From: Thermoproteota archaeon
GTDB taxonomy: Archaea; Thermoproteota; Methanomethylicia; Methanomethylicales; Methanomethylicaceae
Length of the DNA: 64,000 nucleotides
NCBI GenBank assembly: GCA_016882195.1
Contig: VGLU01000004.1
Location: forward strand, 5,572-69,571
Direction of reading: 5' to 3'
Positions within the stretch are counted from its first letter, which is position 1; every line of letters starts with the position of its first letter. Both the position numbers and the translations under genes were made by a program. The notes under the pieces are model-generated. The model saw only the letters and a list, made by a program, of their open reading frames with translations. It had not been told where the DNA came from and did no database searches. Shown piece after piece: positions 1-64,000 of the stretch.

Positions 1-464
1 CGATTGAAAATAGGGAAGCGATCGTTATCGAAGATATTAAAGGAATACGCAAGTTGTATCAGAAGGGCAACGGTCAGGGTCGCAGATATAGGAGTATGAT
101 GAATTCTTGGTCATTCGGAGAAGTTCAGAGACAGATAGAGTACAAAGCAAATTGGTCAGGCATCCCAATTATTCGCCTAACAAAAGGCGAGACGATGGGC
201 ACCTCAACCATCTGTCCAATATGTGGGGAGAGACTTCTGAATGGACGGAACAGGATGTTGTGGTGTATTTCATGTGGTATGAAAGCGGATCGAGATGTGG
301 TTGCGGTGATCAACCAGTCTCGAAGGGGACGGGTGAGGTTCGCACGTTCCCTGCCCACTGATAAAGGGGCGAAAGGCGGGGCAGTTGAAGCTGTGATGGG
401 GAACCCGACGACTACGGTAATCCTCGGAGTCGATGCCCTGAAGTTGAGTCATCAGAAGACTTGA
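1..464 (+). CDS. tnpB: IS200/IS605-family TnpB (OrfB) C-terminal part; 5' end lies off-window
   Basis: C-terminal zinc-finger/RuvC-III region (CPICGERLLNG...WCISCGMKADRDVVAVINQ). Near-identical at protein and DNA level to the C-terminus of the full TnpB at 42063..43283. Confidence 0.8.
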   Translation, partial: IENREAIVIEDIKGIRKLYQKGNGQGRRYRSMMNSWSFGEVQRQIEYKANWSGIPIIRLTKGETMGTSTICPICGERLLNGRNRMLWCISCGMKADRDVVAVINQSRRGRVRFARSLPTDKGAKGGAVEAVMGNPTTTVILGVDALKLSHQKT

Positions 465-473
465 CAGAACCCG
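1..473 (+). mobile_element. TnpB-only IS element copy A (partial; right end ~461-473 TTGACAGAACC)
   Basis: Shares a conserved ~90-nt right-end block (GGGAACCCGACGACTACGGTAATCCTCGGAG...CTTGACAGAACC) with the copies at 12846-12925 and 43197-43273. Similarity ends right after TTGACAGAACC. Confidence 0.6.
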
Positions 474-521
474 ACAAGTTTTTATAATAAGTCCTCTCGT
501 CATAAGAAATGGTGCAATGAT

Positions 522-746
522 ATGCCAAGCGAACCGATTAGACTGCTCAACAAGTCGCTACACAGCCAGATACTCGTGAAGCTGAAGGACGGGCATGAAT
601 ACGTAGGCAACCTAGCGAAGTACGACCTCACAATGAATCTGATTCTGACCGATGCTATCGAGGCCGTCGACGACGGTAACCCGGTTGCCAAATACGGCAA
701 GATATTGGTCAGGGGCAACAACATCCTTTACATAAAGACCGTATGA
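522..746 (+). CDS. Sm-like archaeal protein (LSm/SmAP)
   Basis: 74 aa with Sm1/Sm2 pattern: ILVKLKDGHEYVGNLAKYDLTMNLILTDAIE...KILVRGNNILYI. Confidence 0.8.
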   Translation: MPSEPIRLLNKSLHSQILVKLKDGHEYVGNLAKYDLTMNLILTDAIEAVDDGNPVAKYGKILVRGNNILYIKTV

Positions 747-890
747 TGCCTCTTCAGTGGGAGTTCAGCGCCATTAATGGAACTTTTCAGCAGATACGTT
801 GGGTTCGGATAGATTATTCGTGCTGACATCCTCCCACCTTTAAAAGGCGCGGGGTTCCCGATTCGTAGGCGCTCTTCATGGTGCCTCATC

Positions 891-1976
891 CTATCGGGTT
901 ACGGGCTGTACCAGAGCAGCCCCTGACGCAGAGATATGCCCTGCGCGCCGTTGCATTATGTTGTATGCTCCATTGTAGTCAGCGTTGTATTCGTGTCCGC
1001 AACTATTGCATTTGAAGAGGCCTCCGACCCGAAGGCCCCTCTCGCCACAGTTGTGGCAGGTCTGAGAGGTGTATGCTTCAGAAATCTTCAGGACCGGTAC
1101 GCCGAACCATTCAGCCTTGTACTTGATGAATTGATAAAGCCTGTAGAATGGAAAGCTATTGAGCTTTCTGTTGAAGGTTCTGCCGCTTCTGTTTGTTCTT
1201 ATTCCTTTCAGGTCTCCTATCACTATGGCTGAATTGTTCCTGTATGCCTCATTGACTATCCTCCTGCTTACTGTGTGGAGGATTGAGTCGGTTGCACGCC
1301 TCTCGCGGTTGGATATCTTCTTGATTGCTCCGTACGCCCCTTTCCTCTGCAACTCCTTTCTTAGCTTGTAGAAGTGTGAACGGACTTTCCTCAACTCTTT
1401 GCCGTAGAATTTCGGCCTGATATCATTTGAATTGATCGTAGTTGCTATGTTTCTTATCCCCATGTCTACGGCGAGTATTGACTGCGGTCTTCTTTCTTCG
1501 ATTTCCTTCTCTACAGTGACATACACATACCAGTCCGAGCCGCGCCTGATGAGCTTGGCCTCCCTTGTCCTCGCTCCTTCTGGAATCGGTGAGGAGGTGG
1601 CTATGGGAACATTGATTCCTCCCCTCTTGCCTGCTACGGGAATCCTCATCCAGTATGGAGTCAGCTTCGTTTCTTCCCTATGCAAATCATAAACATCGTT
1701 CCTGAGGATTATCGGGTACTCCTTGTCTGGATCAAGTCTACCACAGTTCTGCCTCCTCAATCTGTTGAGGAATCTATCGGCCTGTTGCTTTGTTGCGGAG
1801 CAGAGCTCTGCTGACTTATGCCCACGGAGGTAGCGTTGAAAACTCAGATACTCCTGTTCGAGGAGGAGCCTTTTTCCCTCTCTCAATTCAAGAATCTTTG
1901 CCTTTACTGTCTTCTTTGCTATCACAGGCGGCCTGTCCTCAATTGTATGAAGGATATTTAAGCGCATTTGTCCCAC
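891..1976 (-). CDS. tnpB: TnpB-like (IS200/IS605 OrfB) protein, second subfamily
   Basis: 361 aa with a C-terminal zinc finger CHNCGERG...CNSCGHEYNADYNGAYNI and a RuvC-like core. No tnpA nearby. Confidence 0.8.
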   Translation of the reverse strand: MGQMRLNILHTIEDRPPVIAKKTVKAKILELREGKRLLLEQEYLSFQRYLRGHKSAELCSATKQQADRFLNRLRRQNCGRLDPDKEYPIILRNDVYDLHREETKLTPYWMRIPVAGKRGGINVPIATSSPIPEGARTREAKLIRRGSDWYVYVTVEKEIEERRPQSILAVDMGIRNIATTINSNDIRPKFYGKELRKVRSHFYKLRKELQRKGAYGAIKKISNRERRATDSILHTVSRRIVNEAYRNNSAIVIGDLKGIRTNRSGRTFNRKLNSFPFYRLYQFIKYKAEWFGVPVLKISEAYTSQTCHNCGERGLRVGGLFKCNSCGHEYNADYNGAYNIMQRRAGHISASGAALVQPVTR

Positions 1977-2166
1977 CTCTGAGGAGCGTGGGATTTCTGC
2001 GCTTTCGTGGTAATAATTTTATTAGAAAATAATATTAAATAGTGATTATTGCTAATTGCGACGTACATCAAAGGGGATAATGTTATGGACCGCAGAAACA
2101 TCATTGTTGAACGCTTACAGCAACAGCCTGTTGAGACTCACAGCGTAGAGTTTGTGGCGAGGAAGG

Positions 2167-4125
2167 TTACCCTCTACTGAGGGTCTCTTTTAGCCTCTCC
2201 TTCTTGTACTCCTCTAAGAGGTCCCTTACCTTTCGGGTCTTAACCTCCGAGAAGTCTTTGAGTTCCTTTTTAGCTTCCTCTAGCGCCTGCTCTAAGGTAG
2301 CCTTTTCAACTGTCTGGACATCTCCATAGTTCTCTGAGCTGACCGAGGACAGCAGGACTACGGGTATGCCTATTTCTAAGAGTTGGGTTCTCTCATCCGG
2401 CGATATTTCTTCGACCACAAAGGCAGAGATGTCGGAGATCCTCAGAGCCTTTAACAGTTCATCAGATACCTTCCCTATTCGCTCCACTAATGCGATTTTT
2501 CTTTCGTGGAGGTTCACCAGATTGCGGAGAACTTCCGCGACGGTTCTGTAGCGTTTGAACAGGAGAGACCCGCCCGATGCGAGCGCCCCCATCTCAGAGC
2601 GCAGCTGAACGTTTTCGGACTTCGTACATTCCAATTGGCCTCTTAGCTGGCCGATCTCGTTCAGAAGGGACCTGATCCTCCGCTCAAGCTCGTAGACCTC
2701 CCCACTTGGGGGTCTCTTGGGGCGTTCGCCAAGTCTGATAAGACGGGCGGACGTCTCCAGATCCTCAATCCTCTCCTCCAGCGCCTTGATCTGCAGGAGT
2801 AGCTTGTCCCTCTCAGCCTGCATATCCTCAAATTTTGTTTCCAGCACCTTGATCTGCTCGCGTTCCGAGCCCGCCCTCCTTTTTGGAACAACCTCTTCGA
2901 TGACGGGGGTTCTCGAAAGGGCTATGGCATCCTTTATGCTCATCCCCCTCAGGACGTTGGCCTTTACCTCCTCGATCTGGACAGGGCGTTCCTCTGCTTG
3001 TGCGTGGGAAACGGCCTGCTCGAGTTTGTTCCGGTAGAAGGAGTAGGCCTTTGCTGCCGCTGCTAGGGCGTCCCTCTGGTGCGAGTCTTTGACTTTTATC
3101 CTCTGATTGCGGACAATCCTCTCTACGAGATCCGCCTTCTCGGATGTTTTGAGGGACTGCTCGGGTGAGAAGAGGATGGCGCTGTGGGAGGCGGAGAGTT
3201 TGACCAGTAATGACGGTGGAGGGTTAACGTCCGTTGCGAAGACAAGCGCGCGACCGAGCGTGGCCAGAAGACGTGTTATCTGCCCCCTGGTAATTCCGCG
3301 CCCACTGGACACGTGAAGGATCCTCCCACTGAGATCGATCACGGCGAGACCGCATACCATCCCGGGGTCTACGCCGGCTATCAGGTACCGCTTCGGTGGT
3401 GCCGCATTGGTTGAACCAAGAGGCACAAACTCAAAGGACTTCGTGAATGTGGGGGTGACCCTCACGTTTATGCTCGAGGTGCGGATCGGCCTCACTATGC
3501 CAAAGAGGAGGTTTCTTGGGGCATAGACGATGAAGGACGACCCCTCGATGCCGTGTGAGCCCTTCCTGAGGGCAAGGTCGTAGTCTACACCTCTTGAGTT
3601 GAGGGCAGACTCTATCGTCCTTGTCAGGTTCAGCACGGACCCTTGAATGCTCCGCCGGTACCTGCCCTCGCTCATCCCTCCGGAGCCGAATTTCCTCCGC
3701 CGGGAGATCGTGATGCGCGTCTCTGGGTCATAGATCTTGACGAGAAATCCGTGGCCCGCGACAGCCGCCCTGGCGCAGACCTCTGCAGTCCTCGAGGGGG
3801 AGAGCTTCTCGCCCCTTGTCATGCCCAACTGTTTGCTGATGACCGAGAGCTGCTTGAAGCCCTCCGAGGGGGAGCCTGTGACCTGGATCAGGTCCATACT
3901 GTAGAGGGGGGCGACGAACCTTCGGATCTCGCTCTCCGATCCTATCTCGTATATGTTATCAACCGCTATGGCGTCGACCCTGCAGGAGCGGGCCATCTCC
4001 GAGACCCCCTCCATCGATAGGACGTCCTTTCTTATGAGGATCCCAGATTCGTTGATAACCACAGCGGAAAAACCGTTATAGGAGGGGAGTTTGTCCATCC
4101 CCAAGACGGTTTTATAGTTGCTCAT
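2167..4125 (-). CDS. DUF460-type protein: central RuvC/YqgF-like RNase-H-fold domain plus long C-terminal coiled-coil
   Basis: 652 aa. Carries the motif LIAGVDPGMVCGLAVIDLSGRIL (resolvase-like G-[IV]-D-P-G) and a C-terminal heptad-rich region (LETKFEDMQAERDKLLLQIKALEERIEDLE). Confidence 0.55.
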   Translation of the reverse strand: MSNYKTVLGMDKLPSYNGFSAVVINESGILIRKDVLSMEGVSEMARSCRVDAIAVDNIYEIGSESEIRRFVAPLYSMDLIQVTGSPSEGFKQLSVISKQLGMTRGEKLSPSRTAEVCARAAVAGHGFLVKIYDPETRITISRRRKFGSGGMSEGRYRRSIQGSVLNLTRTIESALNSRGVDYDLALRKGSHGIEGSSFIVYAPRNLLFGIVRPIRTSSINVRVTPTFTKSFEFVPLGSTNAAPPKRYLIAGVDPGMVCGLAVIDLSGRILHVSSGRGITRGQITRLLATLGRALVFATDVNPPPSLLVKLSASHSAILFSPEQSLKTSEKADLVERIVRNQRIKVKDSHQRDALAAAAKAYSFYRNKLEQAVSHAQAEERPVQIEEVKANVLRGMSIKDAIALSRTPVIEEVVPKRRAGSEREQIKVLETKFEDMQAERDKLLLQIKALEERIEDLETSARLIRLGERPKRPPSGEVYELERRIRSLLNEIGQLRGQLECTKSENVQLRSEMGALASGGSLLFKRYRTVAEVLRNLVNLHERKIALVERIGKVSDELLKALRISDISAFVVEEISPDERTQLLEIGIPVVLLSSVSSENYGDVQTVEKATLEQALEEAKKELKDFSEVKTRKVRDLLEEYKKERLKETLSRG

Positions 4126-4297
4126 GGTTTTATCAGCGTCAACTAAGGGTTTATGAAATGCAAATGCAATTCATATAGAAATAATAACTAATGCATTAAT
4201 AAGATTAGCTTTTTCTGCAGTTTAAAAGATAGAAATGTGTAACCAATTTATAGACGAAAGGTTTAATAGTATATTGATTGGTAATTTGGTGGCATAA

Positions 4298-4621
4298 GTG
4301 GTTAAAAGGTGGTATATAATGAATAGCGAGTCTGCTGGGGTTGTAGAGGGAGTCCTGACAATAAAGGGCGAGAGTGTAGCAAATGTTGCGATGGCGCTGT
4401 CCTCGCCAACGAGAATACAAATCCTCAACTTCATAAAGGAGAAGGAAGTTGACATGCAGGAGGTGGCCGAGCTGATAAAGCAGAGCAAGGCCAATGCGAG
4501 CGCGCAGATGAGGATCCTCGAGGACGCTGGCTTGGTAAAGACCTCCTATAAGCCTGGAGTCAGAGGGGTCAAGAAGGTCTGCAGCACCAACGTGAAGGAA
4601 ATAAGGCTGTTATTGGTGTGA
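4298..4621 (+). CDS. ArsR/SmtB-family winged-helix transcriptional regulator
   Basis: HTH region SSPTRIQILNFIKEKEVDMQEVAELIKQSKANASAQMRILEDAGLV. Start may be the second Met at 4319. Confidence 0.6.
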   Translation: MVKRWYIMNSESAGVVEGVLTIKGESVANVAMALSSPTRIQILNFIKEKEVDMQEVAELIKQSKANASAQMRILEDAGLVKTSYKPGVRGVKKVCSTNVKEIRLLLV

Positions 4622-4909
4622 ACTACCACCCTTTTCAAAGGGTGGCTTCCAGCATTGGATAAGGCTTTTCGCCGCTATCTGCATCTGCTGGTTCGGGGGG
4701 TTCACTTTTATGTCTCCCCCAAACTCCTCTGACTTTGGCTTTGACTTTCGTTTAGCCTCTTGTCCAAGGAGTCTTTTTGCTATGTTTATGGAGGCGTTGA
4801 GGTCTCTGCTGTAGACCATTCCACAGACCGAACATCGGTAGACCTCTCCCTCGATCCTCTTAACACCTCCGCATCGGTGGCAGGTCTTTGATGTGTCTTT
4901 GGCCTTCAC
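4610..4909 (-). pseudogene. TnpB C-terminal zinc-finger fragment (no RuvC core)
   Basis: 99-aa ORF TCHRCGG...YRCSVCGMVYSRDLNASINIAKR. It abuts the pyrG stop and overlaps the arsR-like 3' end on the opposite strand. Confidence 0.5.
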
Positions 4910-4914
4910 GTAGG

Positions 4915-6519
4915 CTACGTTACCAGCTTTGCGGCGGCCTCAACAAAACCCAGGTATGGCGGCGAGGGGCGCCCTGGTCTCGATTTGAACTCTGGGTGGG
5001 CCTGGGTCCCAAGGAAGAAGGGATGCCCCGGATGCTCCATGAACTCCACCCTCTTCTTGTCTGGTGACCAGCCGCTTAGGACGAGGCCACTCTGTTCAAG
5101 GGCCTTCCAGTACTCCGGATTGACCTCGTACCTGTGGCGGTGCCTCTCGTAGATCTCGGTAGCCCCGTAGAGCTTGTAAGCCAGTGTGCCCTTCTCGAGA
5201 ATTATTTTGTATGCACCAAGGCGCATGGTTCCGCCCATCACACCGATGGTCTTCTGCTCCGGTAGAAAGTCGATCACTGGATACTTCGTCCCAGGACTCA
5301 CCTCCGTGGTGTCCGCTCCAGCATAGCCCAGTACGTTGCGGGCGAACTCCACTATGGCGAGCTGGAACCCGTAGCATATCCCCAGGAAGGGCTTTTTGTT
5401 CTCGCGGGCATAGTTTATTGCCATTATCTTCCCCTCTGTGCCTCTGGCACCGAAGCCGGGTAGGACCATTATGCCTTGGTACTGATCGAGGGTGCAAACC
5501 GCAGAGGTGTCCTCCTCAAATTTCGTTGTCTCTATCCATTCTATGGAGGCCTGCACGCCGACCTTGGCTGCAGAGTGGTGCAGGGCCTCGGTTATGCTCA
5601 CGTAGGAGTCTGCGAGTTTCGTGTATTTCCCGCACATCCCTATCCTCACGACCTTCGAGGCCTTCATGAAGGACTTGGCGATGGAGACCCATGGGTCCCA
5701 CTCCGGCTTGCCGTCCTTTAGGCAGAGCCTCTTCACTATGTAGTTACCCATGCCCTGTTTGTCCAGTTCCAATGGCACCTGGTATATGCTCTCAGCGTCG
5801 TATGACGTGAAGACCGCATCGAGGGGCACGCTACCAAAGAGTGAGATCTTCTTCTTGACGGCCTCTTCCATCGGATCTCTGCACCTTGCCACGAGTATGT
5901 CAGGTTGTAAGCCTATCCTCCGTAACTCTTGGACGCTGTGCTGGAAGGGCTTGCTCTTCTGCTCCTTGGTCACGTCAAGGATCGGGACCAAGGCTATGTG
6001 GACGAAGAGGGTGTTCTCGAAGCCCTCCTCTAAACGCATCTGCCTAACAGCCTCGAAGAAGGGCTGGCTTTCGATGTCTCCAACCGTGCCGCCGATCTCC
6101 ACGAGAAGGACGTCGGTGCCCGCCATCTTCGCTGCAGACTTTATTCGGCTCTTTATCTCATCGGTGATGTGCGGTATGATCTGGACGCACCTGCCGAGGT
6201 ACTCGCCCTTCCGCTCCTTCGCAATTACAGAGGCGTAGACCTGACCGGTGGTGATGTTGTTGAACTTCGGGATGCTTATGTCCAAGAACCTCTCATAATG
6301 ACCAAGATCCAGGTCGGTCTCTCCCCCGTCGTCGGTGACAAAGACCTCGCCGTGCATGTATGGGTTCATCGTCCCCGCGTCCACGTTGACGTATGGATCT
6401 ATCTTAACTACAGACAGGGTGTACCCTCTTGCCTGCAGCATCTTTCCTATGGAGGAGGTCAAGATCCCCTTCCCGACGCTGCTCAGAACCCCGCCCGTCA
6501 CGAAGACGAACTTGGCCAT
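4915..6519 (-). CDS. pyrG: CTP synthase
   Basis: MAKFVFVTGGVLSSVGKGI...DPYVNVDAGTM plus a C-terminal GATase (GICYGFQ). The ORF extends to 6618, but the conserved N-terminus begins at MAKF (ATG at 6517-6519). Confidence 0.95.
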   Translation of the reverse strand: MAKFVFVTGGVLSSVGKGILTSSIGKMLQARGYTLSVVKIDPYVNVDAGTMNPYMHGEVFVTDDGGETDLDLGHYERFLDISIPKFNNITTGQVYASVIAKERKGEYLGRCVQIIPHITDEIKSRIKSAAKMAGTDVLLVEIGGTVGDIESQPFFEAVRQMRLEEGFENTLFVHIALVPILDVTKEQKSKPFQHSVQELRRIGLQPDILVARCRDPMEEAVKKKISLFGSVPLDAVFTSYDAESIYQVPLELDKQGMGNYIVKRLCLKDGKPEWDPWVSIAKSFMKASKVVRIGMCGKYTKLADSYVSITEALHHSAAKVGVQASIEWIETTKFEEDTSAVCTLDQYQGIMVLPGFGARGTEGKIMAINYARENKKPFLGICYGFQLAIVEFARNVLGYAGADTTEVSPGTKYPVIDFLPEQKTIGVMGGTMRLGAYKIILEKGTLAYKLYGATEIYERHRHRYEVNPEYWKALEQSGLVLSGWSPDKKRVEFMEHPGHPFFLGTQAHPEFKSRPGRPSPPYLGFVEAAAKLVT

Positions 6520-6619
6520 ATCTAACACCAGTCTGGTTTGGTAGATTATCAGTTCCTTTAGGATAAAAAGGTATCCGAGCGCATTTCTGAGGGTTAGGAG
6601 AGGAGCGGGCCGCGCCAAG

Positions 6620-7303
6620 TCACTTATTTGCGACCTTGAACTTCCTTATTGTCCACGTGCCCGCGTTGTGGTGCCAGGATGTCTCTGCCTCGAGTATTCG
6701 TATCTTCTTCTTGAAGAGCGGGGAGTCGCAGACAAAGGTTTCATACTCCCCACCCTCGCCCGAGGCGTTGATGCCGTACCTCCCCTTGAGTCTGAGGAGC
6801 GAACTCACGCGGTCTTCGTCGAGCCGGCTTCCCAGCCAGTCTCTGCCTAGGCCCTCCGCCGACACGGAGGTGAAGTATACCTCGAAGCCCAGATCCAGAA
6901 GCTCTCCCAGGAGGACTCCCTCGGGAGCCCCCCATAGGGGTGATAACTCCTCAAGGTCTAACCTTTTGCAGATCTGACCGACCCTCTCCCTCTGGTACCT
7001 GCTGGCGATTGCGCCGGTGCCTATCCCTTCTATATTCCATTTATCCTTCAGGCGGGATAGGATGGAACAAAGTTCCTGTACCTCGACCTCCTTCTCTCCA
7101 GACACCATCGCGCGTTCCCACGGTATACCCATACAGCCTGCCTGGACGTTGGTGAGACCCACGTTCGGTATGTGAAACATCCACGAGTCGGGTCTATTGA
7201 CTATCACGGATACGAGGGCTACGACGGCGTGTCCGGCCCTATGAATTCGGAGCGTGGCCAGATTGCTGTCTTTTCCTCCTGAGTAAAGGATGGCAACCCT
7301 CAT
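6620..7303 (-). CDS. PP-loop ATPase of the diphthine-ammonia ligase (Dph6/MJ0570) family
   Basis: N-terminal MRVAILYSGGKDS PP-loop and an EGGEYETFV motif. Confidence 0.7.
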   Translation of the reverse strand: MRVAILYSGGKDSNLATLRIHRAGHAVVALVSVIVNRPDSWMFHIPNVGLTNVQAGCMGIPWERAMVSGEKEVEVQELCSILSRLKDKWNIEGIGTGAIASRYQRERVGQICKRLDLEELSPLWGAPEGVLLGELLDLGFEVYFTSVSAEGLGRDWLGSRLDEDRVSSLLRLKGRYGINASGEGGEYETFVCDSPLFKKKIRILEAETSWHHNAGTWTIRKFKVANK

Positions 7304-7313
7304 CTCTGTCGCC

Positions 7314-8009
7314 TCAGAAGGCCAGCAGGACGGCGAGAAGTCCTGTCAGAAAGATCCCGTCAAAGGTACCTGCGCCGCCTATGCTCATATTGGCTGCGCC
7401 TAGCGACTTTATGGAATTTATGTGGAGGAGGTCTGCACCCACCAACGTGCCGACGGTGCCTCCCACATAGGCGACGACGGGGGCATAGCCGCCGCCGATT
7501 ATGACCGCAACTATGGCGGAGATCAGGGGGGGTATGAACATCGGAGTTATTATGCCGAGACCCTGCACCGGCTTTGCCAGGAAGAAGATGATCACCGCAA
7601 TTATCGGTACGGCCACCGCCGACGGAACCACGGCGGGGCTGTTCCTCAGCAAGAGGTACGCCGACAAGGCGATGGGCATTATCGCGCCCCCCAGATTTAT
7701 TGAGATCAGGGCCTCAGACGGCCTGGATGCTGCCGATGGTACGGGATAGGGTATTCCGAGATAGTAGACGTATCTCACCGACACGACGGGCCTCTCCACC
7801 GTGGTTCTCCATATGGGGAGGTTAATGGTGCTGCCGACGAGGCTCACCAGAAGGAAGGAGAGGAAGCTGAACCAACCGAGGCCGAACTGGTGCAGGGTTC
7901 GGCCTACAAGACCTAAGAAGAGAAATGGGGCAAGGAAGATCACAATTATGAAGAAGATCATTAGCACCAGTCCGATGACTGGAAGGGAGAGCATCCTCGA
8001 ACTCATCAA
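7314..8009 (-). CDS. polytopic integral membrane protein (possibly DUF1614-like)
   Basis: 231 aa with multiple hydrophobic helices and Gly-rich membrane segments. Family assignment is tentative. Confidence 0.45.
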   Translation of the reverse strand: MMSSRMLSLPVIGLVLMIFFIIVIFLAPFLFLGLVGRTLHQFGLGWFSFLSFLLVSLVGSTINLPIWRTTVERPVVSVRYVYYLGIPYPVPSAASRPSEALISINLGGAIMPIALSAYLLLRNSPAVVPSAVAVPIIAVIIFFLAKPVQGLGIITPMFIPPLISAIVAVIIGGGYAPVVAYVGGTVGTLVGADLLHINSIKSLGAANMSIGGAGTFDGIFLTGLLAVLLAF

Positions 8010-8219
8010 AACGACCTTAATGGATTATCAAGGCAAAAAGGATATAACTTTTTGGATGTCGTTATTACGGTGTGATAGTTATGGAGAGGGTGCTCGTTAC
8101 ACGCACTCCAGCTGAGGGAAAGCGCCTTGTCGGCAAGGCAGTAGCCATGATGGAGCCGGTCACCGCAGAGGTGGAGGACTGCAAGAGGTGCAAGATGAGA
8201 TGCTGGAAGGGGTTGGAAG

Positions 8220-8975
8220 GTGCTGCTTGAAGTAGAGGACTTGCACGTCAGCGTGGAGAGGAAGGAGCTGCTTAAGGGAGTCGACCTGAAGGTGGATAGG
8301 GGGGAGGTCTTTGCGGTGATGGGCCACAACGCCTCTGGTAAGACCACCCTCGCGCTCACCTTGGCGGGCTTCCCCCAGTACACGGTCACGAGGGGCAAGA
8401 TCACCTTCGACGGCAAGGATATCACGAACAAGACGATAGACGAGAGGGCGAGGGCAGGCATGGCCCTCGCTTTCCAGTCCCCGCCGGCGATCCGGGGCAT
8501 AAGGCTCGGCGATATCATCTCCCTGGCCGGTGGGGTGAACCCATGGACGCCCAGACCTGGGGACGACATGGACCTGCCAAAGAAGATGCTGGAGAGGGTC
8601 AACCTAGAGCACTCACTCTATACAAACAGGGAGCTCAATGTGGGCTTCTCAGGCGGCGAGAGGAAGAGATCCGAGCTTGCCCAGATATTTGCTATGAGAC
8701 CGAGGTTGATGATACTGGACGAGCCCGACAGCGGGGTGGACATAGACTCCTTGAAGGTGGTGGGGAACAGCCTGCGGGAGTACATCTCCAGCTACGACTG
8801 CACCGTGATAATAATAACCCACCACAGGCACATACTGCAGTACCTGAAGCCCACGAGGGTGCATATAATGTCCAACGGGAGGATCATGATAACCGGGGGG
8901 TACGACGAGCTGATGCCCAAGATCGAGGCGATGGGGTACGAGCAGCTCATAAAGGAGGCGGTTGCGAATGGATGA
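8220..8975 (+). CDS. sufC: Fe-S cluster assembly ATPase SufC
   Basis: Walker A GHNASGKTT, ABC signature FSGGERKR, Walker B LMILDEPDSGVD. Confidence 0.9.
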   Translation: MLLEVEDLHVSVERKELLKGVDLKVDRGEVFAVMGHNASGKTTLALTLAGFPQYTVTRGKITFDGKDITNKTIDERARAGMALAFQSPPAIRGIRLGDIISLAGGVNPWTPRPGDDMDLPKKMLERVNLEHSLYTNRELNVGFSGGERKRSELAQIFAMRPRLMILDEPDSGVDIDSLKVVGNSLREYISSYDCTVIIITHHRHILQYLKPTRVHIMSNGRIMITGGYDELMPKIEAMGYEQLIKEAVANG

Positions 8976-10203
8976 TGCCTGGAGAGAGAGGTTCAGGATG
9001 CGAGCCCTCCAAGCTGTGACGAAGAGGGCACCCTATGGGAACGACATTGACTTGAGCGAGTTCATACAGACGGGCAGGATCGCCACAACCATCCCCGAGG
9101 ATGTGAAGAGGAAGAGTCTGGAGGTGGGCGTGGACGTGGGTGAGGTCAAGAGCGGAACCTACTTCCAGCTGGATCACTCCGTTCTCCTCAGCCGGCTGGC
9201 ATCGAGGATAAAGGGGCTGGAGCTCATGCCCGCAGACCTCGCCCTCGGCAAGTATGAGTGGCTGAGGGGGTACTACTGGAAGGCGCTCTCCGTGGAGCAG
9301 GACAAGTACACGGCCATGGCGGAGCTGAGGCAGACGAAGGGCTACTTCATAAGGTCGGCAGCGAACGAGAGGATAGAACGCCCGGTGCAGGCGTGCCTCT
9401 TCATCGATACTGAGGGGGTCCTGCAGGCACCACACAACATAATCATTGCGGAGGAGGGCTCAGAGCTGAACATAATAACTGGGTGCACTGTCGGTAATAG
9501 GACAAAGAGGGCAGCACACTTGGGGATAAGCGAGTTCTACGTCAAGAAGAATGCCACCGTCATATTCACCATGATCCACAGCTGGGGGGAGGAGACCTAC
9601 ATAAGACCGAGGACGGCTGCCATCGTCGAGGAGGGCGGGACCTTCATATCGAACTACATCCTGATCAAGCCAGTCAGGGATATTCAGAGCTACCCCACGG
9701 CCTACCTGACGGGCAGGAAGGCCAAGGCAAAGTTCAATACAATTATTTACGCAAGCAAGGACTCCATAATAGACTTGGGCAACAGGATAATACTCATGGA
9801 GGAGGAAACCTCTGGGGAGTCCATCTTCAAGGTCGTGGCCACCGGGACGGCGAAGGTCTACAACAGGGGGCAGATGATAGGCCAGAGCAAGAATACCAAG
9901 GGGCACCTCGAGTGCAGGGGGCTGATGCTCTGCCCCACTGCCTCCATAACCGCCATACCAGAGCTCATAGCCGAGCACTCGGACACCGAGCTCTCTCACG
10001 AGGCAGCGATAGGTAAGCTGCAGGAGGAGCAACTCAACTACCTGATGTCGAGGGGCATACAGCCCGACCAAGCGATAGGCATACTGGTCAAAGGGTTCTT
10101 GGATCCGGGGTTGCCCGGTCTGCCGGAGAGTCTGCAGGCGGATATCAGGAGCAGGCTCTCCCTGTTGGACAGGAGCGGTGGCGGTAAGAAGGAGCCGTGT
10201 TAA
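8968..10203 (+). CDS. sufB: Fe-S cluster assembly protein of the SufB/SufD family
   Basis: ~410 aa directly downstream of and overlapping sufC (ATG at 8968 inside the sufC stop region). Matches the SufBD beta-helix family pattern. Confidence 0.8.
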   Translation: MDDAWRERFRMRALQAVTKRAPYGNDIDLSEFIQTGRIATTIPEDVKRKSLEVGVDVGEVKSGTYFQLDHSVLLSRLASRIKGLELMPADLALGKYEWLRGYYWKALSVEQDKYTAMAELRQTKGYFIRSAANERIERPVQACLFIDTEGVLQAPHNIIIAEEGSELNIITGCTVGNRTKRAAHLGISEFYVKKNATVIFTMIHSWGEETYIRPRTAAIVEEGGTFISNYILIKPVRDIQSYPTAYLTGRKAKAKFNTIIYASKDSIIDLGNRIILMEEETSGESIFKVVATGTAKVYNRGQMIGQSKNTKGHLECRGLMLCPTASITAIPELIAEHSDTELSHEAAIGKLQEEQLNYLMSRGIQPDQAIGILVKGFLDPGLPGLPESLQADIRSRLSLLDRSGGGKKEPC

Positions 10204-10244
10204 CACCCAAAGTGAAATCCAGCAGGGCGAGGCAAAATAGCGCC

Positions 10245-11210
10245 CTATGAGAGGAGTACGTCGCCCGAGTATACCTTCTTCCTGCCCTCCTTTGTCTCCA
10301 CTATGAGTGAGCCATCGTCATCAATATCCACTGCCCGACCGCTAATGGAGGCTCCAAACGACTGGACAGTTACAGCCCGCCCTATGGTGCAGGACATCAA
10401 CCTCCAGGCATTGAGCACCCTTTGGAACCCTCCCTTTGCGGCCGAGAGGTACAGGCGCTCAGAGTCCTCAAGGATTCGGCAGAGGAGGTCTGCCCTGTCC
10501 ACCCGGCGGTTCAGAGCATCGTATACGGAGGTCGAGGAGGAACGGATATCGTCCGGCAGATCGCGGGAGGAGAAGTTGACGTTCAGCCCGATGCCGACCA
10601 ACACGTACTCGACCCTGTCCGGCTCTCCAGAGGTCTCCAGCAGGATGCCGCAGATCTTCTTGCCGTTCACTAGGACGTCGTTGGGCCATTTCAGGCAGGG
10701 CCTCAGGCCGTAGGATTCTAAGGCCCTCGCCACGGAGACGCCGAACAGTAGCGTGAGTTTGTACAGTTCCCCCATCGGGGCTGAGGGCCTCAGCAGAAGT
10801 GTGAACCATAGTCCGCCCTTGGGTGAGGACCACGCCCGGCTCATCCTTCCCTTTCCTGCCGTCTGCTCCAACGCCACTATGATCGTCCCTTCAAGGGCAC
10901 CCGCATCAGCCAATTTACGCCCGTAGTTTTGGGTGGAGTCCACGCTCTCCAAGGTGGTGACCTCCCTCCCGAATGTGGTGGATTTTGCCTTCATCCTTAT
11001 CTCCAAAGGAAGCAGACCGTCTAACCTAGGCAGTAATCGGTAGCCCTTTCCCCGAACGGATTCTATCGAGTAGCCGTCACTCCTTAAACCCCTGATGCGT
11101 TTGAAGACAGCGGTTCTTGATACTCCTACTTTGCGGGCGATCTTTTCACCTGAGACGAAGGTCCCTCTTGTCAGGAGATCGTCTATGATTTTGGAGGGCA
11201 AAACTATCAC
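10245..11210 (-). CDS. birA: bifunctional biotin-protein ligase/repressor BirA
   Basis: N-terminal HTH followed by a BPL domain (GKGRMSRAWSSPKGGLWFTLLLRP). Confidence 0.85.
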   Translation of the reverse strand: MIVLPSKIIDDLLTRGTFVSGEKIARKVGVSRTAVFKRIRGLRSDGYSIESVRGKGYRLLPRLDGLLPLEIRMKAKSTTFGREVTTLESVDSTQNYGRKLADAGALEGTIIVALEQTAGKGRMSRAWSSPKGGLWFTLLLRPSAPMGELYKLTLLFGVSVARALESYGLRPCLKWPNDVLVNGKKICGILLETSGEPDRVEYVLVGIGLNVNFSSRDLPDDIRSSSTSVYDALNRRVDRADLLCRILEDSERLYLSAAKGGFQRVLNAWRLMSCTIGRAVTVQSFGASISGRAVDIDDDGSLIVETKEGRKKVYSGDVLLS

Positions 11211-11265
11211 AAAAACATGAGGCGGGCCGTGGGATTAAGCTTGTGCTCCCACGACCAAGACCACT

Positions 11266-12471
11266 TCAGGTTATGCCTTCTCTCTTCAACTCGTCACACT
11301 GGTCCTTTGTGTAGCCCAAGAGGCTTGTTAGGATCTCCTCGTTGTTCTGTCCCAGTAGAGGCGCGGGCGTGAAGGTCTTTATCGGAGTCTCCGAGAACTT
11401 TATCGGACATCCTGCCACCCTTACCTTGCCGTACTGTGGCTGGTCTAGTTCCACGATCATCTCTCTTGCTTTGACGTGCTCGTCCTCAACAGCCTCCCCC
11501 ACGTTGTACACCGGGGCGGACGGGACATCATTTGCGAGGAGGAGCTTTGCGATCTCCCACCTCGTCTTGTCCCTCGTGTACTCCTCTATCAGGGTCTTCA
11601 GCGTAGCCTCGTTCTTTAGCCTGAGGTCGTTGGTGGCGAACCTTGGATCGTTTGTCCACTCAGACTTCCCTATGGCAGGGCAGAAGCGCCTCCAGATCCC
11701 TTCGTTGCCAACGGCTATTACAACGTATCCGTCCTTTGCCTTGAATATGTCGAACGGCGTTATTGAGGGGTGCTTTGCGCCTATCCGGGTCGGAACCTTG
11801 TGCTCCAGGGTGTACCGTATAACCGCGTTCTCGAGGACGGCAAGCATGGAATCCACCTGGGCGACATCTACCTTCTGACCCTTTCCGGTTGCATCGCGGT
11901 ACCTAAGCGCCGCGAGTATCCCAATGGTGAGAAACAGTCCTGATATGATGTCCCCTATGGAGGATCCTGCCCTCACCGGCGGCTTGTCAGGCCAGCCGTT
12001 CAAGTCCATAAAGCCGCCCATGGCCTGACCTATGATGTCGTAGCTGGGCCACTGGCTGTAGGGACCGTAATGACCGAAACCAGAGCCGCAGGCGTATATC
12101 AGCCTCGGGTTGACCTTTCTTAGTTCCTCGTAGCCTATCCCCCACTCGTCCATCGTGCCCGGCTTGAAGTTCTCTAATAGAACGTCGCTCTTCTTCGCCA
12201 GTTCTTTGAGGATCTCTTTGGCTTTGGGGCTCTTCAGGTTGAGCGTGAGGTCCTTGTGGTTTCTGTGCAGGCTAACGAAGTATCCGCTCTTATCCGGTCC
12301 TTGGACATTGGGGAAGAAGGGCCCCCATTCTCTGCTCATGTCGCCAAAATTTGGCCTCTCGACCTTGATAACCTCTGCACCCAAGTCTGCTAGGACCATG
12401 CCGCAATATGGTCCGAAGAGGGCGCCAGTTAGGCTTAATACGCGAATACCTTCAAGTGGTCTCTTCAACAT
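11266..12471 (-). CDS. family III CoA-transferase (CaiB/BaiF)
   Basis: IRVLSLTGALFGPYCGMVLADLGAEVIKVERP N-terminus and ~400 aa length. Confidence 0.8.
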   Translation of the reverse strand: MLKRPLEGIRVLSLTGALFGPYCGMVLADLGAEVIKVERPNFGDMSREWGPFFPNVQGPDKSGYFVSLHRNHKDLTLNLKSPKAKEILKELAKKSDVLLENFKPGTMDEWGIGYEELRKVNPRLIYACGSGFGHYGPYSQWPSYDIIGQAMGGFMDLNGWPDKPPVRAGSSIGDIISGLFLTIGILAALRYRDATGKGQKVDVAQVDSMLAVLENAVIRYTLEHKVPTRIGAKHPSITPFDIFKAKDGYVVIAVGNEGIWRRFCPAIGKSEWTNDPRFATNDLRLKNEATLKTLIEEYTRDKTRWEIAKLLLANDVPSAPVYNVGEAVEDEHVKAREMIVELDQPQYGKVRVAGCPIKFSETPIKTFTPAPLLGQNNEEILTSLLGYTKDQCDELKREGIT

Positions 12472-12530
12472 AATTCTCTCCTATGATAAAGCCGAATGAT
12501 TCGCCATATAAATAAAAATTACGGAAAATT

Positions 12531-12925
12531 GTTCTGTAAAGACTTCGTCGGATTTAAATACCTAATCTAATTGCGGGGGCGAGGCGAAAGGAGGCTACAG
12601 GGCTGATCCTAGGCTCATTTCAATTAATTGACTGCAGCGAAACGAGGAATCGCATCAACTGTACGCCCGATATGTGGGGAGAGACTCCTGAATGGGCAAG
12701 GTTGCCGTATGAGGCGTTCATACGGAATGGAGGCAGACGGGGACGCGGTTGCCATGATGAAACAGCCCTGAGGGGGCGGTTGAGGTTCGACCGTTCCCTG
12801 CCTTTAAACGATAAGGCGAAAGGCTGGGCAGTTGAAGCGGTGAGGGGGAACCCGACGACTACGGTAATCCTCGGAGCTGATGCCCCGAAGTCGACTGTTC
12901 GCCAAACGGAGAGTTGACAGAACCC
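12531..12925 (+). mobile_element. MITE-like internally deleted derivative of the TnpB IS (left end + tnpB 3' end + right end, no nuclease ORF)
   Basis: Left-end motif TGTAAAG..TCGTCGGATTTAAATAC matches 42008-42036 upstream of the full copy. Positions 12660-12925 match the tnpB zinc-finger region and right end of 43007-43273. The only ORF is an 81-aa frame-degraded remnant. Confidence 0.55.
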
Positions 12926-13012
12926 GGAAAATGCTGTTTAACGGCTCATGGCGCTCTGGATGAGCGGGATTAGGGAAGGCTGCCAAAAAATTAGATGAAA
13001 AAAGAAAGGAGG

Positions 13013-14596
13013 TTATACAGGGATGTTTCCGTGCCTCTTGGGAGCTCTGGGCTGGAGGTCTCTCTTTGACACAAAACTTTCCAGAGCCTTGATGAGCATT
13101 GGTCTTGTCTCTTTGGGCGAGATCACGGAGTCCACATAGCCCATCTGCGAGGCGATGTATGGATTCGCGAACTTGTTCCTGTAGTCTGCCACGAGTTTGT
13201 TTGTGATCTCCTTTACCTCTTCTGGGGTCTTCGCCTTCATGAGCTCGTTCCTGTGGATTATCTCGACCGCGCCCTCAGGGCCCATCACCGCTATCTCGGC
13301 CGTTGGCCACGCAAAGACTACGTCAGCGCCTAGGTGCCTGCTACACATCGCGATGTAGCCACCTCCGTACGCCTTCCTCATGATCACGGTTAGCTTTGGC
13401 ACGGAGGCCTCGGAGTAGGCATAGATTACCTTGGCACCGTGTCTGATCACACCGCCGTGCTCCTGCTTCGTACCCGGGAGGTAGCCCGGAACGTCCACAA
13501 ATGTTACGAGCGGAAGGTTGAAGGCGTCACACGTCCTCACGAACCTGGCTATCTTGTCGGACGAGTCGATATCAAGGCATCCGGCGTAGACCATGGGCTG
13601 GTTTGCGATCACGCCCACGGATCTACCGTTGAGCCTAGCTAATCCTACGACTGCGTTGGGGGCGAACTGGGCCTGGGCCTCGTAGAACGAGCCCTTGTCA
13701 AATATGTGGTTTATAACGTCGTGCACATCGTAGGGCTTCTTAGGATCTACTGGAACGACCTCGTTCAGCTCCTCCTCCATCCTGTCCGGAGGATCCGCGC
13801 TCTCCATTATGGGTGCGTCGTCCATGTTGTTGGATGGCAGGTAGCTCATCAGGTTCCTGATCTGCTTTAGGCACTCCTCATCGCTGTCGACTGCAAAGTG
13901 GGCAACGCCGCTGAGTTTCGCGTGAGCGTCCGCGCCACCCAGAGCCTCGAAGGTCACGTCCTCACCAATGGCGGCCTTGACCACCTTCGGACCGGTGATG
14001 AACATATAGCTTGTCTTTCTTACCATGAAGATGAAGTCCGCGAGGGCTGGGGAGTAGACGGCACCACCGGCGCAGGGACCCATTATGGCAATGATCTGAG
14101 GGATGACGGCCGATGCCATTACATTCCTGTAGAAGATCTCGCCGTACCCAGCCAAGGAATGTATACCCTCCTGGATCCTCGCACCGCCCGAGTCGTTCAG
14201 ACCGATGCACGGGGCTCCAGCCTTCATTGCCATGTCCTGGATCTTTGCGATCTTCTTGGCATGCATCTCGCTGAGAGAGCCACCGACGAAGGTGAAGTCC
14301 TGCGAGTAGACAAAGACAGGCCTGCCATTGATGGTGCCGTACCCTGTCACCACCGCGTCGCCGAGGACGCGCTTCTTGTCCATATCGAAGTCGTGGCACC
14401 TGTGCACGACGAGCTGATCTACCTCCGCAAAGCTACCGGGGTCGAGGAGCTTCTCCAGACGCTCCCTTGCCGTGAGCTTTCCACCCTTGTGTTGCTTCTC
14501 GATGGCCTCGGCTCCTCCACCGAGTCTTGCCTTCTCCTTGAGATCGTTCAGTTCCTTAAATTTATCAGAGAGGGGAGGGGGTGACATATCTAACAC
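13013..14596 (-). CDS. pccB: acyl-CoA carboxylase carboxyltransferase subunit (propionyl-/acetyl-CoA carboxylase beta, PccB/AccD-like)
   Basis: 527 aa with LARLNGRSVGVIANQP and ...GGARIQEG...SQDFTFVGGSL motifs. Confidence 0.85.
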   Translation of the reverse strand: MLDMSPPPLSDKFKELNDLKEKARLGGGAEAIEKQHKGGKLTARERLEKLLDPGSFAEVDQLVVHRCHDFDMDKKRVLGDAVVTGYGTINGRPVFVYSQDFTFVGGSLSEMHAKKIAKIQDMAMKAGAPCIGLNDSGGARIQEGIHSLAGYGEIFYRNVMASAVIPQIIAIMGPCAGGAVYSPALADFIFMVRKTSYMFITGPKVVKAAIGEDVTFEALGGADAHAKLSGVAHFAVDSDEECLKQIRNLMSYLPSNNMDDAPIMESADPPDRMEEELNEVVPVDPKKPYDVHDVINHIFDKGSFYEAQAQFAPNAVVGLARLNGRSVGVIANQPMVYAGCLDIDSSDKIARFVRTCDAFNLPLVTFVDVPGYLPGTKQEHGGVIRHGAKVIYAYSEASVPKLTVIMRKAYGGGYIAMCSRHLGADVVFAWPTAEIAVMGPEGAVEIIHRNELMKAKTPEEVKEITNKLVADYRNKFANPYIASQMGYVDSVISPKETRPMLIKALESFVSKRDLQPRAPKRHGNIPV

Positions 14597-14617
14597 TCCT
14601 TTGTTTATCTCACCATA

Positions 14618-15091
14618 TTACTCTATCACTATCAGCGGATCTCCTACGTTCACGAACTTGCCTGGCTGTACCATGATCTCCTTCACCTTTCCAGCCCTGT
14701 TGGACTTTATGGGGTTCTCCATCTTCATCGTCTCAAGGGCCATCACGACGTCTCCGGCCTTAACGGCGTCTCCGGCCTTTACCTTGATGGTCATGACTGT
14801 GCCAGGCATCGCTGCCTTGATGGCACCGCCGACTGCCGCTGCCGCTCCTGGTACTCCGGTTACTGTACCGCCGACTGCCGCTGCCGCTTTTGGACCTCCT
14901 GCTACCGTAGTGCCTGAAGAGGTGACCGCCGTCTGAGGTGAGGGCAATAGCATATCAGCGACGCTTATCCTGAAGGTCTCGTCGTTGACCTTGACGTCAT
15001 AGAGACCGTACGCCCTCTCGCTGATGTCTATGCTGTAGTGGGCGTTCCCGATGCTGAGTTTGAATTTGTTTGTTCTTGACACTGCCCGCAC
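14618..15091 (-). CDS. accB: biotin carboxyl carrier protein
   Basis: C-terminal biotinyl domain GDVVMALETMKMENPIKS. Confidence 0.8.
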   Translation of the reverse strand: MRAVSRTNKFKLSIGNAHYSIDISERAYGLYDVKVNDETFRISVADMLLPSPQTAVTSSGTTVAGGPKAAAAVGGTVTGVPGAAAAVGGAIKAAMPGTVMTIKVKAGDAVKAGDVVMALETMKMENPIKSNRAGKVKEIMVQPGKFVNVGDPLIVIE

Positions 15092-15094
15092 TCT

Positions 15095-16678
15095 CTATCT
15101 TGCATTTTTCACCCTGTCAGAGATGACCCAACCGCTGCTGACCAGCTGCCTCTGGGGTTTGCTCTGTATGTAGGAGGCGATTGCAGCAGCGATGGCCACG
15201 GTCTTCTTGTCGGCCACCGCACCACCGGTCTGTGCACCCTCTTCAGTCCTCGGCTGTATCTTGCTCAAGACGTTCACCTTGCTCTTTCTCCAGACCTCAT
15301 CCTCCTCGTACTGGACCTTCACCCTCTCCAGTATGTTTCTGTCCTGTATGAACTCCGTGTGGATGTTGCCCTTGATGAACTCCTCGTCGTTCATCACGAC
15401 CTTGTGGAATGGTATGACCGTCTGTATGCCCTCGATCACGAACTCGCTTAGTGCGCGCCTCATCCTCGCAATGCATTCATCACGGTTGTTGCCCCACGTG
15501 AGCAGCTTGACTGCCAGTGAGTCGTAGAATGGAGGTATGGTATAGCCGGCGTATATGCCGCTATCTACCCTCACACCTATTCCGCCAGGCTCTATGTAAT
15601 TAGTTATCAGCCCGATTGAGGGCACGAAGTCGTTCAGCGGATCCTCCGCATTGATGCGGCACTCCATTGCGTGCCCTGTTACCCTGATCTCCTCCTGCTT
15701 GAGGGAGAGCGCCTCGCCCGAGGCGATCTTGTACTGCTCCTTCACGATATCAATGCCCGTCACCATCTCCGTTACAGGGTGCTCGACCTGGAGCCGGCTG
15801 TTGACCTCGAGGAAGTAGAAGGCGCGGTCCTTGTCGGAGTAGAGGAACTCGCACGTCCCTGCATTCTCGTAGCCTGCCACCTTGGCGACCTTCACGGCCG
15901 TCTCGCCCATTCTTCTTCTCAGGTCTGGGTCCACGTACATTACGGGGGATGGCGCCTCCTCGATGAGCTTCTGGTGCCTCCTCTGGATGGAGCACTCCCT
16001 TTCTCCGAGGTAGATCACGTTGCCCTTCTTGTCCGCGAGTATCTGGATCTCGATGTGCCTCGGCCTCTCCAAGTACTTCTCGATGTAGACCTCTGGCCTC
16101 GAGAACGCGGATGCCGCAAGCCTCTGCGCCTTCTTGATGGCCTCTAGAAGCTCGTCCTTTGACCTGCAGACCTGCATCCCTATGCCCCCACCGCCGCCCG
16201 TCGGCTTGACCATAACGGGATAACCGGTCTCCTCCGCCACCTGGAGAGCGTCCTTGTCGTCCTGAATCGCGTCAAGCGCGCCTGGAACGATGGGTATGCC
16301 CGCCTTCTTCATTGATCGCCTCGCGCCCAATTTATCGCCCAAGAGCTCCTGCGCGGTGGCCTTGGGGCCGATGAACTCTAAGCCCGCCTCGCCGCACAAC
16401 CTCACGAACTTCGCGTTCTGCGCCAAGAACCCGTAGCCTGGGTGAATGCCCTCTGCGCCAGTCTTTTTGGCCACCTCAATTATCTTTTCCATCCTGAGGT
16501 AACTCTGTGCCGCCGGCCCTGGACCGATTAGGTGAGCCTCATCTGCATAGTATACAAATTTGGCGTTGGCGTCTGCCTCGGAGTAAATGGCAACGGTCTT
16601 TATACCCATCTCATTGGCCGCCCTTATGGTGCGAAGTGCGATCTCGCCCCTGTTGGCAACGAGTATCTTCTTCAGCAA
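15095..16678 (-). CDS. accC: biotin carboxylase with ~70-aa C-terminal extension
   Basis: MLKKILVANRGEIALRTIRAANEMGI...HPGYGFLAQNAKF ATP-grasp signature. Confidence 0.9.
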   Translation of the reverse strand: MLKKILVANRGEIALRTIRAANEMGIKTVAIYSEADANAKFVYYADEAHLIGPGPAAQSYLRMEKIIEVAKKTGAEGIHPGYGFLAQNAKFVRLCGEAGLEFIGPKATAQELLGDKLGARRSMKKAGIPIVPGALDAIQDDKDALQVAEETGYPVMVKPTGGGGGIGMQVCRSKDELLEAIKKAQRLAASAFSRPEVYIEKYLERPRHIEIQILADKKGNVIYLGERECSIQRRHQKLIEEAPSPVMYVDPDLRRRMGETAVKVAKVAGYENAGTCEFLYSDKDRAFYFLEVNSRLQVEHPVTEMVTGIDIVKEQYKIASGEALSLKQEEIRVTGHAMECRINAEDPLNDFVPSIGLITNYIEPGGIGVRVDSGIYAGYTIPPFYDSLAVKLLTWGNNRDECIARMRRALSEFVIEGIQTVIPFHKVVMNDEEFIKGNIHTEFIQDRNILERVKVQYEEDEVWRKSKVNVLSKIQPRTEEGAQTGGAVADKKTVAIAAAIASYIQSKPQRQLVSSGWVISDRVKNAR

Positions 16679-16722
16679 TGATGGTCTCCTCTTAATCCAA
16701 GTTGCGTTAAAATGATTCGCGA

Positions 16723-16732
16723 AATATATAAC
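16723..16732 (-). promoter_or_regulatory. candidate TATA box for the acc operon
   Basis: AAATATATAA about 45-55 nt upstream of the accC start. Confidence 0.3.
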
Positions 16733-16905
16733 TTTTATCCAACGGAGGCTTCTCTTTAAGATTGAGGCGTCAGTCCGCCCATCAGTCTCTCACAGCGCGA
16801 GCTCAAGAGACCATCGTTACTTCATCCGCCACCTTATAGAAGGCATAGGTGGTTAAAAAACCCGCTGAGAAGCAGCATCACTACAGATTATGTTAACGAG
16901 AAATA

Positions 16906-17604
16906 TCAGAGTTCGAGTGCATTTACCAGCTCATTTATGCCCTCGCCTTTTTTTGCGCTTGTCACCACGACCTTCATCTTAGGATTCGCGTCGAGGGCGT
17001 CCTTCACAAGCTGGTTTGTGTCTACATCCATGTAGCCTGCCATGTCCTTCTTGTTGATTACGCCCACCTGGGCGGCCCTGAATATATCCTGCTTCTTCTT
17101 GATCATGTACTCGCCCTCCGTGACGCTCACGACGACGACCCGCTTGTGCGCGCCCAGCGGGAACTCTGCGGGGCAGATCAGGTTCCCTACGTTCTCGATA
17201 AGTATCAGGTTGACCCCTTCCCGCAGCAACTTCTTGGAGGCCTTCCTGACGAGCGGGGCGTCAAGGTGGCACTCCCTGCCGGTGTTTATCTGCAGGGAGG
17301 GCACGCCGTGCCGGGACACCCGCTCCGCATCGATGGCCGTGGTGGTGTCACCAGCAATCACGCCCACCTTATACCTCCCCTTCAGCACCTCGACGAGCCT
17401 TTCGATGATTGAGGTCTTTCCGGACCCTATGGAACCCATGAAGTCTACGACCTTGACACCGTAGCGGTCAAAGGTCCTCCTGTTTAGGTCCGCCATCCTC
17501 TCGTTTGCCTTTATAAAGTCCTCCTCGAGCTCGATGTCCAGTACCTCGTCCTCGTCTGCCTTAATGATCATGGGCTTCGGCAAAATTGACACCAAAGTGA
17601 ACAC
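16906..17604 (-). CDS. hypB: HypB/UreG-family metallochaperone GTPase (HypB-like)
   Basis: P-loop GSIGSGKTS, ECHLDA, ENVGNLICPA motifs. Confidence 0.75.
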   Translation of the reverse strand: MFTLVSILPKPMIIKADEDEVLDIELEEDFIKANERMADLNRRTFDRYGVKVVDFMGSIGSGKTSIIERLVEVLKGRYKVGVIAGDTTTAIDAERVSRHGVPSLQINTGRECHLDAPLVRKASKKLLREGVNLILIENVGNLICPAEFPLGAHKRVVVVSVTEGEYMIKKKQDIFRAAQVGVINKKDMAGYMDVDTNQLVKDALDANPKMKVVVTSAKKGEGINELVNALEL

Positions 17605-17661
17605 CGCAAACAGGTTTATAATACCTGCGGTTTGATTCCGTCTTGGGAAAGGCGATTGGAA

Positions 17662-17916
17662 TCAGAGAGAAGCCCGACCTCTGTGGTGCAACAGCAGGCC
17701 CATTATCGTTAGTATGGCCATTATAACAACCAAGATCACTATTAGCGAAGACGGCTCGCCCCAGCCTATGAATACTGGAATTGGTCCTATGAAGATTACA
17801 ACGCCGCTCGCGCCTGTTGTTTCCGGCAAAGTGATGGCCCCCTGGAATAGTCCGGCTAGCACGAAAAGGATGCCCGCCGCGATAAGGATCAAGGACAGTT
17901 TGTCCACATGAACCAT
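17662..17916 (-). CDS. small membrane protein, paralog pair member 1
   Basis: 84 aa with two TM helices. Shares a GPIP(V/I)xIG motif with the adjacent gene. Confidence 0.45.
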   Translation of the reverse strand: MVHVDKLSLILIAAGILFVLAGLFQGAITLPETTGASGVVIFIGPIPVFIGWGEPSSLIVILVVIMAILTIMGLLLHHRGRASL

Positions 17917-17917
17917 T

Positions 17918-18130
17918 TCAGATCACAACCACGATCAGGAAGATCATGACCCCGATTAGAAGTAGCAGCTTTATGATCTTTGTACTGGTGCCTATTGCAA
18001 TGGGGATCGGGCCTATCATGATGAGGGCCCCGCCCTCCACCCTCCCCTTGCTCTTGAGCGCGAGCAGCATCAGACCTACGATGATAAGATATATCCCAAA
18101 AAAAATGAGGGCGAAAGGGTCGTATCCCAT
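17918..18130 (-). CDS. small membrane protein, paralog pair member 2
   Basis: 70 aa; motif IMIGPIPIAIG matches VIFIGPIPVFIG in its neighbour. Confidence 0.45.
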   Translation of the reverse strand: MGYDPFALIFFGIYLIIVGLMLLALKSKGRVEGGALIMIGPIPIAIGTSTKIIKLLLLIGVMIFLIVVVI

Positions 18131-18180
18131 ATGATCTGAGTGTCGATACGGCTGTATTAATTTTTTGCCAACGGTTCGTC

Positions 18181-18633
18181 TCAGATCTTTATGCCGACGT
18201 TCTCCTTTACTTCCTTGAGGACTATGGCGGTCTCTGTGCTGGAGACGCCCTCGACGGCACCTATAAGGTCTATTACCTTGGCGAGGGACTCCTTGTCGGC
18301 GATGTCCACCCTAAGGATCAGGTAGTATGGGCCGGTTACGTCGTAGGCCTCGGTGACCTCGCTCAGGTTTCTGACCACGTTGAGTACGTCAGAATACTTT
18401 CTGGGATCAGCCCTCACCAGTATGAATGCGGAGAGGCTCTTCCCGACCTTAGATGGGGAGATTATCGCCCTGAATGACTTTATGATGCCAACTTGCTGGA
18501 GGCGCCTCACCCTCAGGAATATGGTCGCCTCGCTTACGCCGGCCTCCTTTGCGATCTTTGAGAACGGGGCTCTCGCGTTCACCTGCAGGTTTTTGATGAT
18601 GAGCCTGTCCAGATCGTCAAACTCGGCTGACAT
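18181..18633 (-). CDS. Lrp/AsnC-family transcriptional regulator
   Basis: HTH LDRLIIKNLQVNARAPFSKIAKEAGVSEATIFLRVRRL plus a RAM domain. Confidence 0.8.
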   Translation of the reverse strand: MSAEFDDLDRLIIKNLQVNARAPFSKIAKEAGVSEATIFLRVRRLQQVGIIKSFRAIISPSKVGKSLSAFILVRADPRKYSDVLNVVRNLSEVTEAYDVTGPYYLILRVDIADKESLAKVIDLIGAVEGVSSTETAIVLKEVKENVGIKI

Positions 18634-18723
18634 TTTTGTCCCCCTAATATTATTTTTATGCGCCATAGACTATAATTAAACGTTTCCGTAATTTCATCGG
18701 CAATAAATAAAAAAGATTTAAGA

Positions 18724-19503
18724 TCAAGACGGCTTCTTCTTTAGCCTCTTGCCTTTTCCCATGAGGTGCATTACCAGGCACTCCTCGACGGGGATGAATG
18801 CCTCGCCTATGACATGGCCCTCACCATAGCGGACCGGGGCGTTCCTCACGACCGCGACGGGGATGGACTCGGAGGTCTCCCCCATTACGAGGTGGGCGGC
18901 TGAGGCCAGGTTGTCGGCCACGGCCAGGCGTTTGATCTTCATTGGGCGACCGAAGAGGTCCTTCCTTCCCCTGAGGTCCTCCACCGGACTGAGGCCGGCC
19001 ACCCCCAAGGCCACGGAGCTGTTGCCCATCCTGAGGGGCAGGGTTCTGCTGTCTATGATCAGTATGCCGACATCCAGCCCAGCATCCCTGAAGCGCCCTC
19101 TAAACTCCTCGGCAGACCTCTGCGGGTCCTCGGGCCATAGGGCGGCAAAGCCCAGCGGCGCGTTGGACTGGTCGACGCCGCCGTTGGCGATCAGGACGCC
19201 CTTCTTAATTGTTGTTAGGGCATACTCGACCCCCCCAAGGATCTCGTCTGACTCCTTCAGGACTACCTCTGCAAAGGCAGGGTCGAGGTGGTATTTTTTT
19301 GATATCCTGAGTGCTTTCTTCGACGGCTTAACCTTGGAGAGGTCAACGAGGCGGCCTTGGGAGGTGCCCACGACCTTGGCAGAGTATACGACGATGTCGC
19401 CATTTTGGATAGGGTTGCCCGAACTTTTGGATCTTTCAATGGTCAGGGCCACTAGGTCGACGCCGGGGCGGATCAGCGGCATCTTTATGCCATATATATG
19501 CAA
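18724..19503 (-). CDS. cofE: coenzyme F420-0:L-glutamate ligase (CofE family)
   Basis: GRKDLFGRPM...VADNLASAAHLVMGETSESIPVAVVRN motifs. Start possibly at Met8. Confidence 0.7.
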   Translation of the reverse strand: MHIYGIKMPLIRPGVDLVALTIERSKSSGNPIQNGDIVVYSAKVVGTSQGRLVDLSKVKPSKKALRISKKYHLDPAFAEVVLKESDEILGGVEYALTTIKKGVLIANGGVDQSNAPLGFAALWPEDPQRSAEEFRGRFRDAGLDVGILIIDSRTLPLRMGNSSVALGVAGLSPVEDLRGRKDLFGRPMKIKRLAVADNLASAAHLVMGETSESIPVAVVRNAPVRYGEGHVIGEAFIPVEECLVMHLMGKGKRLKKKPS

Positions 19504-19638
19504 TTGGACCCCTCCATCGTCTCTTATCGCGCTTGAATCACTTCAGGCCTCTGATTTATGAACATGAAGAGGGATATAGAGTTTCCTCTGGGTTAAACCT
19601 TATTATAGTGAGATGTCCCTCTCTCTTTTGGTGAGAGT

Positions 19639-20691
19639 ATGGGAGCCACGGTTCTCGTTGGCGGCTTCTTCGGAGACGAGGGGAAAGGCGAGGCGCATTA
19701 GCGTTCGCCCCCCATAGGAAAGATAGCCGCCTATTTGAGCCGTAATGACAACTACAAATTAGCGGTAAGAACAGGCTCGATCAACGCGGGCCACACCCTT
19801 GTATACGGGGGAAGGGAGATAAAACTGCGGATCGTTCCTTGCGCCTTCGTTAATAAGAGCACCAGGCTTCTCGTCGGTGCGGGCGCGCTTTACAGCATCG
19901 AGACCTTCATGAAGGAGGTGGAGCTCACCGGAACGAGGGGCAGGATAGGCGTGGACGTGAACAGCGGGATCATACTGCCGGAGCACATGGCGAGGGAGAG
20001 GAAGGACGAGTTCCTGATGAAGGAGGTGGGATCCACCGGCTCCGGCGTCGGGTCAGCCATGGTGGACAGGGTATCGCGCCTGCTAAAAATGGCCAAGGAC
20101 TTTGAGGAGCTCAAGCCCTTCATCACGGACGTCTCTGGGGAGGTTCAGGATTGCATGAAGGATGGTGGAGGCGTGCTCATAGAGGGGACGCAGGGACTGT
20201 ACCTCTCGCTCTACCACGGGGGGTACCCGTTTGTGACAAGCAGGGACGTCTCTGCCTCCGGCGTATGCAGCGAGGTGGGTGTTGGGCCGAAGGATGTCGA
20301 TAATGTGATCGTGGTGTTTAAGTCGTACGTGACGCGGGTCGGAGGCGGACCGCTCGAGAGAGAGCTCCCTGAGGAGGAGGTTGCGAGGAGGGGCTGGGTG
20401 GAGATAGCCTCGGTCACGGGCAGGAAGAGGAGGGCCGCGCCCTTCAACTACGAGCTGGCCGGGAGGGCCGTCAAGATAAACTCGGCGACGCAGATAGCCC
20501 TGACAAAGCTGGACACGGTCTTCCCAGAGTGCAAAGGGATGACCAGATACGATGGGCTCTCTGACAGGGCCAAGGGATTCGTCAAAGAGGTCGAGAAGAA
20601 CTTGGGCGTCCCGGTCACCATAATCGGAACAGGGCCTGGTACTCTGGACGTGGTTGACAGAAGGCCAGTTGTGACATCCTCCCCAGCCTGA
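19639..20691 (+). CDS. purA: adenylosuccinate synthetase (short archaeal form), interrupted by an in-frame TAG at 19699-19701
   Basis: ATG 19639 gives MGATVLVGGFFGDEGKGEAH-TAG-RSPPIGKIAAYLS...SINAGHT in one frame. Downstream motifs are intact (GSTGSGVG, TQG, VTGRKRR). The track ORF 19735..20691 lacks the P-loop. Confidence 0.7.
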
Positions 20692-20764
20692 AGTCCGGGG
20701 CTTCCCGCCAAAATAGTTAAAGTAGTTTAAATAGTTCTTAGTTTTTATTTCCTTTTCTTTTTCG

Positions 20765-21157
20765 CTAACTTGCCGAGGGTTTATCCCACGGCACCTTCTT
20801 CTCCCTTCTCAGCCAGATTATTAGGTGCCCAAGTAGGGCGTCCGCGGCTAAGAGGTCTTTTACGGCATCTTCGGCTCTCCCAGAAGAGAGAAGATCCTTG
20901 CACTTCAAGAGGTGATCGGTTATCTGCTGTATGTCCTTCTCCATCTCTGGCTTGCCGCGAACCCTCTGCGGACGGCACTCTGTCCTATAGTTGAGGCAGA
21001 GGAGGGCGAGGGCGTACTGCACCTCAAGTCTGCAACGCAGAACCTTCTTGTACACCTCACTATTGTTTGTGCCAAATGAGAGGAGGACGGAGATCTTCTC
21101 CGCCAAGTCTACTGCCCCGTCTATTGAGGCGATGATCTTTCTGTCAGGGTAGCTCAT
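20765..21157 (-). CDS. hypothetical helical protein
   Basis: 130-aa ORF with no recognisable motif. Confidence 0.35.
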   Translation of the reverse strand: MSYPDRKIIASIDGAVDLAEKISVLLSFGTNNSEVYKKVLRCRLEVQYALALLCLNYRTECRPQRVRGKPEMEKDIQQITDHLLKCKDLLSSGRAEDAVKDLLAADALLGHLIIWLRREKKVPWDKPSAS

Positions 21158-21190
21158 GGTGTCTTCCCTCCTCCCTCCGTACAGGCAGGA

Positions 21191-22987
21191 TTACAGCACG
21201 GTCACGGACTTTGCGAGGTTCCTTGGCTTATCCGGATCCAGCCCTCTGAAATTTGCGACATGGTAGGCAAAGACCTGCAAGGGGACCGTGCATAGCATCG
21301 GGTAGAGCAGATCAGGCGCCTCCGGGACCTCGAAGAACTCGTTGGAGACTTCCTTCAGCTCCTCGTCCCCCTCGGTGATTATGGAGAATATCTCTGCGCC
21401 TCTGGCCTTCATCTCCATGATGTTTCCGATCACCCTTCCTCGTGTAGCGTCCCTCGGGGCGATGAAGACGCAGAGGAAGTCCCGCTCCACCAGCGAGATG
21501 GGACCGTGTTTGGACTCCCCCGCCGGGTATCCCTCGGCGTGGATGTAGCTTATCTCCTTCAGTTTTAGGGCACCTTCCATGGCAGTTGCCACGTTTATCC
21601 CGCGGGCCAAGAAGAATGCGTTGCGCCTCGTGGAGTATTTCAGCGCCAATTCCTTGACCTTCTCGCACCTGCCTAGGGTCTCTTCGATCAACCGTGGTAA
21701 TCTGTTCATCTGTTGGCTCATCGATCTGTAATCCCCTTCGGAGATCCTTCCCTTCTTGAGCCCGACGCGCAGCGTGAGGAGGTCCAGTGCGGTGAGCTGA
21801 GTCAGGAAGGTCTTCGTCGCAGCCACGCCTATCTCAGGCCCGCTCTGCGTGCAGATGTAGGCGTTGGAGAGTACCGTGATGGACGAGCCCAAGGTGTTCG
21901 TTATCCCGAGTATCTTCGCCCCCTTGCCTTTTGCGTACTTGACGGCACTCAGGGTATCGGCGGTCTCCCCCGACTGCGAGACCGCCACCACCGTGCTCCC
22001 TTGGAGGTCAGAGACAGCCTCGTTGAACTCGGAGGAGAGTACCGGCCTCACGTCGATCCCGAGGAGCCTGGACATCATGTAGGAGGTTGAGAGGCAGGCG
22101 TGGTAGGAGGTTCCCGACCCGCTGAGGTAGATTTTATCGTTCAGCAGGTCTGCGGCACGGTCCAGGAAGGTCTCTGGCACCTTCAGCGTGTCCCTGATGG
22201 CAACGGGCTGGTCGTAGATCTCCTTTATCATGAAGTGTGGATACCCGCTCTTCTCCGCCATCTTCAGATCCCATGTCACGTTGGAGAATTGGGGTTCGAC
22301 TGCGCCACCGCCTATCTCCTCAAGATTAACCCTCCCTCTCTCAAGGGTCGCGATCGTATCATCCTGCATGATCAAGACCCTTTTTGTGAACGGCAGTAGC
22401 GCGGGGATGTCAGATGCGCAGTATGCGCCCTTGGGGCCTACGCCGATCACCAGGGGGCTCTCCCTTCGAACACAGATCATCTTGTTGGGCTCGGAGGTGC
22501 CTATGATGATGCATGCCATTGAGCCCTTTATGCTCTTAGTTGCCTGGACCACGGCCTCTTTTAGGGGAAGGCCCGCCTTCATGCCCTCCTCTATCATGTG
22601 AGGGATTACCTCTGTATCGGTGTTTGAGGTGAAGTGGTGCCCCTTCCTTGCGAGCTCCTCTCTAAGCTGGAGAAAGTTCTCTAAAACTCCATTGTGTACG
22701 ACTGCTATGGTTTTTGTACAGTCTAGATGAGGGTGGGCGTTCTCCTTGCAAGGAGCACCATGTGTCGCCCACCTCGTGTGGCCTACCCCAACTTCCCCAT
22801 AAAGTCGAGTCTCATCTAGACCACCTATAAATTGATCAATCCTTCCTTTATCCTTTTCTAAGGCAATTTTGTTATTGTTTATCACAGCGACCCCTACGGA
22901 GTCATATCCCCTGTACTCAAGTCGCTTCAGACCATCAAGTATCACCTGTGGGGCTCCATCGCAGAGGCACCCGAATATTCCGCACAC
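21191..22987 (-). CDS. glmS: glutamine-fructose-6-phosphate aminotransferase
   Basis: N-terminal CGIFG nucleophile (probable GTG start just before Cys) and two SIS domains. Confidence 0.9.
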   Translation of the reverse strand: MCGIFGCLCDGAPQVILDGLKRLEYRGYDSVGVAVINNNKIALEKDKGRIDQFIGGLDETRLYGEVGVGHTRWATHGAPCKENAHPHLDCTKTIAVVHNGVLENFLQLREELARKGHHFTSNTDTEVIPHMIEEGMKAGLPLKEAVVQATKSIKGSMACIIIGTSEPNKMICVRRESPLVIGVGPKGAYCASDIPALLPFTKRVLIMQDDTIATLERGRVNLEEIGGGAVEPQFSNVTWDLKMAEKSGYPHFMIKEIYDQPVAIRDTLKVPETFLDRAADLLNDKIYLSGSGTSYHACLSTSYMMSRLLGIDVRPVLSSEFNEAVSDLQGSTVVAVSQSGETADTLSAVKYAKGKGAKILGITNTLGSSITVLSNAYICTQSGPEIGVAATKTFLTQLTALDLLTLRVGLKKGRISEGDYRSMSQQMNRLPRLIEETLGRCEKVKELALKYSTRRNAFFLARGINVATAMEGALKLKEISYIHAEGYPAGESKHGPISLVERDFLCVFIAPRDATRGRVIGNIMEMKARGAEIFSIITEGDEELKEVSNEFFEVPEAPDLLYPMLCTVPLQVFAYHVANFRGLDPDKPRNLAKSVTVL

Positions 22988-23032
22988 GAAGGACACCAAA
23001 CAGAATTGATATCGCCAGTATAATTAAAAAAG

Positions 23033-24982
23033 TTATCTGGGAGCGCCTTCCAGGCGCCTCCGGATCTCCTCCTTGAGCAACTCATGGAGTACCTTGCCGC
23101 CGACCTTCCCCCTGAAGGTCTTCATCAGATCGCCCATCAGCGGGCTTAGGGCGCGCTCGCCGTCCCGCCTTATCCTCTCCATGTTCCTGCCCACCAGCTC
23201 GGCGACGGCGGCCTTTAGCGCAGCGGTGTCCACCGCACCGAGCGAGAGAGCCCTCGTGGCCTCCTCAATGCTCCTTCCCCTGTTGGACGCGAGCCACCGG
23301 AAGATCTCGGCCACGGCCTCCTTTGCAACCTCCCCCTTGTGCACCCTTATCAGGACATCCCTGATCTGCCCCTCCTCCAGCGACTCCACGTCTATCCCCT
23401 CCCGCTTCAGCATCTTTAGGGTGTACTCGAAGGTCGCTGCGACGAAGGAGGGTGCCAGCCCATCAGATTTAACGAGCCTCTCAAAGGTTATTGCGTAGGG
23501 CGAGTCGACTATTAACGCGGCGAGGTCCTTGCTCAGCCCGTACTCCTTTATGTACCGCTCCGTTCTCTTCTCCAGAAGCTCCGGGAGATCCCTCCTTATT
23601 TTGTCGAGCAGGTCTGCACCAACGACTATGGAGGGGACGTCGGTCTCGGGGTACATCCTGGCCGAGCCTGGCATCGGCCTCATGAAGTGGGTCGTGCCAT
23701 CTGGATTGAAGGCCCTCACCTCGCCGGGGACGCCCTTCAAAGCCTCCGATGCCCTCATGACAACGGCATTCAGAGCGACCGAGCCGACCGCTGCCTCGGC
23801 GGCGACGAAGACCACGGCGTCGTTCTCGGTGGCACTGACCTTCTTCCTCAACCCCCTAAGATCCTCCTCCGTGATGCCGTAGGCGGGCAGCTCGTCTGTG
23901 TGGAATATGCCGCCGACCCCACCGAAGACCTTTGCGTGGTCTGAGAGCTCCATGCCGAACCTCCTACCCGGCTGCAACTCCGTCTTGAGGAGACCACCGT
24001 AGCCTGGCAGGAGGACGGCCTGCACCCTTCCGCCGGACTCCAGGGCCTTTTTTATAACCTTGCCGTTCGAGGATGAGAATACGTCGGTTACGTCCACGAC
24101 CTTGGGCCTTGGGGCGGTTACGCCCCTCCTCTTCAGCTCCTCCCTCAGCAGGAGTAGGTTCCTCTGCCTGGTGACCTCGTACTCCACCACGGTTGAGATG
24201 AGGCCCAGCTCTTGGACGCCCTTCACCTCGATCCTCGTTCCTCCCTCTATGGAGATGTTCAGATCCTGCCGTATGGTTCCCAGCCCCCGCTTCATCCTCC
24301 CGGTTGCCTTCAGGATCCTGCCGAGTTGGAGGGCGACGCGCTCGGCCTGCTCCCCGCTGTGGATGTCCGGTCCTGTTGCGATCTCCACGAGGGGAATCCC
24401 GAGGCGGTCAAGCCGGTAGGTCATCATTTCGGGGGTATCGGAGATCTTCCTCGCGGCATCCTCCTCGAGGCAGAGGGACTGCATGGTGATCCTCTCCTCG
24501 CCGTCCATGAGCCAGCCGTCAAACGCGATCTTGGCGGTCCGCTGAAACCCGGTGGTGTTGGAGCCATCTATGACGATCTTCCTCATCACATGTATCTCGT
24601 CAACGGGGGTCATGTTCAGGAGCGCCGCCACCGTTAATGATATGGAGACCGCGTCCCTGTTCAGGTCGTGGGGCGGCTCCTCGTCGAGCTCCACGAGGCA
24701 GACTGTATCGTTATAGCCCTGGTAGCAGAAGGTCCTCCTCCTCTCTGACTCGAAGAGCGCCGCCCTGTCGAGATCCCCGAGCTCGCTGTATGTCGGCTTC
24801 AGCCTCCTCAGGATCGAGAAGTGCGGATCCTCCTCCCTGAGAACGGTCGGGCAGCCGCAGAAGAGCTTCTTGGGGGTGTCGAGCTGCTGGTGAATCTCTA
24901 TACCCACTTTGATGTGATGGTTGACACTCTCCACGGCTAAAGCCGGGAGATTCCTGCCTCTAAAGGCTTCATGACCATTCAT
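23033..24982 (-). CDS. gatE: Glu-tRNA(Gln) amidotransferase subunit E
   Basis: GIEIHQQL...LFCGCP GatB-like core plus archaeal insertion. True start probably ~24934; the ORF N-terminus overlaps the TnpB stop. Confidence 0.85.
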   Translation of the reverse strand: MNGHEAFRGRNLPALAVESVNHHIKVGIEIHQQLDTPKKLFCGCPTVLREEDPHFSILRRLKPTYSELGDLDRAALFESERRRTFCYQGYNDTVCLVELDEEPPHDLNRDAVSISLTVAALLNMTPVDEIHVMRKIVIDGSNTTGFQRTAKIAFDGWLMDGEERITMQSLCLEEDAARKISDTPEMMTYRLDRLGIPLVEIATGPDIHSGEQAERVALQLGRILKATGRMKRGLGTIRQDLNISIEGGTRIEVKGVQELGLISTVVEYEVTRQRNLLLLREELKRRGVTAPRPKVVDVTDVFSSSNGKVIKKALESGGRVQAVLLPGYGGLLKTELQPGRRFGMELSDHAKVFGGVGGIFHTDELPAYGITEEDLRGLRKKVSATENDAVVFVAAEAAVGSVALNAVVMRASEALKGVPGEVRAFNPDGTTHFMRPMPGSARMYPETDVPSIVVGADLLDKIRRDLPELLEKRTERYIKEYGLSKDLAALIVDSPYAITFERLVKSDGLAPSFVAATFEYTLKMLKREGIDVESLEEGQIRDVLIRVHKGEVAKEAVAEIFRWLASNRGRSIEEATRALSLGAVDTAALKAAVAELVGRNMERIRRDGERALSPLMGDLMKTFRGKVGGKVLHELLKEEIRRRLEGAPR

Positions 24983-26231
24983 GGTAGTTCCACCTCAAGG
25001 GCAGGGGCTGTGCCATCAGCCCGCTACCGCTGGTCTTCCCTTCATATGAGTCTGTGCTAAGGACTGGGGGAGACCTTTTCACGGCTACGTTCAATATGTT
25101 TACAGCACCGTTGACGTCGGCGTTGATGCTTTTATGCTTCTCACGGCAGATCATCAGTCCCCTTTCTATCCTGCCGTTGTGCTGTTTTCCGCACAGGCAG
25201 CATGTCCTCGACGTATCCCTCTCAGAGACTTTCTTAACGATTATGCCGTACTCTTCTCCAAGTTCAAGGATACGCTTGACGATTTTGTCGTAGGCCCAGA
25301 AGAGATGTAGCTTCTGATTTCCTCTTTTGCCGTGGTTTGCCTCTTCTCTGATTCCGTTGAGGTCCCCGATGTAAAGTTCACTCACGTTCCCCTGTTCCAA
25401 ATGCGAAAAGATGCTCCTTAACATGGCGTTTATTGCGTGCTTCAGCCTTCTCTGTCTTCTCCTAAACTGAAGCCGAATACGTTTGGATGCGTGTCTTTTT
25501 CGTGGGAGTTTTGACTGCTTATCCGCTATCTCCTTTGTATGGTAAATCCAGTCTGAGAGAACTGCTCTGCCAGAGTAGATTATTGGTCTCTCGCCCTCTA
25601 TATAGAGGGTTGCAAGGTTGCATATGCCCAGATCCAAGGATGCCTTTTTGGCATCGGTTTGACTCCGACTCGGAGGCTGCCAATCAACCTCGACTGGGAT
25701 ATGGGCATACCACCTCCTGTTGATCTCATCTTTTATGACTTCTAATCGACCCCACTTACCCACCCACAGCTCTCCGCATTGATAGGGAATCCTGTTTCTG
25801 GAGATTGAGATTTCTTTTTCGTTCATTCTCCAGCCGTCGTTTCTAACGTAGAACGCCTTCGCCTCTCTTTTTCCGTTTCGCTTCCAATATTTTGGTGGAC
25901 GTATCTTGCGAATATGTGGTGGTAACTTTCCCTTTTTCTTGAGTCTGAGAAGGGCATGGAAGCTCTGCCAAGCCTCATTAAGTTTTGAAAGCAGAGCCTG
26001 TGCCTTACAGGTTCCAAGTTTCTTGAAGGGTTCAGTATGTTTAAGTTCTCTGCATTGAAGAGCGTAAGAAGGCATTTTCATATGTTCGTAGAAGGCTTTT
26101 CTACGCTCATAGTTTGCAATGTTCCATAAGATGGCTGACTGTTCAGCGTATTCACTAAGTGATTGTGTATCGGTGGGTTTGAGGAGAACCGTTGAGGTCC
26201 TTAGCACGTTTAATATGTTCTCAGAGCCCAT
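24969..26231 (-). CDS. tnpB: TnpB-like protein inserted between gatD and gatE
   Basis: 420 aa, RuvC-like core plus zinc finger RTCCLCGKQHNG...ICREKHKSINADVNGAVNI. Confidence 0.8.
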   Translation of the reverse strand: MGSENILNVLRTSTVLLKPTDTQSLSEYAEQSAILWNIANYERRKAFYEHMKMPSYALQCRELKHTEPFKKLGTCKAQALLSKLNEAWQSFHALLRLKKKGKLPPHIRKIRPPKYWKRNGKREAKAFYVRNDGWRMNEKEISISRNRIPYQCGELWVGKWGRLEVIKDEINRRWYAHIPVEVDWQPPSRSQTDAKKASLDLGICNLATLYIEGERPIIYSGRAVLSDWIYHTKEIADKQSKLPRKRHASKRIRLQFRRRQRRLKHAINAMLRSIFSHLEQGNVSELYIGDLNGIREEANHGKRGNQKLHLFWAYDKIVKRILELGEEYGIIVKKVSERDTSRTCCLCGKQHNGRIERGLMICREKHKSINADVNGAVNILNVAVKRSPPVLSTDSYEGKTSGSGLMAQPLPLRWNYHEWS

Positions 26232-26299
26232 ATTTAAGCCTCGCCAACTCCGCGATTAAAATCGGGAGCTTGCGCTCGGAGTATTTTCTGTCAAATGTA

Positions 26300-27616
26300 T
26301 CAGCCCCTTTCCACATCAATGAAATCACTGCGTTCCGACAGCTCTCCCGCGATGTTCTTCAGGAAGAGCTCGCGGATCTTCTCGGGCTCGTCGGTCTGAC
26401 CCAAGACCCACATTAGCTTCACGAGGGCGGTCTCCGGGAGCATGTCTCCCGCGGGGATGACGCCCATGTTGAGAAGCTCCCTGCCGGTGCTGTAGACGTT
26501 CATGTTCACCCGCCCGTACAGGCACTGGGAGGCCATGACCACGGTCAGGCCGCTCTGAATCGCCCTTCTTATCGAGGGGAAGAGGCTCTCTGGCAGGTGC
26601 CCGAGACCGGTTCCCTCGAGGACTATGCCGCGGAAGCCCCTGTGGATTACGGGGTCGAAAATGTCTGGGGGCACCCCCGGGAAGGACTTGATTAGCACCA
26701 CGTCCTCCTCGAAGTTTGCCTTGAGCTCGAGCTCGCCACCGCCCCTCCTCCTGTACCCGCCGTAGGTCTCTATCTTGCCGTCCTGAACCCTGGCGAGGGG
26801 GAGGGCGTTTACAGAGGCGAAGGCGTCCCGCCGGCTCGTGTGCAACTTTCTTACTCTTGTGCCCCGGTGAACTACGAGGCTCGAGTCAGAGCTGCCCCCG
26901 TGCATTAGCACGCCGACCTCGGCGAAGGGGGCCCTCGCGGCTGCAAAGACGGCGCCCTTCAGGTTCAGATAGGCGTCCGAGGAGGGTCTGTCCGATGAGC
27001 GCTGGGAGCCGACCAGAATAACCGGTACAGGAAGGTTACTTAGGGCGAAGCTCAGCGCCGCGGCCGTGTACCCCATGGTGTCGGTGCCGTGCGTTATCAC
27101 GACGCCCTTGGCACCGTCCTTTATGTGGTTGGACACGGACCTCGCCATGGATCCCCAGTTCTCTGGAACGATGTTCTCGCTGAGGACGCTCAGAAGGATC
27201 TCGGTCCTGATGTCCGCCAGATCGCCCAGCTCAGGCACGGACTGGTAGAGGTCCCTCGCGGAGAGGGCCGGGCTCACCGCACCGGTCCTGTAGTCCACCT
27301 TGCTCGCGATGGTCCCGCCGGTGCTTATAATGGAGACCTTCGGCAGGCTGGGGTTGGACTTTGCCTCGAAGGGGGGCGGGCTTATTTTTGACTCCTCGGA
27401 GGGGAGCTTCTGGACGACTAATCCCTCTATGGAGAGGCCGATGTTGTAGCCGTCGTCGAGCTTCAGTATGAGGTGCTGGTCGTCGTCCAGCTCTGACCTC
27501 GGCATCAGGATTCCGGAGAAGGAGATCCTCTCGTTTTTGGCGAGAACCCTGTCGCCCACTTCTAGGCCGTGTTTCTTTATGAGCTCCAGAACCTTGCCTT
27601 TGTAACCAGAGACCAT
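26300..27616 (-). CDS. gatD: Glu-tRNA(Gln) amidotransferase subunit D (asparaginase-like)
   Basis: TGGTIAS, HGTDTM asparaginase motifs; 438 aa. Confidence 0.9.
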   Translation of the reverse strand: MVSGYKGKVLELIKKHGLEVGDRVLAKNERISFSGILMPRSELDDDQHLILKLDDGYNIGLSIEGLVVQKLPSEESKISPPPFEAKSNPSLPKVSIISTGGTIASKVDYRTGAVSPALSARDLYQSVPELGDLADIRTEILLSVLSENIVPENWGSMARSVSNHIKDGAKGVVITHGTDTMGYTAAALSFALSNLPVPVILVGSQRSSDRPSSDAYLNLKGAVFAAARAPFAEVGVLMHGGSSDSSLVVHRGTRVRKLHTSRRDAFASVNALPLARVQDGKIETYGGYRRRGGGELELKANFEEDVVLIKSFPGVPPDIFDPVIHRGFRGIVLEGTGLGHLPESLFPSIRRAIQSGLTVVMASQCLYGRVNMNVYSTGRELLNMGVIPAGDMLPETALVKLMWVLGQTDEPEKIRELFLKNIAGELSERSDFIDVERG

Positions 27617-27824
27617 AGTTCAGCACCCCACCCCATGTACCAAATCGGCGCCACGTCTTTATTTAATAGTGCTCTTGGAAATACTTAACACTAATGATGA
27701 CGGCCGACGGCTTTTGGGCTCAGAGCCCCTTATACGCCTGCGGAATGTTATGTTAAACCCGAAGATAAATAAGTTTAATAAGTCAAATATTCATCTAACA
27801 GTTGATTTTGATGGAGGACTAAAA

Positions 27825-28112
27825 TTGCCGAAGAAGAGGAAGAGCCGTGGAAGGAGCAAGGGTGACAAGGGCAAGTCCGGCAGGGTTCAGTGCGACGGTT
27901 GCGGAGCCTGGGTGCCAAGGGACAAGGCCATCAAGGTGACGAAGCCGGTCTCCATACTGGAGCCCCAGCTGGCCAGGGAGCTACAAAAGCAGGGAGCGCT
28001 GATCTACAGGAGGGTCGTGATGAAGTACTACTGCGTCTCGTGCGCGATCTTCCAGAGGGTCGTCAAGGTCAGGGCCAAGGACGAGAGAAAGTTCGGCGGA
28101 CCTCTCAGGTAG
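27825..28112 (+). CDS. rps26e: ribosomal protein eS26
   Basis: PKKRKSRGRSKG...VQCDGCGAWVPRDKAIKV...YCVSCAIF. Probable TTG start. Confidence 0.8.
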   Translation: MPKKRKSRGRSKGDKGKSGRVQCDGCGAWVPRDKAIKVTKPVSILEPQLARELQKQGALIYRRVVMKYYCVSCAIFQRVVKVRAKDERKFGGPLR

Positions 28113-28127
28113 AGAGGTTTCCTAATT

Positions 28128-28700
28128 TTGTTCAGGGCTTTTATACTCAAGGCCTCCGAGGGGCGGACAGCCCCTGACTTCTCTTTGAGGTCCTTGGCAG
28201 GTCCCGGGAGGATGGACCTGATAGCAAGGTGCATAGTCGCATCCTTTTACACGCTGGAGGGTCCAAGGAGGGACACGGCGCTCACCGTTGTTTTGGAGGG
28301 ACCGCCGGACCCACCAGTTTCACTTACCTTTGACGGAGAGAGGATGCGGCGTGCGCCAGTAGGTGAGGTTGGGGCGGCGGAGATAGTATTCGACGTGCTC
28401 TCCGGTAAAAAAGTGGAGGGCGTCAGGAAGGAGCGGAAGGGGTTCGAGAGGGTCGCCTCCGAGTATAGGGAGAGGGGTTTCTCGTTGTACTACCTCCACG
28501 AGGAGGGGGAGGACTCTTCCAAGGTGAGGTTCGAGGGGAGTTCTGCGTTCATATTGGGGGATCAGAAGGGGCTCGACGCGGGGAGCGAGCGCTTCCTCGA
28601 TGAGGTCAGGACGAAAAGAGTGAGCCTGGGTCCCCACTCCTATCTGGCGAGCCACTGCATAGCAATCATTAATAACGAACTTGACAGATTAGAGAGGTAG
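28128..28700 (+). CDS. trmY: SPOUT-class tRNA methyltransferase of the TrmY (DUF358) family
   Basis: ILGDQKGLD...VSLGPHSYLASHCIAIINNELD. Confidence 0.6.
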   Translation: MFRAFILKASEGRTAPDFSLRSLAGPGRMDLIARCIVASFYTLEGPRRDTALTVVLEGPPDPPVSLTFDGERMRRAPVGEVGAAEIVFDVLSGKKVEGVRKERKGFERVASEYRERGFSLYYLHEEGEDSSKVRFEGSSAFILGDQKGLDAGSERFLDEVRTKRVSLGPHSYLASHCIAIINNELDRLER

Positions 28701-28749
28701 TTACTGTTACCATAAACTGGAATGAAATACATCAGGGGGCACATCTCGG

Positions 28750-29091
28750 TTGGCGCTGCGGAGGCTCGAGCAAAAGCTCACCAAGGAGAACCTCTGGATC
28801 TACATCCTCCACCTGCTGAGGGAGAGCCCGCTCTACGCCTACGAGATAAGGGACAAGATAAGGGCTGCCTTCGGCTTCGAGCCGGCCACGATAACCGTCT
28901 ACGTCGTCCTCTACAAGATGGAGGGGGAGGGGCTCGTTACAAGCGCTGCCGAGAGGCGGGCTCCGAGCAACATCATTAGGAAGTACTACAGGCTGACGGA
29001 GACCGGGCTCCAAACGCTTGAGGACGGCAAGAAGATACTGAGGAGGACACTCGACCTTCTTGAGGTCAGCGGGGGCTCAGCGACCTCATGA
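28750..29091 (+). CDS. PadR-family transcriptional regulator
   Basis: LYAYEIRDKI...VYVVLYKMEGEGLV winged helix. Confidence 0.6.
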   Translation: MALRRLEQKLTKENLWIYILHLLRESPLYAYEIRDKIRAAFGFEPATITVYVVLYKMEGEGLVTSAAERRAPSNIIRKYYRLTETGLQTLEDGKKILRRTLDLLEVSGGSATS

Positions 29092-29632
29092 GGTGCCAGA
29101 GACGCTGGGCGACGGTAATGTGCGTCAAGATTGCCAGAAGAATAATTCCAGCCCAGGTGTAGCCCACGATGGCGGAAATTGCGAGTATGACCATCCGCTC
29201 CGCCCTCTCCATGAGCCCAACGGAGGACATATTGACGCCCTCCACCTCCCCCCGGGCCCGGATGTAGCTGACCATCACCGAGCCGATCATGGCTATTATC
29301 CCCCATAAGGGGTCGCAGAGCCCGGCGAGAAGAATCGCCCCGATAACTATCAGGTCGGAGTACCTGTCGAGGATAGAGTCGAGGATGCCTCCCAACTTTG
29401 TGACCTTGCCAGTAATTCTGGCTACGGCACCGTCGATGATGTCGAAAAAGCCGGCGAGAAGGAGAAGGATGCCGCCCCAGAGAGGGTAGGAAAGGTAGAA
29501 AACGTAGGCGGAGAGTACCGAGACCACAAGGCCGATGACGGTTATCTGGTTCGGGGAGAGGCCCAGTGCGGCGAGGGACGATGCCACTGGCTTCAGCGCG
29601 GAGGCCACGGCTGACCTGATCCTGTTCAGCAA
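29066..29632 (-). CDS. CDP-alcohol phosphatidyltransferase family membrane enzyme
   Basis: D-x2-DG-x2-AR...G-x3-D-x3-D signature (FFDIIDGAVARITGK...ILDSILDRYSD). Confidence 0.75.
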   Translation of the reverse strand: MLNRIRSAVASALKPVASSLAALGLSPNQITVIGLVVSVLSAYVFYLSYPLWGGILLLLAGFFDIIDGAVARITGKVTKLGGILDSILDRYSDLIVIGAILLAGLCDPLWGIIAMIGSVMVSYIRARGEVEGVNMSSVGLMERAERMVILAISAIVGYTWAGIILLAILTHITVAQRLWHLMRSLSPR

Positions 29633-29653
29633 GCAACATCAATCCTAGGGAAG

Positions 29654-30901
29654 TTGTTTGGATTACCTTTAAGATTAACTTTGCTGAGTATTATCTCTCT
29701 GGAGGGCTACACGATTTCGGCCTCTGATTCGGCGAATTCATTCGACTTCGACCCCGCTGCCTTCGTGGAGGAGAAGGTGGCGGAGATAAGGAGCGTTGTT
29801 AGAAGGGACAGGGTAGCCATAGCCACCTCCGGCGGGGTGGACAGCACAGCCTGCGCAGCGCTGGCACACAGGGCCCTCGGGAAGGGATTGGTATGCTTCT
29901 TCATGGACACCGGCTTCATGAGGGAGGGCGAGGTGGAGGAGGTCAGGGATCTTCTGTCCTCACTGGGGCTACCCCTGAAGATCCTGCCGGCGAAGGACAG
30001 GTTCATGAAGGCGCTGGAGGGGAGGACAGACGCAGAGTCCAAGCGCCTGGTATTTCGGGAGACCTTCTACACGGTTCTTGGGGAGGCGGCCAGGAAGGAG
30101 GGGTGCGACGTGCTCCTACAGGGGACGATAGCCCCGGACTGGATAGAGAGCTCTGGCGGGATAAAGACCCAGCACAATGTTCTGGAGCAGCTGGGCGTGG
30201 ACACCGTGGAGAGGTTCGGTTTCAGGTTGCTGGAGCCGCTCCTCGACCTTTACAAGGACCAGGTGAGGGCGCTGGCACGGTATCTGGGGGCGAGGGTGGA
30301 TGCCTCCGAGAGGCAGCCGTTCCCTGGACCTGGACTGCTGGTGAGGTGCATAGGTCCTGTATCGGAGGAGAAGGTGGAGGTCCTAAGGAAGGCTACGAAA
30401 GCGGTAGAGAAGCACCTCGGAGCACTCCGACCGGCTCCGAAGCAGTACCTGGCGGCGGTGATCGAGGACGAGAGATCCCCGAGCAGGGGTGGGGTGGAGG
30501 TGGCTGCGTCAAGGATGCTGCTCGGGGCGAGGGTGGAGTATCTCAGATGGCTCGCCACGGGGGTGAAGGGGGACAATAGAGCCTACGGCAAGATTGCGAT
30601 CGTGACGGGGAGGGAGACGGAGCCCGTGGATCTATTCGGTCTGCCAGAGAGGGTGGTGCACCAAGACGGGGAGGTCGTCAGGGTTGTTTACAGGATAAGT
30701 GGCGGCAACGGGAGCAAGAAGGGCAAGTATATTGTCATAGTAAGGGCGGTGGAGACGAGGGACTTCATGACCGCCAAGCCATCAGCGATCCCGCTGAGGG
30801 TTTTGAAGAGGATGGCCGACAGGGTGATGGAGGACGACAGGGTCTCGGTCGTCTGCTACGACCTCACCTCGAAGCCGCCTGCAACTGTGGAGTTTGAGTA
30901 A
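29654..30901 (+). CDS. guaA: GMP synthase subunit B (ATP pyrophosphatase) with enlarged C-terminal region
   Basis: PP-loop ATSGGVDST...LLQGTIAPDWIESSGGIKTQHN...SKPPATVEFE. N-terminus uncertain: no ATG near the conserved FDPAAF. Confidence 0.8.
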   Translation: MFGLPLRLTLLSIISLEGYTISASDSANSFDFDPAAFVEEKVAEIRSVVRRDRVAIATSGGVDSTACAALAHRALGKGLVCFFMDTGFMREGEVEEVRDLLSSLGLPLKILPAKDRFMKALEGRTDAESKRLVFRETFYTVLGEAARKEGCDVLLQGTIAPDWIESSGGIKTQHNVLEQLGVDTVERFGFRLLEPLLDLYKDQVRALARYLGARVDASERQPFPGPGLLVRCIGPVSEEKVEVLRKATKAVEKHLGALRPAPKQYLAAVIEDERSPSRGGVEVAASRMLLGARVEYLRWLATGVKGDNRAYGKIAIVTGRETEPVDLFGLPERVVHQDGEVVRVVYRISGGNGSKKGKYIVIVRAVETRDFMTAKPSAIPLRVLKRMADRVMEDDRVSVVCYDLTSKPPATVEFE

Positions 30902-31472
30902 GATGTACATACCGGTTGTATTCATGGGCGGGCAGTACAACCACCTTATCGTCAGGGCGCTGAAGGAGCTTGGCGTATCCAGCAGACTTGTGATGCCAAA
31001 TACGACGCTGGAGACGCTGAAGGGAGTGGACGGGCTTGTGATGGGCGGCGGACCCCACAGTGTCTACGACGGGATGGATAAGTTCGGGTGTGTGCCGGAG
31101 ATAATCAAGAAGGCGGGGTTTCCGGTGCTGGGGATATGCCTCTCCCACCAGCTGATCGGCAAGATCCTTGGCGGGGAGGTGGTGAAGGGAAGGAATCCCG
31201 AGTACGGCAAGACCACGGTGGAGGTAATAGAGCCCGATGACATACTTCAAGGGGTAGGTCGTGAGTTCGTGGCGTGGGCCTCCCACAACGACGAGGTGAG
31301 GAAGGACGGCGGGAGGTTCGTCGTGCTGGCGAGGAGCGAGTACTGCGAGGTGGAGGCGCTGAAGGACGAGAGAAGGTCCGTATATGGGGTGCAGTTCCAT
31401 GTTGAGGTGGCGGACACGCCGAAGGGTATGATCATATTAAGGAACTTTATCGGCGTGTGCAAGAGAGGATAG
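30894..31472 (+). CDS. GMP synthase subunit A (class I glutamine amidotransferase)
   Basis: GICLSHQLIG catalytic Cys; HVE at the C-terminus. Confidence 0.85.
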   Translation: MSKMYIPVVFMGGQYNHLIVRALKELGVSSRLVMPNTTLETLKGVDGLVMGGGPHSVYDGMDKFGCVPEIIKKAGFPVLGICLSHQLIGKILGGEVVKGRNPEYGKTTVEVIEPDDILQGVGREFVAWASHNDEVRKDGGRFVVLARSEYCEVEALKDERRSVYGVQFHVEVADTPKGMIILRNFIGVCKRG

Positions 31473-31653
31473 CGTTAACATAAGTTATGGTGCAAAGCCC
31501 TAGAGGTTATTGAACTTTTTTTAGCGATGCGCCCTTCCGGCGACTAATTTGTTTTCCCTTATCTATTGTGGAGAACCAGCCCTGGGTCCTCGGTTATCTA
31601 CATGGAGGGCTAGATTTTTAAGTGAGGGTATTTTGATAGTCATGTGGGTAAAA

Positions 31654-31905
31654 ATGGCAACATTGGTAAAAATAGATGATAGAGGGAGAGTAACCTTACC
31701 AAAGGATTTGTGTATGAGAAGTGGTAGGGCGGCCGTAATCTCTGCAGGGACCTTTCTCGTGTTTATACCAATTTCGAGCAAACCTGCTGAGGCAGCGAGG
31801 GGCTGGTTAAAATCCAAGAGGGAGAGGGTTGAACTTAAGAAGATTGCGGAGAGGAAGGCTCGTGAAGATGCGGTCTCAAGGGCTAAGAGGAGAGAACAGG
31901 CTTGA
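31654..31905 (+). CDS. AbrB/SpoVT-type antitoxin (VapB-like)
   Basis: MATLVKIDDRGRVTLPKDL swapped-hairpin motif. Its stop overlaps the start of the PIN gene (ATGA). Confidence 0.6.
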   Translation: MATLVKIDDRGRVTLPKDLCMRSGRAAVISAGTFLVFIPISSKPAEAARGWLKSKRERVELKKIAERKAREDAVSRAKRREQA

Positions 31906-32327
31906 TGATAGAGAGCGATGTCCTCTACGCCTATGTAAAGGAGAATGACTGGCTCAAAGAGGCGTCTGAAAGGCTCGTCAGCAAAATAGAGAAGGGTGAT
32001 TTTGGAGAAGTTTATGCGAGCAGGGAAGTTCTGCATGAGCTGTACTATGTGTCACTTGACGAGGAAGTAAGGATAGACGACTACGTATACCGTGTGGCAA
32101 ACCTTACCTCGGTTAAGAACCTAGTCTTTCTAGAAACCAGCTACGAGATAGACCTTCTCGCGATCTCGCTGATGAAGCAGTACAGGCTGACCTCGATATT
32201 TGATGCGTATTACGCGGCAACGTGCTTGAACCAAGTGCGCGACCGCAAGATAGTTACAACGGACACCGTTTACGACAGAATTCCCGGGATAAGTAGGATA
32301 GATCCAAGAGATCTTAAACTTAAATAA
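31902..32327 (+). CDS. PIN-domain toxin (VapC-like)
   Basis: 141 aa with conserved acidic residues (ESDVLYAY...TTD). Confidence 0.7.
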   Translation: MMIESDVLYAYVKENDWLKEASERLVSKIEKGDFGEVYASREVLHELYYVSLDEEVRIDDYVYRVANLTSVKNLVFLETSYEIDLLAISLMKQYRLTSIFDAYYAATCLNQVRDRKIVTTDTVYDRIPGISRIDPRDLKLK

Positions 32328-32363
32328 CAGATCAAGTCGTCCGCCGTAAAAAATGGGGCGGCT

Positions 32364-32840
32364 TTAGAGGCACTCCTTCGGGTGGCTGTACTTCAGCCCC
32401 CCCACCTGTGCATATTCTTTATCATAGCTTACCAGCCTCAGGTTTTCGACTATGCCCACTGCAGCGTGGAGGCTGTCGAAGTATGTCAGCCCCCTGTGTT
32501 TTGACCTAAGTTCGTATGCCTTACCGTGGTATGCCGGTTTTGGGGTGGGGAGGCCTATATCGTAGTATTCGAGGAGATTGCCTAGAGACGCATAGAAGAG
32601 TCCAGCCTCGGTAAACATGATCTCCTTGGCGCGAATTAGGAGGTCCAGCTCCGTGAGGGAGTATGGGGAAAGGCACAGCCTTACGCCAGCATTCTCAAAA
32701 AGCCCTTTGGCCTCGCCGTGGTGTCTATCGCCTGGCGAGATGAGGGCGAGGAGGAGGTCGGTCTCTATGAGGAGGCGTCTTTCATTGTTTGCTGAGTTCC
32801 CTTTGAGCAACTCTACGGAGCCTCCTGATCTCCACCTCAA
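32364..32840 (-). CDS. PIN-domain toxin (VapC-like), second module
   Basis: LIETDLLLAL...LHAAVGIVENLRLVSYD. Start uncertain. Confidence 0.6.
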   Translation of the reverse strand: MRWRSGGSVELLKGNSANNERRLLIETDLLLALISPGDRHHGEAKGLFENAGVRLCLSPYSLTELDLLIRAKEIMFTEAGLFYASLGNLLEYYDIGLPTPKPAYHGKAYELRSKHRGLTYFDSLHAAVGIVENLRLVSYDKEYAQVGGLKYSHPKECL

Positions 32841-33036
32841 CGTCCTTTGTGCCCTTTACCACAACCTTTCCCAAAGATTCCAGTGGGTCCGCTACCGGAG
32901 TCAGGACGATGCTGCCGCGCTCAACCCTCACGGTCATGACCTTCTTAACCCCCGCCGCCCTCCGGATCTTCGACGGTATGACTAGCCTCCCCTTCTCGTC
33001 GACCCTCACCGCTGTTTCGCCCAATAGTACCACCAT
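32782..33036 (-). CDS. AbrB/SpoVT-type antitoxin, second module
   Basis: VRVDEKGRLVIPSKIRR. Overlaps the downstream PIN gene. Confidence 0.6.
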   Translation of the reverse strand: MVVLLGETAVRVDEKGRLVIPSKIRRAAGVKKVMTVRVERGSIVLTPVADPLESLGKVVVKGTKDVEVEIRRLRRVAQRELSKQ

Positions 33037-33128
33037 GTTAAATATCCCACGTCCCATCTAATAAGAATTCCCACTAAAATGAGCTTAACGATGCAATGTG
33101 GTGATGCAAGCTGGTTTTTAATGGTGTG

Positions 33129-33200
33129 CGAGCAATACTGAGATTGGTAAAATGGATGAAAGAGAAAGTAACCTTGCCAAAGGATTTAGCACGAAAGATG
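33129..33200 (+). pseudogene. frameshifted remnant of a vapB 5' end
   Basis: ATTGGTAAAATGGATGAAAGAGAAAGTAACCTTGCCAAAGGATTT is ~85% identical to 31660-31706 but is out of frame. Confidence 0.4.
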
Positions 33201-33314
33201 ATGGGCGGATTGCTAGACGATGCGGAATGATTGTTCAAGCGATACAATCAATTATAAATAGATGGCGTTCTTTCGTGATAAATAAAATAAAAAAAGAAAA
33301 AAAGGAACGGATTC

Positions 33315-33761
33315 TTAGGGCATCGTGAACTGCGGGGATGGCGCGGATCCGCCACCTGCAGTAGTTACTAGGAGATAATATGTTGCGCCTTGAACTCCAG
33401 TTAAAGTACATGTAATTTTTTCGCTATTTCCTGCACTTATTGTAGTGTTTCCGGTTAATGTGGTCGTTGCGTCGACGGTGGCGCCGCTACTCACTAGCAC
33501 AAGGCTTGCAGATGCAACAGTTACATTCTGGGCTCCAGTGTTAGTTACTATGAATGATGCAACACTGTGGTTTGTGGCGTTCGTTATCACTCCTGTCACT
33601 GTTATTGTATCCGAGATCCCTCCTGGGGTTATCGCTGCGCCTCCTATGAAGCCCATGACGAAGCTGTAGGTCACGACTGCGGCTGCGACGGCTATGACGA
33701 TGAGCAGCAACGTGGCGATGATCGGCGAGATACCCTTCTTACTTCTACTGATTGTTTTCAT
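33315..33761 (-). CDS. archaeal type IV pilin-like protein (class III signal peptide)
   Basis: KKGISPIIATLLLIVIAVAAAV N-terminus followed by a Thr/Ser/Gly-rich beta domain. Confidence 0.7.
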   Translation of the reverse strand: MKTISRSKKGISPIIATLLLIVIAVAAAVVTYSFVMGFIGGAAITPGGISDTITVTGVITNATNHSVASFIVTNTGAQNVTVASASLVLVSSGATVDATTTLTGNTTISAGNSEKITCTLTGVQGATYYLLVTTAGGGSAPSPQFTMP

Positions 33762-33810
33762 GAGTGTCTATTTGTTAAACACTTAAATGATATAATTAAA
33801 GATCCAACAA

Positions 33811-34359
33811 TTGGTTTTAAGGATAACAATTAATATTCGCCAATGGATACACCATCATCAGGTGGGTTTTTTGAGGGGGGGCTATGCCTTGATTCTGCGG
33901 GTTGGCAGACCGGTCACCATCGCGGCCGGCAGGCGGACGTTCAGCATAGATCCGGGGGTCTACGTCTATTCAGGCTCGGCCCTGGGACTGGGCGGAGTCG
34001 AGGCGAGGGTCAGGAGGCATATGTGGTACTACAAGCGAAGAGGCGGCAACAGGGATCGCGTAATTGAAGGGACGGAGTTTCACTGGCACATAGATCGCCT
34101 CCTACCTTTGGCAGACTCCTTCATTATAGTCCACGCCGAGTCAAAGTTCAGAACCGAATGTCTTCTCGCTACCATCCTTAAGGAGGGGGGGATGCGAGTT
34201 GTTAGGGGCTTCGGGAGCACGGACTGCAGATCCGGCTGCGGTGGGCACCTCCTTTACGTGCCGGGCGGCGATGCAGAGGAGGCTGTAATGGTAGTGATGG
34301 AAGGCTTTAATTCGTTGGGGATCAAGCCATCGCGCCCATTAGAAACAGAACGATCCTGA
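33811..34359 (+). CDS. DUF123-like (GIY-YIG/Uri-superfamily-like) protein
   Basis: GVYVYSGSA...RVRRHMW...FHWHIDRL motifs recalled from DUF123. Start uncertain. Confidence 0.4.
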   Translation: MVLRITINIRQWIHHHQVGFLRGGYALILRVGRPVTIAAGRRTFSIDPGVYVYSGSALGLGGVEARVRRHMWYYKRRGGNRDRVIEGTEFHWHIDRLLPLADSFIIVHAESKFRTECLLATILKEGGMRVVRGFGSTDCRSGCGGHLLYVPGGDAEEAVMVVMEGFNSLGIKPSRPLETERS

Positions 34360-35071
34360 AGATAATGTCTCCTGCAACAAAATAGAGGAGAAAACCAAAT
34401 AGGAAGAATACAATCAGGGGTAGGGCTGGCGTTGCCCAAACGTATTTGCTGTCCTTGCCGAAGACCTTGGGCTCCTCCTCGCTGGCAACCCTGGAAAAAA
34501 GCCTAATGTAATGAGACCCGTCCGCAGCCAACTTCTCCAACAGGTTGAAGTGGACCTTGTTGGCGGTCTCCAGTTTTACCTTTGCGCCCAAGAAGAAGAT
34601 GGCAGCCTTCTGGACGGTCGTTGCGTTAAGGTCTTTAAAGAGGTCTTTATTTTTCATCCACCACAGCGAGTTCCAGATCGCACATGCGGGAATCAATAGC
34701 AGAGAGAGGACCAAGGCGTTCCCGAAGATCGTAAAGGGGTAAGGCCACGAGGTGACAGCTTGGTAGGAGGGCGGGAGGGGGAGGGTCACAGCTATGGCTA
34801 TTAGAGCCTTTGCATCGGCTCCGCCGTAGAGTCCGGCGTAGTAAATGCCCAGCGCCAGTACCGCCGTGATCCCCACGCTTAGAATTAACAGCGCCAAGGG
34901 ATAGCCCGGCGTTGTGAGGATCTCCGATGCCGTCAACACAGCCCCCGTTACGATCGCGATGTACCACACCTTGTCATCAATCTCCCTCGTCTTGAGGTCC
35001 TGGTATGAGGCGAAGGAGAGGGCGGCTAGGATGAGGATTATCTTGAGCAGGGGGATCAAATACTGCACCAC
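34322..35071 (-). CDS. prepilin/preflagellin peptidase (A24 family, PibD/FlaK-like)
   Basis: Polytopic membrane protein with catalytic Asp motifs SYQDLKTREIDD and GLYGGADAK. Confidence 0.75.
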   Translation of the reverse strand: MVQYLIPLLKIILILAALSFASYQDLKTREIDDKVWYIAIVTGAVLTASEILTTPGYPLALLILSVGITAVLALGIYYAGLYGGADAKALIAIAVTLPLPPSYQAVTSWPYPFTIFGNALVLSLLLIPACAIWNSLWWMKNKDLFKDLNATTVQKAAIFFLGAKVKLETANKVHFNLLEKLAADGSHYIRLFSRVASEEEPKVFGKDSKYVWATPALPLIVFFLFGFLLYFVAGDIIFRIVLFLMGAMA

Positions 35072-35429
35072 TAATGGGTGGGTTATAAGAAGGTATAAAA
35101 TTTTTGTTATTGGGACGCTCTAATTGAAGCCGCTTGGCGATTCACCATAGCAAAGCGAGAAAACGGGGCAATCGCTAAATTTATTTCAGTCGGAGACCAG
35201 AAGTATGCGGGGCGATGACTGAGAATTCGGGTCCAGATGTGAAGATGATGAGCCGGGCTAGTCGAGCCCTCCTTTTTTGTTTTGCAATGCACCGAAAATA
35301 ATAATTTGCTGATGAGCGATCTTTATATGGGCAATGATCGGGGGACAAAGCGCGGATATCGTGAAGACGCCGCTACAGCTGTGAGCCCTTTGGTCTTAAT
35401 TGCGATGATGTGAAATAGGATAAAGCAGG

Positions 35430-35891
35430 TTATTTTATCTCCTCGACGTTCTCGTCCTCTTCTTCCTCAGGCGGCGCAGCCTTGGTGGACTCGACGGCAA
35501 GCTCAACGATGGCCTCCTCTGCCTTCTGGTCTATGGCTGGGGCTACGACGAAGACCTCCTTGTCCACGTAGTTGTCATCCCGGTATTCGTTGTCGAAGGA
35601 GATAATATAAACGGGCACATGGAACACAACGCTCCCGTTGGTAGTCCTCGAGAGATCGTATTTGGAGTAGAGATCGTACTGCTCCTTTGATATCGGCAGC
35701 TTTACGCTGACAGGGTACTGAGGATCCCTTATCACGGTGAAGTCGGCCTTGTCGACGGTCCAGAGCGATAGGGCCTCTACGACCTGCTTCTTCACGAGCT
35801 CCTTTATTTCCCCTGTCTGTTTCGTCTTTGAGACTAGTGTGCCTTCTTTCGCCCTTATTATGAATGCCCCTGTGGAAGACAACGCCTGCAC
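35430..35891 (-). CDS. hypothetical protein with acidic C-terminal tail
   Basis: 153 aa ending PPEEEEDENVEEIK. Confidence 0.4.
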   Translation of the reverse strand: MQALSSTGAFIIRAKEGTLVSKTKQTGEIKELVKKQVVEALSLWTVDKADFTVIRDPQYPVSVKLPISKEQYDLYSKYDLSRTTNGSVVFHVPVYIISFDNEYRDDNYVDKEVFVVAPAIDQKAEEAIVELAVESTKAAPPEEEEDENVEEIK

Positions 35892-35892
35892 C

Positions 35893-36210
35893 TCATTGCC
35901 TCGATATTGCCTCTGCGAGCTTTTTTATCCCCTGTTCGATATCGGGCATGCCTTTATCATTGTCCGGAAGCCTGGTCATCACGTGCTTCACGGCTCCGCC
36001 CTCGAGTTTCAGAAAGATCTGGGGGATGTCCACCCCGCCGAATTCATCCTTCTCTCCGAAGCTTATCAGAAGGTCGTAGTCCTCCTTCTTGATCTCAACT
36101 GGGATGTTTGTGCTCTTAGACACGGACTCGCAGACCTTGAGGGCGTACTGGCTGCCCCTCTCCCAGTCGGCTGTGACCACGATTATCCCTTCGACAGTCA
36201 TATGTGACAC
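35893..36210 (-). CDS. hypothetical small protein
   Basis: 105 aa, co-directional with and immediately downstream of thrS. Confidence 0.4.
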   Translation of the reverse strand: MSHMTVEGIIVVTADWERGSQYALKVCESVSKSTNIPVEIKKEDYDLLISFGEKDEFGGVDIPQIFLKLEGGAVKHVMTRLPDNDKGMPDIEQGIKKLAEAISRQ

Positions 36211-36263
36211 CTTACGATTTCTCGGTAATGCCCCATTAAATACTCATCGGTTATCATTAGGTA

Positions 36264-38138
36264 TCATCCGAAGCGCGGCTTCATTGAAAGTAACAGCGGC
36301 AGATACGAGGGGATGCAAGGCCTTCCACCTAGGCTCCTCTTCAAGAGAGAGCAGAGTCCGTCGACGGTGGTGTTCACCGGCTCCCCGCCGCGTACTCTGA
36401 CTGGAAGCTTTCCTGAAGAGATCTCCCTCTCGCCCACCACGACGATGTACGGTATCCACTCCACCTCGGCGTCCCTTATCTTCTTGGAGACGGACTCCTC
36501 CCTGTTGTCGACATCCACCCTCAGGCCCTGGGCGGCCACCTTGGATGCGATCTCCAGCGCGAAGTTGAGGTGGGTGCTCTTGACGGGCAGAAGCCTGACC
36601 TGTATCGGGCTAAGCCAGACCGGCAGCCTCGGGGGCTTCCCCTTCATCTGGTCCTTGACTGCCTGCTCAAGTATGGACCCCATCCACCTCTCGATCGATC
36701 CGAGCGAGCTGTGGAGGATTATGCAACCCTTCTTCTGACCGTTCTCGTCGGTGTAGAAGATCCCGTATCGGGCGGCGTCCTCTATATCGAGTTGAACCGT
36801 TACCAGCTGGGTGTTCCCGCCGGCGGCGTCTATGGCCTGGTACTCGTGCTTCAGGACCCAGTAGTGCTTCATCTCCGGCATCGCCTCTATGAGGGCGGGC
36901 TTGTTTACGACCTTCAGTAGCGAGACGAACCATTCCTTGTTCTTCTCGTAGAAGTCCTTCAGCACCCTGAAGGCCACCGCGTAGTCTATCTCCATGGACT
37001 CCGTGAGCTTGGTGTACCTCTTGAAGAGCTCCATGTACTCGGACATGCCCTGCTCCAAGTTTATGCAGAAGCAGTGGAGGTCGGGCATGGTGAAGCTCCT
37101 GAGGCGCTTGAGGCCAACGCACTCGCCGCTCTGCTCGAGCCTGAAGGAGGGCGAGAGCTCGTACACCCTTAGGGGGAGCTGCCTGTAGCTCATGGTTACG
37201 CCCTTCATCATCCTGAAGAGACCGAAGTCACCTGCGAACCTCAGCGTGAACTCCTTGTTGTCCACCTTCAGCCTGTAGTCCTTCTCGCGGAACTTGGAGA
37301 CCTGCTCGGCTATGTCCGGCTCGTCCAGTTTGTAGAGGTACGGCGTCTCTATCTTGAAGGCGCGCAGGTCCTTCACCGCTATCTCGTAGGCGAACTCCTC
37401 GAGGCTGTCCTTTATTATGATCCCCTTGGGGTAGAACCTGAAGTGCCCGACATCGGAGGCTGGCTCGTAGTCCACCAGCTCCAGTTTCTTCATTATCTTG
37501 ATGTGACCGGGGGCCTCCCTCTCGCCCTTGATGCCGGCCTCGTTCTTGATGAGCTGGAGGAGGGGAGGGTCTATCTTCAGGTTGGAGAAGGTCTTCGGAT
37601 TAGAGAGGTCGATCGGAATCTCCTCACCTTTGGGTGTGAGGACGAGGAATTTACTCGGCGCGACTGCCTCCTCTGCCTTGGCTACTGCCTCGGCTTTAAG
37701 CTCCTCCTTAGCCATCTCCAGCGTAACGGTCCTGGAGAGCTCGCCCAGCGGGTGGCCCTTGCACTTCACGTTGAAGGATTTGTACCAGCCGAAGGGCGAT
37801 CTGATGACCTCCAGCGATCCCTTGAGAGCCTTCTCTAAGAGGAACAGCGTCTTGAGGGCGCCGAGTGGCGATGCGAGGTCGGCGGAGAGGTGTGCGTAGG
37901 GGTATAGCAGCACCCTCTCGGCCTTAACCATGTTAGCCTGATCGAGGATTACCTTTGCGGCATACTCTGCGATCTCGGGAGGGGAGGACTCGTCGTCACT
38001 CTCCACGGAGCAGAAGGTGACGAGGCACTCCTCGACCCTGTGGGTCTTCCCTACGTCCTCGATCTTTTCTGGCTCCTTGACCGCGGGTTCCAGGGCAGTA
38101 TACTCCATATAATCAGCATGGATCATCAGGAGGCGCAT
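36264..38138 (-). CDS. thrS: threonyl-tRNA synthetase, archaeal type with N-terminal editing domain
   Basis: MRLLMIHADYMEY N-terminal editing domain, class II core, anticodon-binding C-terminus. ORF extends to 38147. Confidence 0.9.
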   Translation of the reverse strand: MRLLMIHADYMEYTALEPAVKEPEKIEDVGKTHRVEECLVTFCSVESDDESSPPEIAEYAAKVILDQANMVKAERVLLYPYAHLSADLASPLGALKTLFLLEKALKGSLEVIRSPFGWYKSFNVKCKGHPLGELSRTVTLEMAKEELKAEAVAKAEEAVAPSKFLVLTPKGEEIPIDLSNPKTFSNLKIDPPLLQLIKNEAGIKGEREAPGHIKIMKKLELVDYEPASDVGHFRFYPKGIIIKDSLEEFAYEIAVKDLRAFKIETPYLYKLDEPDIAEQVSKFREKDYRLKVDNKEFTLRFAGDFGLFRMMKGVTMSYRQLPLRVYELSPSFRLEQSGECVGLKRLRSFTMPDLHCFCINLEQGMSEYMELFKRYTKLTESMEIDYAVAFRVLKDFYEKNKEWFVSLLKVVNKPALIEAMPEMKHYWVLKHEYQAIDAAGGNTQLVTVQLDIEDAARYGIFYTDENGQKKGCIILHSSLGSIERWMGSILEQAVKDQMKGKPPRLPVWLSPIQVRLLPVKSTHLNFALEIASKVAAQGLRVDVDNREESVSKKIRDAEVEWIPYIVVVGEREISSGKLPVRVRGGEPVNTTVDGLCSLLKRSLGGRPCIPSYLPLLLSMKPRFG

Positions 38139-38182
38139 AGATTCCACCGCTTATTGATGCGATAACTTGTTAGAGAAACGCT

Positions 38183-38190
38183 ATATAAAT
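38183..38190 (-). promoter_or_regulatory. candidate TATA box for thrS
   Basis: TTTATATA on the minus strand, ~45 nt upstream of the thrS start. Confidence 0.35.
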
Positions 38191-38443
38191 GGATATGCCG
38201 AGGCGACTTTTGAGGGGGTCGTCGTAACTTCCTTCTCGTTTTTGGGTGCGTTCGATAAGTTTTTAAGGTTTAACTCTTAGTCATCTCGGGGATAGAAGAT
38301 GGAGGGCTGCAAGAAGTATAACAACACGAGGGCAGATATGCTCAGGATGAGGCAGGAGTTGAGGGTAGAGTACAGGGAGGCCCTCCAGCAGATAAGGTTC
38401 TTCGGACTCCTCAGGCACAATAAGGCGGGAATGGCCAGCTAGA

Positions 38444-41400
38444 CTACTGGGAGAAGAATTCCAGTCTCTTTATCCCCACGATCTCATCGAATTCTATGCC
38501 GAGAGCCTCGAGGACCTGCCCGAAGGTGGACTCTATGTGTCCCACGTATTTGTCCACATCGATCTCGTCTATCCTTGCCAGCTGGACCGGCTTAACGCCC
38601 AGGCCGCCCTGAACCTTTACGAAGGAGATTATGTCGCCGGGCTTGACCTCCTTGCCCTTATCCTCCAGCTGTTTTGCCGCCTTCACGTGCTGGGGCGTCG
38701 TCTTATGGTAGCCGGTGAGCGGCCTCGAGAGCATCACCTTGAAGGTCAGCTCGTCCAGGGAGAAGCGCCTGTTCTTAAGCCTTGTGTAGCAGTTCTGCAC
38801 GATCCCCTTTATCCTCGCCTTGGCCCTCGCGAAGTCCTGCGGGGTCTTTACCTCCTTCAGGACCTGGGTCATCTCCCCGAATGCGGACTGGATGAAGACG
38901 GGGGTGTTCCGCTTCTTCCCCATCAGCCCTTTTATGTCCACCACGCCGTTGTCCATGACGCCGAGGTAGTTCTTCTTCCTTCCGGAGAAGGTAACGAAGG
39001 TGTACCTCTTGTCCACCTCGAGGTCGATGCCGAAGCTTGATTCCGCCCAGCTGAGGAGCGCTCCTATCTGCTCCTTGGTGGGCTGGTACAAAAACAAACT
39101 ATCGGTGTCGGCATATATCACCTTGACTCCGGATTCTGTGGCCTTTTTGATGGTCTCAGTTATTATGTGCCTGCCTATGGCGGTGGTGCTGTCGGCCATC
39201 GAGAGGCAGTAGAGCGGGAATATCTCCGCACCGAAGACTCCGTAAGACTGCCCACAAGGGATTAATCTGCCATTGCGGCCAGCAAAGACAGTGTGGTTCT
39301 TTTTTGTAGTTATACAGTAAACTTGTCCATTGTATGGCATCTTAGTTTTTTTCCAATGATCTGTGTGTTGATTTATGTTTCTCCAAGTTATTCTAAATAG
39401 CTTAGCACCCTCATCATAGAATCGCCTTGATGAAGAAGCAGATGATGTCTTAAGCTTCGGGACGACGAAGTCTATCGCGTTGTATATCGCCTCTGCTGTA
39501 ACAAACCTGACTCCCCCGTTTTTATGGTCTGCGACAATGAATCTATGTTCTGGAGTGACGATCAGATCAGTAGATCTTCCGTTCTTGAAATGTAATAGAT
39601 CACCATTATAGTCGAATACCTGTGTCTCCACAACCTCGTCCACTTCTGGTTCGAGGGTAGCCGGATTTACGTTGATTACTTTGTCACCAATGTTGATATC
39701 CTTTACATTCTTTACACCATTGGTTGTGAGTATATCGGTGTCGCCTGTGAAACAAGCATTGAGGAAGACCTTAAGGGCCTGTTGCACGACCTTGTACCAG
39801 TCCCTCTCCTCCTGGGTGAGGGCGGGATCCTTGGACTTTGCCTTGAACCACTTCACCCTGACATCCTTCAGCAAGCCTATGATCAAGGCCATCAGCCCCA
39901 GCCGCTTTGTGCAGACCCAGTGTTTTGTGTCCGGGACCACGTTGGTCCGGCAGGACTCGTGGACGCACCTTACGGTCTCGTAGCTGAGGTTCCACTTTGC
40001 GATTATGCTGGGGTACAGGCTTGCAAAGTCCAGGACGACCACATCGAAGTAGACGTTGGACTCGGGCTTTATGACTATGGCGCCGTGGTACTTCTTCCCC
40101 TTGATCACCGCTGTTGTGGAGGCCTCTCCCTTCATGGCTTCTATGTCGCTCTCGCGGGGTATCAGACAGTTTCTTGCTCTGTGCTCAAAGAAGAATAGGC
40201 CCCTTATCCAGCGGGATATCCCTTGGCGCGTTACGTCCTCCATGGAGAGACGGGAGATCCTCATTATCATGGTGATGAGGTTCATTACCATGTTTGAGTT
40301 CTCGGTGGTAAGGCGCAACGCTATGAGGGAGTCCCTGAAGCAGTAGGACGCCAGGTCAAGGTAGCTGAGCTCGGAGACGGTCTTCTCTATCTGGATCTTC
40401 TTGATATTGAGGAGGGAGCTTGCCACGGCGTCGAGGGCGACCTCCCTGTATGAGTTTCCGAAGGCGTAGATCTGTATGGCGTGGTTGTGCATGAACTTGT
40501 AGAGGTCTATGTGTACCCCTGTGGGGAGGAGGGCGATCTCCCTTCCCATTATTATGGGGACCTCCTCCTTCTTCATGCCCAGGACCTGCGCGCGCCGCCA
40601 GAGGTAGTGGAGGTCGAAGTTGTCGCCGTTGAAGGTGATCACGATCGGGTAGTCCAGGAAGTACTTGAAGAGGAGCTTTATGAGGGACAACTCCTCCTCG
40701 AAGTACTCCAGCTGAACATCTTCCGGGAGTTCTGGGGGCCTGATGCCCTCCTCCACACCCATCCTCTTGAGGAGGAGGACCTTCCTCAGGCCGTCCGATC
40801 CAGCGAGGGATGCGCATATCACTTGGTTCCTGGCCACGCTCGGGTCAGGGATCCTGTCCAGCGCCTCCGTGGCCACCTCGATATCCACTGCAACGCGGCG
40901 GTAGTCGGGCACAGGGCTGATGAAGAGCGGGAACCAATCTGTGAGGGCGCTGAGGAGCTCGGGGGGTGACCTCTGGAATCTCTCCCTTATCGGCTCGAGA
41001 GGGACGGAGGGATCCTCCTTGACGAGGTTGCCGTCCTTTATTCGGTAGGAGTATCCCGGGATGAGCCCACGGTCGTAGATGTAGCAGTCGTGGTACCGGA
41101 TGTTGTCCTCCCAGGAATTCTGCAGAAGGTCCCTTATGTTGCGCCCACGGCCTCCTATGGAGAGGGGATCCCTGGCAACGACCTTTGTCATCCCTATCCT
41201 CTTGTCGTGGAGGGGGTCGTACTTCTCCACCTCTACTGTAGATTTTCTGTCGAAGCCGGGGTGGGATGCGATCTGCCTGTCCGAGAGGACCTCCTTGAGA
41301 GGAGTGTCGGTGAGGCAGTAGGGGAGGTGTCCTGTGTTGTCGTACCAGAAGACGGTTTTGCCCTTCTCGAGATCGTAGAGTTTCAGCAGCGCCTTGGCCC

Positions 41401-41704
41401 TGGAGCCGCTGTACGTGACGGAGAGCAGGGAGAGGGGACCCGCATTCTTTGGGGTCTCGGCCTCGAAGATGGTCCTCTCGACGACCTCCTCCTGCTCGGG
41501 TCCCTCGGCATACTCTTCTGGCCCCAGTTCCTCCGGCTCTGCCTCCACTTCATCGTAGGGCTCTTCTTCGGGATACTGCCCCTCCCTCTGGGAGGTTTCC
41601 TCGGCTTTCTCTGCCTTGACAGGTTCCCTCCGGGGGCTCTCGGGGGGCTCGGATGGTTTCGAGTCTCCCTTCTTGCCGGGCATGAACCTATCAAGACTTA
41701 CCAT
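38444..41704 (-). CDS. polB: family-B DNA polymerase containing a mini-intein in motif B and an acidic N-terminal extension
   Basis: Exo I VAVDIEVATE, motif A LDFASLYPSII, motif C IYADTDS. Motif B is split as KVFLNA|intein|SYGVFG. Confidence 0.9.
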   Translation of the reverse strand: MVSLDRFMPGKKGDSKPSEPPESPRREPVKAEKAEETSQREGQYPEEEPYDEVEAEPEELGPEEYAEGPEQEEVVERTIFEAETPKNAGPLSLLSVTYSGSRAKALLKLYDLEKGKTVFWYDNTGHLPYCLTDTPLKEVLSDRQIASHPGFDRKSTVEVEKYDPLHDKRIGMTKVVARDPLSIGGRGRNIRDLLQNSWEDNIRYHDCYIYDRGLIPGYSYRIKDGNLVKEDPSVPLEPIRERFQRSPPELLSALTDWFPLFISPVPDYRRVAVDIEVATEALDRIPDPSVARNQVICASLAGSDGLRKVLLLKRMGVEEGIRPPELPEDVQLEYFEEELSLIKLLFKYFLDYPIVITFNGDNFDLHYLWRRAQVLGMKKEEVPIIMGREIALLPTGVHIDLYKFMHNHAIQIYAFGNSYREVALDAVASSLLNIKKIQIEKTVSELSYLDLASYCFRDSLIALRLTTENSNMVMNLITMIMRISRLSMEDVTRQGISRWIRGLFFFEHRARNCLIPRESDIEAMKGEASTTAVIKGKKYHGAIVIKPESNVYFDVVVLDFASLYPSIIAKWNLSYETVRCVHESCRTNVVPDTKHWVCTKRLGLMALIIGLLKDVRVKWFKAKSKDPALTQEERDWYKVVQQALKVFLNACFTGDTDILTTNGVKNVKDINIGDKVINVNPATLEPEVDEVVETQVFDYNGDLLHFKNGRSTDLIVTPEHRFIVADHKNGGVRFVTAEAIYNAIDFVVPKLKTSSASSSRRFYDEGAKLFRITWRNINQHTDHWKKTKMPYNGQVYCITTKKNHTVFAGRNGRLIPCGQSYGVFGAEIFPLYCLSMADSTTAIGRHIITETIKKATESGVKVIYADTDSLFLYQPTKEQIGALLSWAESSFGIDLEVDKRYTFVTFSGRKKNYLGVMDNGVVDIKGLMGKKRNTPVFIQSAFGEMTQVLKEVKTPQDFARAKARIKGIVQNCYTRLKNRRFSLDELTFKVMLSRPLTGYHKTTPQHVKAAKQLEDKGKEVKPGDIISFVKVQGGLGVKPVQLARIDEIDVDKYVGHIESTFGQVLEALGIEFDEIVGIKRLEFFSQ
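39248..39754 (-). other. 169-aa mini-intein (no homing-endonuclease domain)
   Basis: Begins CFTGDTDIL (block A), has TPEHRF (block B) and VYCITTKKNHTVFAGRNG (block F). Ends ...LIPCGQ followed by Ser. Removing it restores K-x3-N-A-S-Y-G. Confidence 0.7.
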
Positions 41705-41755
41705 TACACTCGCCTCAGTTTCTTGTGACCATGAGGGCCATCTGTGGTGGCATTC

Positions 41756-41971
41756 TCAGCCCGAGAACCGCCACCTCTCCAGCCGCTCCTCCCCTGATCG
41801 GGCCTTCTTCAGCCTCTTGTAGTGCTCCTCGCACAGGTAGAGCCGGCCGGACTCGTTAACATCCATTCCGGCATCCTTCATGAGACGGGCATATGACGGG
41901 GAGAGTGATCTTACGGCGGCTTTATCGCAGCCCTTGACCGAACAGGCCTCACCCTTCTTTACACGACCCAC
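41756..41971 (-). CDS. small Cys/His-containing (zinc-ribbon-like) protein
   Basis: 71 aa with CSVKGC...LCEEHYKRLKK; co-directional upstream of polB. Confidence 0.4.
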   Translation of the reverse strand: MGRVKKGEACSVKGCDKAAVRSLSPSYARLMKDAGMDVNESGRLYLCEEHYKRLKKARSGEERLERWRFSG

Positions 41972-42004
41972 TTTAGTCCCTCGCTGTTTATATTATTTAT
42001 CAGA

Positions 42005-43273
42005 TTTTGTAAACTTTTCGTTGGATTTAAATACATGACCAATTGTTGGGAAACCATAATTTGTGATAGCTATAAAGAGTGTAAGGCAACGTTACATTCC
42101 ATCATGTATAATACTATGCTTAATGGAGCAATTCAGACTCATGATCAATGAGTGTATAGAAATAGGTATGACGAGTAACATTTCTTCGCTGAAAGCGCTC
42201 TCTATGAGGGCATATCATAAACTTGAGCCTTATAATGTGCCATCTTACTACAAGCTTTGTGCCATTTCAAGAGCGGCAGTGATTCTTACGTCAAGAAGGA
42301 AGTCGCTACGAAGGGGCATGCCGACTAAGAGCCCTTACGTCATGCGGCGGCATCTTACCTCATGCTATGGATTCAAATTCATCGGTAATGCTATAAGAAT
42401 ACCGGTGGGGCATAGAGAGTTCTTTGAAATTGAGTTAAACAAACACACTCAAGAGATTCTCTCCGACCCTGCCTTGAGGGTGCGTTCCTTTACACTAACG
42501 AACACCCATTTGAGCATCTGCTACTCGAAGGATGTTCAGGAACTGGAATGTGCAGATATCGCTGGCTTGGACAGAAATCTGAGAAACATCACCTATGGCA
42601 ACGATCAGCATGTAGTAAAATACAACCTATCAGAAGCAGTTAAGATAGCCAGGCGGACGAGCAAGATCATTGCTTCCTTCAAAAGGAAGGACATGCGGAT
42701 AAGGAAGAGGATAGCGTCGAAGTATGGACGGAGACAAAGGAACAGGGTCAACCAACTGCTTCATAATACAACCAAAGACATTGTTGAAAGGGCGTTTGCG
42801 AAAAGGGAGGCGATAGTTCTTGAGGATATTAGAGGCATTAGGAAATTGTATCGAAAGGGAAACGGACAAAGTCACAGATACAGAGGCATAATGAACGCTT
42901 GGTCATTCTGCGAGGTGCAGAGACAGATAGAGTACAAGGCGAAATGGAAAGGCATCCCAGTAATGCGCCTATCCAAAGAGGAAACTATGGGCACCTCCAC
43001 CCTCTGCCCGATATGTGGGGAGAGACTCCTGAATGGGCAATATATTAGCCGCCAGTTGTGGTGTCCTTCATGTGGAATGAAAGCAGACCGGGACATAGTT
43101 GCTGTATTAAATCAATCGCATAGGGGACGGGTGAGGTTCGCCCGTTCCCTGCCATGTGATGATAAGGCGAAAGGCGGGGCAGCTGAAGCTATGAGGGGGA
43201 ACCCTCTACGGATGGAGGTAATCCTCAGAGTCGATGCCCCGAAGTCGAGTCATGATAAAGACTTGACAGAACC
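42005..43273 (+). mobile_element. complete TnpB-only IS200/IS605-family element copy C
   Basis: Left-end motif TGTAAAC..TCGTTGGATTTAAATAC (shared with 12535-12563), tnpB, right end ending CTTGACAGAACC. Lies 38 nt upstream of a tRNA gene. Confidence 0.65.
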
Positions 43274-43283
43274 TAAGCTTTAA
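42063..43283 (+). CDS. tnpB: TnpB (IS200/IS605 OrfB)
   Basis: 406 aa with RuvC-like core and zinc finger CPICGERLLNGQ...WCPSCGMKADRDIVAVLNQ. Confidence 0.85.
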   Translation: MIAIKSVRQRYIPSCIILCLMEQFRLMINECIEIGMTSNISSLKALSMRAYHKLEPYNVPSYYKLCAISRAAVILTSRRKSLRRGMPTKSPYVMRRHLTSCYGFKFIGNAIRIPVGHREFFEIELNKHTQEILSDPALRVRSFTLTNTHLSICYSKDVQELECADIAGLDRNLRNITYGNDQHVVKYNLSEAVKIARRTSKIIASFKRKDMRIRKRIASKYGRRQRNRVNQLLHNTTKDIVERAFAKREAIVLEDIRGIRKLYRKGNGQSHRYRGIMNAWSFCEVQRQIEYKAKWKGIPVMRLSKEETMGTSTLCPICGERLLNGQYISRQLWCPSCGMKADRDIVAVLNQSHRGRVRFARSLPCDDKAKGGAAEAMRGNPLRMEVILRVDAPKSSHDKDLTEPKL

Positions 43284-43311
43284 ATTAACCTTTATGAGGA
43301 AATAGACGAGG

Positions 43312-43424
43312 GGGCCCGTCGTCTAGTCAGGATTAGGACGCAGATCTCGCAGACGTGACGGTTTTGCGAGGGCGTAAGCCTGCGGAGCCTGAAGTCCTGG
43401 GTTCAAATCCCAGCGGGCCCGCCA
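43312..43424 (+). tRNA. intron-containing tRNA (~34-nt intron in the anticodon arm); probable tRNA-Arg, anticodon ambiguous (GCG or CGC)
   Basis: Acceptor GGGCCCG/CGGGCCC, discriminator G, encoded CCA. D-arm has A14, GG, A20. T-loop GGGUUCAAAUCCC. Two possible 7-nt loops, CUCGCAG and CUGCGGA, flank the extra 34 nt. Acceptor and D-arm closely resemble the tRNA-Arg(CCG) at 45970-46061. Confidence 0.65.
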
Positions 43425-43435
43425 ACCTTCTGGCG

Positions 43436-43908
43436 TTTGGGTGGGAGAAGCTTGGATATCGCGGTGCTGAAGGATCCTGGAAGACATACTCAGACAGGGA
43501 TTTCGTGCTGAGGGGGATCGACCTCACGGTTGGGGAGCTGGACTTTATCATTATCAAAGGTAGGTCTGGCGCAGGGAAGACAACGCTGCTTAGGATCATG
43601 GGGCTACTAGAAAAGCCGAGCAGGGGCAGCGTCGTTCTATTCGGCAGGTAGGCGGGCAGTCTGAACGATACGCAGGCGTCGAGTATACGGCGGGATGGTA
43701 TAGGGTTCATCTTCCAAGATCTTAACCTCATCCCCCACCTGACAGTGCTCGAGAATATTGAGATCCCAATGTACCTGAAGGGGGTGCCGGCCGGCGAGAG
43801 GAGGATCAGCGGGTTGGAGCTACTTGAGAGGTTCGGCCTTAAAGATCTCGCCGAGCGCTACCCATCCGAGCTTAGTCAGGAGGAGAAGCAACGGGTCGCA
43901 GCATGAAT
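43436..43908 (+). pseudogene. degraded ABC-transporter ATP-binding gene (frameshifted, truncated before Walker B)
   Basis: Across two frames: ...WKTYSDRDFVLRGIDLTVGELDFIIIKGRSGAGKTTLLRIMGLLEKP...stop, then ...IGFIFQDLNLIPHLTVLENIEIP...PSELSQEEKQRVAA-stop. The N-terminal LDIAVLKD piece is in a third frame. Confidence 0.5.
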
Positions 43909-44015
43909 AATAATGAAGGCAGTAAGAAGGCGTAAAATCGCAAAACTTTCATCGCCCGTACGTATGCTTAAGTTTTTAAGATAAATTGCTATGAGAGAGT
44001 GCTGGAGGCTTAAAT

Positions 44016-45962
44016 TTGGACGGTAACCCCTTCGGGGCTTTCAGAGAGGAGTGCCTATCCATACTAAGAGACGCGTTAGGTGAGGAAGGGGTTGCCATAA
44101 CTGAAGGGGAGATCAAACTCACAGTGCCGCCCGACCCCTCCCATGGTAACCTCAGCTTTTCCACGCATACCACGGCGAGGAGGGCAGGGGTGGAACCGAG
44201 GGCCCTAGCTGACAGGATCGTTGAAAGGGCCAAGGACGCCCAGAAGAGGCTCGTTGCGAAGGTGGAGGGGGCCGGGGGCGGGTACGTCAACTTCTTCATC
44301 AACGAGACTGAATTTGCTGAGCTGACGCTGAACTCAATAACCAGCATGGGCAAGGACTACGGATCCTCCAAGGGGAACGGAGAGAAGGTGATCGTGGAGC
44401 ACACGAGTGTCAATCCGATTCACCCCATCCATATAGGGGGTGCTAGAAACGCCGTGATCGGGGACTGCCTGTCTAGGATACTGAAGGCGGCGGGGAACGA
44501 TGTGAGGAGGCACTTCTATATTGATGACGTGGGGCTCCAAGTGGCGCAGGCCAGTTACGGGTTCGGTAAGATCGGCGGGGTGGCAAGGGAAGGCAAGAGC
44601 GACCACCTAATAGGGTTCATCTACGCAACCACAAGCTGTGCCATGAACATAAAGGCGCTGCGGGCTGAGATAGAGAGGCTCAAATCCAAGGGAAAGGACG
44701 AGGATGCAAGACAGAAGATCATGGAGCTGGACGACTGGGTAGGGGCGGCCTCGGATCTGAGGGCAAAGAACGAGAAGATGTTTGACGCAATATCTGGATC
44801 AATCATGTCCACGGAGGACCCAGAGGCAGAGGTTGCCGGACTGCTCAGGAGGTACGAGGAGAGGCACAAGGAGGCTGTCAGGCTCATTAGGGGGCTCTCC
44901 GAACTCGCGCTGGCAGGGTTCAAGGAGACTTTGAGAAGGGTGGACATTGAGTTCGACAGCTGGGACTGGGAGAGCGAGCTGGCCTCATGGAGTGGAGAGG
45001 CAGATAAGGTCGTTGAGAGGCTCTCGAGGACGGACTTCGTAAAGGTGGAGGAGGGCACGGTCATCCTTGACGCCGAGCTCACGGCCAAGAGGTTCAACCT
45101 CAAGGAGAGGTACGGCATAAAGACAGAGGTACCGCCGCTGACGCTGAAGAGGTCCGACGGGACGACGCTCTACACCACAAGGGATATCGCCTACACCCTT
45201 TGGAAGTTCGAGAGGGCGGACCGGGTGATCAACGTCATATCCATCGAGCAGAGGCTCCCCCAACTGCAGTTGAAGCTGGCGCTCTACGCCCTCGGCGAGG
45301 GTGAGATGGCGGAGAGGCTTACGCACTTCAGCTACGAATTGGTCCACCTGCCGGGATACAAGATGTCCGGTAGGAGGGGGAGGTACGTGACATTCGACGA
45401 CGTCATTGACGAGGCCGTGGAGAGGGCTTACAGGGAGGTCTCTGTGAGGTCGCCCCACCTCAGCGAGGAGGAGAGGAAGGGGATCTCGGAGCTGGTGGGC
45501 GTGGGATCCGTGAGGTACGCACTGATAGCGGTGGCGTCCAACAAGCCGATAACGTTCACGTGGGAGAGGGTGCTGAACTTTGAGCAGAACAGCGCCCCCT
45601 TCATCCAGTACTCTCACGCTAGGGCGAGCAACATCCTCCTGAAGGCGGAGGGCGGTTGGAGGGAGGGAGGTACACCGGACTATGGCTCGCTCAACACGAA
45701 GTACGAGCACGACTTGATAGTACGGCTCGGCTCCTTCCCGGAGACCGTGGAGGAGGCGGCGAGAACCCTGAGGCCCGAGATGATAGCGGAGTACACCAAT
45801 GATATGGTGTCCAAGTTCAACCTCTTCTATGACAACGTGCCAGTACTCAAGACGAAGGAGGGGGGCGCGAGGAGGGCGAGGCTCAGGCTTGTTGAGGCGA
45901 CAAAGACGGTCCTCGCCAATGCACTCTGGCTCATTGGGATAGAGGCCCCGGCAAGGATGTAG
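44016..45962 (+). CDS. argS: arginyl-tRNA synthetase
   Basis: Class I HIGH-like HPIHIGGARNAVIGD; 648 aa. Confidence 0.9.
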   Translation: MDGNPFGAFREECLSILRDALGEEGVAITEGEIKLTVPPDPSHGNLSFSTHTTARRAGVEPRALADRIVERAKDAQKRLVAKVEGAGGGYVNFFINETEFAELTLNSITSMGKDYGSSKGNGEKVIVEHTSVNPIHPIHIGGARNAVIGDCLSRILKAAGNDVRRHFYIDDVGLQVAQASYGFGKIGGVAREGKSDHLIGFIYATTSCAMNIKALRAEIERLKSKGKDEDARQKIMELDDWVGAASDLRAKNEKMFDAISGSIMSTEDPEAEVAGLLRRYEERHKEAVRLIRGLSELALAGFKETLRRVDIEFDSWDWESELASWSGEADKVVERLSRTDFVKVEEGTVILDAELTAKRFNLKERYGIKTEVPPLTLKRSDGTTLYTTRDIAYTLWKFERADRVINVISIEQRLPQLQLKLALYALGEGEMAERLTHFSYELVHLPGYKMSGRRGRYVTFDDVIDEAVERAYREVSVRSPHLSEEERKGISELVGVGSVRYALIAVASNKPITFTWERVLNFEQNSAPFIQYSHARASNILLKAEGGWREGGTPDYGSLNTKYEHDLIVRLGSFPETVEEAARTLRPEMIAEYTNDMVSKFNLFYDNVPVLKTKEGGARRARLRLVEATKTVLANALWLIGIEAPARM

Positions 45963-45969
45963 ACTTTTA

Positions 45970-46061
45970 TGGCGGGCCCGGAGGGATTCGAACCCTCGAC
46001 CATCGACTATCTCCGAGATCACCGGAGGCCGACGCCCTGATCCAGACTAGGCCACGGGCCC
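45970..46061 (-). tRNA. tRNA-Arg(CCG) with a 13-nt intron at canonical position 37/38
   Basis: Acceptor GGGCCCG, U8, D-arm GCCU/GGGC with A20, anticodon stem UCGGC/GUCGA, loop CU-CCG-G[intron UGAUCUCGGAGAU]A, T-arm GAGGGUUCGAAUCCCUC, discriminator G, encoded CCA. A 3-nt bulge AUA contains the 3' splice site next to a CUCC/GGAG helix. Confidence 0.8.
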
Positions 46062-46088
46062 CTCACTAATATTATCTCATAATGGGTT

Positions 46089-46331
46089 CTAAAGACTAAC
46101 GGAGGAGTATAGGAATAACACCACGATGAGTACGCCTAGGAATATCATGTAGTAGAGGAGCACCTTCTGAAACTTCTTTGAGCGCTCCACCTTTGAGGTC
46201 GCCTTCTGATACTCCGGCTTGCACTTTAGGCAGTACGACCTGCCCTTGACCTCTAGCATTCTTCCGCAGTAAAGGCAGTGCCTGTGCGGGTGGATGTGGG
46301 GCTTTTTCTTAAGTTGTTCGGTCTCGGACAA
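46089..46331 (-). CDS. small zinc-ribbon protein with C-terminal TM helix
   Basis: CLYCG...CLKCK plus a hydrophobic C-terminus; 15 nt downstream of htpX on the same strand. Confidence 0.45.
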   Translation of the reverse strand: MSETEQLKKKPHIHPHRHCLYCGRMLEVKGRSYCLKCKPEYQKATSKVERSKKFQKVLLYYMIFLGVLIVVLFLYSSVSL

Positions 46332-46346
46332 CGGCAGTCCTCCGGC

Positions 46347-47246
46347 TCACCGCATGCTGCCGATACTCACAGCTATTGCCTTTAGCCGCTCTATCCGCTT
46401 CCAGGTTGAAGGGTGTGTGGAGAACATCTCGAGGATGGCATCTCCCCTGAATGGGTTGACTATCCAAAGTGGGCTCGTAGAGGGGTTGACGTTGAGGGGC
46501 TTGCCACTCCGTACTGAGCGCTCGATCTTCTCAAGGGCGCTCGCCAAGGAGAGGGGCTTTCTGCTTAGCATTGCACCCTCCCTGTCGGCCTCGTACTCCC
46601 TCCCCCTCGATATCGCTGTCTGGACCAGAAATGCGGCAAGCGGGGCCAGAAAGCTGAGTATCAGCGCCAGTGCACCGGCGTTCCTGTCCCTGCCACTTGA
46701 ACCGCCCATAAAAATGCTGAACCTCCCCATGAGGGCCAAGTAGCTTATCGCCCCAGCTATGGTGGCAACCACCGATGCGATCAGGACATCCCTATGCTTT
46801 ACGTGAGACACCTCGTGGCTGAGAACCGCCTCAAGCTCGTTTTCATTGACGGTGCTCATAAGGCCGGTTGTAACCGCCACTACGGAGTTGTTTGGCCCCC
46901 TGCCTGTGGCGAAGGCGTTCGGTACGGGGGTCTTGATCACGGCAACCTTGGGCTTTGGAAGGCCGGCGCTCGCGGCGATGGTGGAGACGATCCTGTGCAG
47001 CGCAGGCTGCTCGGTCTCGCTCACCACCTTCGCGTGCGACATGGATAGCACGATCTTGTCGCTGTAGAGGTAGGAGATCAGGTTGAGCAACGCGGCGATG
47101 ATTAACGCGCCCAATGCGATCAGCTCTGGTGCACCAAAGAGGAAGCCGATGACGTATCCAAGGACTACGAAGATGGCCGTCAGTATGGTCATCATCAGTG
47201 CCAGTCGCAGCATTTTCCCCATCTCAAAGACGAGATAGCCATGCAA
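46347..47246 (-). CDS. htpX: HtpX-like M48 zinc metalloprotease
   Basis: Four TM helices and HEVSHVKHRD (HExxH). Confidence 0.85.
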   Translation of the reverse strand: MHGYLVFEMGKMLRLALMMTILTAIFVVLGYVIGFLFGAPELIALGALIIAALLNLISYLYSDKIVLSMSHAKVVSETEQPALHRIVSTIAASAGLPKPKVAVIKTPVPNAFATGRGPNNSVVAVTTGLMSTVNENELEAVLSHEVSHVKHRDVLIASVVATIAGAISYLALMGRFSIFMGGSSGRDRNAGALALILSFLAPLAAFLVQTAISRGREYEADREGAMLSRKPLSLASALEKIERSVRSGKPLNVNPSTSPLWIVNPFRGDAILEMFSTHPSTWKRIERLKAIAVSIGSMR

Positions 47247-47274
47247 AGCTTATAAAAATATCTACTCTGCCGGA

Positions 47275-49086
47275 CTAGTCCTCTCCCGTGGCGGCCTCGG
47301 TGTAGTAGTACTCGTTTATCTCCTTCTGGTACCTGTCGAGCCAAGAGTCCCTCTTGTTGACCCTCGGCCTGCCGGTGTCGGAGTCCCTCCTGAAGGTTAT
47401 GCCCACCCCCTTGAGGAACTGGTTCATACCCTTTCTGAGACCCACTGGCGGGTTAGCCGCGCCCGACCTTCCTGGTTCCCCGGAGAAGACCATTACGCTG
47501 TCTGCGAGGAGGTCATTGGCGACGATGTCGTGCTCCACGACAAAGGCGGCCGAGCCCCGCTTCTCTGCAACCCTTCGGATCGATCTTGAGACGGCGAGCC
47601 TGTGTTCGACGTCGAGGTGTGCGGTCGGCTCGTCGAGGAGGTAAAGCCCTACGTCCCTGGAGAGGCAGACCGCGACCGCTGTCCTCTGCAGCTCCCCTCC
47701 GCTAAGGGAGCTAGTCTCTCGGTCGAGCAGGGGGGTTATGTCAAGGGGACCATAGATCTCCTCATTGAGCCAAGGATCGTTCAGCAGGGGGGGGTTTATG
47801 GAGGCAAGGATCTCCCGAAGGGTCTTGTCGGTGTTTGGAACCACATACTGGGGCTTGTAGCTGACCTTGATCCCGTTCTCATTTACGGAGCCCACCGTGG
47901 GTTCGATGATGCCCGCTATGACCTTGACGAAGGTTGTCTTCCCTGTGCCATTAGCCCCGACTATTCCCACGACCTCCCCCCTGTGGATATCTCCGGACTT
48001 TGCATCGAGCGTGAAGTCGCCCAGCACCTTCTTGAAATCGGCCCACCTCAAGAGGACGTCCTCTGACCTCCACTCGCTGGGCGCCGGGGAGAGGTGGAAC
48101 CTGATGGGGTAGGGTCTGAAGCGGACGTTTTCGTCGGGGATGTACCCGTTTATGTATATGTTGATACCCACGCGAACCCCGTGGGGCTTGGAGACGATGC
48201 CGTAGACACCGGCCTTGCCGTAGAAGAGGCACACCTGATTGGATATATAGTCAAGGACGGCCAGATCGTGCTCTGCCACCAGGACGTACTTGGATGCCTT
48301 CGCCAGTTGCTGCACCAGAGCGGCCATCCTCATCCTCTGGTAGACGTCGAGGTAGCTGGAGGGCTCATCAAAGATGTAGACATCGGCATCCCTTAGGGCA
48401 ACGGCAGCGATGGCCATCCTCTGCAGCTCCCCTCCGCTAAGGGAGTGGATGTCCTTCTTCCAGATTGTCTTCAGTGATAGCGTGGAGGCGACCTCGTCGA
48501 GGACCCCCCTCTCATCGATCTTGGAGAGGATCTCGCCGGCAGTTCCCGTAATCCTCTTTGGCGCCTCGTCTATGTACTGGGGCTTGGTGACCACTCGGAG
48601 CCTCTTCTCCGAGAGCTTCTTGAAGTATTCGTGGAGCTCAGAGCCCCTGAAGAAGCGCAGGAGGGACTTCCAGTCGGGCGGAGCGTCATAGAGCCCGAGG
48701 TTCGGCTTGATCTCCCCGCCGAGTATCTTGAGGGAGGTGGACTTCCCAGCCCCGTTCGGCCCGAGCAGACCCACCACCATGCCCTCCCTCGGGACGGGGA
48801 GGCGGTAGAGCTTGAAGGTGTTGGGCCCGTATCGGTGTACGGAGAGCTCCTCGAGCTCATCCGGCAGGTTTACGACCTTGAGGGCACCGTAGGGGCACTT
48901 CTTGACGCATATGCCACACCCCGTGCAGAGGTTCTCCGCCACCAACGGACGATCCATCGATGTGTCGTATTTTATGGCCTCGGCGCCCGTTCTCACGATG
49001 GGACAGAAACGTATGCACTCCCTGCCACAGTTGCCAGGTTTACAGAAGTCCGTATCTAGTACTACTACTCGCACCAACACGATCAC
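47275..49086 (-). CDS. ABCE1 (RNase L inhibitor / ribosome recycling factor)
   Basis: N-terminal Fe-S region (CKPGNCGRECIRFCP, CTGCGICVKKCP) followed by twin ABC ATPase domains. Confidence 0.9.
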   Translation of the reverse strand: MIVLVRVVVLDTDFCKPGNCGRECIRFCPIVRTGAEAIKYDTSMDRPLVAENLCTGCGICVKKCPYGALKVVNLPDELEELSVHRYGPNTFKLYRLPVPREGMVVGLLGPNGAGKSTSLKILGGEIKPNLGLYDAPPDWKSLLRFFRGSELHEYFKKLSEKRLRVVTKPQYIDEAPKRITGTAGEILSKIDERGVLDEVASTLSLKTIWKKDIHSLSGGELQRMAIAAVALRDADVYIFDEPSSYLDVYQRMRMAALVQQLAKASKYVLVAEHDLAVLDYISNQVCLFYGKAGVYGIVSKPHGVRVGINIYINGYIPDENVRFRPYPIRFHLSPAPSEWRSEDVLLRWADFKKVLGDFTLDAKSGDIHRGEVVGIVGANGTGKTTFVKVIAGIIEPTVGSVNENGIKVSYKPQYVVPNTDKTLREILASINPPLLNDPWLNEEIYGPLDITPLLDRETSSLSGGELQRTAVAVCLSRDVGLYLLDEPTAHLDVEHRLAVSRSIRRVAEKRGSAAFVVEHDIVANDLLADSVMVFSGEPGRSGAANPPVGLRKGMNQFLKGVGITFRRDSDTGRPRVNKRDSWLDRYQKEINEYYYTEAATGED

Positions 49087-49101
49087 CCGACGGCAGATGT
49101 C

Positions 49102-49410
49102 CTACTCGAATTCGGTCTCTTCGGAGGGACCCTCTTCCTCTTCACCTTCCTCTTGGAAGTTCTCCAGAAAGACCTCGTAGTAATCTGCCATGAGCTCGCG
49201 TTCCTCTTCCTTTCTCTTCTTCCCCTTCGCCAAGGGCTCTTCGACGACCAGCGTCTTCCTACGCTTTTTTTCGTCAACTGTTTGCACGATCTTATAGCCC
49301 TTTGATTCGCTGGCGGGCTTGTCAAAACCACATGATCTGCAGATGAGATGAATTTTATCAGTCTTCTTCGAGGGTATCAGAAGTTTACCACATTTGGGAC
49401 AGAATTCCAA
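49102..49410 (-). CDS. TFS/RpoM N-terminal zinc-ribbon paralog with Lys-rich and acidic tail (lacks C-terminal TFIIS-type ribbon)
   Basis: MEFCPKCGKLLIP...LICRSCGF (TTG start gives the canonical N-terminus), then KKRRK...EEGEEEEGPSEETEFE. No second Cys4 ribbon. Confidence 0.55.
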   Translation of the reverse strand: MEFCPKCGKLLIPSKKTDKIHLICRSCGFDKPASESKGYKIVQTVDEKKRRKTLVVEEPLAKGKKRKEEERELMADYYEVFLENFQEEGEEEEGPSEETEFE

Positions 49411-49450
49411 ACAACGCCCCCCAATAGATAAAGATGAGTAGGCTCACCAT

Positions 49451-49557
49451 TCCTCCTCTTCCTCGAATTCCTCCTCTTCCTCTGGCCACTCCTCCTCTTC
49501 CTCTGGCCACTCCTCCTCTTCCTCTGTCCAGTCCTCCTCAAAATCCTCCTCTTGTCC
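49451..49557. repeat. tandem ~21-nt repeats (TCCTCCTCTTCCTCTGGCCAC x2 plus degenerate flanking copies)
   Basis: Direct repeats in the 237-nt spacer between the TFS-like gene and yrdC. In the minus frame of the TFS-like gene they encode EEEEEWP repeats; in another frame QRKRRSG repeats. Confidence 0.6.
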
Positions 49558-49647
49558 ATGATAAAGCACTTTAAAGATCCCCCAGAGACGCAATCGGATT
49601 TGGGGAGCGTTGGGATATTTAAGTCTACCGATTGTATCATATAATGG

Positions 49648-50325
49648 ATGCCGGTGAACTGGATGAGGGTGAGGGTAAGTCCTAACGATCATGAGTGGAT
49701 ACGCGAGATCGCCGAGGTCGTGAGGGCAGGTGGGGTTATAGTCTATCCCACGGACACGGTTTATGGTATAGGCGGCGACCCGTTCAATGTGGCAACGGTG
49801 AGGAGGGTGCTTGAGATAAAGAGGAGGGGGGAGAGGCAGATGCCAGTCCTTGTCTCCGGAGAGGATAAGGCGAGGTTGGTGGTGGAGGTTGACGCCACGG
49901 CCCTCTCGCTTATGGAGACTTTCTGGCCCGGGGCTCTGACGATCGTGCTCAAGAAGAGGACCGAGGTACCGAGCGAACTTACTCTTGGCGGGGGGAAGCT
50001 CGGGGTCAGGATGCCCAACCACGAACTGGCCCTAAGGATCATTGAGGCGTGCGGGGGGGTGCTGATAGGAACCAGCGCGAATATCTCAGGCAACCCGCCA
50101 GCAAGGAGCGTGGAAGAGCTGGATAGCAGGGTGGAGGGGAGCGCGGATGTAGTGGTCGACGGAGGAGAGGCGACGTTAGGGGTCGCCTCGACCGTTGTTG
50201 AGGTTGGCCCCCCAGAGGAGGATAGACCGGCAAAGGTGATCGCGCCCAATGTCAGGGTTCTTAGGGAGGGGGCCATCGGCGCTGATGTTATTAGAGCTAA
50301 GCTGTTAGAGAGGCATGGAGGGTGA
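49648..50325 (+). CDS. L-threonylcarbamoyladenylate synthase (YrdC/Sua5 family, short form)
   Basis: VIVYPTDTVYGIGGDP...LLIGTSANISG motifs. Confidence 0.8.
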   Translation: MPVNWMRVRVSPNDHEWIREIAEVVRAGGVIVYPTDTVYGIGGDPFNVATVRRVLEIKRRGERQMPVLVSGEDKARLVVEVDATALSLMETFWPGALTIVLKKRTEVPSELTLGGGKLGVRMPNHELALRIIEACGGVLIGTSANISGNPPARSVEELDSRVEGSADVVVDGGEATLGVASTVVEVGPPEEDRPAKVIAPNVRVLREGAIGADVIRAKLLERHGG

Positions 50326-50864
50326 GGCGGGTGCAAGGCTTTAACCTGATAGTGACCACGCAGAGGGGCAATGAGAAAAACTGCGTCAAGGAGGTCTTGA
50401 TGCTGGTAGATGAGGTCGGCGGTCCAGAGACGAGGCTAAAGAGGACGAGGTTCCCCGGGTTGCTCGCTGGTACCGTGAAGGGAGATCCGGTGGATCTTCT
50501 GAGGAGGATAAGACCGCTGATCGAGGAGGACCCGTGGGATTTGAGGTTCGCACAGAAGCTGGTTCCCGTACAGAAGAACATTGCGGCGGACATAATGAGT
50601 CTAAAGGGGGCTGTGGGAGGGCTTGCACCCATGATACCGGCCGGTGCCAGCTTCAAGATAGTGGTGAACAAGAGGGGGTCGGATCTTAGGACTGGTGAGA
50701 TAATCAGAGAGGCGGCATCAACGATCGAGAGGAGGGTGGACTTGGAAACTCCGGACAAGATCGTACAGATAGAGATCATCGACGATGTTGCCGGGATCTC
50801 ACTGATCGCAGGCGACGACATAATATCGGTGACAAAACTGCAGGAGAGGGCCATGGAGGGCTAG
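50322..50864 (+). CDS. THUMP-domain protein (Tan1-like)
   Basis: NLIVTTQRGNEKNCVKEV N-terminus; 4-nt overlap with yrdC. Confidence 0.5.
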   Translation: MRRVQGFNLIVTTQRGNEKNCVKEVLMLVDEVGGPETRLKRTRFPGLLAGTVKGDPVDLLRRIRPLIEEDPWDLRFAQKLVPVQKNIAADIMSLKGAVGGLAPMIPAGASFKIVVNKRGSDLRTGEIIREAASTIERRVDLETPDKIVQIEIIDDVAGISLIAGDDIISVTKLQERAMEG

Positions 50865-50911
50865 CAACAGCTACAAGAAAATGTATATAAAAATATGTTT
50901 TTGATAATATA

Positions 50912-52229
50912 GTGGAGCTATACTCAGAAAGAGATGACGCCATTCAAATGAGCCATCCCTGGAGGACAAGGGGGGAGAAGAGGACAATAGCCGTAGAGTA
51001 CCAGCCGAGCGAGGAGATCCTGAGTTATCTCACTGACATGAGGGATGCGCTGAGGATGGCCCTCGTATACGCATATGTCATGGCAAGGGAGGACGACAGC
51101 AGGCTCCCAGGCCCTATAGCATTGAGGAGGAGGTTCAGGGAATGGTTCTACCCCCGATATGGCTATGCCAGGCACCACATCAGCCCCCTATGCAGAAATG
51201 CGGTGGCTTTGCTCAGGTCCTACAAGAAGAAGCATAAGAGGCTTGAGATACCTGAAGTTAAGAGGCTCGCAATGAGGATAGATGCAGAACTATTAAAGAG
51301 AGAGCAGGGAAATGATGGTTCAGTATCCGTCAGGATAACACTTCAACCATTCAAGTATGAACATATCACGTTTACCCCGAGGCACAAGAGGTGGGAGGAG
51401 TACAATAAAGGAAGGGCATCCGAGCTTCTGATCACAGATAGGAGGCTATACATAACCTTCGTTACCAACGGTGGGAAGAAGGAAACCCCTTGGTAGCAGG
51501 TTCGTTGCCTCAGACCTCAACTTCAACACAATAGACTCGACCGTGGCATCAAAGGAAGGTGAAACAGTCAAGCTCCGGCAGGCGAGGACAGAGCCTATTG
51601 GCAGAATCGCAAGGATACAGAACGACTTCTCAAGAAGGAGAAGAAGGATACAATTACATATAAAGAACCCGAAGAAGAGAGCGAAGAAGCTCAAAGAGAC
51701 GAGGGGGAGGCAGAGGAACAGGATAAGGGACGCTCTCCAAAAGCTCTCAGCTGAACAGGTGAGAGAGAATCCTGGCGCATCATTCGTCTTCGAGAGGCTG
51801 ACCAGGATAAGGGAGAACGATAATGCAAAGAGCAAGAAGCTTCGAACATACTTGAACAGATGGCCATACCGGATGTACCAGTCAATGGTGGAGTACAAGT
51901 CCACCTTTAGGACCGTATACGTGAGCCCAGGAGGGACCTCATCGAGGTGTCCCGTATGTGGTGGTAAGGTAAGGCACCCAGCCTGGGCTGTGAGCAGGTG
52001 CGAGAAATGCGGCGCAGACTACGGCAGGGACAGGCTTTCCTCGCTGGAGATACTCCTCCGTGGTATGCGCCTGTGCGGCCAACCGTTTGCCGTGAGTGCG
52101 GATGCCTCCTGGCGGCTTATGAGGGATGAGTACCTGTACGCTCCTGCCGTGCCTGACGGCTGGAGGGCAGGATGGACCGAGGCTGCCAACGCTCCGAATG
52201 GGAATGTATATGAAAATATACATTCCTAG
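50912..52229 (+). pseudogene. tnpB: TnpB-like gene (third subfamily) split by a frameshift near 51470-51500
   Basis: N-terminal half 50912-51496 and C-terminal half 51471-52229 (RuvC-like core plus SRCPVCGG...CEKCGADYGRDRLSSLEIL zinc finger) lie in different frames. Confidence 0.6.
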
Positions 52230-52235
52230 AAACGG

Positions 52236-52802
52236 CTAGCGGTAGAGGTCTGATAGAGCCACCCTCTCCAGTATCAATGACTTCAGCGCCTCCAGTTTTG
52301 AGGCTGAGAGCTGCTCGGACACGGCTAGTTCGTTCTTGGTTATGCCGTACTTATGGATAAGGACCTGGAACTTGTCCTCTGTGAGCCCCACCAAGCGCTC
52401 ATCCTCCGACCCGTACCGCATGAACATTTTACCTACGGTATTAAGCCCTGCCCGAGAGTTGGAGAGGACTATTACGACCCACCCCCGAGAGCCCTCTGTG
52501 ACCCCGGCGCTACCTATGGCTTCCTTGATCTGTCGCCTTCCGGATGCGTAGAGCATAACCTCCGTAGCCGGGGAGTGAGCAAGGCCTCTCCTTGCGTTCC
52601 ATGCTTTAACGGAGAGAAGGGCGGCCGTGAGAAGGTGTTCGTACCCTGCCACGGACTCAGCCCCAAATATCTGGACGCTTACTTCAGGATCGGATGAGAC
52701 TGATTTGAGGACTTCCTGGACGGAGCAGGACTGGTTTGGTCTTATCCCCATCACCAAGAGGTAGCGAAATCTGGAGGCACCTCCTAGATTGAATATCTGC
52801 AT
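52236..52802 (-). CDS. Cgi121-like KEOPS subunit (tentative)
   Basis: MQIFNLGG N-terminus and ASGRRQIKEAIGSAG motif recalled from Cgi121. Confidence 0.45.
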   Translation of the reverse strand: MQIFNLGGASRFRYLLVMGIRPNQSCSVQEVLKSVSSDPEVSVQIFGAESVAGYEHLLTAALLSVKAWNARRGLAHSPATEVMLYASGRRQIKEAIGSAGVTEGSRGWVVIVLSNSRAGLNTVGKMFMRYGSEDERLVGLTEDKFQVLIHKYGITKNELAVSEQLSASKLEALKSLILERVALSDLYR

Positions 52803-53392
52803 TAAGGTGACACCTGCGAGTTCTTAGAGGTCAGATACCTGTCGATGAGCACCAAGGAGATGCCTGTGGACGCAAGCCTTTCCCTTAGCTCGTGGGGATC
52901 CTTTGTCTCCTCGCTCCAGATCTTTATTAGGTGCTCAAGGGTCTCCCTCACCTCCCACGGGTACATCACCCAGTTGTCCGTCATATTGACGTAGTAGTCG
53001 GGCACCACCCTTGACCAAGGTTTAAGGTGGATCGTGGCGACCTTGGTTACCCGTGCGCCCTGATCCTCTATGTGCCGCCTGGCAAGGAGGAGGCTCTCGC
53101 CCGTGTCAGCAACGTCATCTGCAATGAGGACGAGCTTGCCCTTTGGAGACTCGGAGAGGGGCTGTGTTATCTTGGGGGCCCTCTCCTTGTCATTCACGCC
53201 CTTGTAGAACTCTATCTTGACTGACGCCAGATCCTTCACGTCCAGCAGATCTGAGAGGATTCGAGCCACCACCCAACCGCCGCGTGCGATGCCCACTATC
53301 ATCTCGGGGTAAAAGCCGCTCTCAGAGACCTTGTTGGCGAGGGCGAGCAGGGAGGATTGGATGTCGTCCCAAGTGACTGCTAATATCTTCAT
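52802..53392 (-). CDS. type I phosphoribosyltransferase (purine PRTase-like)
   Basis: PRPP-binding motif LVLIADDVADTGESL; MIVGIARGGWVVAR. Confidence 0.7.
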   Translation of the reverse strand: MKILAVTWDDIQSSLLALANKVSESGFYPEMIVGIARGGWVVARILSDLLDVKDLASVKIEFYKGVNDKERAPKITQPLSESPKGKLVLIADDVADTGESLLLARRHIEDQGARVTKVATIHLKPWSRVVPDYYVNMTDNWVMYPWEVRETLEHLIKIWSEETKDPHELRERLASTGISLVLIDRYLTSKNSQVSP

Positions 53393-53403
53393 AGCCCCAA
53401 CCC

Positions 53404-53655
53404 CTATCCGCCGTGAACTGATGGGAGAAACGTTACCTCGTCCCCGTTCTTCAGCTTAGCATCTGTTCCGCCCAAGAGGGAGGCGTCCACGTTGTTGATG
53501 AAGACCAAGATATCGGGCCTGATGTCTCCTTCCATAAAGAATCTGCCCTTTAGCAAGTTGCCCTCCACTCTCCGTAGATGCTTTAGAAGATCGCTAAGGG
53601 ATCCCCCGGTTATGCTGAAGGTCCTCTCCGGCTCCTCGGCAAGGCCTTTGAGCAC
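53404..53655 (-). CDS. MoaD/ThiS/SAMP-type ubiquitin-like sulfur carrier
   Basis: 83 aa ending ...TFLPSVHGG with a C-terminal Gly-Gly. Confidence 0.6.
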   Translation of the reverse strand: MLKGLAEEPERTFSITGGSLSDLLKHLRRVEGNLLKGRFFMEGDIRPDILVFINNVDASLLGGTDAKLKNGDEVTFLPSVHGG

Positions 53656-53672
53656 TGCAAGGTACCTGACCT

Positions 53673-54530
53673 TTATGGTGATCGCAGTCGTTGGAATCCC
53701 CCACCAAAGCTTCTTGGTTCAAAGATATAAACTTCCTCTTCGTATCTTCTGCCATCAATAATGGCGCCGCCGGAGAGCTTCTTGAAGTCGCCACCCGCGA
53801 GCAGCTCTCTAAGGCTGGAGTCCGCGCTGGAGGCACCCTTTCTGAGCCACTCAAGAGGGATATCGAGGCCCATGGGGCGGGAGGGAATTATATGCCGCGT
53901 AGACTTCTTGGGGAAGAGCCTCCCTGTTATCGCGGCACGGATCGCCTCCTCCTTAGTTATGGGAGGGGGAGCCAAAATGGCACCTATCTCTCCAGAATCC
54001 AGCCTCTCCATGGCGTCGCGCTCCGTGTCATAGCTCAATTTATGCCCTCTTCCACTCAACCCATACTCAAAGAAGGAGAGAAATCGATAGGCGTCAAATA
54101 TGTTGAATTTGGAGTCGAAGACGTAGGAGCGATCTCTGAAGACGATCGAGAACTGTGCTCTCCTGGCTTCCACCGCGGCCAAGCCTTCTTCCTTTGGCAC
54201 CACCCTTGCCTGCATAAAGGGGGATGTATCAAAGTCGGGCTTCTTGTCCACGCAACGGTACCAACAGCCGATCTTGACATTGTCGGACCGGTAATCGTAG
54301 AGCGCCACAGGGACGGAGGGGCATCCCAAGCGCATGAGCGCCCAGTACCTGTGGGTTCCGTCCAGTATCATGAAGTTATCTGTTTCCACCAGTAGCGGGT
54401 CATGAACCACCCCCTCTACGCGTATCGAGTTGGTGATACCAAGAAGGATTTGAGGATCGTACTCCTCGTGAGGATGGATCAACTCTATGGGTAAAACCTC
54501 TATCCTCGGGGGGTTGGACGATGATGGCAT
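53673..54530 (-). CDS. ParB/Srx-like N-terminal domain protein
   Basis: ELIHPHEE...FMILDGTHRYWALMRLG (ParB-nuclease-like) with a ~150-aa C-terminal region of unknown function. Confidence 0.45.
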   Translation of the reverse strand: MPSSSNPPRIEVLPIELIHPHEEYDPQILLGITNSIRVEGVVHDPLLVETDNFMILDGTHRYWALMRLGCPSVPVALYDYRSDNVKIGCWYRCVDKKPDFDTSPFMQARVVPKEEGLAAVEARRAQFSIVFRDRSYVFDSKFNIFDAYRFLSFFEYGLSGRGHKLSYDTERDAMERLDSGEIGAILAPPPITKEEAIRAAITGRLFPKKSTRHIIPSRPMGLDIPLEWLRKGASSADSSLRELLAGGDFKKLSGGAIIDGRRYEEEVYIFEPRSFGGGFQRLRSP

Positions 54531-54751
54531 TACCCGTTCCTCACAGATCTTGGTCAGTGGAGGTGCTTGTTCTTCATCGTTGCCTCAGTGCAGGTCAACC
54601 ACTTCATTCCAGTACTCCCTTTGATGAATGCAATATAAAAAATTATTATTTCATTCGTGGAACCGGCCATCGATCCCGGATGGGAAACCATGCCAGATTG
54701 GAAATAAGATGCACAGAAATAAAAGGGGCTGGAAGATGAAAGAGGTGCCCA

Positions 54752-55162
54752 CTATTCCTTGGGAGCGTCCTCTGAGCCGGCATCCTCTGATTCTGTTTCC
54801 TCGTCAACGGCAGGCTCGGCTTCAGCCGCATCCTCAGGCGCTTCTTGAGGGGCGGACTCCTCCTTAGGAGCCTCCTTGGTCACATCGGTGGCTGTTGCCT
54901 CAGTAGTAAGGGGCTTTTCAGCCACCTCCTGCGAGGCCATCTCCGCCTCCTCGGCCGCCAATGCCTCCTCCCTCCTCTTCTGGGATACGAGGAGTCGTGT
55001 AATGTAACCCGCTACCCTGTTGTTTAGGCGCTTACTCCGGATATCGGAATATTGATAGACGAGCTTCTTATTTGCAGCAAAGTCGGTGGTGAATACGGTA
55101 CCATACTTACTCACCAGTTCAGCGGATATGCCCTTTACCTTGCCGATGCGCACTTTACCCAA
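54752..55162 (-). CDS. rps17e: ribosomal protein eS17 with long acidic C-terminal extension
   Basis: GKVRIGKVKG...TDFAANKKLV...KRLNNRVAGYITRLL, then ~70 aa Glu/Ala/Asp-rich tail. Probable TTG start; ORF extends to 55240. Confidence 0.75.
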   Translation of the reverse strand: MGKVRIGKVKGISAELVSKYGTVFTTDFAANKKLVYQYSDIRSKRLNNRVAGYITRLLVSQKRREEALAAEEAEMASQEVAEKPLTTEATATDVTKEAPKEESAPQEAPEDAAEAEPAVDEETESEDAGSEDAPKE

Positions 55163-55271
55163 GACGGCCACCACAATCAACCACCCGATACAAACACGAT
55201 AATTTAAGACTTTTGATTTGACGGGAGGGCAGGATTTCAAGGGCGTGGCAAGGTAAAGATTTTATACTGAC

Positions 55272-55529
55272 TTGGACAATTCTTCAACGGCGGATGCTAT
55301 GACGGATATTGCCATCTCACCAATTGATAGGATAATGAGGAAGGCAGGAGCCGAGAGGGTCAGTGAGGAGGGGGCGGAGGCGCTCAGAGAGGTCATTGAG
55401 TCGCTGGCTTTGGATATATCCAGAGAGTCCATAGCCTTGGCAAAACACGCCGGAAGGAAGACCGTTAATGCGGAGGACGTTAAGATGGCAAGCCGGAAGC
55501 TCATTGCACTCACAAAGCTGGGCGTCTGA
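55272..55529 (+). CDS. archaeal histone (HMf-like fold) with short N- and C-terminal extensions
   Basis: [59 protein letters not shown]. Start may be Met10 at 55299. Confidence 0.75.
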
Positions 55530-55636
55530 TCTGCGGACCCCAACCGTTACGCGACTGCCTAGACGTCTCCTTCATACAGAAACGAATATATAGAAGTGTA
55601 AAGGCTTTCTTTTTGACATTTATTGTGGTGAATCCT

Positions 55637-57283
<1,647 letters not shown>

Positions 57284-57287
57284 ACCT

Positions 57288-57312
57288 GCTTCTTCCCCTT
57301 TCTTTCTTTATC
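57288..57312 (+). terminator. pyrimidine/T-rich tract immediately after the thermosome stop
   Basis: CTTCTTCCCCTTTCTTTCTTTATC. Confidence 0.3.
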
Positions 57313-57465
57313 TCAATTCTCCTTTCAGCTAATCTCATGCCTACATCATGGATGCTAAACCTCTCCACACATTCGTGGAGGGAAACAGGTAATGTTTAAA
57401 CTGGCGTCCTTCATAATAAAAGTGTAAGAACACACGAGGGGTTTTGTATTACAAACAGGAATGCT

Positions 57466-58029
57466 GTGGTAATAACAGGAACGCCAGGTGTTGGGAAGAC
57501 CGCAGTGGCGAAGAGGCTCGCAGAGAAGATGGGCGTCAGGTTGATTGAGCTCAATCTTCTCGCAAGAGAGGCGGGGGGTGTAGAGGGCAAGGACCCCCAG
57601 AGAGGGACGGATATAATAAAGCCAAGGGTCGTCCGAAGCGCGCTGAGAAGGATCCTGAAAGAGAGTGGCGAGATGGTCATTGTCGAGGGGCACTATGGTG
57701 AGTTGGTGCCCCCAGAGTTTGTGAAGGTCGCGATTGTGCTGAGGACCAACCCGTTATCACTGACAGAACGGTTGAAGGGAAGGGGGTATCCGGAGGCAAA
57801 GGTCAAAGAGAACGTGGAGGCGGAGCTTCTGGACTACTGCCTCATAAAGGCAGTGGAGGCATATGGGGAGGGAAGGGTTGTAGAGGTTGACACCACCGAA
57901 TTGGACACAGAGGGGGCGGTAAAAGAGGGCGAGGGCATAATACGCGGTGAGGGCGGGTTACCTGCTGGCAGCATAAATTGGATCGCTAGGCTTGAGAGGG
58001 AAGGGACGATAAAAGATCTGATCCGGTAG
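57466..58029 (+). CDS. Fap7/adenylate-kinase-6-like NTPase
   Basis: P-loop ITGTPGVGKT with GTG start; HYGELVP...VLRTNP. Confidence 0.7.
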   Translation: MVITGTPGVGKTAVAKRLAEKMGVRLIELNLLAREAGGVEGKDPQRGTDIIKPRVVRSALRRILKESGEMVIVEGHYGELVPPEFVKVAIVLRTNPLSLTERLKGRGYPEAKVKENVEAELLDYCLIKAVEAYGEGRVVEVDTTELDTEGAVKEGEGIIRGEGGLPAGSINWIARLEREGTIKDLIR

Positions 58030-59821
58030 ATCTGGACGTAGCAAATAGCGGGTCAGGCGTGACTTTTACGAAAATGTTAGAGGTTTTGTAGGGGAGGTTC
58101 ACGACGGCCTCTCCTAGGGAGAGGGAGGTAATAGCCCTGCACTGCTCCTCACTCAATGACGTTGAACCGCCCAAGACCTTGAGATCCTCGCCTGAGCGTA
58201 TGGCGTGGATTATCCTGACGGAGGTATTCTTGAGGACGTCCTGGGATATGGAGGACGGGAATTGGGATACGATGATCACGCCTTCTCCGAACTTCCTAAG
58301 TTCGCCGAGGATCCTCTCGCCGATGGATCTAGGCATCTCGGGTCTTCTCGGGGGCAGAATGTTCTGCGCCTCCTCGATCAGGAGGACGTGGCTCAGAGAG
58401 GGCTGTTCTTTCCTGGCGATGACATGGTCGTAGACCGCCTTGAGCAGCAGGTTGGAGAATATTGAGCGGCTGTTGACGTCTTTAAGGTGGCCGAGGTCGA
58501 TGGAGACCAGTCCTCTGAAGAGCTCCTCCCTGTAGAAGGAATCGGTGCCATTTACCGCCATCCCGCATGTGCCCTCCGTGAATAGCTTTAGCCTGCGCAT
58601 GAGGGCCATCCGAGTCTCATGATCCCAGCTTGACCTTATCGGAAGCAACCCGAGTTCATTTATCAGGTCTGAGAGGGTCGGTGTCACCTTGGATCTGTAA
58701 CAGGCCTTTATTGCCTCCCTGAACATATAAGACTGGGGGGCGGTGAACTGGAAGATCTGCGAGAAGATGTCTGTTACAAATTCGACCTGAAAGCCGATGT
58801 CCCTCCCAGAGCATCCCGAGAGCGGATTTATGGTTATGCCGTGCTCAGTAGAGCCAGGGCAGAAGACCTTCCCTCCGGCCTCGGTTATTATTCTTGAGTG
58901 TTCTCCGTGCCAGTCCAAGATAAGAGTGGATATGCCTGTTGAGAAGAGTCTAAGCGCGAGGGTTATTGCGGTGGTGGACTTGCCTCCCCCCGTCGCTCCG
59001 AATATTGAGGTATGCCTCTGCAGATCCCTCAGGTGGAGGGCCAAAGGGGCGATCTTTTTGTCGCCCGAATAGACCCAGCCGAGGAACGGTCCGTCCCCAC
59101 TCACGGCATCGGTCTCAGGCGGATCGAACGCCGCAGAAGGGTCAGGTGAAGTGGGCGGAGGGGGGGGCGGGAGGATAGGGGCAGGGGTTGGTTTTAGTCT
59201 CTCAGAAAGGGGGATTAAATTGGACAGGGCGAAGGGCAGAGGGCTGCTGAGGAGGAGGGAGATCTCCTCTTTGCTCATCCTCTTTGTCTGTGCGTTCGGA
59301 AGCGCCACGCTGCATATCCCCTCAAGCTGTTTGGAGTACATCTCAGAGCTCTTCTGCAGCTCTTCATCGTCCTTGCCTGATGCCCATACGATTATGAAGG
59401 AGCGGTTCGTCGAACTGCTGACGGGCCCCCCTACAATTGATCTATTCGGGCAGGAGAACGAGATGTATGCCACATGCGCCCCAAAGGAGTTAAGGGCTTC
59501 CGAGAACCTAGAGAGCCGCTCATAGTTCAATTCGTTGTCAAACCGGCTGGCCCTTTCATCAGAGGCAGGTGTTGTGCTCAACGCTATGGCTGAAGCAGAA
59601 TATTTTCTGCCAGAAAAATCATATATGGGATAGGGTCCTCGGAATTTTATCAGACCAGCAAGTTTCGGACGGATTATCCCTTCTCTTTGAAGTATCTTGT
59701 ACAGGAGGGGGACGCCTAAGAGGATACATGCAAAAGCTATCAGTATTAGTTTATTCTCCACGTATTCGTTCAGGAAGAGGGTCAGTAGAACGACAAATAG
59801 AAGAAAGGGGGCCAAGTTCAT
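57986..59821 (-). CDS. membrane-anchored FtsK/HerA-superfamily ATPase (DUF87/VirB4/CedB-like)
   Basis: Two N-terminal TM helices, Pro-rich linker PPPPPPTSPDPS, P-loop FGATGGGKSTT, LILDWHGEH, LLIEEAQN (Walker B-like). Confidence 0.65.
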   Translation of the reverse strand: MNLAPFLLFVVLLTLFLNEYVENKLILIAFACILLGVPLLYKILQREGIIRPKLAGLIKFRGPYPIYDFSGRKYSASAIALSTTPASDERASRFDNELNYERLSRFSEALNSFGAHVAYISFSCPNRSIVGGPVSSSTNRSFIIVWASGKDDEELQKSSEMYSKQLEGICSVALPNAQTKRMSKEEISLLLSSPLPFALSNLIPLSERLKPTPAPILPPPPPPTSPDPSAAFDPPETDAVSGDGPFLGWVYSGDKKIAPLALHLRDLQRHTSIFGATGGGKSTTAITLALRLFSTGISTLILDWHGEHSRIITEAGGKVFCPGSTEHGITINPLSGCSGRDIGFQVEFVTDIFSQIFQFTAPQSYMFREAIKACYRSKVTPTLSDLINELGLLPIRSSWDHETRMALMRRLKLFTEGTCGMAVNGTDSFYREELFRGLVSIDLGHLKDVNSRSIFSNLLLKAVYDHVIARKEQPSLSHVLLIEEAQNILPPRRPEMPRSIGERILGELRKFGEGVIIVSQFPSSISQDVLKNTSVRIIHAIRSGEDLKVLGGSTSLSEEQCRAITSLSLGEAVVNLPYKTSNIFVKVTPDPLFATSRSTGSDLLSSLPSQA

Positions 59822-59848
59822 CTAAAAACCTCCAAGGACCTGGCATCT

Positions 59849-60064
59849 TCAGCCTATCCTGAAGTACTGAAGTATCTTATCGATGGACTGTTGAAGTTGG
59901 CTTAGGAACGTGTCGCCGTTGAAGATGGAGAGATCAAATGTCTTCTGAACCCCCGATAACAGACCAATAATGATGGATAGTACCACGGTCAGTGTGACAA
60001 TGGAGAGACCCAATAAGAGACCCTCCTCGACTAGCGGCGAACCGCGAGACCTCTTTGGTTTCAT
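59849..60064 (-). CDS. Flp-like prepilin
   Basis: 71 aa: basic leader MKPKRSRG, cleavage-site-like G|SPLVEE with Glu at +5, then a ~25-residue hydrophobic helix. Confidence 0.45.
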   Translation of the reverse strand: MKPKRSRGSPLVEEGLLLGLSIVTLTVVLSIIIGLLSGVQKTFDLSIFNGDTFLSQLQQSIDKILQYFRIG

Positions 60065-60091
60065 TTTTACCCACCCATCAACGTCTGATAT

Positions 60092-60919
60092 TTAAACTCG
60101 CCATTTAATTACCAAGACAAGGAGCAGATCCGTGCAGAGGAATACGACCAAGGAGATAATCGCCAATTTTCTGCCATCAACCGAGGGGGTTATCTTTGAA
60201 AAGAGGAAAGCGGACAAGACCGAGGTTGAGAGCAGAGCTAGGAAGACATTTGGGTCGAATCTAAGGACGTCAGAGATGCCCCCCTGTAACGCGTACCCTC
60301 CGGCTTTTGAGAGCGAGGCTAGTAAAGGAGATGTAAATGCGATAACGGCCAGAGAGGCAGAGCTTATCACCGTTAGGATCTTGAACCTTAGAGAAAGGAC
60401 GCTCATCTTAACCGATAACTCTGTCCTCAATTGCCTCTTTTCTTGGCGATAGCCGACGTAGCTTTTCATCCTGTTGGAGGTCTCTTCAACGCTGAAGGAG
60501 ATAAGATCGGACACCGCCCGAAATAGGAGGGCGTCGCTTTCGGATGGCATCCTCGCTGTTCGTAGCGCTTGGGTCAGGGGGCATCCGTCTCTGATCCTGT
60601 TCACCACCCACAATAGGGCTGGGATCTTTGACTGGGTCGCCTCGTAGGTCTTCAAGAAGGCCTCTTCGGGAGAGAGGACTTTCAGGTTCTTTGCAAACAT
60701 CAGAAGGAACGAGTCCGGAACCTCTTGAGGCTCCGATAGGCTGACCTTCCCGACATTCAATGCAAAATTTAGCAGGAGAAGGTACGGAACTGAGACTGAG
60801 ACGACGAAGACGTAGCTGTAGAACTGCTGTAGCGAAAACGCCAAGGCTACCGATAGTAGCAGGGCCAAGGGATGCGGCGGGATCGCTAGATGATTGGCGC
60901 GACCAGATCTTTGAACCAT
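60092..60919 (-). CDS. polytopic membrane protein, GspF/TadB/TadC-like (half of a FlaJ-like platform)
   Basis: N-terminal TM helices, a central soluble helical segment, C-terminal TM pair. Overlaps the upstream gene by 34 nt. Confidence 0.5.
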   Translation of the reverse strand: MVQRSGRANHLAIPPHPLALLLSVALAFSLQQFYSYVFVVSVSVPYLLLLNFALNVGKVSLSEPQEVPDSFLLMFAKNLKVLSPEEAFLKTYEATQSKIPALLWVVNRIRDGCPLTQALRTARMPSESDALLFRAVSDLISFSVEETSNRMKSYVGYRQEKRQLRTELSVKMSVLSLRFKILTVISSASLAVIAFTSPLLASLSKAGGYALQGGISDVLRFDPNVFLALLSTSVLSAFLFSKITPSVDGRKLAIISLVVFLCTDLLLVLVIKWRV

Positions 60920-61659
60920 ACATACACAACCAAAAATTCGAGGACCTGCAGAATTACTAAAAGGAAGACCAGTGGAGAGGCGCCCAGTCCCAATATCAGA
61001 CCCATTATGGCAGCTACAACGGGAAGTAGGGTGGAGAAGACGATGATAAATGCCATCGTATCTTCAACCTTGGATAGGCTCTTTGCGGCTTCGGACTTCC
61101 AGCAGGAGAGTAGCAGGGCGGTGTCGGAGATGGATCCGTGTGCCACGGACCTCACCCACTCGTAGTATTGCTCGCTCTCACAGAAGGCTGCAAGGAGGGC
61201 CTTCTTCGGCTCGATACCGTTTCTCATCAAAAACAGCGTCTTCCTGAACCGATCAGAGACCTTAAACTTGCCATCACTAGCAACGTATGAGGCAGCCATT
61301 TTAATGGAGCCGGTAAGGCAGCACACGGTTGCAAAGATGTCGAGAGAGTAGAGGACATCTCTTAATTCAATTATTGCGGATCTCCTCTTCGTCATCTTTG
61401 GGTACAATAAAAGAGTTACTATGATAAAGGGTGGGAAGAGGAAGATGGTAAGGGAAACCTGCGGAGGCATGGTGAAGAACGTGGACGACACGAACGCAAA
61501 GACTGACGACAGCACCGCAAGGTTTAACGCCCCCCTAATGATCTCAGGGCCTTTGGCGCCCCTCCCTCTTATACCGCCATAGCCGAGAGAGGTTGCTAAG
61601 GCGACGACTATGCGTTCGGGGACGAGGTGTAAACGGGATAGCACCCTATAGAGATCCAT
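60886..61659 (-). CDS. polytopic membrane protein, GspF/TadB/TadC-like (second half)
   Basis: Same TM/cytoplasmic/TM architecture (SAIIELRDVLYSLDIFATVCCLTGSI in the central segment). Confidence 0.5.
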   Translation of the reverse strand: MDLYRVLSRLHLVPERIVVALATSLGYGGIRGRGAKGPEIIRGALNLAVLSSVFAFVSSTFFTMPPQVSLTIFLFPPFIIVTLLLYPKMTKRRSAIIELRDVLYSLDIFATVCCLTGSIKMAASYVASDGKFKVSDRFRKTLFLMRNGIEPKKALLAAFCESEQYYEWVRSVAHGSISDTALLLSCWKSEAAKSLSKVEDTMAFIIVFSTLLPVVAAIMGLILGLGASPLVFLLVILQVLEFLVVYVWFKDLVAPII

Positions 61660-61682
61660 GTTTTATCACCAAAATGAGACAT

Positions 61683-63467
61683 TCAGATCTGTCCGTATTT
61701 GGAGGACAAGTTGTTTTCAGATTTCATCACCTCAGCACAATTCTCAAATTGCCCATCATGTAAGAGAGAGACCGTTGCACCACCAACAGGCCTAAGGGCT
61801 TTTTTACTCTCGTCCCATAGAAACACATCGAGGATTCGGGGCATTTCAGACCGTTCCTGATCCTTTACAGCCTCAGATATTCTATAGACTCGCCTGAAGA
61901 TGCGACCTTCGTAGGAGAACTTGCGCATCTGCAAGAGTACGTCCAGGTCGTTCAAGGATTGGACGGGTATTTTGTGCTGATACGTCCACCTCCTCAACAG
62001 CGACTCTCCGGAGTCGGCATGGATCGTGTGGATGCATTTTAGTCCGGCCGCTAGAATCTGAAAGAGGGACTCGCTGTCTTCTCTAGAGAGAACCTCACCA
62101 AAGAACACATAATCTGGAGACTTGTGGAGCAGGCTGTTGAGAACAGAGACCCTCTTCTCTTGATCTGCCTTAGAGGCGCTGCTTGCCAAGAGGCGGATCT
62201 GATGCTTACCATAGGAGTGCTGGGAGACGTTCTCAGCCACATCAGACTCCACCGATATCTTGCGCCAGATCCTCGGTGTTAGCAGATCCAACGCCACCGC
62301 CAGCGTGGTCTTCCCAGAACCGCTCTCCCCGTAGATGGTGAAGTTCTTCCTTTTCTCGATCTGAGCCATACAGTAGGTGGCGGCGTCCGCACTCATTGTT
62401 TCATTAGAGATCAACATCTTCAGATCCATCGGCTTAGCGAAGAACTTCCTTACCGCCATTGACGTTCCCTCCATGGAGATTGGGGGCATGTCTGCGGAGA
62501 TCCGGACGTAGAATTCCTTTGTCTTGAGCGAGGCCCTCAACGAGGGTGTGAAGTAATCCATGAACTTGCCAGACACCGTCCTTGCAAAGGTGAGCAGATG
62601 GTGCATTGCCCTCTTGCTAACTAAGAGAGAGGAGTCGCATCTCCCGTAGTTCCTGTGATCTAGATAGGCAAAGGAGGACTCCCTATCCACAAAGAACTCG
62701 CTTATGTCGTCATCGACCAAGAGGGGATAGAGATCTGAGAGACCAACTGAGGAGTAGGCGATGAATGGCAGGAGACGGTCTTCGATTCCGCCGAGGCGTC
62801 TTGCCAAAGCCTTTCTCTCTTCCATAATGTCAGGGAGGTCTATCGAGATCGGCTTCTGCAGGTTCTGCCATTCGTAAGATCTTATCTTCCTTATGAGGTC
62901 ATAGATCATAATCCTTTCATCCAGACTCAGACGATCCAGCACAGGAACGTACATTGTAGAGTCGTGATCGTGAAGGAGATGAATGGAGAAGGGTTCGATA
63001 TAATACGAAACTGGACCCAAATCTGAGAATTTCTTGGGCAGGATCTGCGGGCGCATGGCATTCATCAGCCTGCTAATGTCCCCTTCCCCATCCAGTTTCA
63101 GCGACCTCCTGAAGGATGAGATCCTTTTACAGAGATCGCACGAGATGCACCGGATCCTCTGGACATCCACATCTTTTTTGGCAACGCAGCTCAGGATGGA
63201 CGGCAATGTCATGTTGAGAGACACGAGAATCTTGGAGGCGTACTTACATCTTAGAGAACTCTCTGAGACAGACCCGCAGAGTGCCATCACCCTATTGACA
63301 ATGTTCGCTAACGCATCAGCCTGATCGTACTGAAAGAGATAAGTCATCTTTCCGGTGAAAATTACCGAACTTCCTACCGGAGGCGGATCAGAGAGCATCA
63401 TTCCTAGGGTATCAAGGGACAGAAGCGGAAGATGGGTGCTGTAGAACTTAACGGGGCGGATGTTCAA
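61683..63467 (-). CDS. secretion/type-IV-filament ATPase of the FlaI/TadA/VirB11/GspE superfamily with long divergent N-terminal domain
   Basis: Walker A GESGSGKTT, Asp box SPDYVFFGEV, His box HTIHADS. The N-terminal ~390 aa contains RCISCDLCKR. TTG start in the track. Confidence 0.8.
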   Translation of the reverse strand: MNIRPVKFYSTHLPLLSLDTLGMMLSDPPPVGSSVIFTGKMTYLFQYDQADALANIVNRVMALCGSVSESSLRCKYASKILVSLNMTLPSILSCVAKKDVDVQRIRCISCDLCKRISSFRRSLKLDGEGDISRLMNAMRPQILPKKFSDLGPVSYYIEPFSIHLLHDHDSTMYVPVLDRLSLDERIMIYDLIRKIRSYEWQNLQKPISIDLPDIMEERKALARRLGGIEDRLLPFIAYSSVGLSDLYPLLVDDDISEFFVDRESSFAYLDHRNYGRCDSSLLVSKRAMHHLLTFARTVSGKFMDYFTPSLRASLKTKEFYVRISADMPPISMEGTSMAVRKFFAKPMDLKMLISNETMSADAATYCMAQIEKRKNFTIYGESGSGKTTLAVALDLLTPRIWRKISVESDVAENVSQHSYGKHQIRLLASSASKADQEKRVSVLNSLLHKSPDYVFFGEVLSREDSESLFQILAAGLKCIHTIHADSGESLLRRWTYQHKIPVQSLNDLDVLLQMRKFSYEGRIFRRVYRISEAVKDQERSEMPRILDVFLWDESKKALRPVGGATVSLLHDGQFENCAEVMKSENNLSSKYGQI

Positions 63468-64000
63468 GGTCGTCTACCCTCTTTGATATGACAGATACGG
63501 CATACTCCAGTATAGAGATCTGATCTTCGAGCGTTTCGAGCCGCTCCTGGATGTGGCTCAGGCTGTATAATGCAAACTCTACTCGCCGTTCCATTCCACG
63601 TGACAGCAACCTCTTGCACCAAAAGAAGAAAAAGGCTTAAATGTCAAGGGGTTTAAAAACCCAGCAGATCTTCGGGGCGCTGTGCCTTCAAGAGTTGTAG
63701 TGTACAAGACGATACTGATCCTCTGGTTTTTAGTGGCGGCTCCGGTCGGATATGCGAGTATCTCAAAGGCGAGGGAACTTCTAAATAAGCTCAGTACGAC
63801 GTGGGAGCTGGAGGGGTCGATGGAAAAGATTGCGGTCATGGGAGGGGGGATGGCAGACAACAGTTGGGCATCATTAAACTGGGGGGAATTTAACAGGTGG
63901 GCAGCAAAGATGTGGGAGGGCAGACTGAGCTAATCCTATTGGTGCCATTACTGTTGGCAATACTGCTCCTCAACCTGACGGTAATGCGGTACCTTGAGGA

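Follow-up and report, generated by a model that had tools for sequence, protein, structure and literature searches.

A gene-less 395-bp miniature of an archaeal TnpB element with terminal inverted repeats and an 8-bp target-site duplication

TnpB is the ancestor of Cas12, and its role has so far been explained by the peel-and-paste transposition of IS200/IS605 elements, in which the target site of the transposase doubles as the TAM. A 64,000-nt stretch of DNA from a Thermoproteota archaeon (hereafter the window) contains a segment of about 395 bp that resembles both ends of a tnpB element. Such a segment might be the decayed remainder of a local copy or a mobile element in its own right. If it is mobile, two further questions arise: what kind of transposase moves it, and what is the interior that it carries along?

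Extent and content of the miniature

Two tnpB copies on the + strand of the window can be compared with the segment. The full-length reference copy (42003-43273) carries an ORF (42063-43283) for a 406-aa protein that matches Pfam Cas12f1-like_TNB and NCBIfam guided_TnpB. This protein aligns to the ISDra2 TnpB structures 8exa and 8h1j, with the RuvC D/E/D residues and both CxxC pairs in place and no extra domain. The outer left repeat of the element is degenerate (GATTT in place of GGTTC), its terminal inverted repeats (TIRs) agree at 12 of 22 positions, and it lacks a target-site duplication (TSD). Its ORF extends 10 nt beyond the right end, and the stop codon is flanking DNA. The other copy is the 3' part of a tnpB element cut by the window start (1-471), recognised by alignment and by a match to the RNA scaffold model described below (323-471). 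Its frame is open for the last ~160 aa, and its right end lies at 471.

The miniature was originally placed at 12531-12925. Three independent copies and one empty site refine these bounds to 12530-12924 and bear out the estimated size of ~395 bp. The predicted left-end signature agrees with that of the full element at 23 of 27 positions, and 12532-12561 is identical at 25 of 30 positions to 42005-42034, the left end of the full tnpB element. The last ~310 nt correspond to the tnpB 3' end and right end of the same element. Here 12665-12894 and 43006-43248 share 76% identity (E ~1e-42), and the 3' part of the miniature is 75% identical to the third copy at window 216-473. In a three-way alignment, the miniature, the full copy and the third copy all terminate in ...TTGACAGAACC and are unrelated beyond it. 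Pairwise alignment with 42005-43273 carries the similarity at both ends to the termini of the full element, as a deletion derivative that keeps both ends should.

The miniature retains TIRs, a left-end TATA-like motif, part of the tnpB 3' coding region in degraded form and a structured RNA of ~155 nt. On the + strand, it begins with the left TIR TGTTCTGTAAAGACTTCGTCGG (12530-12551), which matches the reverse complement of 12903-12924, GGTTCTGTCAACTCTCCGTTTG, at 15 of 22 positions. The TATA-box-like motif TTTAAATA at 12553-12560 is a putative archaeal promoter and is invariant in all four copies of the miniature. The full copy has it as well (42027-42034, 29 nt ahead of the GTG at 42063), and the soil miniatures introduced below lack it. 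The next 54 nt (12562-12615) form an interior deletion-junction segment that is conserved among the miniature copies at 0.76-0.89, and whose similarity to either full copy is no better than that of shuffled sequence. It is followed by a frame-degraded remnant of tnpB 3' coding sequence (12616-12770), which includes the first CxxC of the zinc finger (12665-12699) and aligns with window 161-244 and 42975-43040.

According to the original prediction, the element jumps from its left end straight to the zinc finger. The tnpB 3' region is indeed kept, but sensitive local alignment traces the tnpB-derived part upstream to ~12616, so that homology begins ~50 nt before the zinc finger. The remainder of the miniature is a structured RNA core resembling an omega-RNA scaffold (12770-12924, + strand), which matches a covariance model with 147.8 bits and stops exactly at the right end. 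The right TIR (...GTTGACAGAACC, 12903-12924) is also the 3' arm of the last scaffold hairpin (helix 7).

The remnant ORF of 81 aa is present (12672-12917), and the zinc-finger and C-terminal remnants lie in different frames. This ORF has no Pfam or NCBIfam match and no record as a called gene in the databases searched. Only fragmented ORFs without a family match are found in the miniature, which agrees with the predicted absence of a nuclease gene. The alignments and the structure model also sustain its description as a gene-less derivative that combines both transposon ends with an RNA-scaffold region.

Sister copies, an empty site and the probable type of transposase

Metagenomes were scanned with a left-end pattern of 17 specified bases, which yielded 66 loci. 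Most of these are chance matches, and only three held up as real (L103, L077 and L075). L103 carries the entire 395-bp architecture with 94% identity over its full length, and L077 is an allelic fragment of the same locus. L075 has the 395-bp architecture at 83% identity and is flanked on both sides by TAACTTCA. The flanks and neighbouring genes of L103/L077 and of L075 are unrelated to those in the window. A four-way alignment gives an identity of 0.94-0.97 for the left end, with a drop to 0.3-0.4 exactly outside 12530 and 12924.

An empty site (L116) was reached through close homologues of the adjacent CoA-transferase, with 95% protein identity. Its intergenic region is free of the element and reads ...AAAAATTA CGGAAAAC GCTGTTTAACGG..., with the 8-mer present once, whereas the filled site in the window reads ...AAAAATTA CGGAAAAT [395 bp] CGGAAAAT GCTGTTTAACGG.... 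This comparison establishes that the 395-bp unit was inserted with an 8-bp duplication, whose left and right copies (12522-12529 and 12925-12932) are identical. The original prediction that such miniatures could be mobilised in trans is supported by this empty site and by the occurrence of the 395-bp architecture at three unrelated loci. The segment at 12530-12924 is a recently mobile MITE derived from a TnpB element. It is 395 bp long and non-coding, has TIRs and a TSD with an empty site, and exists at multiple loci in copies that share their ends with tnpB elements.

The insertion site is located 51 nt upstream of the CoA-transferase start codon (window 12503-12529, - strand). The miniature lies just beyond the minus-strand TATA-like sequence TTTTTATTTATAT, and the core promoter of the CoA-transferase gene is seemingly spared. 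Three independent Logan assemblies (L038, L040 and L041) all stop at window 12572, inside the left end of the miniature, which is the behaviour expected for a repeat or a polymorphic insertion.

The family extends well past these copies. A scan of a genome collection with the conserved core of the 3' region returned 31 archaeal loci, in soil MAGs labelled Bathyarchaeota, Crenarchaeota or Thaumarchaeota. A tnpB gene lies upstream in only 4 of the 31. The other loci comprise ~25 gene-less elements, most of them 360-410 bp long, that begin with GGCACTGTCAACTCTTCGGTTG and finish with CAACCGAAGACTTGACAGAACC. These soil elements are a second, independent miniature lineage. The soil loci (L001-L037) have the same TIRs, 8-bp TSDs and scaffold as the window miniature, plus an extra scaffold hairpin, and the soil miniatures share a conserved 5' half of ~200 nt. 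Some soil copies have unusual ends. In L022 (- strand), the left end of the element at 4929-5339 contains a tandem triplication of CTGTCAAA (CTGTCAAACTGTCAAACTGTCAAC), and the element is flanked by a perfect 8-bp duplication, AAACCCTA, despite this triplicated end. Orthologous copies in three MAGs (L018, +1956; L021, -1393; L025, -7386) have a left end swapped for unrelated sequence and carry an 11-nt direct repeat, TCGGGTTTAGC, on both flanks.

The ends of the family are uniform. The TIRs of the miniature are ~22 bp long (GGYWCTGT...), and in relatives the two repeats match at up to 19 of 22 positions. The end consensus of the family is GGYWCTGTCAAS, with G at position 7 in all 20 of the right ends compared. 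Direct flank repeats of 8 bp (at most one mismatch) surround 15 copies, each with a different 8-mer, and these include a full-length tnpB element (L029, TCCACCTA). A second full-length tnpB element (L121, TGGGATTC) was later added as a sixteenth case. Chance repetition of 8-mers was considered and is ruled out by the 15 copies with different 8-mers and by the empty site. The sequence TGTTC that precedes TGTAAAG was also considered, as an IS605-style target; the alignment of copies and the empty site show that it is the tip of the inverted repeat.

The original prediction implied ends of the IS200/IS605 type, which are contradicted by the ~22-bp TIRs and the 8-bp TSD. Elements of the IS200/IS605 and IS607 families and TnpB-only elements have been described as lacking both TIRs and TSDs (PMC3627910, PMC13565253). 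The miniature has both, and its left end does not abut the candidate TAM; what it shares with IS200/IS605 elements is its content, a TnpB-family remnant. Since TIRs and TSDs are absent from IS200/IS605 elements by definition, a Y1 TnpA is not a likely mobiliser. From the TIRs and 8-bp duplications around miniatures and full tnpB copies alike, we infer a DDE-type transposase that acts in trans. Altae-Tran et al. report six DDE-associated TnpB branches that have inverted terminal repeats, as well as solo TnpBs mobilised in trans (PMC10691335).

[quoted passage not shown] The ends described here share the GG tip and the 8-bp duplication with archaeal IS6-like ends, carry CTGT at positions 5-8 and likewise reach at least 18 bp. 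In size and gene content they depart from this family, which has a single transposase ORF in ~0.7-0.9 kb, because the full elements are ~1.27 kb long and carry tnpB only. The mobiliser is probably a DDE-type transposase, which would be IS6-like as judged solely by end sequence and duplication length.

The window and ~0.9 Mb of retrieved loci were searched for a transposase gene with matching ends, and none was found. A tblastn search of the window and all loci with an IS26 Tnp query gave nothing credible, at a low sensitivity, since the identity of archaeal IS6-like enzymes to IS26 does not exceed 25% (PMC6807381). The corresponding search with an IS608 TnpA query, again of the window and all loci, found no Y1 transposase. 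A scan for archaeal IS6 motifs (E..F...K.R / W...F) gave nothing credible, and fuzzy TIR searches and a scan for TIR pairs with a TSD recovered known copies only. The neighbourhoods of the TnpB homologues P0120, P0064, P0118 and P0036 contain no DDE, Y1 or serine recombinase gene.

A one-sided target motif and a structured RNA

DDE transposases usually show symmetric target preferences. In the present family, a motif occurs on one side of the insertion. Position -2 before the left duplication is T in 15 of 15 copies (P ~3e-9), position -1 is a purine in all 15, and position -3 is T in 11. The first duplicated base is a pyrimidine in 13 of the 15. No mirror motif is found beyond the right duplication copy in these 15 copies with a TSD. 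In the window, this 5'-TTR is the TTA at 12519-12521, a candidate TAM or target motif directly 5' of the duplicated target, and the empty site L116 has TTA at the same place. The one-sided motif is the least understood feature of the family and is unusual for a DDE transposase.

Between the TTR and the left end of the element lie the duplicated 8 bp. In the empty allele, the TTR is followed by exactly the sequence that borders the right end on its 3' side in the filled allele, where that sequence is preceded by ...GAACC. The TTR is therefore located where a TnpB TAM would lie, and it can be regarded as a candidate TAM on these positional grounds. The layout of the empty allele would then be that of a TAM followed by a guide-matching target, which is the homing geometry of IS605 TnpB, apparently transferred to an element with TIRs and a TSD. 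The right copy of the duplication (12925-12932) would correspond to the putative first 8 nt of a guide segment (~12925-12944).

The right-hand duplication is missing in about a third of the copies (L103, L010, L026, L030, L033, L108, L119, L122 and the full copy in the window). Five of these (L103, L026, L030, L108 and L119) retain TTR-N8 at the left, which indicates that the right flank was altered after insertion by rearrangement, inter-copy recombination or repair. The missing duplications are also compatible with replicative rearrangements of the IS6-like kind, which is speculation.

The last ~155 nt of 34 copies, comprising tnpB-linked elements, soil miniatures and window-type miniatures, were aligned to define the structure of the interior. 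RNAalifold predicts a multi-helix structure, which amounts to 47 pairs when soil-specific and terminal hairpins are added by hand. Standard pairs occupy 94.1% of the cells in this alignment, compared to 31-44% when the partners are slid by 1-3 columns. Compensatory changes on both sides are seen at 14 pairs, and the covariation score is 0.176 versus 0.02-0.05. One long-range helix has been wholly re-coded between lineages (CUGGG/CCCCG versus CUCUC/GAGAG). The soil gene-less copies taken by themselves show 93.9% pairing and 6 compensatory pairs. Among the three copies of the window-type miniature there is no compensatory change; these copies are too similar to one another, and their youth could explain the conservation. 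Paired columns are more conserved than unpaired columns in the alignment.

The predicted fold is specific to one strand. The minimum free energy of 12771-12924 on the + strand is -64.5 kcal/mol (z = -3.5), while the complement has z = -0.8. Within the window, the covariance model built from the alignment matches 12770-12924, 323-471 and 43121-43273 and nothing else. It also finds tnpB 3' ends that were not used for training, in L108, L119, L121 and L122, and each of these matches stops at the right end. No Rfam family matches the whole window at the gathering threshold or 12400-13050 in E-value mode.

OMEGA systems combine a TnpB that has the D/E/D residues and a zinc finger with a structured RNA that overlaps the tnpB 3' end on the tnpB strand and ends at the right end of the element. 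Such a protein is encoded at 42063-43283 and not by the miniature, and such an RNA region is present. The 155-nt structure resembles an omega-RNA scaffold in its modelled position, strand and behaviour. It may be expressed and used by a TnpB acting in trans. PATEs often encode omega-RNAs that require TnpB in trans (10.1101/2023.03.14.532601, Meers et al.). The scaffold of the miniature is only ~75% identical to those of both tnpB copies in the window, which makes its compatibility with their proteins putative, and a closer tnpB parent was not found.

Proposed mechanism, alternatives and related systems

The explanation that we consider likely is that 12530-12924 arose as a MITE by internal deletion of a TnpB-only element, is mobilised by a DDE-type transposase, and carries a scaffold that serves as an omega-RNA for TnpB in trans. 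Under this model, the parent would have been a TnpB-only element of a large archaeal family, from which internal deletion produced the 395-bp form. A DDE-type transposase would recognise the TIRs and move the miniature in trans. Insertion after 5'-TTA duplicated the 8 bp CGGAAAAT, and sister copies entered other sites with other 8-bp duplications. The motif TTTAAATA may be an archaeal TATA box that normally drives a leaderless tnpB mRNA. In the miniature, this left-end promoter would drive the scaffold instead and read into the flank. The resulting omega-RNA would have a guide composed of the duplicated 8 bp and the sequence downstream of it. TnpB from a full-length copy could load this RNA, and an intact TnpB gene is available in the same window (42063-43283). 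Presumably, the loaded TnpB would cut empty alleles, which carry TTR and the same sequence, and so favour retention or copying of the MITE.

A broader reading is possible and is offered tentatively, with the odds somewhat against it. A large archaeal TnpB/omega-RNA family may reside in IS6-like DDE transposons and not in IS200/IS605 or IS607 elements, with insertion or survival coupled to the nuclease through a TTR TAM, and its MITEs may exploit both the transposase (via the TIRs) and TnpB (via the omega-RNA). The family in question spans Methanomethylicia-like MAGs and MAGs labelled Bathyarchaeota or Thaumarchaeota. If this reading is true, a DDE-type, probably replicative, IS6-like transposon of archaea has taken over the homing logic of TnpB. 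The family would then provide a natural test of whether the transposase dictates the choice of TAM or whether selection by way of the nuclease does. Guide-RNA-only miniatures would also be able to persist and spread on their own, and MITEs of the present type would be natural two-component 'guide-only' mobile elements.

Other explanations account for parts of these observations. The MITE might be purely parasitic and its interior inert, with a fold that was inherited and has been conserved through youth or through the needs of the DNA ends. The three window-type copies without compensatory substitutions fit this idea, as does the fact that expression of the scaffold is something we infer. In addition, the last hairpin and the right TIR share sequence, which accounts at the DNA level for some of the conservation. 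However, the diverged soil relatives maintain 94% pairing with 6 compensatory pairs and have gained a lineage-specific extra hairpin, and conservation is higher in paired than in unpaired columns. Two independent lineages have kept the same 3' portion of ~250-300 nt, whereas a TIR-driven transposase should need only the ends. The one-sided TTR is also hard to explain without a TnpB-type step. An inert interior is thus unlikely, though it retains a real share of the probability. A different possibility is that the element never moved as a miniature, and that a full tnpB copy suffered a single local deletion and decayed where it stood. Degraded IS copies are expected to arise in this way by default, and decay is also seen at the outer end of the full copy (42003-43273). 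Local decay is refuted by the 395-bp architecture, including the 54-nt junction segment, at two other unrelated loci and by the empty site with its perfect TSD, and its residual probability is negligible.

The remaining alternatives concern the enzyme. The RuvC domain of TnpB has an RNase H fold, which is common to DDE enzymes, and TnpB might itself be the transposase, acting on the TIRs through this domain. More than 2000 homologues are solo tnpB genes, the sampled loci have no transposase nearby, and the one-sided TTR links insertion sites to a TnpB-like recognition step. Yet the protein aligns with ISDra2 TnpB without any extra domain, and a known DDE family has matching ends and the same duplication length. 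Moreover, every TnpB characterised so far acts as an RNA-guided nuclease, and transposition can proceed without it (PMC3627910, PMC10691335, 10.1101/2023.03.14.532601), which leaves this proposal very improbable. Still fainter is the case for a classical IS200/IS605 PATE, moved by a Y1 TnpA through single-strand peel-and-paste beside a tetra- or pentanucleotide target. The interior of the miniature does derive from tnpB and an omega-RNA-like region, a short conserved TTR lies to the left of every copy, and PATEs that bear omega-RNAs are known. These likenesses are outweighed by the ~22-bp TIRs and the 8-bp duplication proven by the empty site, in a comparison with a family that by definition has neither. 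In addition, 8 bp separate the TTR from the left end, and tblastn with the IS608 TnpA query revealed no Y1 transposase.

A MITE that supplies an omega-RNA and borrows its proteins, as favoured here, has relatives among several known systems. The PATEs of Geobacillus (ISGst, Meers et al. 2023) and Haloquadratum likewise have no protein gene, keep both ends and the omega-RNA region, and receive transposase and TnpB from elsewhere. The guide-only derivative as a concept is therefore already known from PATEs. These elements differ in having asymmetric hairpin ends, no TSD and a Y1 TnpA that acts beside the TAM, while the miniature has TIRs, an 8-bp TSD and a TTR 8 bp away. TnpB-only elements of the IS1341 group are like the parent of the miniature in encoding a single TnpB (RuvC D/E/D, zinc finger) with a 3'-overlapping structured RNA that ends at the right end. 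This group has been published as lacking TIRs and TSDs, and the present family has both, including in the full-length elements L029 and L121.

Closer in their ends are the DDE-associated TnpB branches (Altae-Tran et al. 2023), for example, the IS630-linked DDE-6. These have symmetrical inverted ends and a tnpB 3' end within 250 bp of the end of the element, and solo TnpBs are presumed to move with the help of an enzyme supplied in trans. Unlike them, the present elements have no linked DDE gene, and their ends and 8-bp TSD suggest an IS6-like enzyme rather than IS630, which makes a TA duplication. No description of miniature omega-RNA-only derivatives of DDE-associated TnpB elements was found in the literature examined. 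Archaeal IS6/IS26-like elements and their MITEs, two of which are recorded in ISfinder, share the 8-bp duplication, GG tip, G7, cTGT, TIRs of at least 18 bp and abundance in archaea. In contrast, IS6 members are ~0.8 kb long and have one DDE gene; only one is known to carry a passenger gene, and no target preference has been described for them. The present family has tnpB and an omega-RNA-like region as cargo and a one-sided target motif, and no IS6-type transposase was seen. Fanzor1 genes, which reside in eukaryotic DNA transposons with TIRs and TSDs, offer another example of a TnpB-family nuclease in transposons of the cut-and-paste type. Their carriers come from eukaryotes or viruses and use transposases of other superfamilies, unlike the archaeal elements described here with their typical compact TnpB.

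The surprise lies in the transposition signature of the whole family. A compact, typical TnpB family with inverted repeats and 8-bp duplications still appears to keep the geometry of RNA-guided homing. There is also a consequence for annotation, as labels such as 'IS200/IS605 family TnpB' on archaeal MAGs may mask another type of transposon.

Some further features of the window concern its host and the surroundings of the full tnpB copy. An identical stretch is present in JGI metagenome 3300020074, and the names carried by close homologues of the TnpB and CoA-transferase proteins suggest Methanomethylicia/Verstraetearchaeota. A probable intron-containing tRNA gene (~43316-43425), with acceptor stem, T-arm and encoded CCA, follows the right end of the full copy at a distance of ~40 nt. 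Its Rfam tRNA match is only 20.3 bits, and ARAGORN makes no call. A family-B DNA polymerase ORF of 1086 aa (38444-41704, - strand) has an apparent intein-like insert, recognised only by eye (CFTGDTDILT ... HTVFAGRNG).

Follow-up and report, generated by a model that had tools for sequence, protein, structure and literature searches.

A predicted bulge-helix-bulge intron in the P-loop coding sequence of archaeal purA

The cbf5 pre-mRNA intron occurs in Crenarchaeota, in Desulfurococcales and Sulfolobales (Watanabe et al., 2002; Yokobori et al., 2009, PMC2738675), and from 2002 on no other archaeal gene has been known to have a bulge-helix-bulge (BHB) intron within its coding sequence. The literature searched offers a single further mRNA with a BHB intron, HVO_1309 of Haloferax volcanii, and there the intron is part of the 5' UTR (Schwarz et al., 2020, PMC7714728). 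Archaeal introns, including those of cbf5, are cleaved between the second and third residues of the bulge (PMC2738675). Relaxed forms of the motif are known from the literature as substrates of crenarchaeal (alpha-beta)2 endonucleases, and the enzymes able to cut them are the (alpha-beta)2 type with a Crenarchaea-specific loop or the epsilon2 type. A 2023 review speaks of two or more archaeal genes with such introns and expects that more are probably still to be discovered; in S. solfataricus, a survey of circRNAs turned up no additional coding intron that is spliced. Our literature search returned no report linking adenylosuccinate synthetase (purA), or the Methanomethylicia/Verstraetearchaeota, with an intron of this kind.

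In the window, by which we mean the whole 64-kb stretch of DNA that was analysed, the purA frame opened by the ATG at 19639 reads MGATVLVGGFFGDEGKGEAH, meets a TAG at 19699-19701, and continues as RSPPIGKIAAYLS... By segments, the same frame is MGATVLVGGFFGDEGKG-EAH-stop-RSPPIG-KIAAYLS, with GDEGKG preceding EAH. A preliminary description of this DNA had reported such a frame with a TAG inside an insertion, and the sequence bears it out. It had also pointed out, correctly, that the called reading frame loses the P-loop: the sole mechanical ORF for purA starts at TTG 19735 and encodes 318 aa that lack it. Downstream of the insert purA is intact and encodes adenylosuccinate synthetase (PF00709, E 4.5e-66), as had been said of the rest of the gene. 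A GGTGA Shine-Dalgarno-like motif lies 5' of the ATG at 19630-19634, with a similar GGTG in the relatives inspected. Both homologs and the solved P. horikoshii PurA (2D7U) agree with the expectation that GDEGKG is followed directly by (S/K)I(V/A)AYLS in short archaeal PurA, and compared with insert-free homologs and 2D7U the insertion is exactly 30 nt long and in frame, as first described. Removing 19686-19715 in silico joins GGGGAA to AGGAAAG and gives GDEGKGKIAAYLS, a 340-aa PurA with the P-loop GDEGKGK that aligns with 2D7U without gaps (E 1e-94). Unspliced purA mRNA could yield only a 20-residue peptide or a protein without the P-loop.

Table 1. Positions of the purA exons, the predicted intron and its RNA structure elements, and of the tRNA gene used for comparison (numbering of the window)
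Feature	Position	Strand	Remarks
purA exon 1	19639..19685	+	15 codons + 2 nt, MGATVLVGGFFGDEG-K(AA); ends at the 2nd nt of the 5' bulge
Distal exon-exon helix, 5' arm GGCGGCUUCU	19660..19669	+	RNAalifold columns 5-14, paired with columns 66-76
Central 4-bp helix, 5' strand GGGG	19680..19683	+	exonic: Gly codon and the last nt of the Glu codon before it; MFE folds, RNAalifold
5' bulge AAA	19684..19686	+	helices on both sides; predicted cut 19685/19686
Predicted intron AGGCGAGGCGCAUUAGCGUUCGCCCCCCAU, 30 nt	19686..19715	+	excision predicted from pre-mRNA
Inner hairpin GGCGA-G-GCGC-AUUA-GCGU-UCGCC	19687..19709	+	includes the in-frame TAG 19699-19701
Central 4-bp helix, 3' strand CCCC	19710..19713	+	intronic; pairs with GGGG 19680-83
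3' bulge AUA	19714..19716	+	A-N-A in all loci; predicted cut 19715/19716
purA exon 2 including TGA stop	19716..20691	+	first nt is the 3rd nt of the 3' bulge and completes the Lys16 codon
Distal exon-exon helix, 3' arm AGAUAGCCGCC	19721..19731	+	fold, RNAalifold, synonymous freeze
tRNA-Arg, the only tRNA in the window	45970-46061	-	13-nt intron at 46009-46021

The region folds into a structure that coincides with this insertion (Table 1). Minimum free energy (MFE) folds of a 47-nt and an 86-nt piece both give GGGG, a 3-nt bulge, a hairpin and CCCC, with a local fold energy of -20.7 kcal/mol (z -3.2). From 13 Methanomethylicaceae sequences RNAalifold arrives independently at the central helix, the inner helix and the 3-nt bulge between them. 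The GGCG...CGCC hairpin noticed in the preliminary description is thus real and forms part of a larger structure. Very probably, positions 19686-19715 are an archaeal BHB-type intron in the purA pre-mRNA, cut by the tRNA splicing endonuclease EndA and joined by RtcB. In the proposed mechanism, exonic GGGG and intronic CCCC would make up the motif's 4-bp helix, each bulge would be cut by EndA behind its second nucleotide, and an RtcB-type ligase would join the exons into an mRNA for the normal enzyme. We infer the cleavage and ligation in vivo, and EndA and RtcB as the enzymes; neither EndA nor RtcB was detected in the window by a Pfam scan of 55 ORFs. As a separate observation, PurA spends GTP to make AMP, and ligation by RtcB is GTP-dependent.

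Two geometric properties of a BHB intron are present in full. The two predicted splice sites are separated by a 4-bp helix that is paired in 100% of cases in the 13 Methanomethylicaceae sequences and in 95% in a short type of insert described below, and the 3-nt 5' bulge, closed by helices on both sides, is AAA in 27/27 variants. The structure departs from the strict hBHBh' form in that the 3' bulge has no adjacent outer exon-exon helix, the A-N-A being followed by a 7-nt single-stranded stretch. The junction is closed by the distal helix alone or, in the two loci L170 and L177, by no helix at all; since it cannot form in L170 and L177, the predicted distal helix would be an auxiliary element. 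Because the 3' bulge lacks an adjacent closing helix, the motif would be a relaxed, BHL-like form as reported for cbf5, and cutting it would therefore need an endonuclease of broad specificity. The (alpha-beta)2 type is expected in Thermoproteota from the literature rather than from the genomes analysed here. The open 3' site, together with the outcome of the scan for EndA and RtcB, could also speak for removal of the insert from the RNA by something else, either an editing activity that is structure-specific or a different nuclease and ligase. We give this a small chance, as nothing specific supports it: the 3-4-3 geometry, the cut positions and the sizes of 16-30 nt fit EndA substrates, including the cbf5 introns, and relaxed motifs are among the known substrates of the crenarchaeal (alpha-beta)2 enzymes.

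The shape of the motif carries little information by itself. A loose descriptor (4-bp helix, 3-nt bulge, hairpin) has 539 matches in the window and 537 +/- 19 in dinucleotide shuffles, and we rejected such a generic scan both as evidence and as an intron finder. Since the shape is common by chance, significance has to come from its exact registration with an independently defined insert, and from conservation and covariation across genomes. The insert boundaries were defined by protein alignment, independently of the fold, and arithmetic from the descriptor scan puts the chance of the motif registering exactly with the insert at ~1e-4 per position and length. The insert sequence occurs once in the window, so a repeated mobile element was rejected. 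A split TnpB at 50912-52229 was considered as a second BHB interruption in the window, and nothing convincing was found there.

The same purA site is interrupted in 27 distinct sequences, drawn from Ca. Methanomethylicaceae/-ales, 'Thermoprotei B19_G17' and Nezhaarchaeota-like genomes, by inserts of 16, 17, 18, 22, 28 or 30 nt. All inserts share the form [G/A]GGG - AAA - hairpin - CCC[C/U] - A-N-A; CCCC or CCCU is kept throughout, the remainder of the intron being variable, and GAG GGG is invariant in 12 insert-bearing Methanomethylicaceae sequences and variable in insert-free genes. Applied in silico, the one cleavage rule restores a PurA frame with GDEGKGK in 27/27 sequences and all six length classes, the restored proteins being 332-341 aa long where the full gene is available (L096 is cut by a contig end). 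The preliminary description had listed a tiny spliced element among its possible explanations, and this frame restoration, the BHB core and the covariation described below support that option strongly. Its boundaries for the extra codons, 19690-19719, give the right protein in the window and fail in L001, L083, L086 and L096, in which AAA is followed by a codon for Asn or Asp (they would leave GDEGKNK in L001); those defined by the structure, 19686-19715, hold for all loci. Self-splicing group I or II introns and inteins were rejected, the inserts being 16-30 nt long with stops or frameshifts; Rfam gave no match in the window.

A stop or a frameshift is near-universal in the inserts. Their length is not a multiple of three in 13/27, and every insert whose length is a multiple of three contains an in-frame stop (26 sequences, plus L177). 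This bears on whether the TAG might be decoded, as pyrrolysine or by read-through, to give a PurA with 10 extra P-loop residues. The window's insert is indeed in frame with a single TAG, and the Methanomethylicia are methylotrophic methanogens, in which pyrrolysine machinery could therefore exist. However, the frame is lost in orthologs whose inserts measure 16, 17, 22 or 28 nt, and the additional residues would fall inside a GTP-binding P-loop that is ungapped in 2D7U. The 'peptide' encoded by the insert is not conserved as protein either, its changes being RNA-compensatory substitutions. TAG is the commonest stop in the window (22/56 long ORFs), and ORFs that end in TAG stop at the ends of their Pfam domains (ArgRS 648/648, BirA 320/321, CTP synthase 560/567), so TAG is an ordinary stop in this genome. 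It is not avoided as a stop codon, and the TAG in question sits within an insert that is absent from homologs. Decoding of the TAG therefore has next to no probability, and stop-codon read-through, another of the early explanations, is refuted.

The inner hairpin evolves as RNA. In the 13-sequence alignment, compensatory (double) changes occur at 7/7 of its pairs, with arm variants GGCGA/UCGCC, AACAGC/GCUGUU, GGUGG/CCACC, GACGG/CCGUC, GGCAAG/CUUGCC and GGCAGCU/AGCUGCC. Across the same 13 sequences 92% of cells pair, vs. 43-61% when the partner strand is slid, and 0/500 shuffles reached the observed covariation score.

The flanking codons are constrained as well. In 12 insert-bearing genes the fraction of synonymous differences over codons 7-22 is 0.18, compared with a gene median of 0.54. 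Of 324 sixteen-codon segments, this one and the overlapping one from codon 8 have the two lowest values, the latter the minimum (0.179), and the only free codon in the frozen stretch is that of Gly17, within the stretch predicted to be unpaired. Without the insert, these codons lie close to the average of the gene: insert-free clades give 0.41 vs. 0.45 and 0.52 vs. 0.60. Part of the synonymous freeze corresponds to the distal exon-exon helix, whose codons are frozen at synonymous sites in the analysed insert-bearing Methanomethylicaceae, unlike in insert-free clades.

Both purA exons are under purifying selection. Nei-Gojobori estimates from 17 sequences give a pN/pS of ~0.20 for codons 2-7 of exon 1 (pS 0.64, pN 0.13) and of ~0.20 for the body of exon 2 (pS 0.78). 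The value for exon 1 implies that it is maintained as coding sequence, and it is joined in frame to exon 2 only by removal of the insert. These data decide against a recently inactivated pseudogene and against an assembly or sequencing artefact, both of which had been raised at the outset. An in-frame stop in an essential motif does have the look of a fresh pseudogene when a single genome is considered. Yet the purA genes carry no other lesions at any locus, exon 1 is held at this pN/pS although it comprises just 16 codons, and the insert evolves under base-pairing constraint. Dozens of independent assemblies (JGI, ENA, NCBI, Logan) moreover have the insert at this very site. Both ideas are refuted, and we put what chance is left to them close to nil.

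Another rival reading is translational bypassing, in which the ribosome would hop over the insert as in phage T4 gene 60. There is a superficial likeness to gene 60, as a stop-containing hairpin follows soon after a Gly codon and the gap is not always a multiple of three. We consider bypassing very improbable: of 26 sequences examined only 3 have matched take-off and landing codons, Lys16 is followed by a codon for Gly, Ala, Asp or Asn, and the take-off codon and the stop are not neighbours. Bypassing moreover leaves the invariant 4-bp helix, the 3-nt spacing and the A-N-A bulge unexplained. To our knowledge, translational bypassing has not been described in archaea.

The closest PurA homologs of the window gene come from Candidatus Methanomethylicaceae, Methanosuratincola and Methanomethylicus MAGs, and nearly all are annotated as N-truncated proteins (300-318 aa) or with a frame-shifted N-terminus, e.g. 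'LAASSETRGKA...'. Ten clusters of truncated PurA proteins contained no spliced full-length forms. One insert-free sequence on a short contig, P0008/L176, was considered as a spliced transcript and rejected: it is genomic, with a convergent neighbour gene, cluster members on 9-14-kb contigs, and differing synonymous sites. By motif scan the insert is absent in 118/161 sequences (160 fetched loci plus the window), and others inspected by tblastn also lack it; the insert-free set includes other Methanomethylicia, Culexarchaeia, Desulfurococcales, Sulfolobales, Nitrosopumilales, Bathyarchaeia and Asgard lineages.

A neighbour-joining tree of the spliced proteins places the insert-bearing sequences in two clades. 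The Methanomethylicaceae/-ales clade has the GGGG type, with the predicted cut after the second nucleotide of the Lys codon. The second clade, composed of L043 (labelled Nezhaarchaeota), L056, L095, L128 and 'Thermoprotei B19_G17' (L074/L160), has an AGGG/CCCU type of 16-18 nt in which the predicted cut is shifted by one nucleotide and falls after the first nucleotide of the Lys codon. For five short-type sequences RNAalifold favours pairings other than the BHB, which it misses, fold energies lack significance, and the helix pairs are invariant and hence uninformative for covariation. Pairing compatibility in this type is 97%, vs. 33-71% when slid. We retain a putative BHB for the short-type clade only from this compatibility and from the frame being restored at three lengths. 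One old gain or two separate gains may account for the two clades, as both are compatible with the neighbour-joining tree.

Nested inside the first clade are three insert-free orthologs, L161, L162 and L172, with the same synteny (F420 ligase / purA / small ORF). They retain the GGCGGC...GCCGCC flank codons, and their position within an insert-bearing clade looks like precise loss of the predicted intron. In L176, another insert-free lineage, drift has affected precisely those sites that are frozen in insert-bearing genes (GAA GGC AAA GGG ... GCA GCC).

How does this predicted intron compare with the known ones? With cbf5 it shares a very short coding-region intron (16-44 nt in cbf5, 16-30 nt in purA), an unconventional or relaxed BHB, and predicted cuts between the second and third bulge residues. 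In both genes the split codon belongs to a catalytic-site motif, that of the catalytic Asp in cbf5 and that of the P-loop Lys in purA. Lengths are often not multiples of three, the distribution is lineage-specific with secondary precise loss, and gene callers routinely mis-annotate both. The two differ in that purA encodes a metabolic enzyme and cbf5 an RNA-modification enzyme, with no sequence relationship between them, in the lineages concerned (Methanomethylicaceae and a Nezhaarchaeota-like clade for purA), and in the distal exon-exon helix and synonymous-site freeze found in most Methanomethylicaceae. The splicing of cbf5 is backed by cDNA and in vitro work, whereas that of purA is predicted from sequence. 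Taken together, the core geometry and the evolutionary pattern suggest that purA carries a cbf5-type BHB pre-mRNA intron, one that would deviate from the strict definition in its outer helix.

What HVO_1309 and, by prediction, purA have in common is an mRNA that the archaeal splicing endonuclease takes as substrate, with a BHB motif defining it. Unlike the purA intron, that of HVO_1309 is 46 nt long and lies in an untranslated leader, leaving the reading frame uninterrupted, and its host is a euryarchaeon with an alpha2-type enzyme. A comparison is also available within the window itself. The intron of its tRNA-Arg has the same AUA 3' bulge, geometry and cleavage rule as purA, and applying the rule to this tRNA leaves an anticodon loop of the normal 7 nt. 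Its 3' bulge is closed by the anticodon stem and its 5' site is located in a loop, whereas purA has a fully closed 5' bulge and an open 3' site; the product is a tRNA in one case and would be an mRNA in the other.

It is conceivable, although we regard it as unlikely, that the intron is a control point and not merely a tolerated relic. PurA would then be made only after EndA had cut its mRNA and a GTP-dependent RtcB had resealed it, and AMP synthesis would be gated by RNA-processing capacity or GTP status. On this speculative reading the stop or frameshift and the distal helix would be adaptations that silence unspliced mRNA and shield the motif from ribosomes.

The finding exposes a systematic annotation error, in that dozens of public records give an N-truncated or frame-shifted PurA without the GTP-binding loop. 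It also suggests a screen for further cases, in which apparently truncated conserved genes are searched for a 3-4-3 motif. The 27 natural variants, with their two positional or phase types and their clear loss events, offer material on intron gain, retention and loss, and on what a relaxed BHB requires to be cut. The purA intron would be the second archaeal BHB intron in a coding region and the first in a metabolic enzyme, and it would be the first such case in methanogenic Thermoproteota (Methanomethylicaceae) and in Nezhaarchaeota-like archaea.

The UAG of the predicted bulge-helix-bulge (BHB) intron in purA lies at window positions 19699-19701, where it comprises the last two nucleotides of the hairpin loop together with the 3' arm's first nucleotide. 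At the equivalent loop/3'-arm position, UAG is also found in the purA loci of relatives L001-L006, L043, L074, L095, L128, L164 and L170. This loop UAG recurs in the 16-, 17-, 18- and 30-nt intron classes, and is absent from the 28-nt and 22-nt purA classes. It may have been selected as a stop against unspliced mRNA, or it may be a structural feature, a C-G-closed NNUA loop.

The distal helix joining the purA exon flanks cannot form in insert-bearing L170 (18-nt intron, flanks GGTGGA...GCATCA) or L177-L179 (28-nt intron, flanks GGAGGT...ACAGCT). These loci keep the intron, so the helix is not required for its retention. Insert-free orthologs (L161/L162, L172 and L176) share synteny with the insert-bearing genes. 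The flank codons typical of insert-bearing purA, GGCGGC...GCCGCC, are still present in insert-free L161 and L172; the same sites have drifted in L176, as expected if intron loss releases RNA-level constraint.

The window also contains an intron-bearing tRNA-Arg, whose intron has a CUCC/GGAG central helix and a 3' AUA bulge. ARAGORN called anticodon TCG (position 30), which falls within the anticodon stem; BHB-guided splicing gives CCG.

Other features of the window
Feature	Position	Strand	Remark
TnpB / IS605 OrfB-like ORF	54-461	+	
TnpB / IS605 OrfB-like ORF	894-1976	-	
TnpB / IS605 OrfB-like ORF	24972-26231	-	
Family-B DNA polymerase	38447-41704	-	1086 aa
TnpB / IS605 OrfB-like ORF	42063-43280	+	
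tRNA-Arg	45970-46061	-	13-nt intron 46009-46021, canonical 37/38 position
TnpB / IS605 OrfB-like ORF	51471-52226	+	

In the family-B DNA polymerase, residues ~651-807 weakly match intein-splicing/Hint domains, below the Pfam gathering score, and this stretch could be a mini-intein. Five TnpB-like ORFs, some of them fragments, carry a Cas12f1-like TNB domain. One is flanked by gatE (23036-24982) and gatD (26303-27616). At the last listed site, two adjacent ORFs on the + strand (50912-51496 and 51471-52229) lie in different frames and jointly attain the length of a TnpB. Their junction showed no convincing BHB-type interruption, so this split TnpB (50912-52229) is probably a plain frameshift.

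Because the purA intron is invisible to gene callers, PurA is misannotated in dozens of public NCBI/JGI records; these cover related loci as well as the protein clusters P0001-P0036, P0129, P0154-P0164 and others. Some records are N-truncated (about 312-318 aa, without the P-loop), and others have a frame-shifted N-terminus, such as 'LAASSETRGKA...' or 'MRGKASKSPPRGK...'.

Follow-up and report, generated by a model that had tools for sequence, protein, structure and literature searches.

A TnpB element inserted in the first codons of archaeal gatE probably supplies the start of the gene

In the window, the 64,000 nucleotides of Methanomethylicaceae contig VGLU01000004.1 that were analysed, gatD and gatE are separated by a complete but non-autonomous TnpB element of the IS200/IS605 type. 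Mobile elements of this type are common; the place where this one sits is unusually informative. Its sequence suggests that gatE is kept open by an in-frame ribosome binding site and ATG from the right end (RE). We consider it likely that an old insertion sequence (IS) carrying only tnpB inserted 3' of a TGAC motif in codons 2-4 of gatE, that the gatE start is now IS-borne, and that the interior of the element has been gene-converted. The features are collected in Table 1.

Table 1. Features of the gatD-tnpB-gatE locus (positions in the window)
Feature	Position	Strand	Basis
gatD	26300-27616	-	ORF; Pfam GatD_N, Asparaginase, Asparaginase_C
TGAC, target motif and putative TAM; host bases directly preceding the element on its 5' side	26290-26293	-	
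Whole insertion element, 1369 bp, tnpB only	24921-26289	-	12-13 family copies and empty sites
Left end (LE): subterminal hairpin CTCCCGATTTTAATCGCGGAG (26248-26268) and TATA-like box CTTAAAT (26232-26238)	26232-26289	-	
tnpB	24969-26231	-	ORF, 420 aa
omegaRNA-like scaffold and right end, ends ...GAGTGTCAA	24921-25075	-	covariation
Scaffold helix	25075-25068/25039-25032	-	
Scaffold helix	25021-25017/25010-25006	-	
Scaffold helix	25005-24997/24962-24953	-	
Scaffold helix	24994-24992/24967-24965	-	
RE hairpin (helix 9)	24950-24945/24934-24928	-	
Putative IS-borne gatE start: SD-like GAGGTGG (24990-24996), 7-nt spacer, ATG (24980-24982)	24980-24996	-	
Second candidate in-frame start: GTG on the 3' strand of helix 9 in the RE hairpin, without SD motif	24932-24934	-	
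Guide-equivalent flank, first native gatE bases, CCATCACATCAAAGTGGGTA	24901-24920	-	
Annotated gatE ORF	23033-24982	-	ORF list
Native gatE body, begins HHIKVGIEIHQQL, through stop	23033-24920	-	Pfam GatB_N, GAD, GatB_Yqey
glmS, next gene after gatE	21191-22999		

The arrangement of gatD, tnpB and gatE on the minus strand is exactly as described in the initial annotation, and Pfam matches confirm GatD, GatE and TnpB (OrfB_IS605 and Cas12f1-like_TNB). The gap between gatD and tnpB is 68 nt, and tnpB and gatE overlap by 14 nt. GC content drops from about 0.61 in the flanks to about 0.47 within the element (0.474 over 1369 bp). In relatives that do not carry the element (L001, L004, L101-L110 and L113) the two genes abut or overlap, in agreement with the earlier view that a contiguous gatDE pair has been split here by a TnpB insertion. 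The same view had placed the element exactly between the genes. The insertion point, TTG AC|C, falls instead inside the first codons of gatE. The TGAC motif overlaps a conserved TTG (26292-26294) that is likely the ancestral gatE start.

The boundaries of the element were set by comparing 12-13 copies of the family. When the two flanks are joined, they align gap-free with the empty sites of L001, L101 and L108, of which the L101 site reads GGTTGAC|CCATCAC, and there is no target-site duplication. TGAC lies ahead of every independent insertion site of the family (10/10); one copy has CGAC, and its orthologue TGAC. This fixed short motif 5' of the insertion is the putative TAM. Subterminal imperfect hairpins at LE and RE take the place of terminal inverted repeats, as is typical for IS200/IS605. 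The LE hairpin, CTCCCGAT-TTTA-ATCGCGGAG, is kept in 13 copies with paired changes in L093 (GAC/GTC) and L096-98 (CCCRC/GTGGG); these were read by eye directly from the sequences, and indels mis-registered the LE alignment given to RNAalifold. A Y1 (HUH) TnpA gene is absent from the element and from the surroundings of every family locus examined. Because it carries only tnpB and has no adjacent tnpA, we file the element as non-autonomous IS1341-like, and its current mobility remains conjectural.

The initial annotation saw no room for a conventional right end downstream of tnpB. Such an end is in fact present: the right end and its scaffold overlap the 3' end of tnpB, as is usual for TnpB elements, and the right end stops 48 nt past the tnpB stop and its tip reads ...GTCAA. 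The RNAalifold consensus of the scaffold has 44 base pairs, nine of them with compensatory changes; the RE hairpin (helix 9) is among the helices that carry compensatory pairs. With a TnpB metagenome scan that yielded only eight loci, which restricts the covariation and insertion-site statistics, the number of double-change cells is 26, compared to 10.9 ± 2.2 in shuffled alignments (0 of 500 reach the observed value) and 0-6 in slid controls. The fold of the single sequence has z = -2.7. A covarying RNA structure is thus predicted at the 3' end of tnpB and the RE, and it reaches the boundary of the element. Rfam gave tRNA as the sole match and no family for the RE/omegaRNA region. From its position and covariation we infer that the scaffold is an omegaRNA.

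As in characterised TnpB systems (PMC10055086, PMC8612924, PMC10278001), the RNA of the element would continue into the flank, and the first 16-20 nt of native gatE would serve as guide. Joined to TGAC, the guide-equivalent flank corresponds to the gatDE junction as it stands in a sister lineage that has no insertion. At the empty site of L101, TGAC is followed by CCATCACATCAAAGTA, which agrees with 15 of the first 16 guide-equivalent bases, the one mismatch lying at guide position 16. The O-type allele of L108 and L001 has TGGC instead of TGAC, with mismatches at guide position 10 in L108 and at positions 1 and 10 in L001. The sole match to this flank in the window is preceded by TCAA and not by TGAC. 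TnpB would cut TGAC followed by CCATCACATC..., exactly the insertion-free allele, with TGAC-CCATCACATCAAAGTG as predicted cleavage target. Cutting of this allele would help the element to be kept or copied back.

The protein scores above the curated thresholds of the TnpB models, with 77.1 bits for OrfB_IS605 (cutoff 30.5) and 48 bits for Cas12f1-like_TNB (cutoff 26.3) in Pfam, and 146.6 bits for guided_TnpB (cutoff 100) in NCBIfam. Its catalytic residues, which the initial annotation had singled out for inspection, are intact. D200, E337 and D372 make up a complete, rearranged RuvC triad; none of the three varies in 29 homologues, and conservation is at least 98% across 103. The canonical position of the RuvC-II glutamate is occupied by G289 in an IGDL motif, the glutamate being relocated to E337. 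The triad aligns to D324, E467 and D501 of the Fanzor2 protein ApmFz2, used as reference (PDB 9b0l, PMC11832414). Between RuvC-II and RuvC-III a zinc finger has the invariant residues C344, C347 and C362; the fourth ligand is probably a histidine, either H366 or the invariant H351. The actual start of tnpB is probably the GTG at 26207, which would make the transcript leaderless and lies about 28 nt past the centre of the TATA box. An AlphaFold model (pLDDT 73.6) finds ISDra2 TnpB (8h1j, E = 2e-17), Cas12f (1e-18) and 9b0l (2e-13) in Foldseek, with a TM-score to 8h1j of 0.61 normalised to the query and 0.69 to the target. The modelled fold is of the TnpB/Cas12f type.

Downstream of the element, gatE is an open gene that is still under purifying selection (dN/dS 0.14-0.16 among IS-bearing lineages). 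Its first 20 and two-thirds annotated codons are IS-derived, and all plausible upstream start codons lie in the right end. The earlier suspicion of an IS-derived leader is therefore correct; as a correction of detail, native sequence resumes at 24920, in codon 21 of the annotated ORF. Translation most likely starts from ATG 24982, the first in-frame start of the ORF, judging from the motif ahead of it. An SD-like motif is found near a start in 27 of 30 long ORFs, and gatD has a GGTG at similar spacing. From this ATG, GatE would have an N-terminal segment of 21 residues where 2-4 native residues once stood, and the first 20 codons of this segment come entirely from the IS. The SD and ATG lie in a predicted loop closed by scaffold helices 7 and 8, which could occlude them.

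The insertion would have severed gatE from its own start and from coupling to gatD. Transcription of gatE would begin at the promoter of gatD, that of LE or both, and continue across tnpB. The promoter region of gatD has a TATA-like box at 27667 and GGGGTG 8 nt ahead of the ATG. As bacterial promoter and terminator scans are uninformative for an archaeon, we scanned for TATA boxes and T-runs: the minus strand has no run of five or more T between 27760 and 24850 and no TATA-like box between 26238 and 24850. Without a terminator-like T-run that separates gatD, tnpB and gatE, expression of gatE by read-through, as proposed earlier, is plausible. We also considered that the ancestral gatE start has decayed in the carriers (ATG>ATA) and that the host is thereby locked in. 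This was rejected as strong evidence, since L113 also lacks the ATG, several gene calls start at a TTG two codons downstream, and this TTG, whose SD spacing is better, has been kept in the carriers ahead of the element. With this possible ancestral start in place, the host is not demonstrably locked in.

A neutral passenger would account for the same locus without recruitment of the right end. Here gatE would be expressed from an internal promoter near the 3' end of tnpB, and translation would begin from one of two GTG codons, 24934 or that of the conserved K-V-G (~24908). GTG 24934 would give an N-terminus of near-native length, and the SD and ATG at 24982 sit in predicted RNA structure; moreover, constraints on tnpB and omegaRNA alone can explain the conservation of the right end. 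However, both GTG codons are without an SD-like motif, whereas ATG 24982 has one at a spacing like that of gatD and most long ORFs. The scan described above also revealed no TATA-like box for an internal promoter, and GTG 24934 would itself still be IS-derived. We regard this explanation as unlikely.

Close paralogues of the element are found at nine other unrelated sites. In 9 of 12 family copies an ATG is kept at a distance of 62-63 nt from the RE tip, and the frame that it opens has no stop. One copy, in L091, is likewise fused in frame to a radical-SAM gene, independent of the gatE case. Both insertions lie in frame within the first four codons, directly past the stop codon of the upstream gene. 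A third in-frame fusion in L100 was rejected, since the downstream frame of 93 codons looks non-genic. The two independent cases fit a wider reading, which we offer tentatively and with considerable doubt: the right end of the family may act as a portable translation-initiation module, made of SD and ATG with the frame open through the scaffold to the tip. It would allow the element to survive when it lands a few codons into distal genes of translationally coupled operons, even essential ones. The element would then be hard to lose, its guide would target the restored essential allele, and expression would be rewired.

Comparison of related gatDE loci, as suggested in the initial annotation, reveals the element in some lineages and its absence in others. 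It is present at the gatE site in three of four Methanomethylicia lineages that are ~10% diverged, namely W (window and L081-L084), B (L085) and D (L111/L112 and L114-L117). It is missing there from the fourth, C (L101-L107), and from O (L108-L110 and L001), L113 and L004. Lineage C is no more distant from the window than is the carrier L085. Between W and B, 22 of 1369 IS positions differ (98.4% identity); identity falls to ~89% in the flanks, with the step at the IS boundaries. Likewise, dS between W and B is 0.03 for tnpB compared to 0.33-0.42 for gatD and glmS. For tnpB, dN/dS between W and B is 0.3-0.44, where differences are few and selection is not significant (Fisher p = 0.10). With dS ten times lower within the IS, pure vertical inheritance of the element was rejected.

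In its interior, the D copy shares 85% identity with W and B and 93-95% with the copy of L086. The 5' 222 nt of the B copy are 100% identical to L086, and the comparison of W with L086 is a mosaic. The flank haplotype adjoining the element is common to W, B and D; it includes ATG>ATA and, within the first 600 nt of gatE, 29 derived sites that they share, mostly at synonymous-scale divergence. This common haplotype suggests that the flanks have long been associated with the element. With dS of ~0.3-0.4 between carriers the insertion is old, and the mosaic sequences indicate that its interior has been overwritten or homogenised by gene conversion between paralogous copies. As the history of the locus is mosaic, a single old insertion is the favoured but still tentative reading. 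It would have occurred in the ancestor of several Candidatus Methanomethylicia lineages.

The step in identity at the IS boundaries could also arise if the copies of W, B and D were independent insertions, or if TnpB drove homing into empty alleles between lineages. Bacteria offer documented cases of homing by TnpB (PMC10055086), the IS that occupies the identical nucleotide in D is another variant, and lineage C keeps the TAM and a 15/16 guide match. But the common flank haplotype and the paralogue mosaics, the latter a direct sign of gene conversion, disfavour pure homing as the cause, and a different variant could carry the gatE guide only if it was already at the gatE site. Repeated hits or spread by homing are quite improbable.

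The initial annotation also allowed for a fixed or anciently domesticated gene. Long residence at one locus beside guide-matching sequence would suit an exapted TnpB, TldR-like or of an immobilised clade, whose guide RNA or protein is kept to regulate gatE or the gatDE operon. Examples of exapted TnpBs exist (PMC10691335), and the last 120 nt of the element are 99-100% identical among carriers despite ~10% flank divergence. Yet the element is missing from the equally close lineage C and from the outgroups, its triad is invariant and both ends and TAM are intact, it has close paralogues elsewhere, and the target at the occupied site is preceded by TCAA. We conclude that the element should be seen as an IS rather than an exapted gene, since it is not universal, its ends and triad are intact, and close paralogues reside at other loci; exaptation is very improbable. 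In contig L115 the gatE flank follows the 5' flank of a different copy (Lhr/Lactamase_B), and L111 and L112, the contigs on the gatD side, end within the IS, so assemblers struggle with this repeat. A mis-assembly of the gatDE locus, which had been raised at the outset, is nevertheless practically negligible, as the same junctions are found in at least five independent assemblies or samples (the four samples L081-L084 and two further lineages, L085 and L111/L112 with L114) on contigs of up to 122 kb, and both junctions are spanned in the window, L081 and L085.

These findings describe a fully delimited archaeal TnpB element with relocated glutamate, whose ends, TGAC motif, scaffold and putative natural guide and target allele are ready for biochemistry. 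They also present a natural case of a TnpB element that persisted for long in an essential gene, with a sister lineage that has the predicted cleavable empty allele. Real populations thus become open to the study of how such elements are retained, home and are lost. Annotated N-termini of host genes beside TnpB elements can be IS-derived chimeras. IS copies evolve in concert by gene conversion, and an old insertion can thus look young.

In comparison to IS200/IS605 elements (ISDra2, IS608 and stand-alone tnpB of the IS1341 type), the element shares subterminal hairpins at both ends and the lack of target duplication. It inserts at TGAC, whereas known members use TTGAT or TTAC. The right end of IS608 also finishes in TCAA. 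In both, tnpB reads toward the right end and a structured RNA, here a predicted one, overlaps its 3' end and runs into the flank, and the predicted fold matches that of ISDra2 TnpB (8h1j). Differences are the lack of tnpA, the archaeal host, the relocated RuvC-II glutamate, and the location inside the start of an essential gene, whose N-terminus would be read from the right end. With TnpBs of the rearranged RuvC-II (RIIr) groups (PMC10691335) and with "TnpB2/pro-Fanzor" and Fanzor2 (9b0l, PMC11832414) the protein shares the glycine in the canonical place and the conserved glutamate ~48 residues downstream in VSE-x-x-TS-x-TC. Unlike Fanzor2, with which it is only 16% identical, it comes from a prokaryote and lacks both an NLS and an N-terminal extension.

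As for the homing and retention nuclease documented in bacteria by Meers et al. (PMC10055086), TAM and guide rebuild the exact insertion-free junction, and here a natural sister lineage has that allele. The sequence pattern seen here fits gene conversion between paralogues better than homing. The long residence beside a guide-matching host gene is reminiscent of TldR and other exapted, nuclease-dead TnpBs. Those have lost RuvC residues and transposon ends, while both are intact here and presence is not universal. Our literature search found no paper on an SD and ATG read in frame through the RE/omegaRNA scaffold of a TnpB element. The gatE case is similar to IS hybrid promoters and fusion starts, in which an outward-facing signal from the end of the IS maintains or drives expression of the adjacent gene, and it differs in that the signal would be a start site whose reading frame runs through the scaffold itself.

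The open reading frames of gatD, tnpB and gatE are arranged as described in the initial annotation, supported by ORF positions and Pfam domains, with a gap of 68 nt between gatD and the tnpB ORF and an overlap of 14 nt between tnpB and gatE. The GC content across tnpB is 0.47, compared to about 0.61 in the flanks. In the genomes closest to this Candidatus Methanomethylicia (Verstraetearchaeota) MAG that lack the insertion (contigs L001, L004, L101-L110 and L113), gatD and gatE abut; the empty junction of L001 reads ...TGT TGA TGC AGT TGG CTC ATC AC.... Mis-assembly, which had been raised as a concern, is excluded, because the gatD-tnpB-gatE junctions recur in L081-L084, independent assemblies from four samples with 100% identical TnpB, identically in the second lineage L085 (TnpB 97%) and in a third lineage, on the gatD side in L111/L112 and on the gatE side in L114-L117.

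Features of the gatD-tnpB-gatE locus (window coordinates)
Feature	Position	Strand	Basis
gatD	26300-27616	minus	ORF; Pfam GatD_N/Asparaginase
TGAC motif	26293-26290	minus	family alignment
Element, 1369 bp	26289-24921	minus	family alignment
Left end (LE), hairpin CTCCCGAT-TTTA-ATCGCGGAG	26289-26232	minus	
TATA-like box CTTAAAT	26238-26232	minus	TATA scan
tnpB, 420-aa ORF	24969-26231	minus	ORF; Pfam OrfB_IS605 + Cas12f1-like_TNB
Right end (RE)/omegaRNA-like scaffold, last ~155 nt	25075-24921	minus	conserved multi-helix structure
gatE	23033-24982	minus	ORF; Pfam GatB_N/GAD/GatB_Yqey
glmS	21191-22999	minus	ORF

The boundaries were taken from an alignment of 12-13 family copies from 10 unrelated insertion sites, in which similarity begins directly after TGAC and stops at ...GGAGAGTGTCAA. 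The rejoined window flanks, GGGGCTGATACATTTGAC/CCATCACATCAAAGTGGGT (slash, insertion point), align without gaps to the empty sites of L101 (GGTGCTGATGCGGTTGAC CCATCACATCAAAGTAGGG), L001 and L108. This alignment indicates that target duplication is absent, that TGAC is host sequence outside the element and that the insertion point lies not exactly between gatD and gatE, as first proposed, but inside gatE (ATG CGG TTG AC/C CAT CAC). The insertion has parted gatE from its start and from the overlap with the gatD stop.

The LE hairpin shows paired substitutions in other family copies whose sequences were read directly. GTG 26207 lies ~28 nt downstream of the TATA-like box and marks the onset of family-wide protein conservation, both of which suggest a leaderless tnpB mRNA starting at this codon. 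Room for a conventional right end, which the initial annotation had denied, is provided by overlap with the tnpB 3' end; the RE runs 48 nt beyond the stop, and this part sits within the annotated gatE N-terminus. Compensatory changes occur in 9 of its 44 pairs, and 26 double-change cells contrast with 10.9 +/- 2.2 in shuffles (none of 500 reaches 26) and 0-6 in slid controls. The structure overlaps the TnpB C-terminal tail (residues 387-420), which is disordered in the AlphaFold model.

gatE is intact, and comparisons between carriers show purifying selection (dN/dS 0.14-0.16, with dS of 0.32-0.40). Reading on from the upstream stop, the gatE frame first offers ATG 24982 as a start; 62 nt separate this codon from the RE tip, and a GAGGTGG motif stands 7 nt ahead of it. 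gatD carries GGGGTG at similar spacing, and a Shine-Dalgarno (SD)-like motif occurs close to a start in 27 of 30 long ORFs. The next gatE candidates, GTG 24934 and the GTG of K-V-G, have no SD motif. A minus-strand scan from LE to gatE found no run of at least five T and no further TATA-like box. We read gatD, tnpB and gatE as probably co-transcribed; GatE would begin MNGHEAFRGRNLPALAVESVN-HHIKVG..., with codons 1-20 and two bases of codon 21 coming from the element. Since SD motif and ATG 24982 sit in the loop closed by predicted scaffold helices 7 and 8, one may speculate that TnpB or RNA folding could modulate gatE translation.

Carriers have ATA where insertion-free lineage C (L101-L107) and outgroup O (L108-L110, L001) have the ATG overlapping the gatD stop. 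This ATG is likewise missing in L113, and a TTG two codons downstream, the start in several gene calls, is kept in carriers (26294-26292), where its 12-codon ORF now enters LE. For these reasons precise excision might still restore a working gatE, and the idea that ATG to ATA locked in the host is weakened.

A second in-frame fusion is found in L091 (TnpB 77% identical), where a radical-SAM gene "starts" 14 nt ahead of the tnpB stop. The rejoined flanks, ...CGG TAA TTG ATG CCT GGC GAC/GAG AGG AAC..., are in frame and place the insertion after codon 4 of this gene, which lies directly behind the upstream stop. CGAC at this site (L091 2936-2939) is TGAC in the orthologue (L099 2434-2437), a change in the inferred target motif (TAM) after insertion. 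In 9 of 12 copies the ATG is kept at 62-63 nt from the tip, in an open frame. This may merely mirror survival, since an insertion into a needed gene would persist only when in frame. L100 was rejected as a third fusion.

The window lineage W (with L081-L084), B (L085), C and D (L111/L112, L114-L117) are roughly equidistant at 88-90% nucleotide identity, with O at about 85%. The element occupies the identical nucleotide in W, B and D and is absent from the gatDE site in C, O and L113. Carriers share a haplotype from about -100 to +600: informative sites near the element group W with B against C with O 42 times, versus 5 and 3 for the alternative groupings, compared to 47, 56 and 48 elsewhere, and derived sites restricted to W, B and D number 29 in the first 600 nt versus 20 in the next 3100 nt. 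The excess is of synonymous scale (first 200 codons, dS 0.60 for W-C versus 0.28 for W-B). Within the tract, C and O are unusually similar (0.91-0.93 versus 0.77-0.82 further on). This pattern would fit either an old insertion-bearing haplotype or the regain of an insertion-free allele by C through recombination with an O-like donor.

Between W and B, the element differs at 22 of 1369 positions with zero indels; dS is 0.03 in tnpB versus 0.33-0.42 in gatD and glmS, and identity steps at the element boundaries. In its interior, the D copy shares 85% identity with W and B and 93-95% with the L086 copy at another locus; the 5' 222 nt of the B copy are 100% identical to L086, and W against L086 is a mosaic (ends 93-99%, middle 65-79%). 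Over the final 120 nt of the element, identity among all carriers is 99-100%. We conclude that these sequences point to a single old insertion whose sequence gene conversion has replaced more than once, with paralogous or imported copies as donors; homing of the element between lineages is a minority alternative.

Several contigs show further rearrangements. In L115 (3009-6950), the Lhr-helicase/Lactamase_B 5' flank seen in L086 is joined to the gatE 3' flank via a 424-aa TnpB; this join may be a chimera assembled across the near-identical 3' end of the element or a real recombination between elements. L086 and L094 share the 5' flank and differ in element variant (86% identical) and 3' flank. 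gatE is split into ORFs of 224 and 397 aa in the lineage-C contig L103 (5320-7212), by frameshift or stop or by assembly error. In B and D (L085 830-2556; L111 2205-3931), the interval between the S26e gene and gatD contains two inserted genes, for an ArsB/CitMHS permease and Usp; L113 (1385-2641) has the permease alone, and the window and C have neither.

Modelled on the TnpB systems of PMC8612924, PMC10055086 and PMC10278001, the omegaRNA would run on into CCATCACATCAAAGTGGGTA (24920-24901) as guide. TGAC followed by CCATCACATCAAAGTGGGTA is the insertion-free junction. Lineage C has TGAC and CCATCACATCAAAGTA, matching 15 of the first 16 guide bases; outgroups have TGGC in place of TGAC. As the sole guide match within the window is preceded by TCAA, self-targeting would not be expected.

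A second, unrelated TnpB family is represented in the window by a full plus-strand gene (42063-43283, 406 aa, Cas12f1-like_TNB), a plus-strand copy truncated by the window start (1-~500) and a decayed plus-strand remnant in which just the zinc-finger portion and the structured 3' region survive (12660-12925); their 3' ends are 76-100% identical and finish near ...GACTTGACAGAACC. With a third TnpB gene (891-1976, minus, 361 aa, guided_TnpB 194 bits), the analysis counts four TnpB genes or remnants of three families in 64 kb. tRNA-Arg(TCG) (45970-46061, minus) probably contains an intron, as its 92 nt exceed a standard tRNA. In-register tandem repeats at 49451-49534 and 14825-14908 (21-nt unit TCCTCTTCCTCTGGCCACTCC, x3-4; 42-nt unit, x2) are presumably coding low-complexity repeats.

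TnpB scores 146.6 bits against NCBIfam guided_TnpB (cutoff 100), and its AlphaFold model (pLDDT 73.6) matches ISDra2 TnpB, Cas12f and Fanzor2. The catalytic residues, left to be checked by the initial annotation, are in place: D200, E337 (within VSERDTSRTC) and D372, invariant among homologues as are the zinc-finger cysteines, align by HMMER to D324, E467 and D501 of mimivirus Fanzor2 (9b0l), the experimentally defined relocated triad (PMC11832414). Invariant G289 (motif IGDL) stands in for the canonical RuvC-II glutamate. At family level, tnpB dN/dS is 0.09-0.20. No tnpA was found within the element or next to the family copies examined, which makes the element non-autonomous. It belongs to the IS200/IS605 TnpB-only group and has a relocated-glutamate TnpB; it is an insertion element rather than a domesticated gene or an artefact. 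What is unusual is its context within the first codons of an essential gene that is embedded in an operon and whose N-terminus and ribosome-binding site are now probably read from the RE/omegaRNA region; our literature search found no published description of a host-gene start read from a TnpB-element RE. The overlap of the RE with the tnpB 3' end is familiar from known TnpB elements. TnpB, with G289 and E337, corresponds to the Gly-substituted "rearranged" TnpBs described in PMC10691335.

Follow-up and report, generated by a model that had tools for sequence, protein, structure and literature searches.

A predicted glutamine-type mini-intein in motif B of an archaeal family B DNA polymerase and the deletion of its endonuclease segment

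Analysis of the window, a stretch of 64,000 nucleotides from a Thermoproteota archaeon of the Methanomethylicaceae, revealed a gene for a family B DNA polymerase (PolB) on the minus strand, whose motif B is split by an in-frame insert of 169 amino acids. Judging from its residues, its modelled fold, and its relatives, this insert is very probably a splicing-competent, class 1 mini-intein of the glutamine type. Comparison with a full-length allele from a close relative located the deletion by which the endonuclease segment was lost.

Host polymerase and boundaries of the insert

The polymerase precursor comprises 1086 aa with the insert and would be 917 aa long once spliced. Pfam analysis detected the domains DNA_pol_B (E 2.2e-41) and DNA_pol_B_exo1 (E 1.2e-15), and by its sequence the host protein belongs to the crenarchaeal PolB1/Dpo1 type; the named PolB orthologues are from Methanomethylicia. 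Motif C (YADTDS) is part of the C-extein. With the insert taken out, the region from motif B to motif C aligned without gaps to S. solfataricus PolB1 (1s5j, E 3.5e-27), and the spliced form was also gapless against the KOD polymerase (1wn7). An earlier note on this DNA, made from its letters and open reading frames, had described the host polymerase as otherwise intact, which agrees with a reading frame that is open over 1086 codons and with the polymerase and exonuclease domains found.

Within the ORF, the insert occupies residues 651–819 in frame and is flanked by ...ALKVFLNA and SYGVFGAEIF.... Its translation from the minus strand yielded 169 residues, from CFTGDTDILTTNG to GRNGRLIPCGQ, identical to those quoted in the earlier note, which had given no strand; the plus strand shows many stop codons there, and an antisense ORF (39672..39983, plus strand) was judged to be a by-product of the coding strand. 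The split of motif B into KVFLNA and SYGVFG, as previously proposed, is borne out both by the in-frame translation and by comparison with orthologues. Since motif B is contiguous (K-x3-NASYG) in 95 intein-free orthologues, the boundaries of the insert are exact and there is no canonical His-Asn end; Gln169 directly precedes Ser+1, in line with the Gly-Gln end read earlier, and the possibility raised at that time of a C-terminus elsewhere with a canonical HN does not hold. Exact removal of the insert restores the host motif, as seen from these orthologues and from 1s5j and 1wn7. Two other boundaries were considered and rejected, namely a C-terminal boundary at Asn161, the sole Asn near the end of the insert, and an Ala-start intein at KVFLN/A, which would leave motif B one residue short compared with the 95 intein-free orthologues.

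An alignment of 14 sequences recovered the intein blocks A, B, and F that had been named before, and also block G (Table 1). Invariant positions were C1, F2, T3, D5, T6, L9, and T10 in block A, D63, V66, T67, and H70 in block B, V145, C147, T149, N153, H154, A158, and G159 in block F, and G168 and Q169 in block G; among them, C1, T67, H70, C147, H154, G168, and Q169 are thus shared by 14 alleles with 31–96% identity to the window intein. Position F:4 of block F is Cys147, where Asp is usual, and the block F histidine is His154.

Table 1. Features of the polymerase gene and its insert (positions refer to the window)
Feature	Position	Strand	Basis
Family B DNA polymerase precursor	38444..41704	-	ORF; Pfam; orthologues; structure alignment
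N-extein, residues 1-650, ending ...ALKVFLNA (first half of motif B)	39755..41704	-	
Mini-intein (predicted), 169 aa, Cys1 to Gln169 (CFTGDTDIL...LIPCGQ)	39248..39754	-	translation; intein-free orthologues; HINT fold
Block A, CFTGDTDILT, intein residues 1-10	39725..39754	-	14-sequence alignment
Block B, DLIVTPEHRF, residues 63-72, T-x-x-H = Thr67/His70	39539..39568	-	14-sequence alignment
Deletion scar, single remaining 9-nt repeat copy TTCATCAAG	39426..39434	-	DNA comparison with L001 and L033
Block F, VYCITTKKNHTVFAG, residues 145-159	39278..39322	-	14-sequence alignment
Block G, RLIPCGQ, residues 163-169, penultimate Gly168 and C-terminal Gln169	39248..39268	-	14-sequence alignment
Ser+1, first C-extein residue, predicted nucleophile of step 2	39245..39247	-	
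C-extein, 267 aa and stop codon, starting SYGVFG (second half of motif B)	38444..39247	-	

Family, fold, and the Gly-Gln ending

Pfam analysis of the insert resulted in matches to Intein_splicing (E 5.8e-7; 29.9 bits, below the curated cut-off of 35.8 bits) and Hint_2 (E 1.7e-5), and in none to an endonuclease family. When 1.84 billion representative proteins were scanned exhaustively with HMMER, 3,706 of them proved to be relatives at E ≤ 1e-3, and 517 passed E ≤ 1e-10; by this measure, the match to the intein family is far beyond chance. The family profile also matched PI-PkoII (2cw7), a PolB intein endonuclease, with E 2.8e-17. A single-sequence search of the PDB gave weak matches, the best being the BIL domain 2lwy (E 1e-5). 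A word-indexed search for homologues of the intein by itself yielded a single fragment (P0001), and the N-terminal matches that tblastn gave in phage genomes were weak (about 30% identity) and lay in host genes of other kinds. A fold search of BFVD brought up viral inteins of a general sort, with nothing that pointed specifically to the Gln-type intein of iridovirus, and no report of inteins in Methanomethylicia turned up in a search of the literature.

An AlphaFold model of the insert with the 14-sequence alignment as input reached a pLDDT of 83.9 and a pTM of 0.79, compared with a pLDDT of 32 from the single sequence of the insert; linker residues 105–116 were the sole low-confidence segment. 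In a Foldseek comparison with the PDB, the best 50 of 57 matches with E ≤ 0.001 were all intein, BIL/intein-like, or hedgehog HINT domains, with TM-scores of up to 0.74–0.80, and the class 3 split intein 6zgq ranked first among them by TM-score. As modelled, the insert has the HINT fold. Together with this fold, it displays what is expected of a class 1 intein: a nucleophile at residue 1 (Cys1, invariant in all alleles), the block B T-x-x-H (Thr67/His70, invariant), and Cys, Ser, or Thr at +1 (Ser here, Ser or Cys in 24/24 alleles). In block G, Gly168-Gln169 takes the place of the canonical His-Asn, which defines a sub-type and leaves class membership untouched, since functional inteins with either deviation are on record (PMC4031507). 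As expected of a mini-intein, there is no homing endonuclease between blocks B and F, where a linker or remnant of about 30 residues is left.

The Gly-Gln end was found in all 24 alleles at the same site, across Methanomethylicia and Bathyarchaeia, and in 74/81 related PolB motif-B inteins, so that the C-terminal Gln is conserved rather than sporadic; these related inteins occupy both motif B insertion registers (27 vs 54). Among 191 C-termini of the best 150 representatives, 98 ended in Gly-Gln and three in His-Asn. The earlier description of this ending as atypical is therefore correct with respect to the general intein consensus, but not within its own clade, where it is the rule. From this pattern of conservation, we regard Gly-Gln as functional and not as a sign of decay. 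Cys at F:4 was present in 95/104 Gln-ending and 73/85 Asn-ending clade members, and position G:5 in the family is Cys, Ile, Val, or Thr (Cys167 in the window copy). A block F His was present in 98/104 Gln-enders vs 38/85 Asn-enders, as raw counts of terminal Gln and block F His that are not independent. Altogether, the clade is characterized by Cys1, F:4 Cys, a conserved RNG motif, a penultimate Gly, and a Gln or Asn end, and its members are frequent in the PolB of Thermoproteota (TACK).

With respect to known inteins, those of Pab/Pho PolII (DP2), Methanoculleus marisnigri PolII, and Chilo iridescent virus RNR (RIR1) have a C-terminal Gln for Asn, as here, though such Gln-type inteins sit in PolD DP2 or RNR and the window intein in PolB motif B. 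The PolII inteins of Pyrococcus abyssi and P. horikoshii resemble it further in being natural mini-inteins of comparable length (185 and 166 aa) whose host is a replicative polymerase of archaea, but they retain the penultimate His (PMC8175363) in place of Gly. Furthermore, the Pab intein has Ser at F:4 instead of Cys, and its likeness to the window intein is at the general HINT level only (2lcj, rank 46 in Foldseek with E 2e-4). Among solved structures, the nearest to the full-length family is PI-PkoII (Thermococcus kodakarensis PolB intein 2, 2CW7/2CW8; the 'pol-b' allele of Thermococcales), another archaeal PolB intein, for which the profile match spans the N-terminal HINT part and the LAGLIDADG domain; in contrast to the window copy, it has its endonuclease. 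PI-PkoII is located in motif B at N/S and ends in the canonical His-Asn; relative to this KOD site (motif B KILANSYYG), the insertion register in the window (KVFLNA/S) lies one residue further along. The natural archaeal mini-inteins Mja KlbA (2JMZ), Pab/Pho CDC21-1, and Tvo VMA likewise consist of a HINT domain without endonuclease and are of similar size, with Foldseek TM-scores of 0.62–0.67 against the window model, and blocks F and G of Mja KlbA align with those of the window intein (YNGHIYDLTVEDNHTYIAGKNE), but all of them end in Asn and not in Gln. While endonuclease loss is an assumption for those inteins (PMC6801210), the window copy can be traced directly to its parent allele and to the junction of the deletion.

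Loss of the endonuclease

This parent allele is found on L001, a collinear contig from a close relative (PolB protein identity of 92% in the N-extein and 96% in the C-extein), which carries an intein of 430 aa with a LAGLIDADG endonuclease. Compared with the DNA of L001 and L033, the window copy revealed an exact deletion of 783 nt, flanked in L001 and L033 by 9-nt direct repeats (TTCATCAAA). The scar sits in the linker ...KTSSASSSRRFY..., and the blastn alignment breaks at window positions 39427/39434. Three exact repeat pairs of at least 9 nt exist in the 1290-nt parent intein, including the pair that flanks the deletion. At the protein level, the alignment shows that the window copy lacks a LAGLIDADG segment of 261 aa that P0002 and P0007 possess; together with the absence of a Pfam match, this confirmed that the insert has no endonuclease domain, as the earlier note had claimed. 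The two motifs with acidic catalytic residues typical of LAGLIDADG homing inteins are accordingly lacking in the window copy and present in the parent P0002 (...CGWIISEGSL... and ...LYCGDGTT...; LAGLIDADG_3, E 4.7e-4; profile match to PI-PkoII).

Since the full-length relatives P0001, P0002, and P0007, which are 93–96% identical to the window in the PolB flanks, have all kept the endonuclease, the deletion is very recent. In this lineage, a member of a homing-intein family with a LAGLIDADG endonuclease gave rise, by an in-frame deletion of 783 bp between 9-bp direct repeats, to an immobile mini-intein, which survives because its imprecise loss would destroy an active-site motif of the polymerase. 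Further versions of the allele without endonuclease arose independently in other lineages and persist there, namely P0010 (175 aa, on 8 contigs) and P0014–P0016 (177–180 aa). Overall, the relatives showed intact, degenerate, or deleted endonucleases, and empty sites as well. By its composition, the intein (GC 0.418, GC3 0.42) is foreign to the host gene, the exteins of which have a GC of 0.572 and a GC3 of 0.80. In comparison with L001, dN/dS was 0.18 for the N-extein and 0.10 for the C-extein, and the value for the intein, 0.079, shows purifying selection as estimated from 21 substitutions (16 synonymous, 5 non-synonymous) that span all the time since the divergence from L001 and not the period after the deletion alone.

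Predicted splicing route and alternative explanations

In the predicted class 1 route, an N-S acyl shift at Cys1, aided by Thr67 and His70 of block B, would be followed by the transfer of the N-extein to the side chain of Ser+1, resulting in a branched ester. As the C-terminal Gln stands where Asn is usual, like in Gln-type inteins, the third step would be the cyclisation of Gln169 to a six-membered glutarimide, by which the intein is freed, with His154 of block F as the likely activator, given that Gly stands in the penultimate position in place of His. A final O-N shift would form the Ala650-Ser peptide bond and restore the motif KVFLNASYGVFG, and the spliced product would carry a junction peptide with VFLNASYGVFGAEIFPLY. 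Gln-ending inteins are described to splice via Gln cyclisation (PMC4031507, PMC8175363, PMC8229266), and a role for a block F His in activating the Gln has been put forward (PMC4031507, PMC8175363, PMC8229266, PMC549080). Published examples differ, with slow splicing in the PolII inteins of Pab and Mma and a CIV RNR intein in which Gln supports splicing better than Asn does (PMC4031507); the slow or conditional splicing suggested earlier is possible for the window intein. Gln-type inteins being already characterised, the window intein adds a member and no new mechanism. That the clade represents a mechanistically distinct intein type, in which Gln cyclisation dependent on the block F His is combined with a redox-conditional maturation of the replicative polymerase via Cys1 and Cys147 in a strict anaerobe, seems improbable to us.

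An insertion domain that does not splice, a HINT domain of the BIL or hedgehog type, or a C-terminal boundary elsewhere with His-Asn would fit the top single-sequence PDB match to a BIL domain and the sub-threshold Pfam intein score, but these readings are effectively refuted. The 95 orthologues with contiguous motif B, close ones among them, have no insert, other allelic copies bear a LAGLIDADG homing endonuclease, and taking out exactly Cys1 to Gln169 gives motif B back with correct spacing and a PolB that is gapless against solved structures, contrary to the non-splicing insertion domain that the earlier note had allowed for. A boundary at Asn161 would be followed by Gly and leave eight extra residues in motif B, and the conserved Ser or Cys at +1 is required for splicing and not for BIL-type cleavage. 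A route outside class 1, with Cys147 as a class 3-like relay nucleophile or with a Cys1-Cys147 disulfide that makes polymerase maturation redox-dependent, is very unlikely. Class 3 inteins such as Msm DnaB (6BS8) and AceL NrdHF (6ZGQ) do share Cys at F:4 with the window intein, where it is invariant in the family and frequent among both Gln- and Asn-ending clade members; 6zgq (TM 0.74–0.80) is the best match by TM-score among those listed, and disulfide-controlled splicing of Gln-type PolII inteins is reported in work cited by PMC4031507 and PMC8175363. However, class 3 inteins lack a nucleophile at residue 1 and possess a Trp(B:12)-Cys(F:4)-Thr(G:5) triad, whereas Cys1 is invariant here, B:12 is Phe72, and G:5 (Cys167) is not a conserved Thr in the family, so that class 3 membership was rejected with Cys147 alone fitting the triad. 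Moreover, Cys is the second commonest F:4 residue among inteins generally (PMC4031507), and, as a presumed anaerobe, the host should have a reducing cytoplasm.

A further explanation is that of a dead relic, in which splicing was lost after the endonuclease deletion or otherwise, leaving an inactive polymerase or pseudogene-to-be, while PolD or another enzyme replicates. In some inteins, splicing is efficient only if the endonuclease domain is there, a 'mutualism' (PMC6801210, PMC8229266), and the deletion is so recent that P0001, P0002, and P0007 still have theirs; it could have impaired splicing. PolB was also found to be dispensable in at least one archaeon, T. kodakarensis (PMC6759347). 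Against such a relic stand the intact ORF of 1086 codons, the retention of every catalytic residue, the low dN/dS of intein (0.08) and exteins (0.10–0.18), and the persistence of the independent endonuclease-less alleles, and we consider it unlikely compared with a splicing-competent mini-intein.

For the host gene, this is mainly a result of annotation, as the polymerase gene is intact and its seeming disruption is a predicted self-splicing element; none of the findings overturns current understanding. For protein engineering, there is interest in natural mini-inteins that are small and have an unusual chemistry at their junctions. The 169-aa window copy and the 430-aa intein of its relative form a natural before/after pair that displays the origin of a mini-intein at nucleotide resolution and offers a ready-made test of whether a HINT domain depends on its endonuclease. 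Beyond this pair, Gly-Gln, usually called a rare exception, prevails in a large family of TACK archaeal PolB motif-B inteins, which can thus serve as a natural resource for work on C-terminal cleavage that depends on Gln and proceeds with no penultimate His.

The insert in motif B of a family B DNA polymerase

Translation of the minus strand across the insert resulted in 169 residues free of stop codons (CFTGDTDILTTNG...GRNGRLIPCGQ), identical to those quoted in the earlier note, while the plus strand of 39248..39754 was rich in stop codons. The insert lies in frame at residues 651–819 of a 1086-aa ORF, flanked by ...ALKVFLNA on the N side and SYGVFGAEIF... on the C side. Pfam assigned the host protein to the family B DNA polymerases (DNA_pol_B, E 2.2e-41; exonuclease domain, E 1.2e-15) and revealed on the insert Hint-family matches and Intein_splicing (E 5.8e-7; 29.9 bits, below the curated cut-off of 35.8 bits), but no endonuclease family. 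Thus, both the insert as first described and its lack of an endonuclease domain were borne out. The Pfam domains of the polymerase begin near residue 197, and residues 1 to ~95 form a Glu/Pro/Lys-rich extension (...KPSEPPESPRREPVKAEKAEETSQREGQYPEEEPYDEVEAEPEELGPEEYAEGPEQEE...) N-terminal to the exonuclease domain.

A search with the whole protein resulted in 1,437 relatives, the named ones from Methanomethylicia (Verstraetearchaeota) and more distant ones from Bathyarchaeia, Nezhaarchaeota, and Asgard archaea. Motif B was unbroken in 95 among the best 120 of these 1,437 hits (KVFLNASYG, KVILNASYG, KVFINASYG, etc.). When Cys1 to Gln169, and nothing else, was taken out, the window protein read KVFLNASYGVFG, and the spliced region aligned without gaps to Sulfolobus solfataricus PolB1 (1s5j; E 3.5e-27, KVFINATYGVFG) and to KOD polymerase (KILANSYYGYYG). 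There is no alternative C-terminus with His-Asn, and Asn161, the sole nearby Asn, was rejected as the intein end, since Gly follows it and eight surplus residues would stay in the motif. A fixed insertion domain, a BIL domain, or a shifted boundary is thus excluded by the intein-free motifs, the gap-free spliced alignment, and the case of Asn161, and the call of an intein ending in Gln169, rather than a non-splicing polymerase insertion domain or an intein with a canonical HN elsewhere, stands. A second intein, in motif C (YADTD/S, extein positions ~693–698; slashes mark insertion sites), was seen in the PolB orthologues P0012, P0014, P0015, P0016, P0021, P0027, and P0046, some of which have both; this site is empty in the window PolB (YADTDS).

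Features of the polymerase gene and its surroundings in the window
Feature	Coordinates	Strand	Evidence
PolB precursor ORF, 1086 aa	38444..41704	-	Pfam DNA_pol_B and exonuclease domain
Mini-intein, 169 aa	39248..39754	-	Translation, intein-free orthologues, fold
Deletion scar, single repeat copy TTCATCAAG	39426..39434	-	DNA comparison with L001 and L033
PolB N-terminal extension	~41420..41704	-	
Cys-rich ORF, 71 aa	41756..41971	-	
TnpB/IS200-IS605 OrfB-type gene, 406 aa	41997..43274 (ORF 42063..43283)	+	Pfam Cas12f1-like_TNB, E 7.4e-15
tRNA-Arg(TCG), 92 nt	45970..46061	-	ARAGORN; Rfam match 45973..46061
Second insertion, ~1.37 kb	50866..52233		Comparison with L001
TnpB-like protein, first ORF	50912..51496	+	
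TnpB-like protein, second ORF	51471..52229	+	Cas12f1-like_TNB, E 4.3e-8
Stretch of ~0.7–0.9 kb	31465..32362		Comparison with L001
Stretch of ~0.7–0.9 kb	33087..33814		Comparison with L001

The intein family and its Gly-Gln ending

The AlphaFold model of the insert reached a pLDDT of 32 from the single sequence, and a pLDDT of 83.9 with a pTM of 0.79 from an alignment of 14 allelic inteins, residues 105–116 then being the sole low-confidence segment. Foldseek against the PDB revealed 57 matches at E<=1e-3, the best 50 of which were all inteins, bacterial intein-like or hedgehog HINT domains; TM-scores among the matches listed reached 0.74–0.80. Invariant in the alignment were C1, T67 and H70 of block B (T-x-x-H), V145, C147, and H154 of block F, and G168 and Q169 of block G; position F:4 of block F is Cys, where Asp is more common.

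Exhaustive scanning of 1.84 billion representative proteins with HMMER resulted in 3,706 relatives at E<=1e-3, including 517 at E<=1e-10. The best 150 representatives contained 191 distinct intein C-termini, namely 98 ending in GQ, 70 in GN, and only three in HN. Based on the flanking extein, 81 of the 191 inteins are located in PolB motif B, either in the register of the window (K-x3-N-x/S, 27/81) or one residue earlier (K-x3-N/S, 54/81), and 74 of these 81 end in GQ, as do all six inteins of motif A (/SLYP). All 24 PolB alleles with an intein at exactly the window's site, from Methanomethylicia and Bathyarchaeia and 31–96% identical to the window intein, end in ...AGRNG[RK]xxxxGQ, with Ser or Cys as the next residue. 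Matches in genome collections placed the allele in Methanomethylicia, Nitrososphaerales, and Bathyarchaeia, i.e., Thermoproteota (TACK) archaea. The clade is recognizable by Cys1, a conserved R-N-G, V-Y-C in block F, Gly as the penultimate residue, and either Gln or Asn at the end; His in block F occurs in 98/104 Gln-enders versus 38/85 Asn-enders (raw counts, uncorrected for phylogeny). The earlier note regarded the junction as non-canonical, which holds insofar as His-Asn is absent, but judged by its relatives the Gly-Gln end is the norm of the intein family and no local oddity. Its strict conservation in a large clade argues for an adapted solution rather than a handicap.

Loss of the endonuclease domain

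At the insertion site used in the window, the nearest relatives (P0002, P0007, and the fragment P0001) harbor an intein of 430 aa. At the protein level, P0002, encoded on a 76-kb contig (L001), is about 91% identical to the window over the PolB N-extein and 96% identical over the C-extein. The extra 261 residues of the long intein revealed two LAGLIDADG-like motifs (...CGWIISEGSL... and ...LYCGDGTT...) and a LAGLIDADG_3 match slightly below the Pfam threshold (E 4.7e-4). The family profile matches the PolB intein endonuclease PI-PkoII (2cw7; E 2.8e-17), the nearest solved relative. By homology, the parent intein groups with the LAGLIDADG inteins found in motif B of archaeal PolB.

L001 and the window are collinear, with a nucleotide identity of 78–93% (86–93% except for one short 725-bp segment), and the window intein DNA corresponds to that of L001 with exactly 783 nt removed. 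In L001, and likewise in L033, whose intein is identical, the deleted segment is flanked by two copies of TTCATCAAA, one of which is left in the window. The 1290-nt parent contains only three exact direct-repeat pairs of at least 9 nt, one of which the deletion uses. A loss precisely between direct repeats bears the signature of a repeat-mediated deletion by slippage or illegitimate recombination, and the scar falls in a disordered linker of the predicted structure. The DNA comparison shows that the mini-intein arose very recently from a homing intein by deletion. The full-length 1290-nt intein is 100% identical in L001 (ENA ERZ27250192) and L033 (JGI 3300023177), two separate data sources.

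Among the relatives, endonuclease motifs are apparently intact in P0002, P0003, P0012, and P0013 and degenerate in P0004, P0006, and P0011, so that decay without deletion also occurs in the family. Catalytic LAGLIDADG positions are degraded in these three full-length alleles; P0004, e.g., reads SRGRP and SSGGT, and P0006 reads SKGHL and AGNLA. Independent deletions were found in P0010 (175 aa) and P0014–P0016 (177–180 aa), and empty sites in P0008, P0009, P0017, and others. By their sequences, these relatives represent every stage of the homing cycle.

Comparison with L001 also revealed differences around the polymerase gene. The 406-aa TnpB-type gene just upstream of it is missing from L001, which has only ~7 bp at that place, indicating that it was inserted recently in the lineage of the window. 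The second insertion carries a TnpB-like copy in two overlapping ORFs, which is probably frameshifted or decaying. Two further stretches have no L001 counterpart (30–60 bp there). The Cys-rich ORF directly upstream of PolB had no Pfam match, and its stretch is 93% identical to L001, where no gene was called. The sole tRNA in the window exceeds standard tRNA length and may therefore contain an archaeal intron.

Predicted splicing competence and pathway

In the intein codons common to both, the window and L001 differ by 16 synonymous and five non-synonymous changes (dN/dS 0.079), compared with dN/dS of 0.18 for the N-extein and 0.10 for the C-extein, which points to purifying selection on the splicing domain at least as strong as on the polymerase. 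The intein is compositionally foreign to its host gene (GC 0.418 and GC3 0.42 versus 0.572 and 0.80 in the exteins), a contrast also shown by L001. At the nucleotide level, the intein (L001 11951..13240) is 95.6–96.1% identical between the window and L001 (dS 0.16) and the exteins 92.6–93.5% (dS 0.23–0.28). The slightly closer match of the intein could stem from its exchange or homing between the two lineages at a later time, or could be noise from few sites.

The only serious rival is a non-splicing relic left by endonuclease loss, as the endonuclease domain is required for splicing in some inteins (PMC6801210) and PolB is not always essential (PMC6759347). Purifying selection, foreign composition, catalytic residues that do not vary, and mini versions that arose independently and persist together favor a predicted splicing-competent element, and we consider a relic improbable. 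A class-3-like or redox-switch role of Cys147 is possible but unsupported: Cys1 never varies, and, of the class 3 triad, both Trp and Thr are lacking.

Gln-ending inteins follow the ordinary class 1 pathway, with cyclization of Gln to glutarimide as the third step (PMC4031507, PMC8175363, PMC8229266, PMC549080). The PolII inteins of Pab and Mma splice slowly with Gln and more quickly when it is replaced by Asn, and the native Gln of the Chilo iridescent virus RNR intein gives higher efficiency (PMC4031507). Inteins without a penultimate His can be functional, and the block F His is the proposed activator of Gln cyclization (PMC4031507, PMC8229266). From these published cases, we infer a class 1 route for the window intein: a thioester would form at Cys1 with Thr67 and His70 assisting, the N-extein would move onto Ser+1, Gln169 would cyclize with the help of His154, and an O-N shift would yield Ala650-Ser. 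The third step may be slow or conditional in the window intein, as the earlier note has it. The insert is a natural mini-intein that, by analogy, would work like known glutamine-type class 1 inteins, though it differs from those characterized in its host site, in having Gly as the penultimate residue, and in the Cys at F:4. Our literature search found no paper on inteins of Methanomethylicia. Altogether, the dominance of Gly-Gln across the clade and the pair of window and parent inteins, an example of the birth of a mini-intein at nucleotide resolution, are each a modest addition to knowledge.
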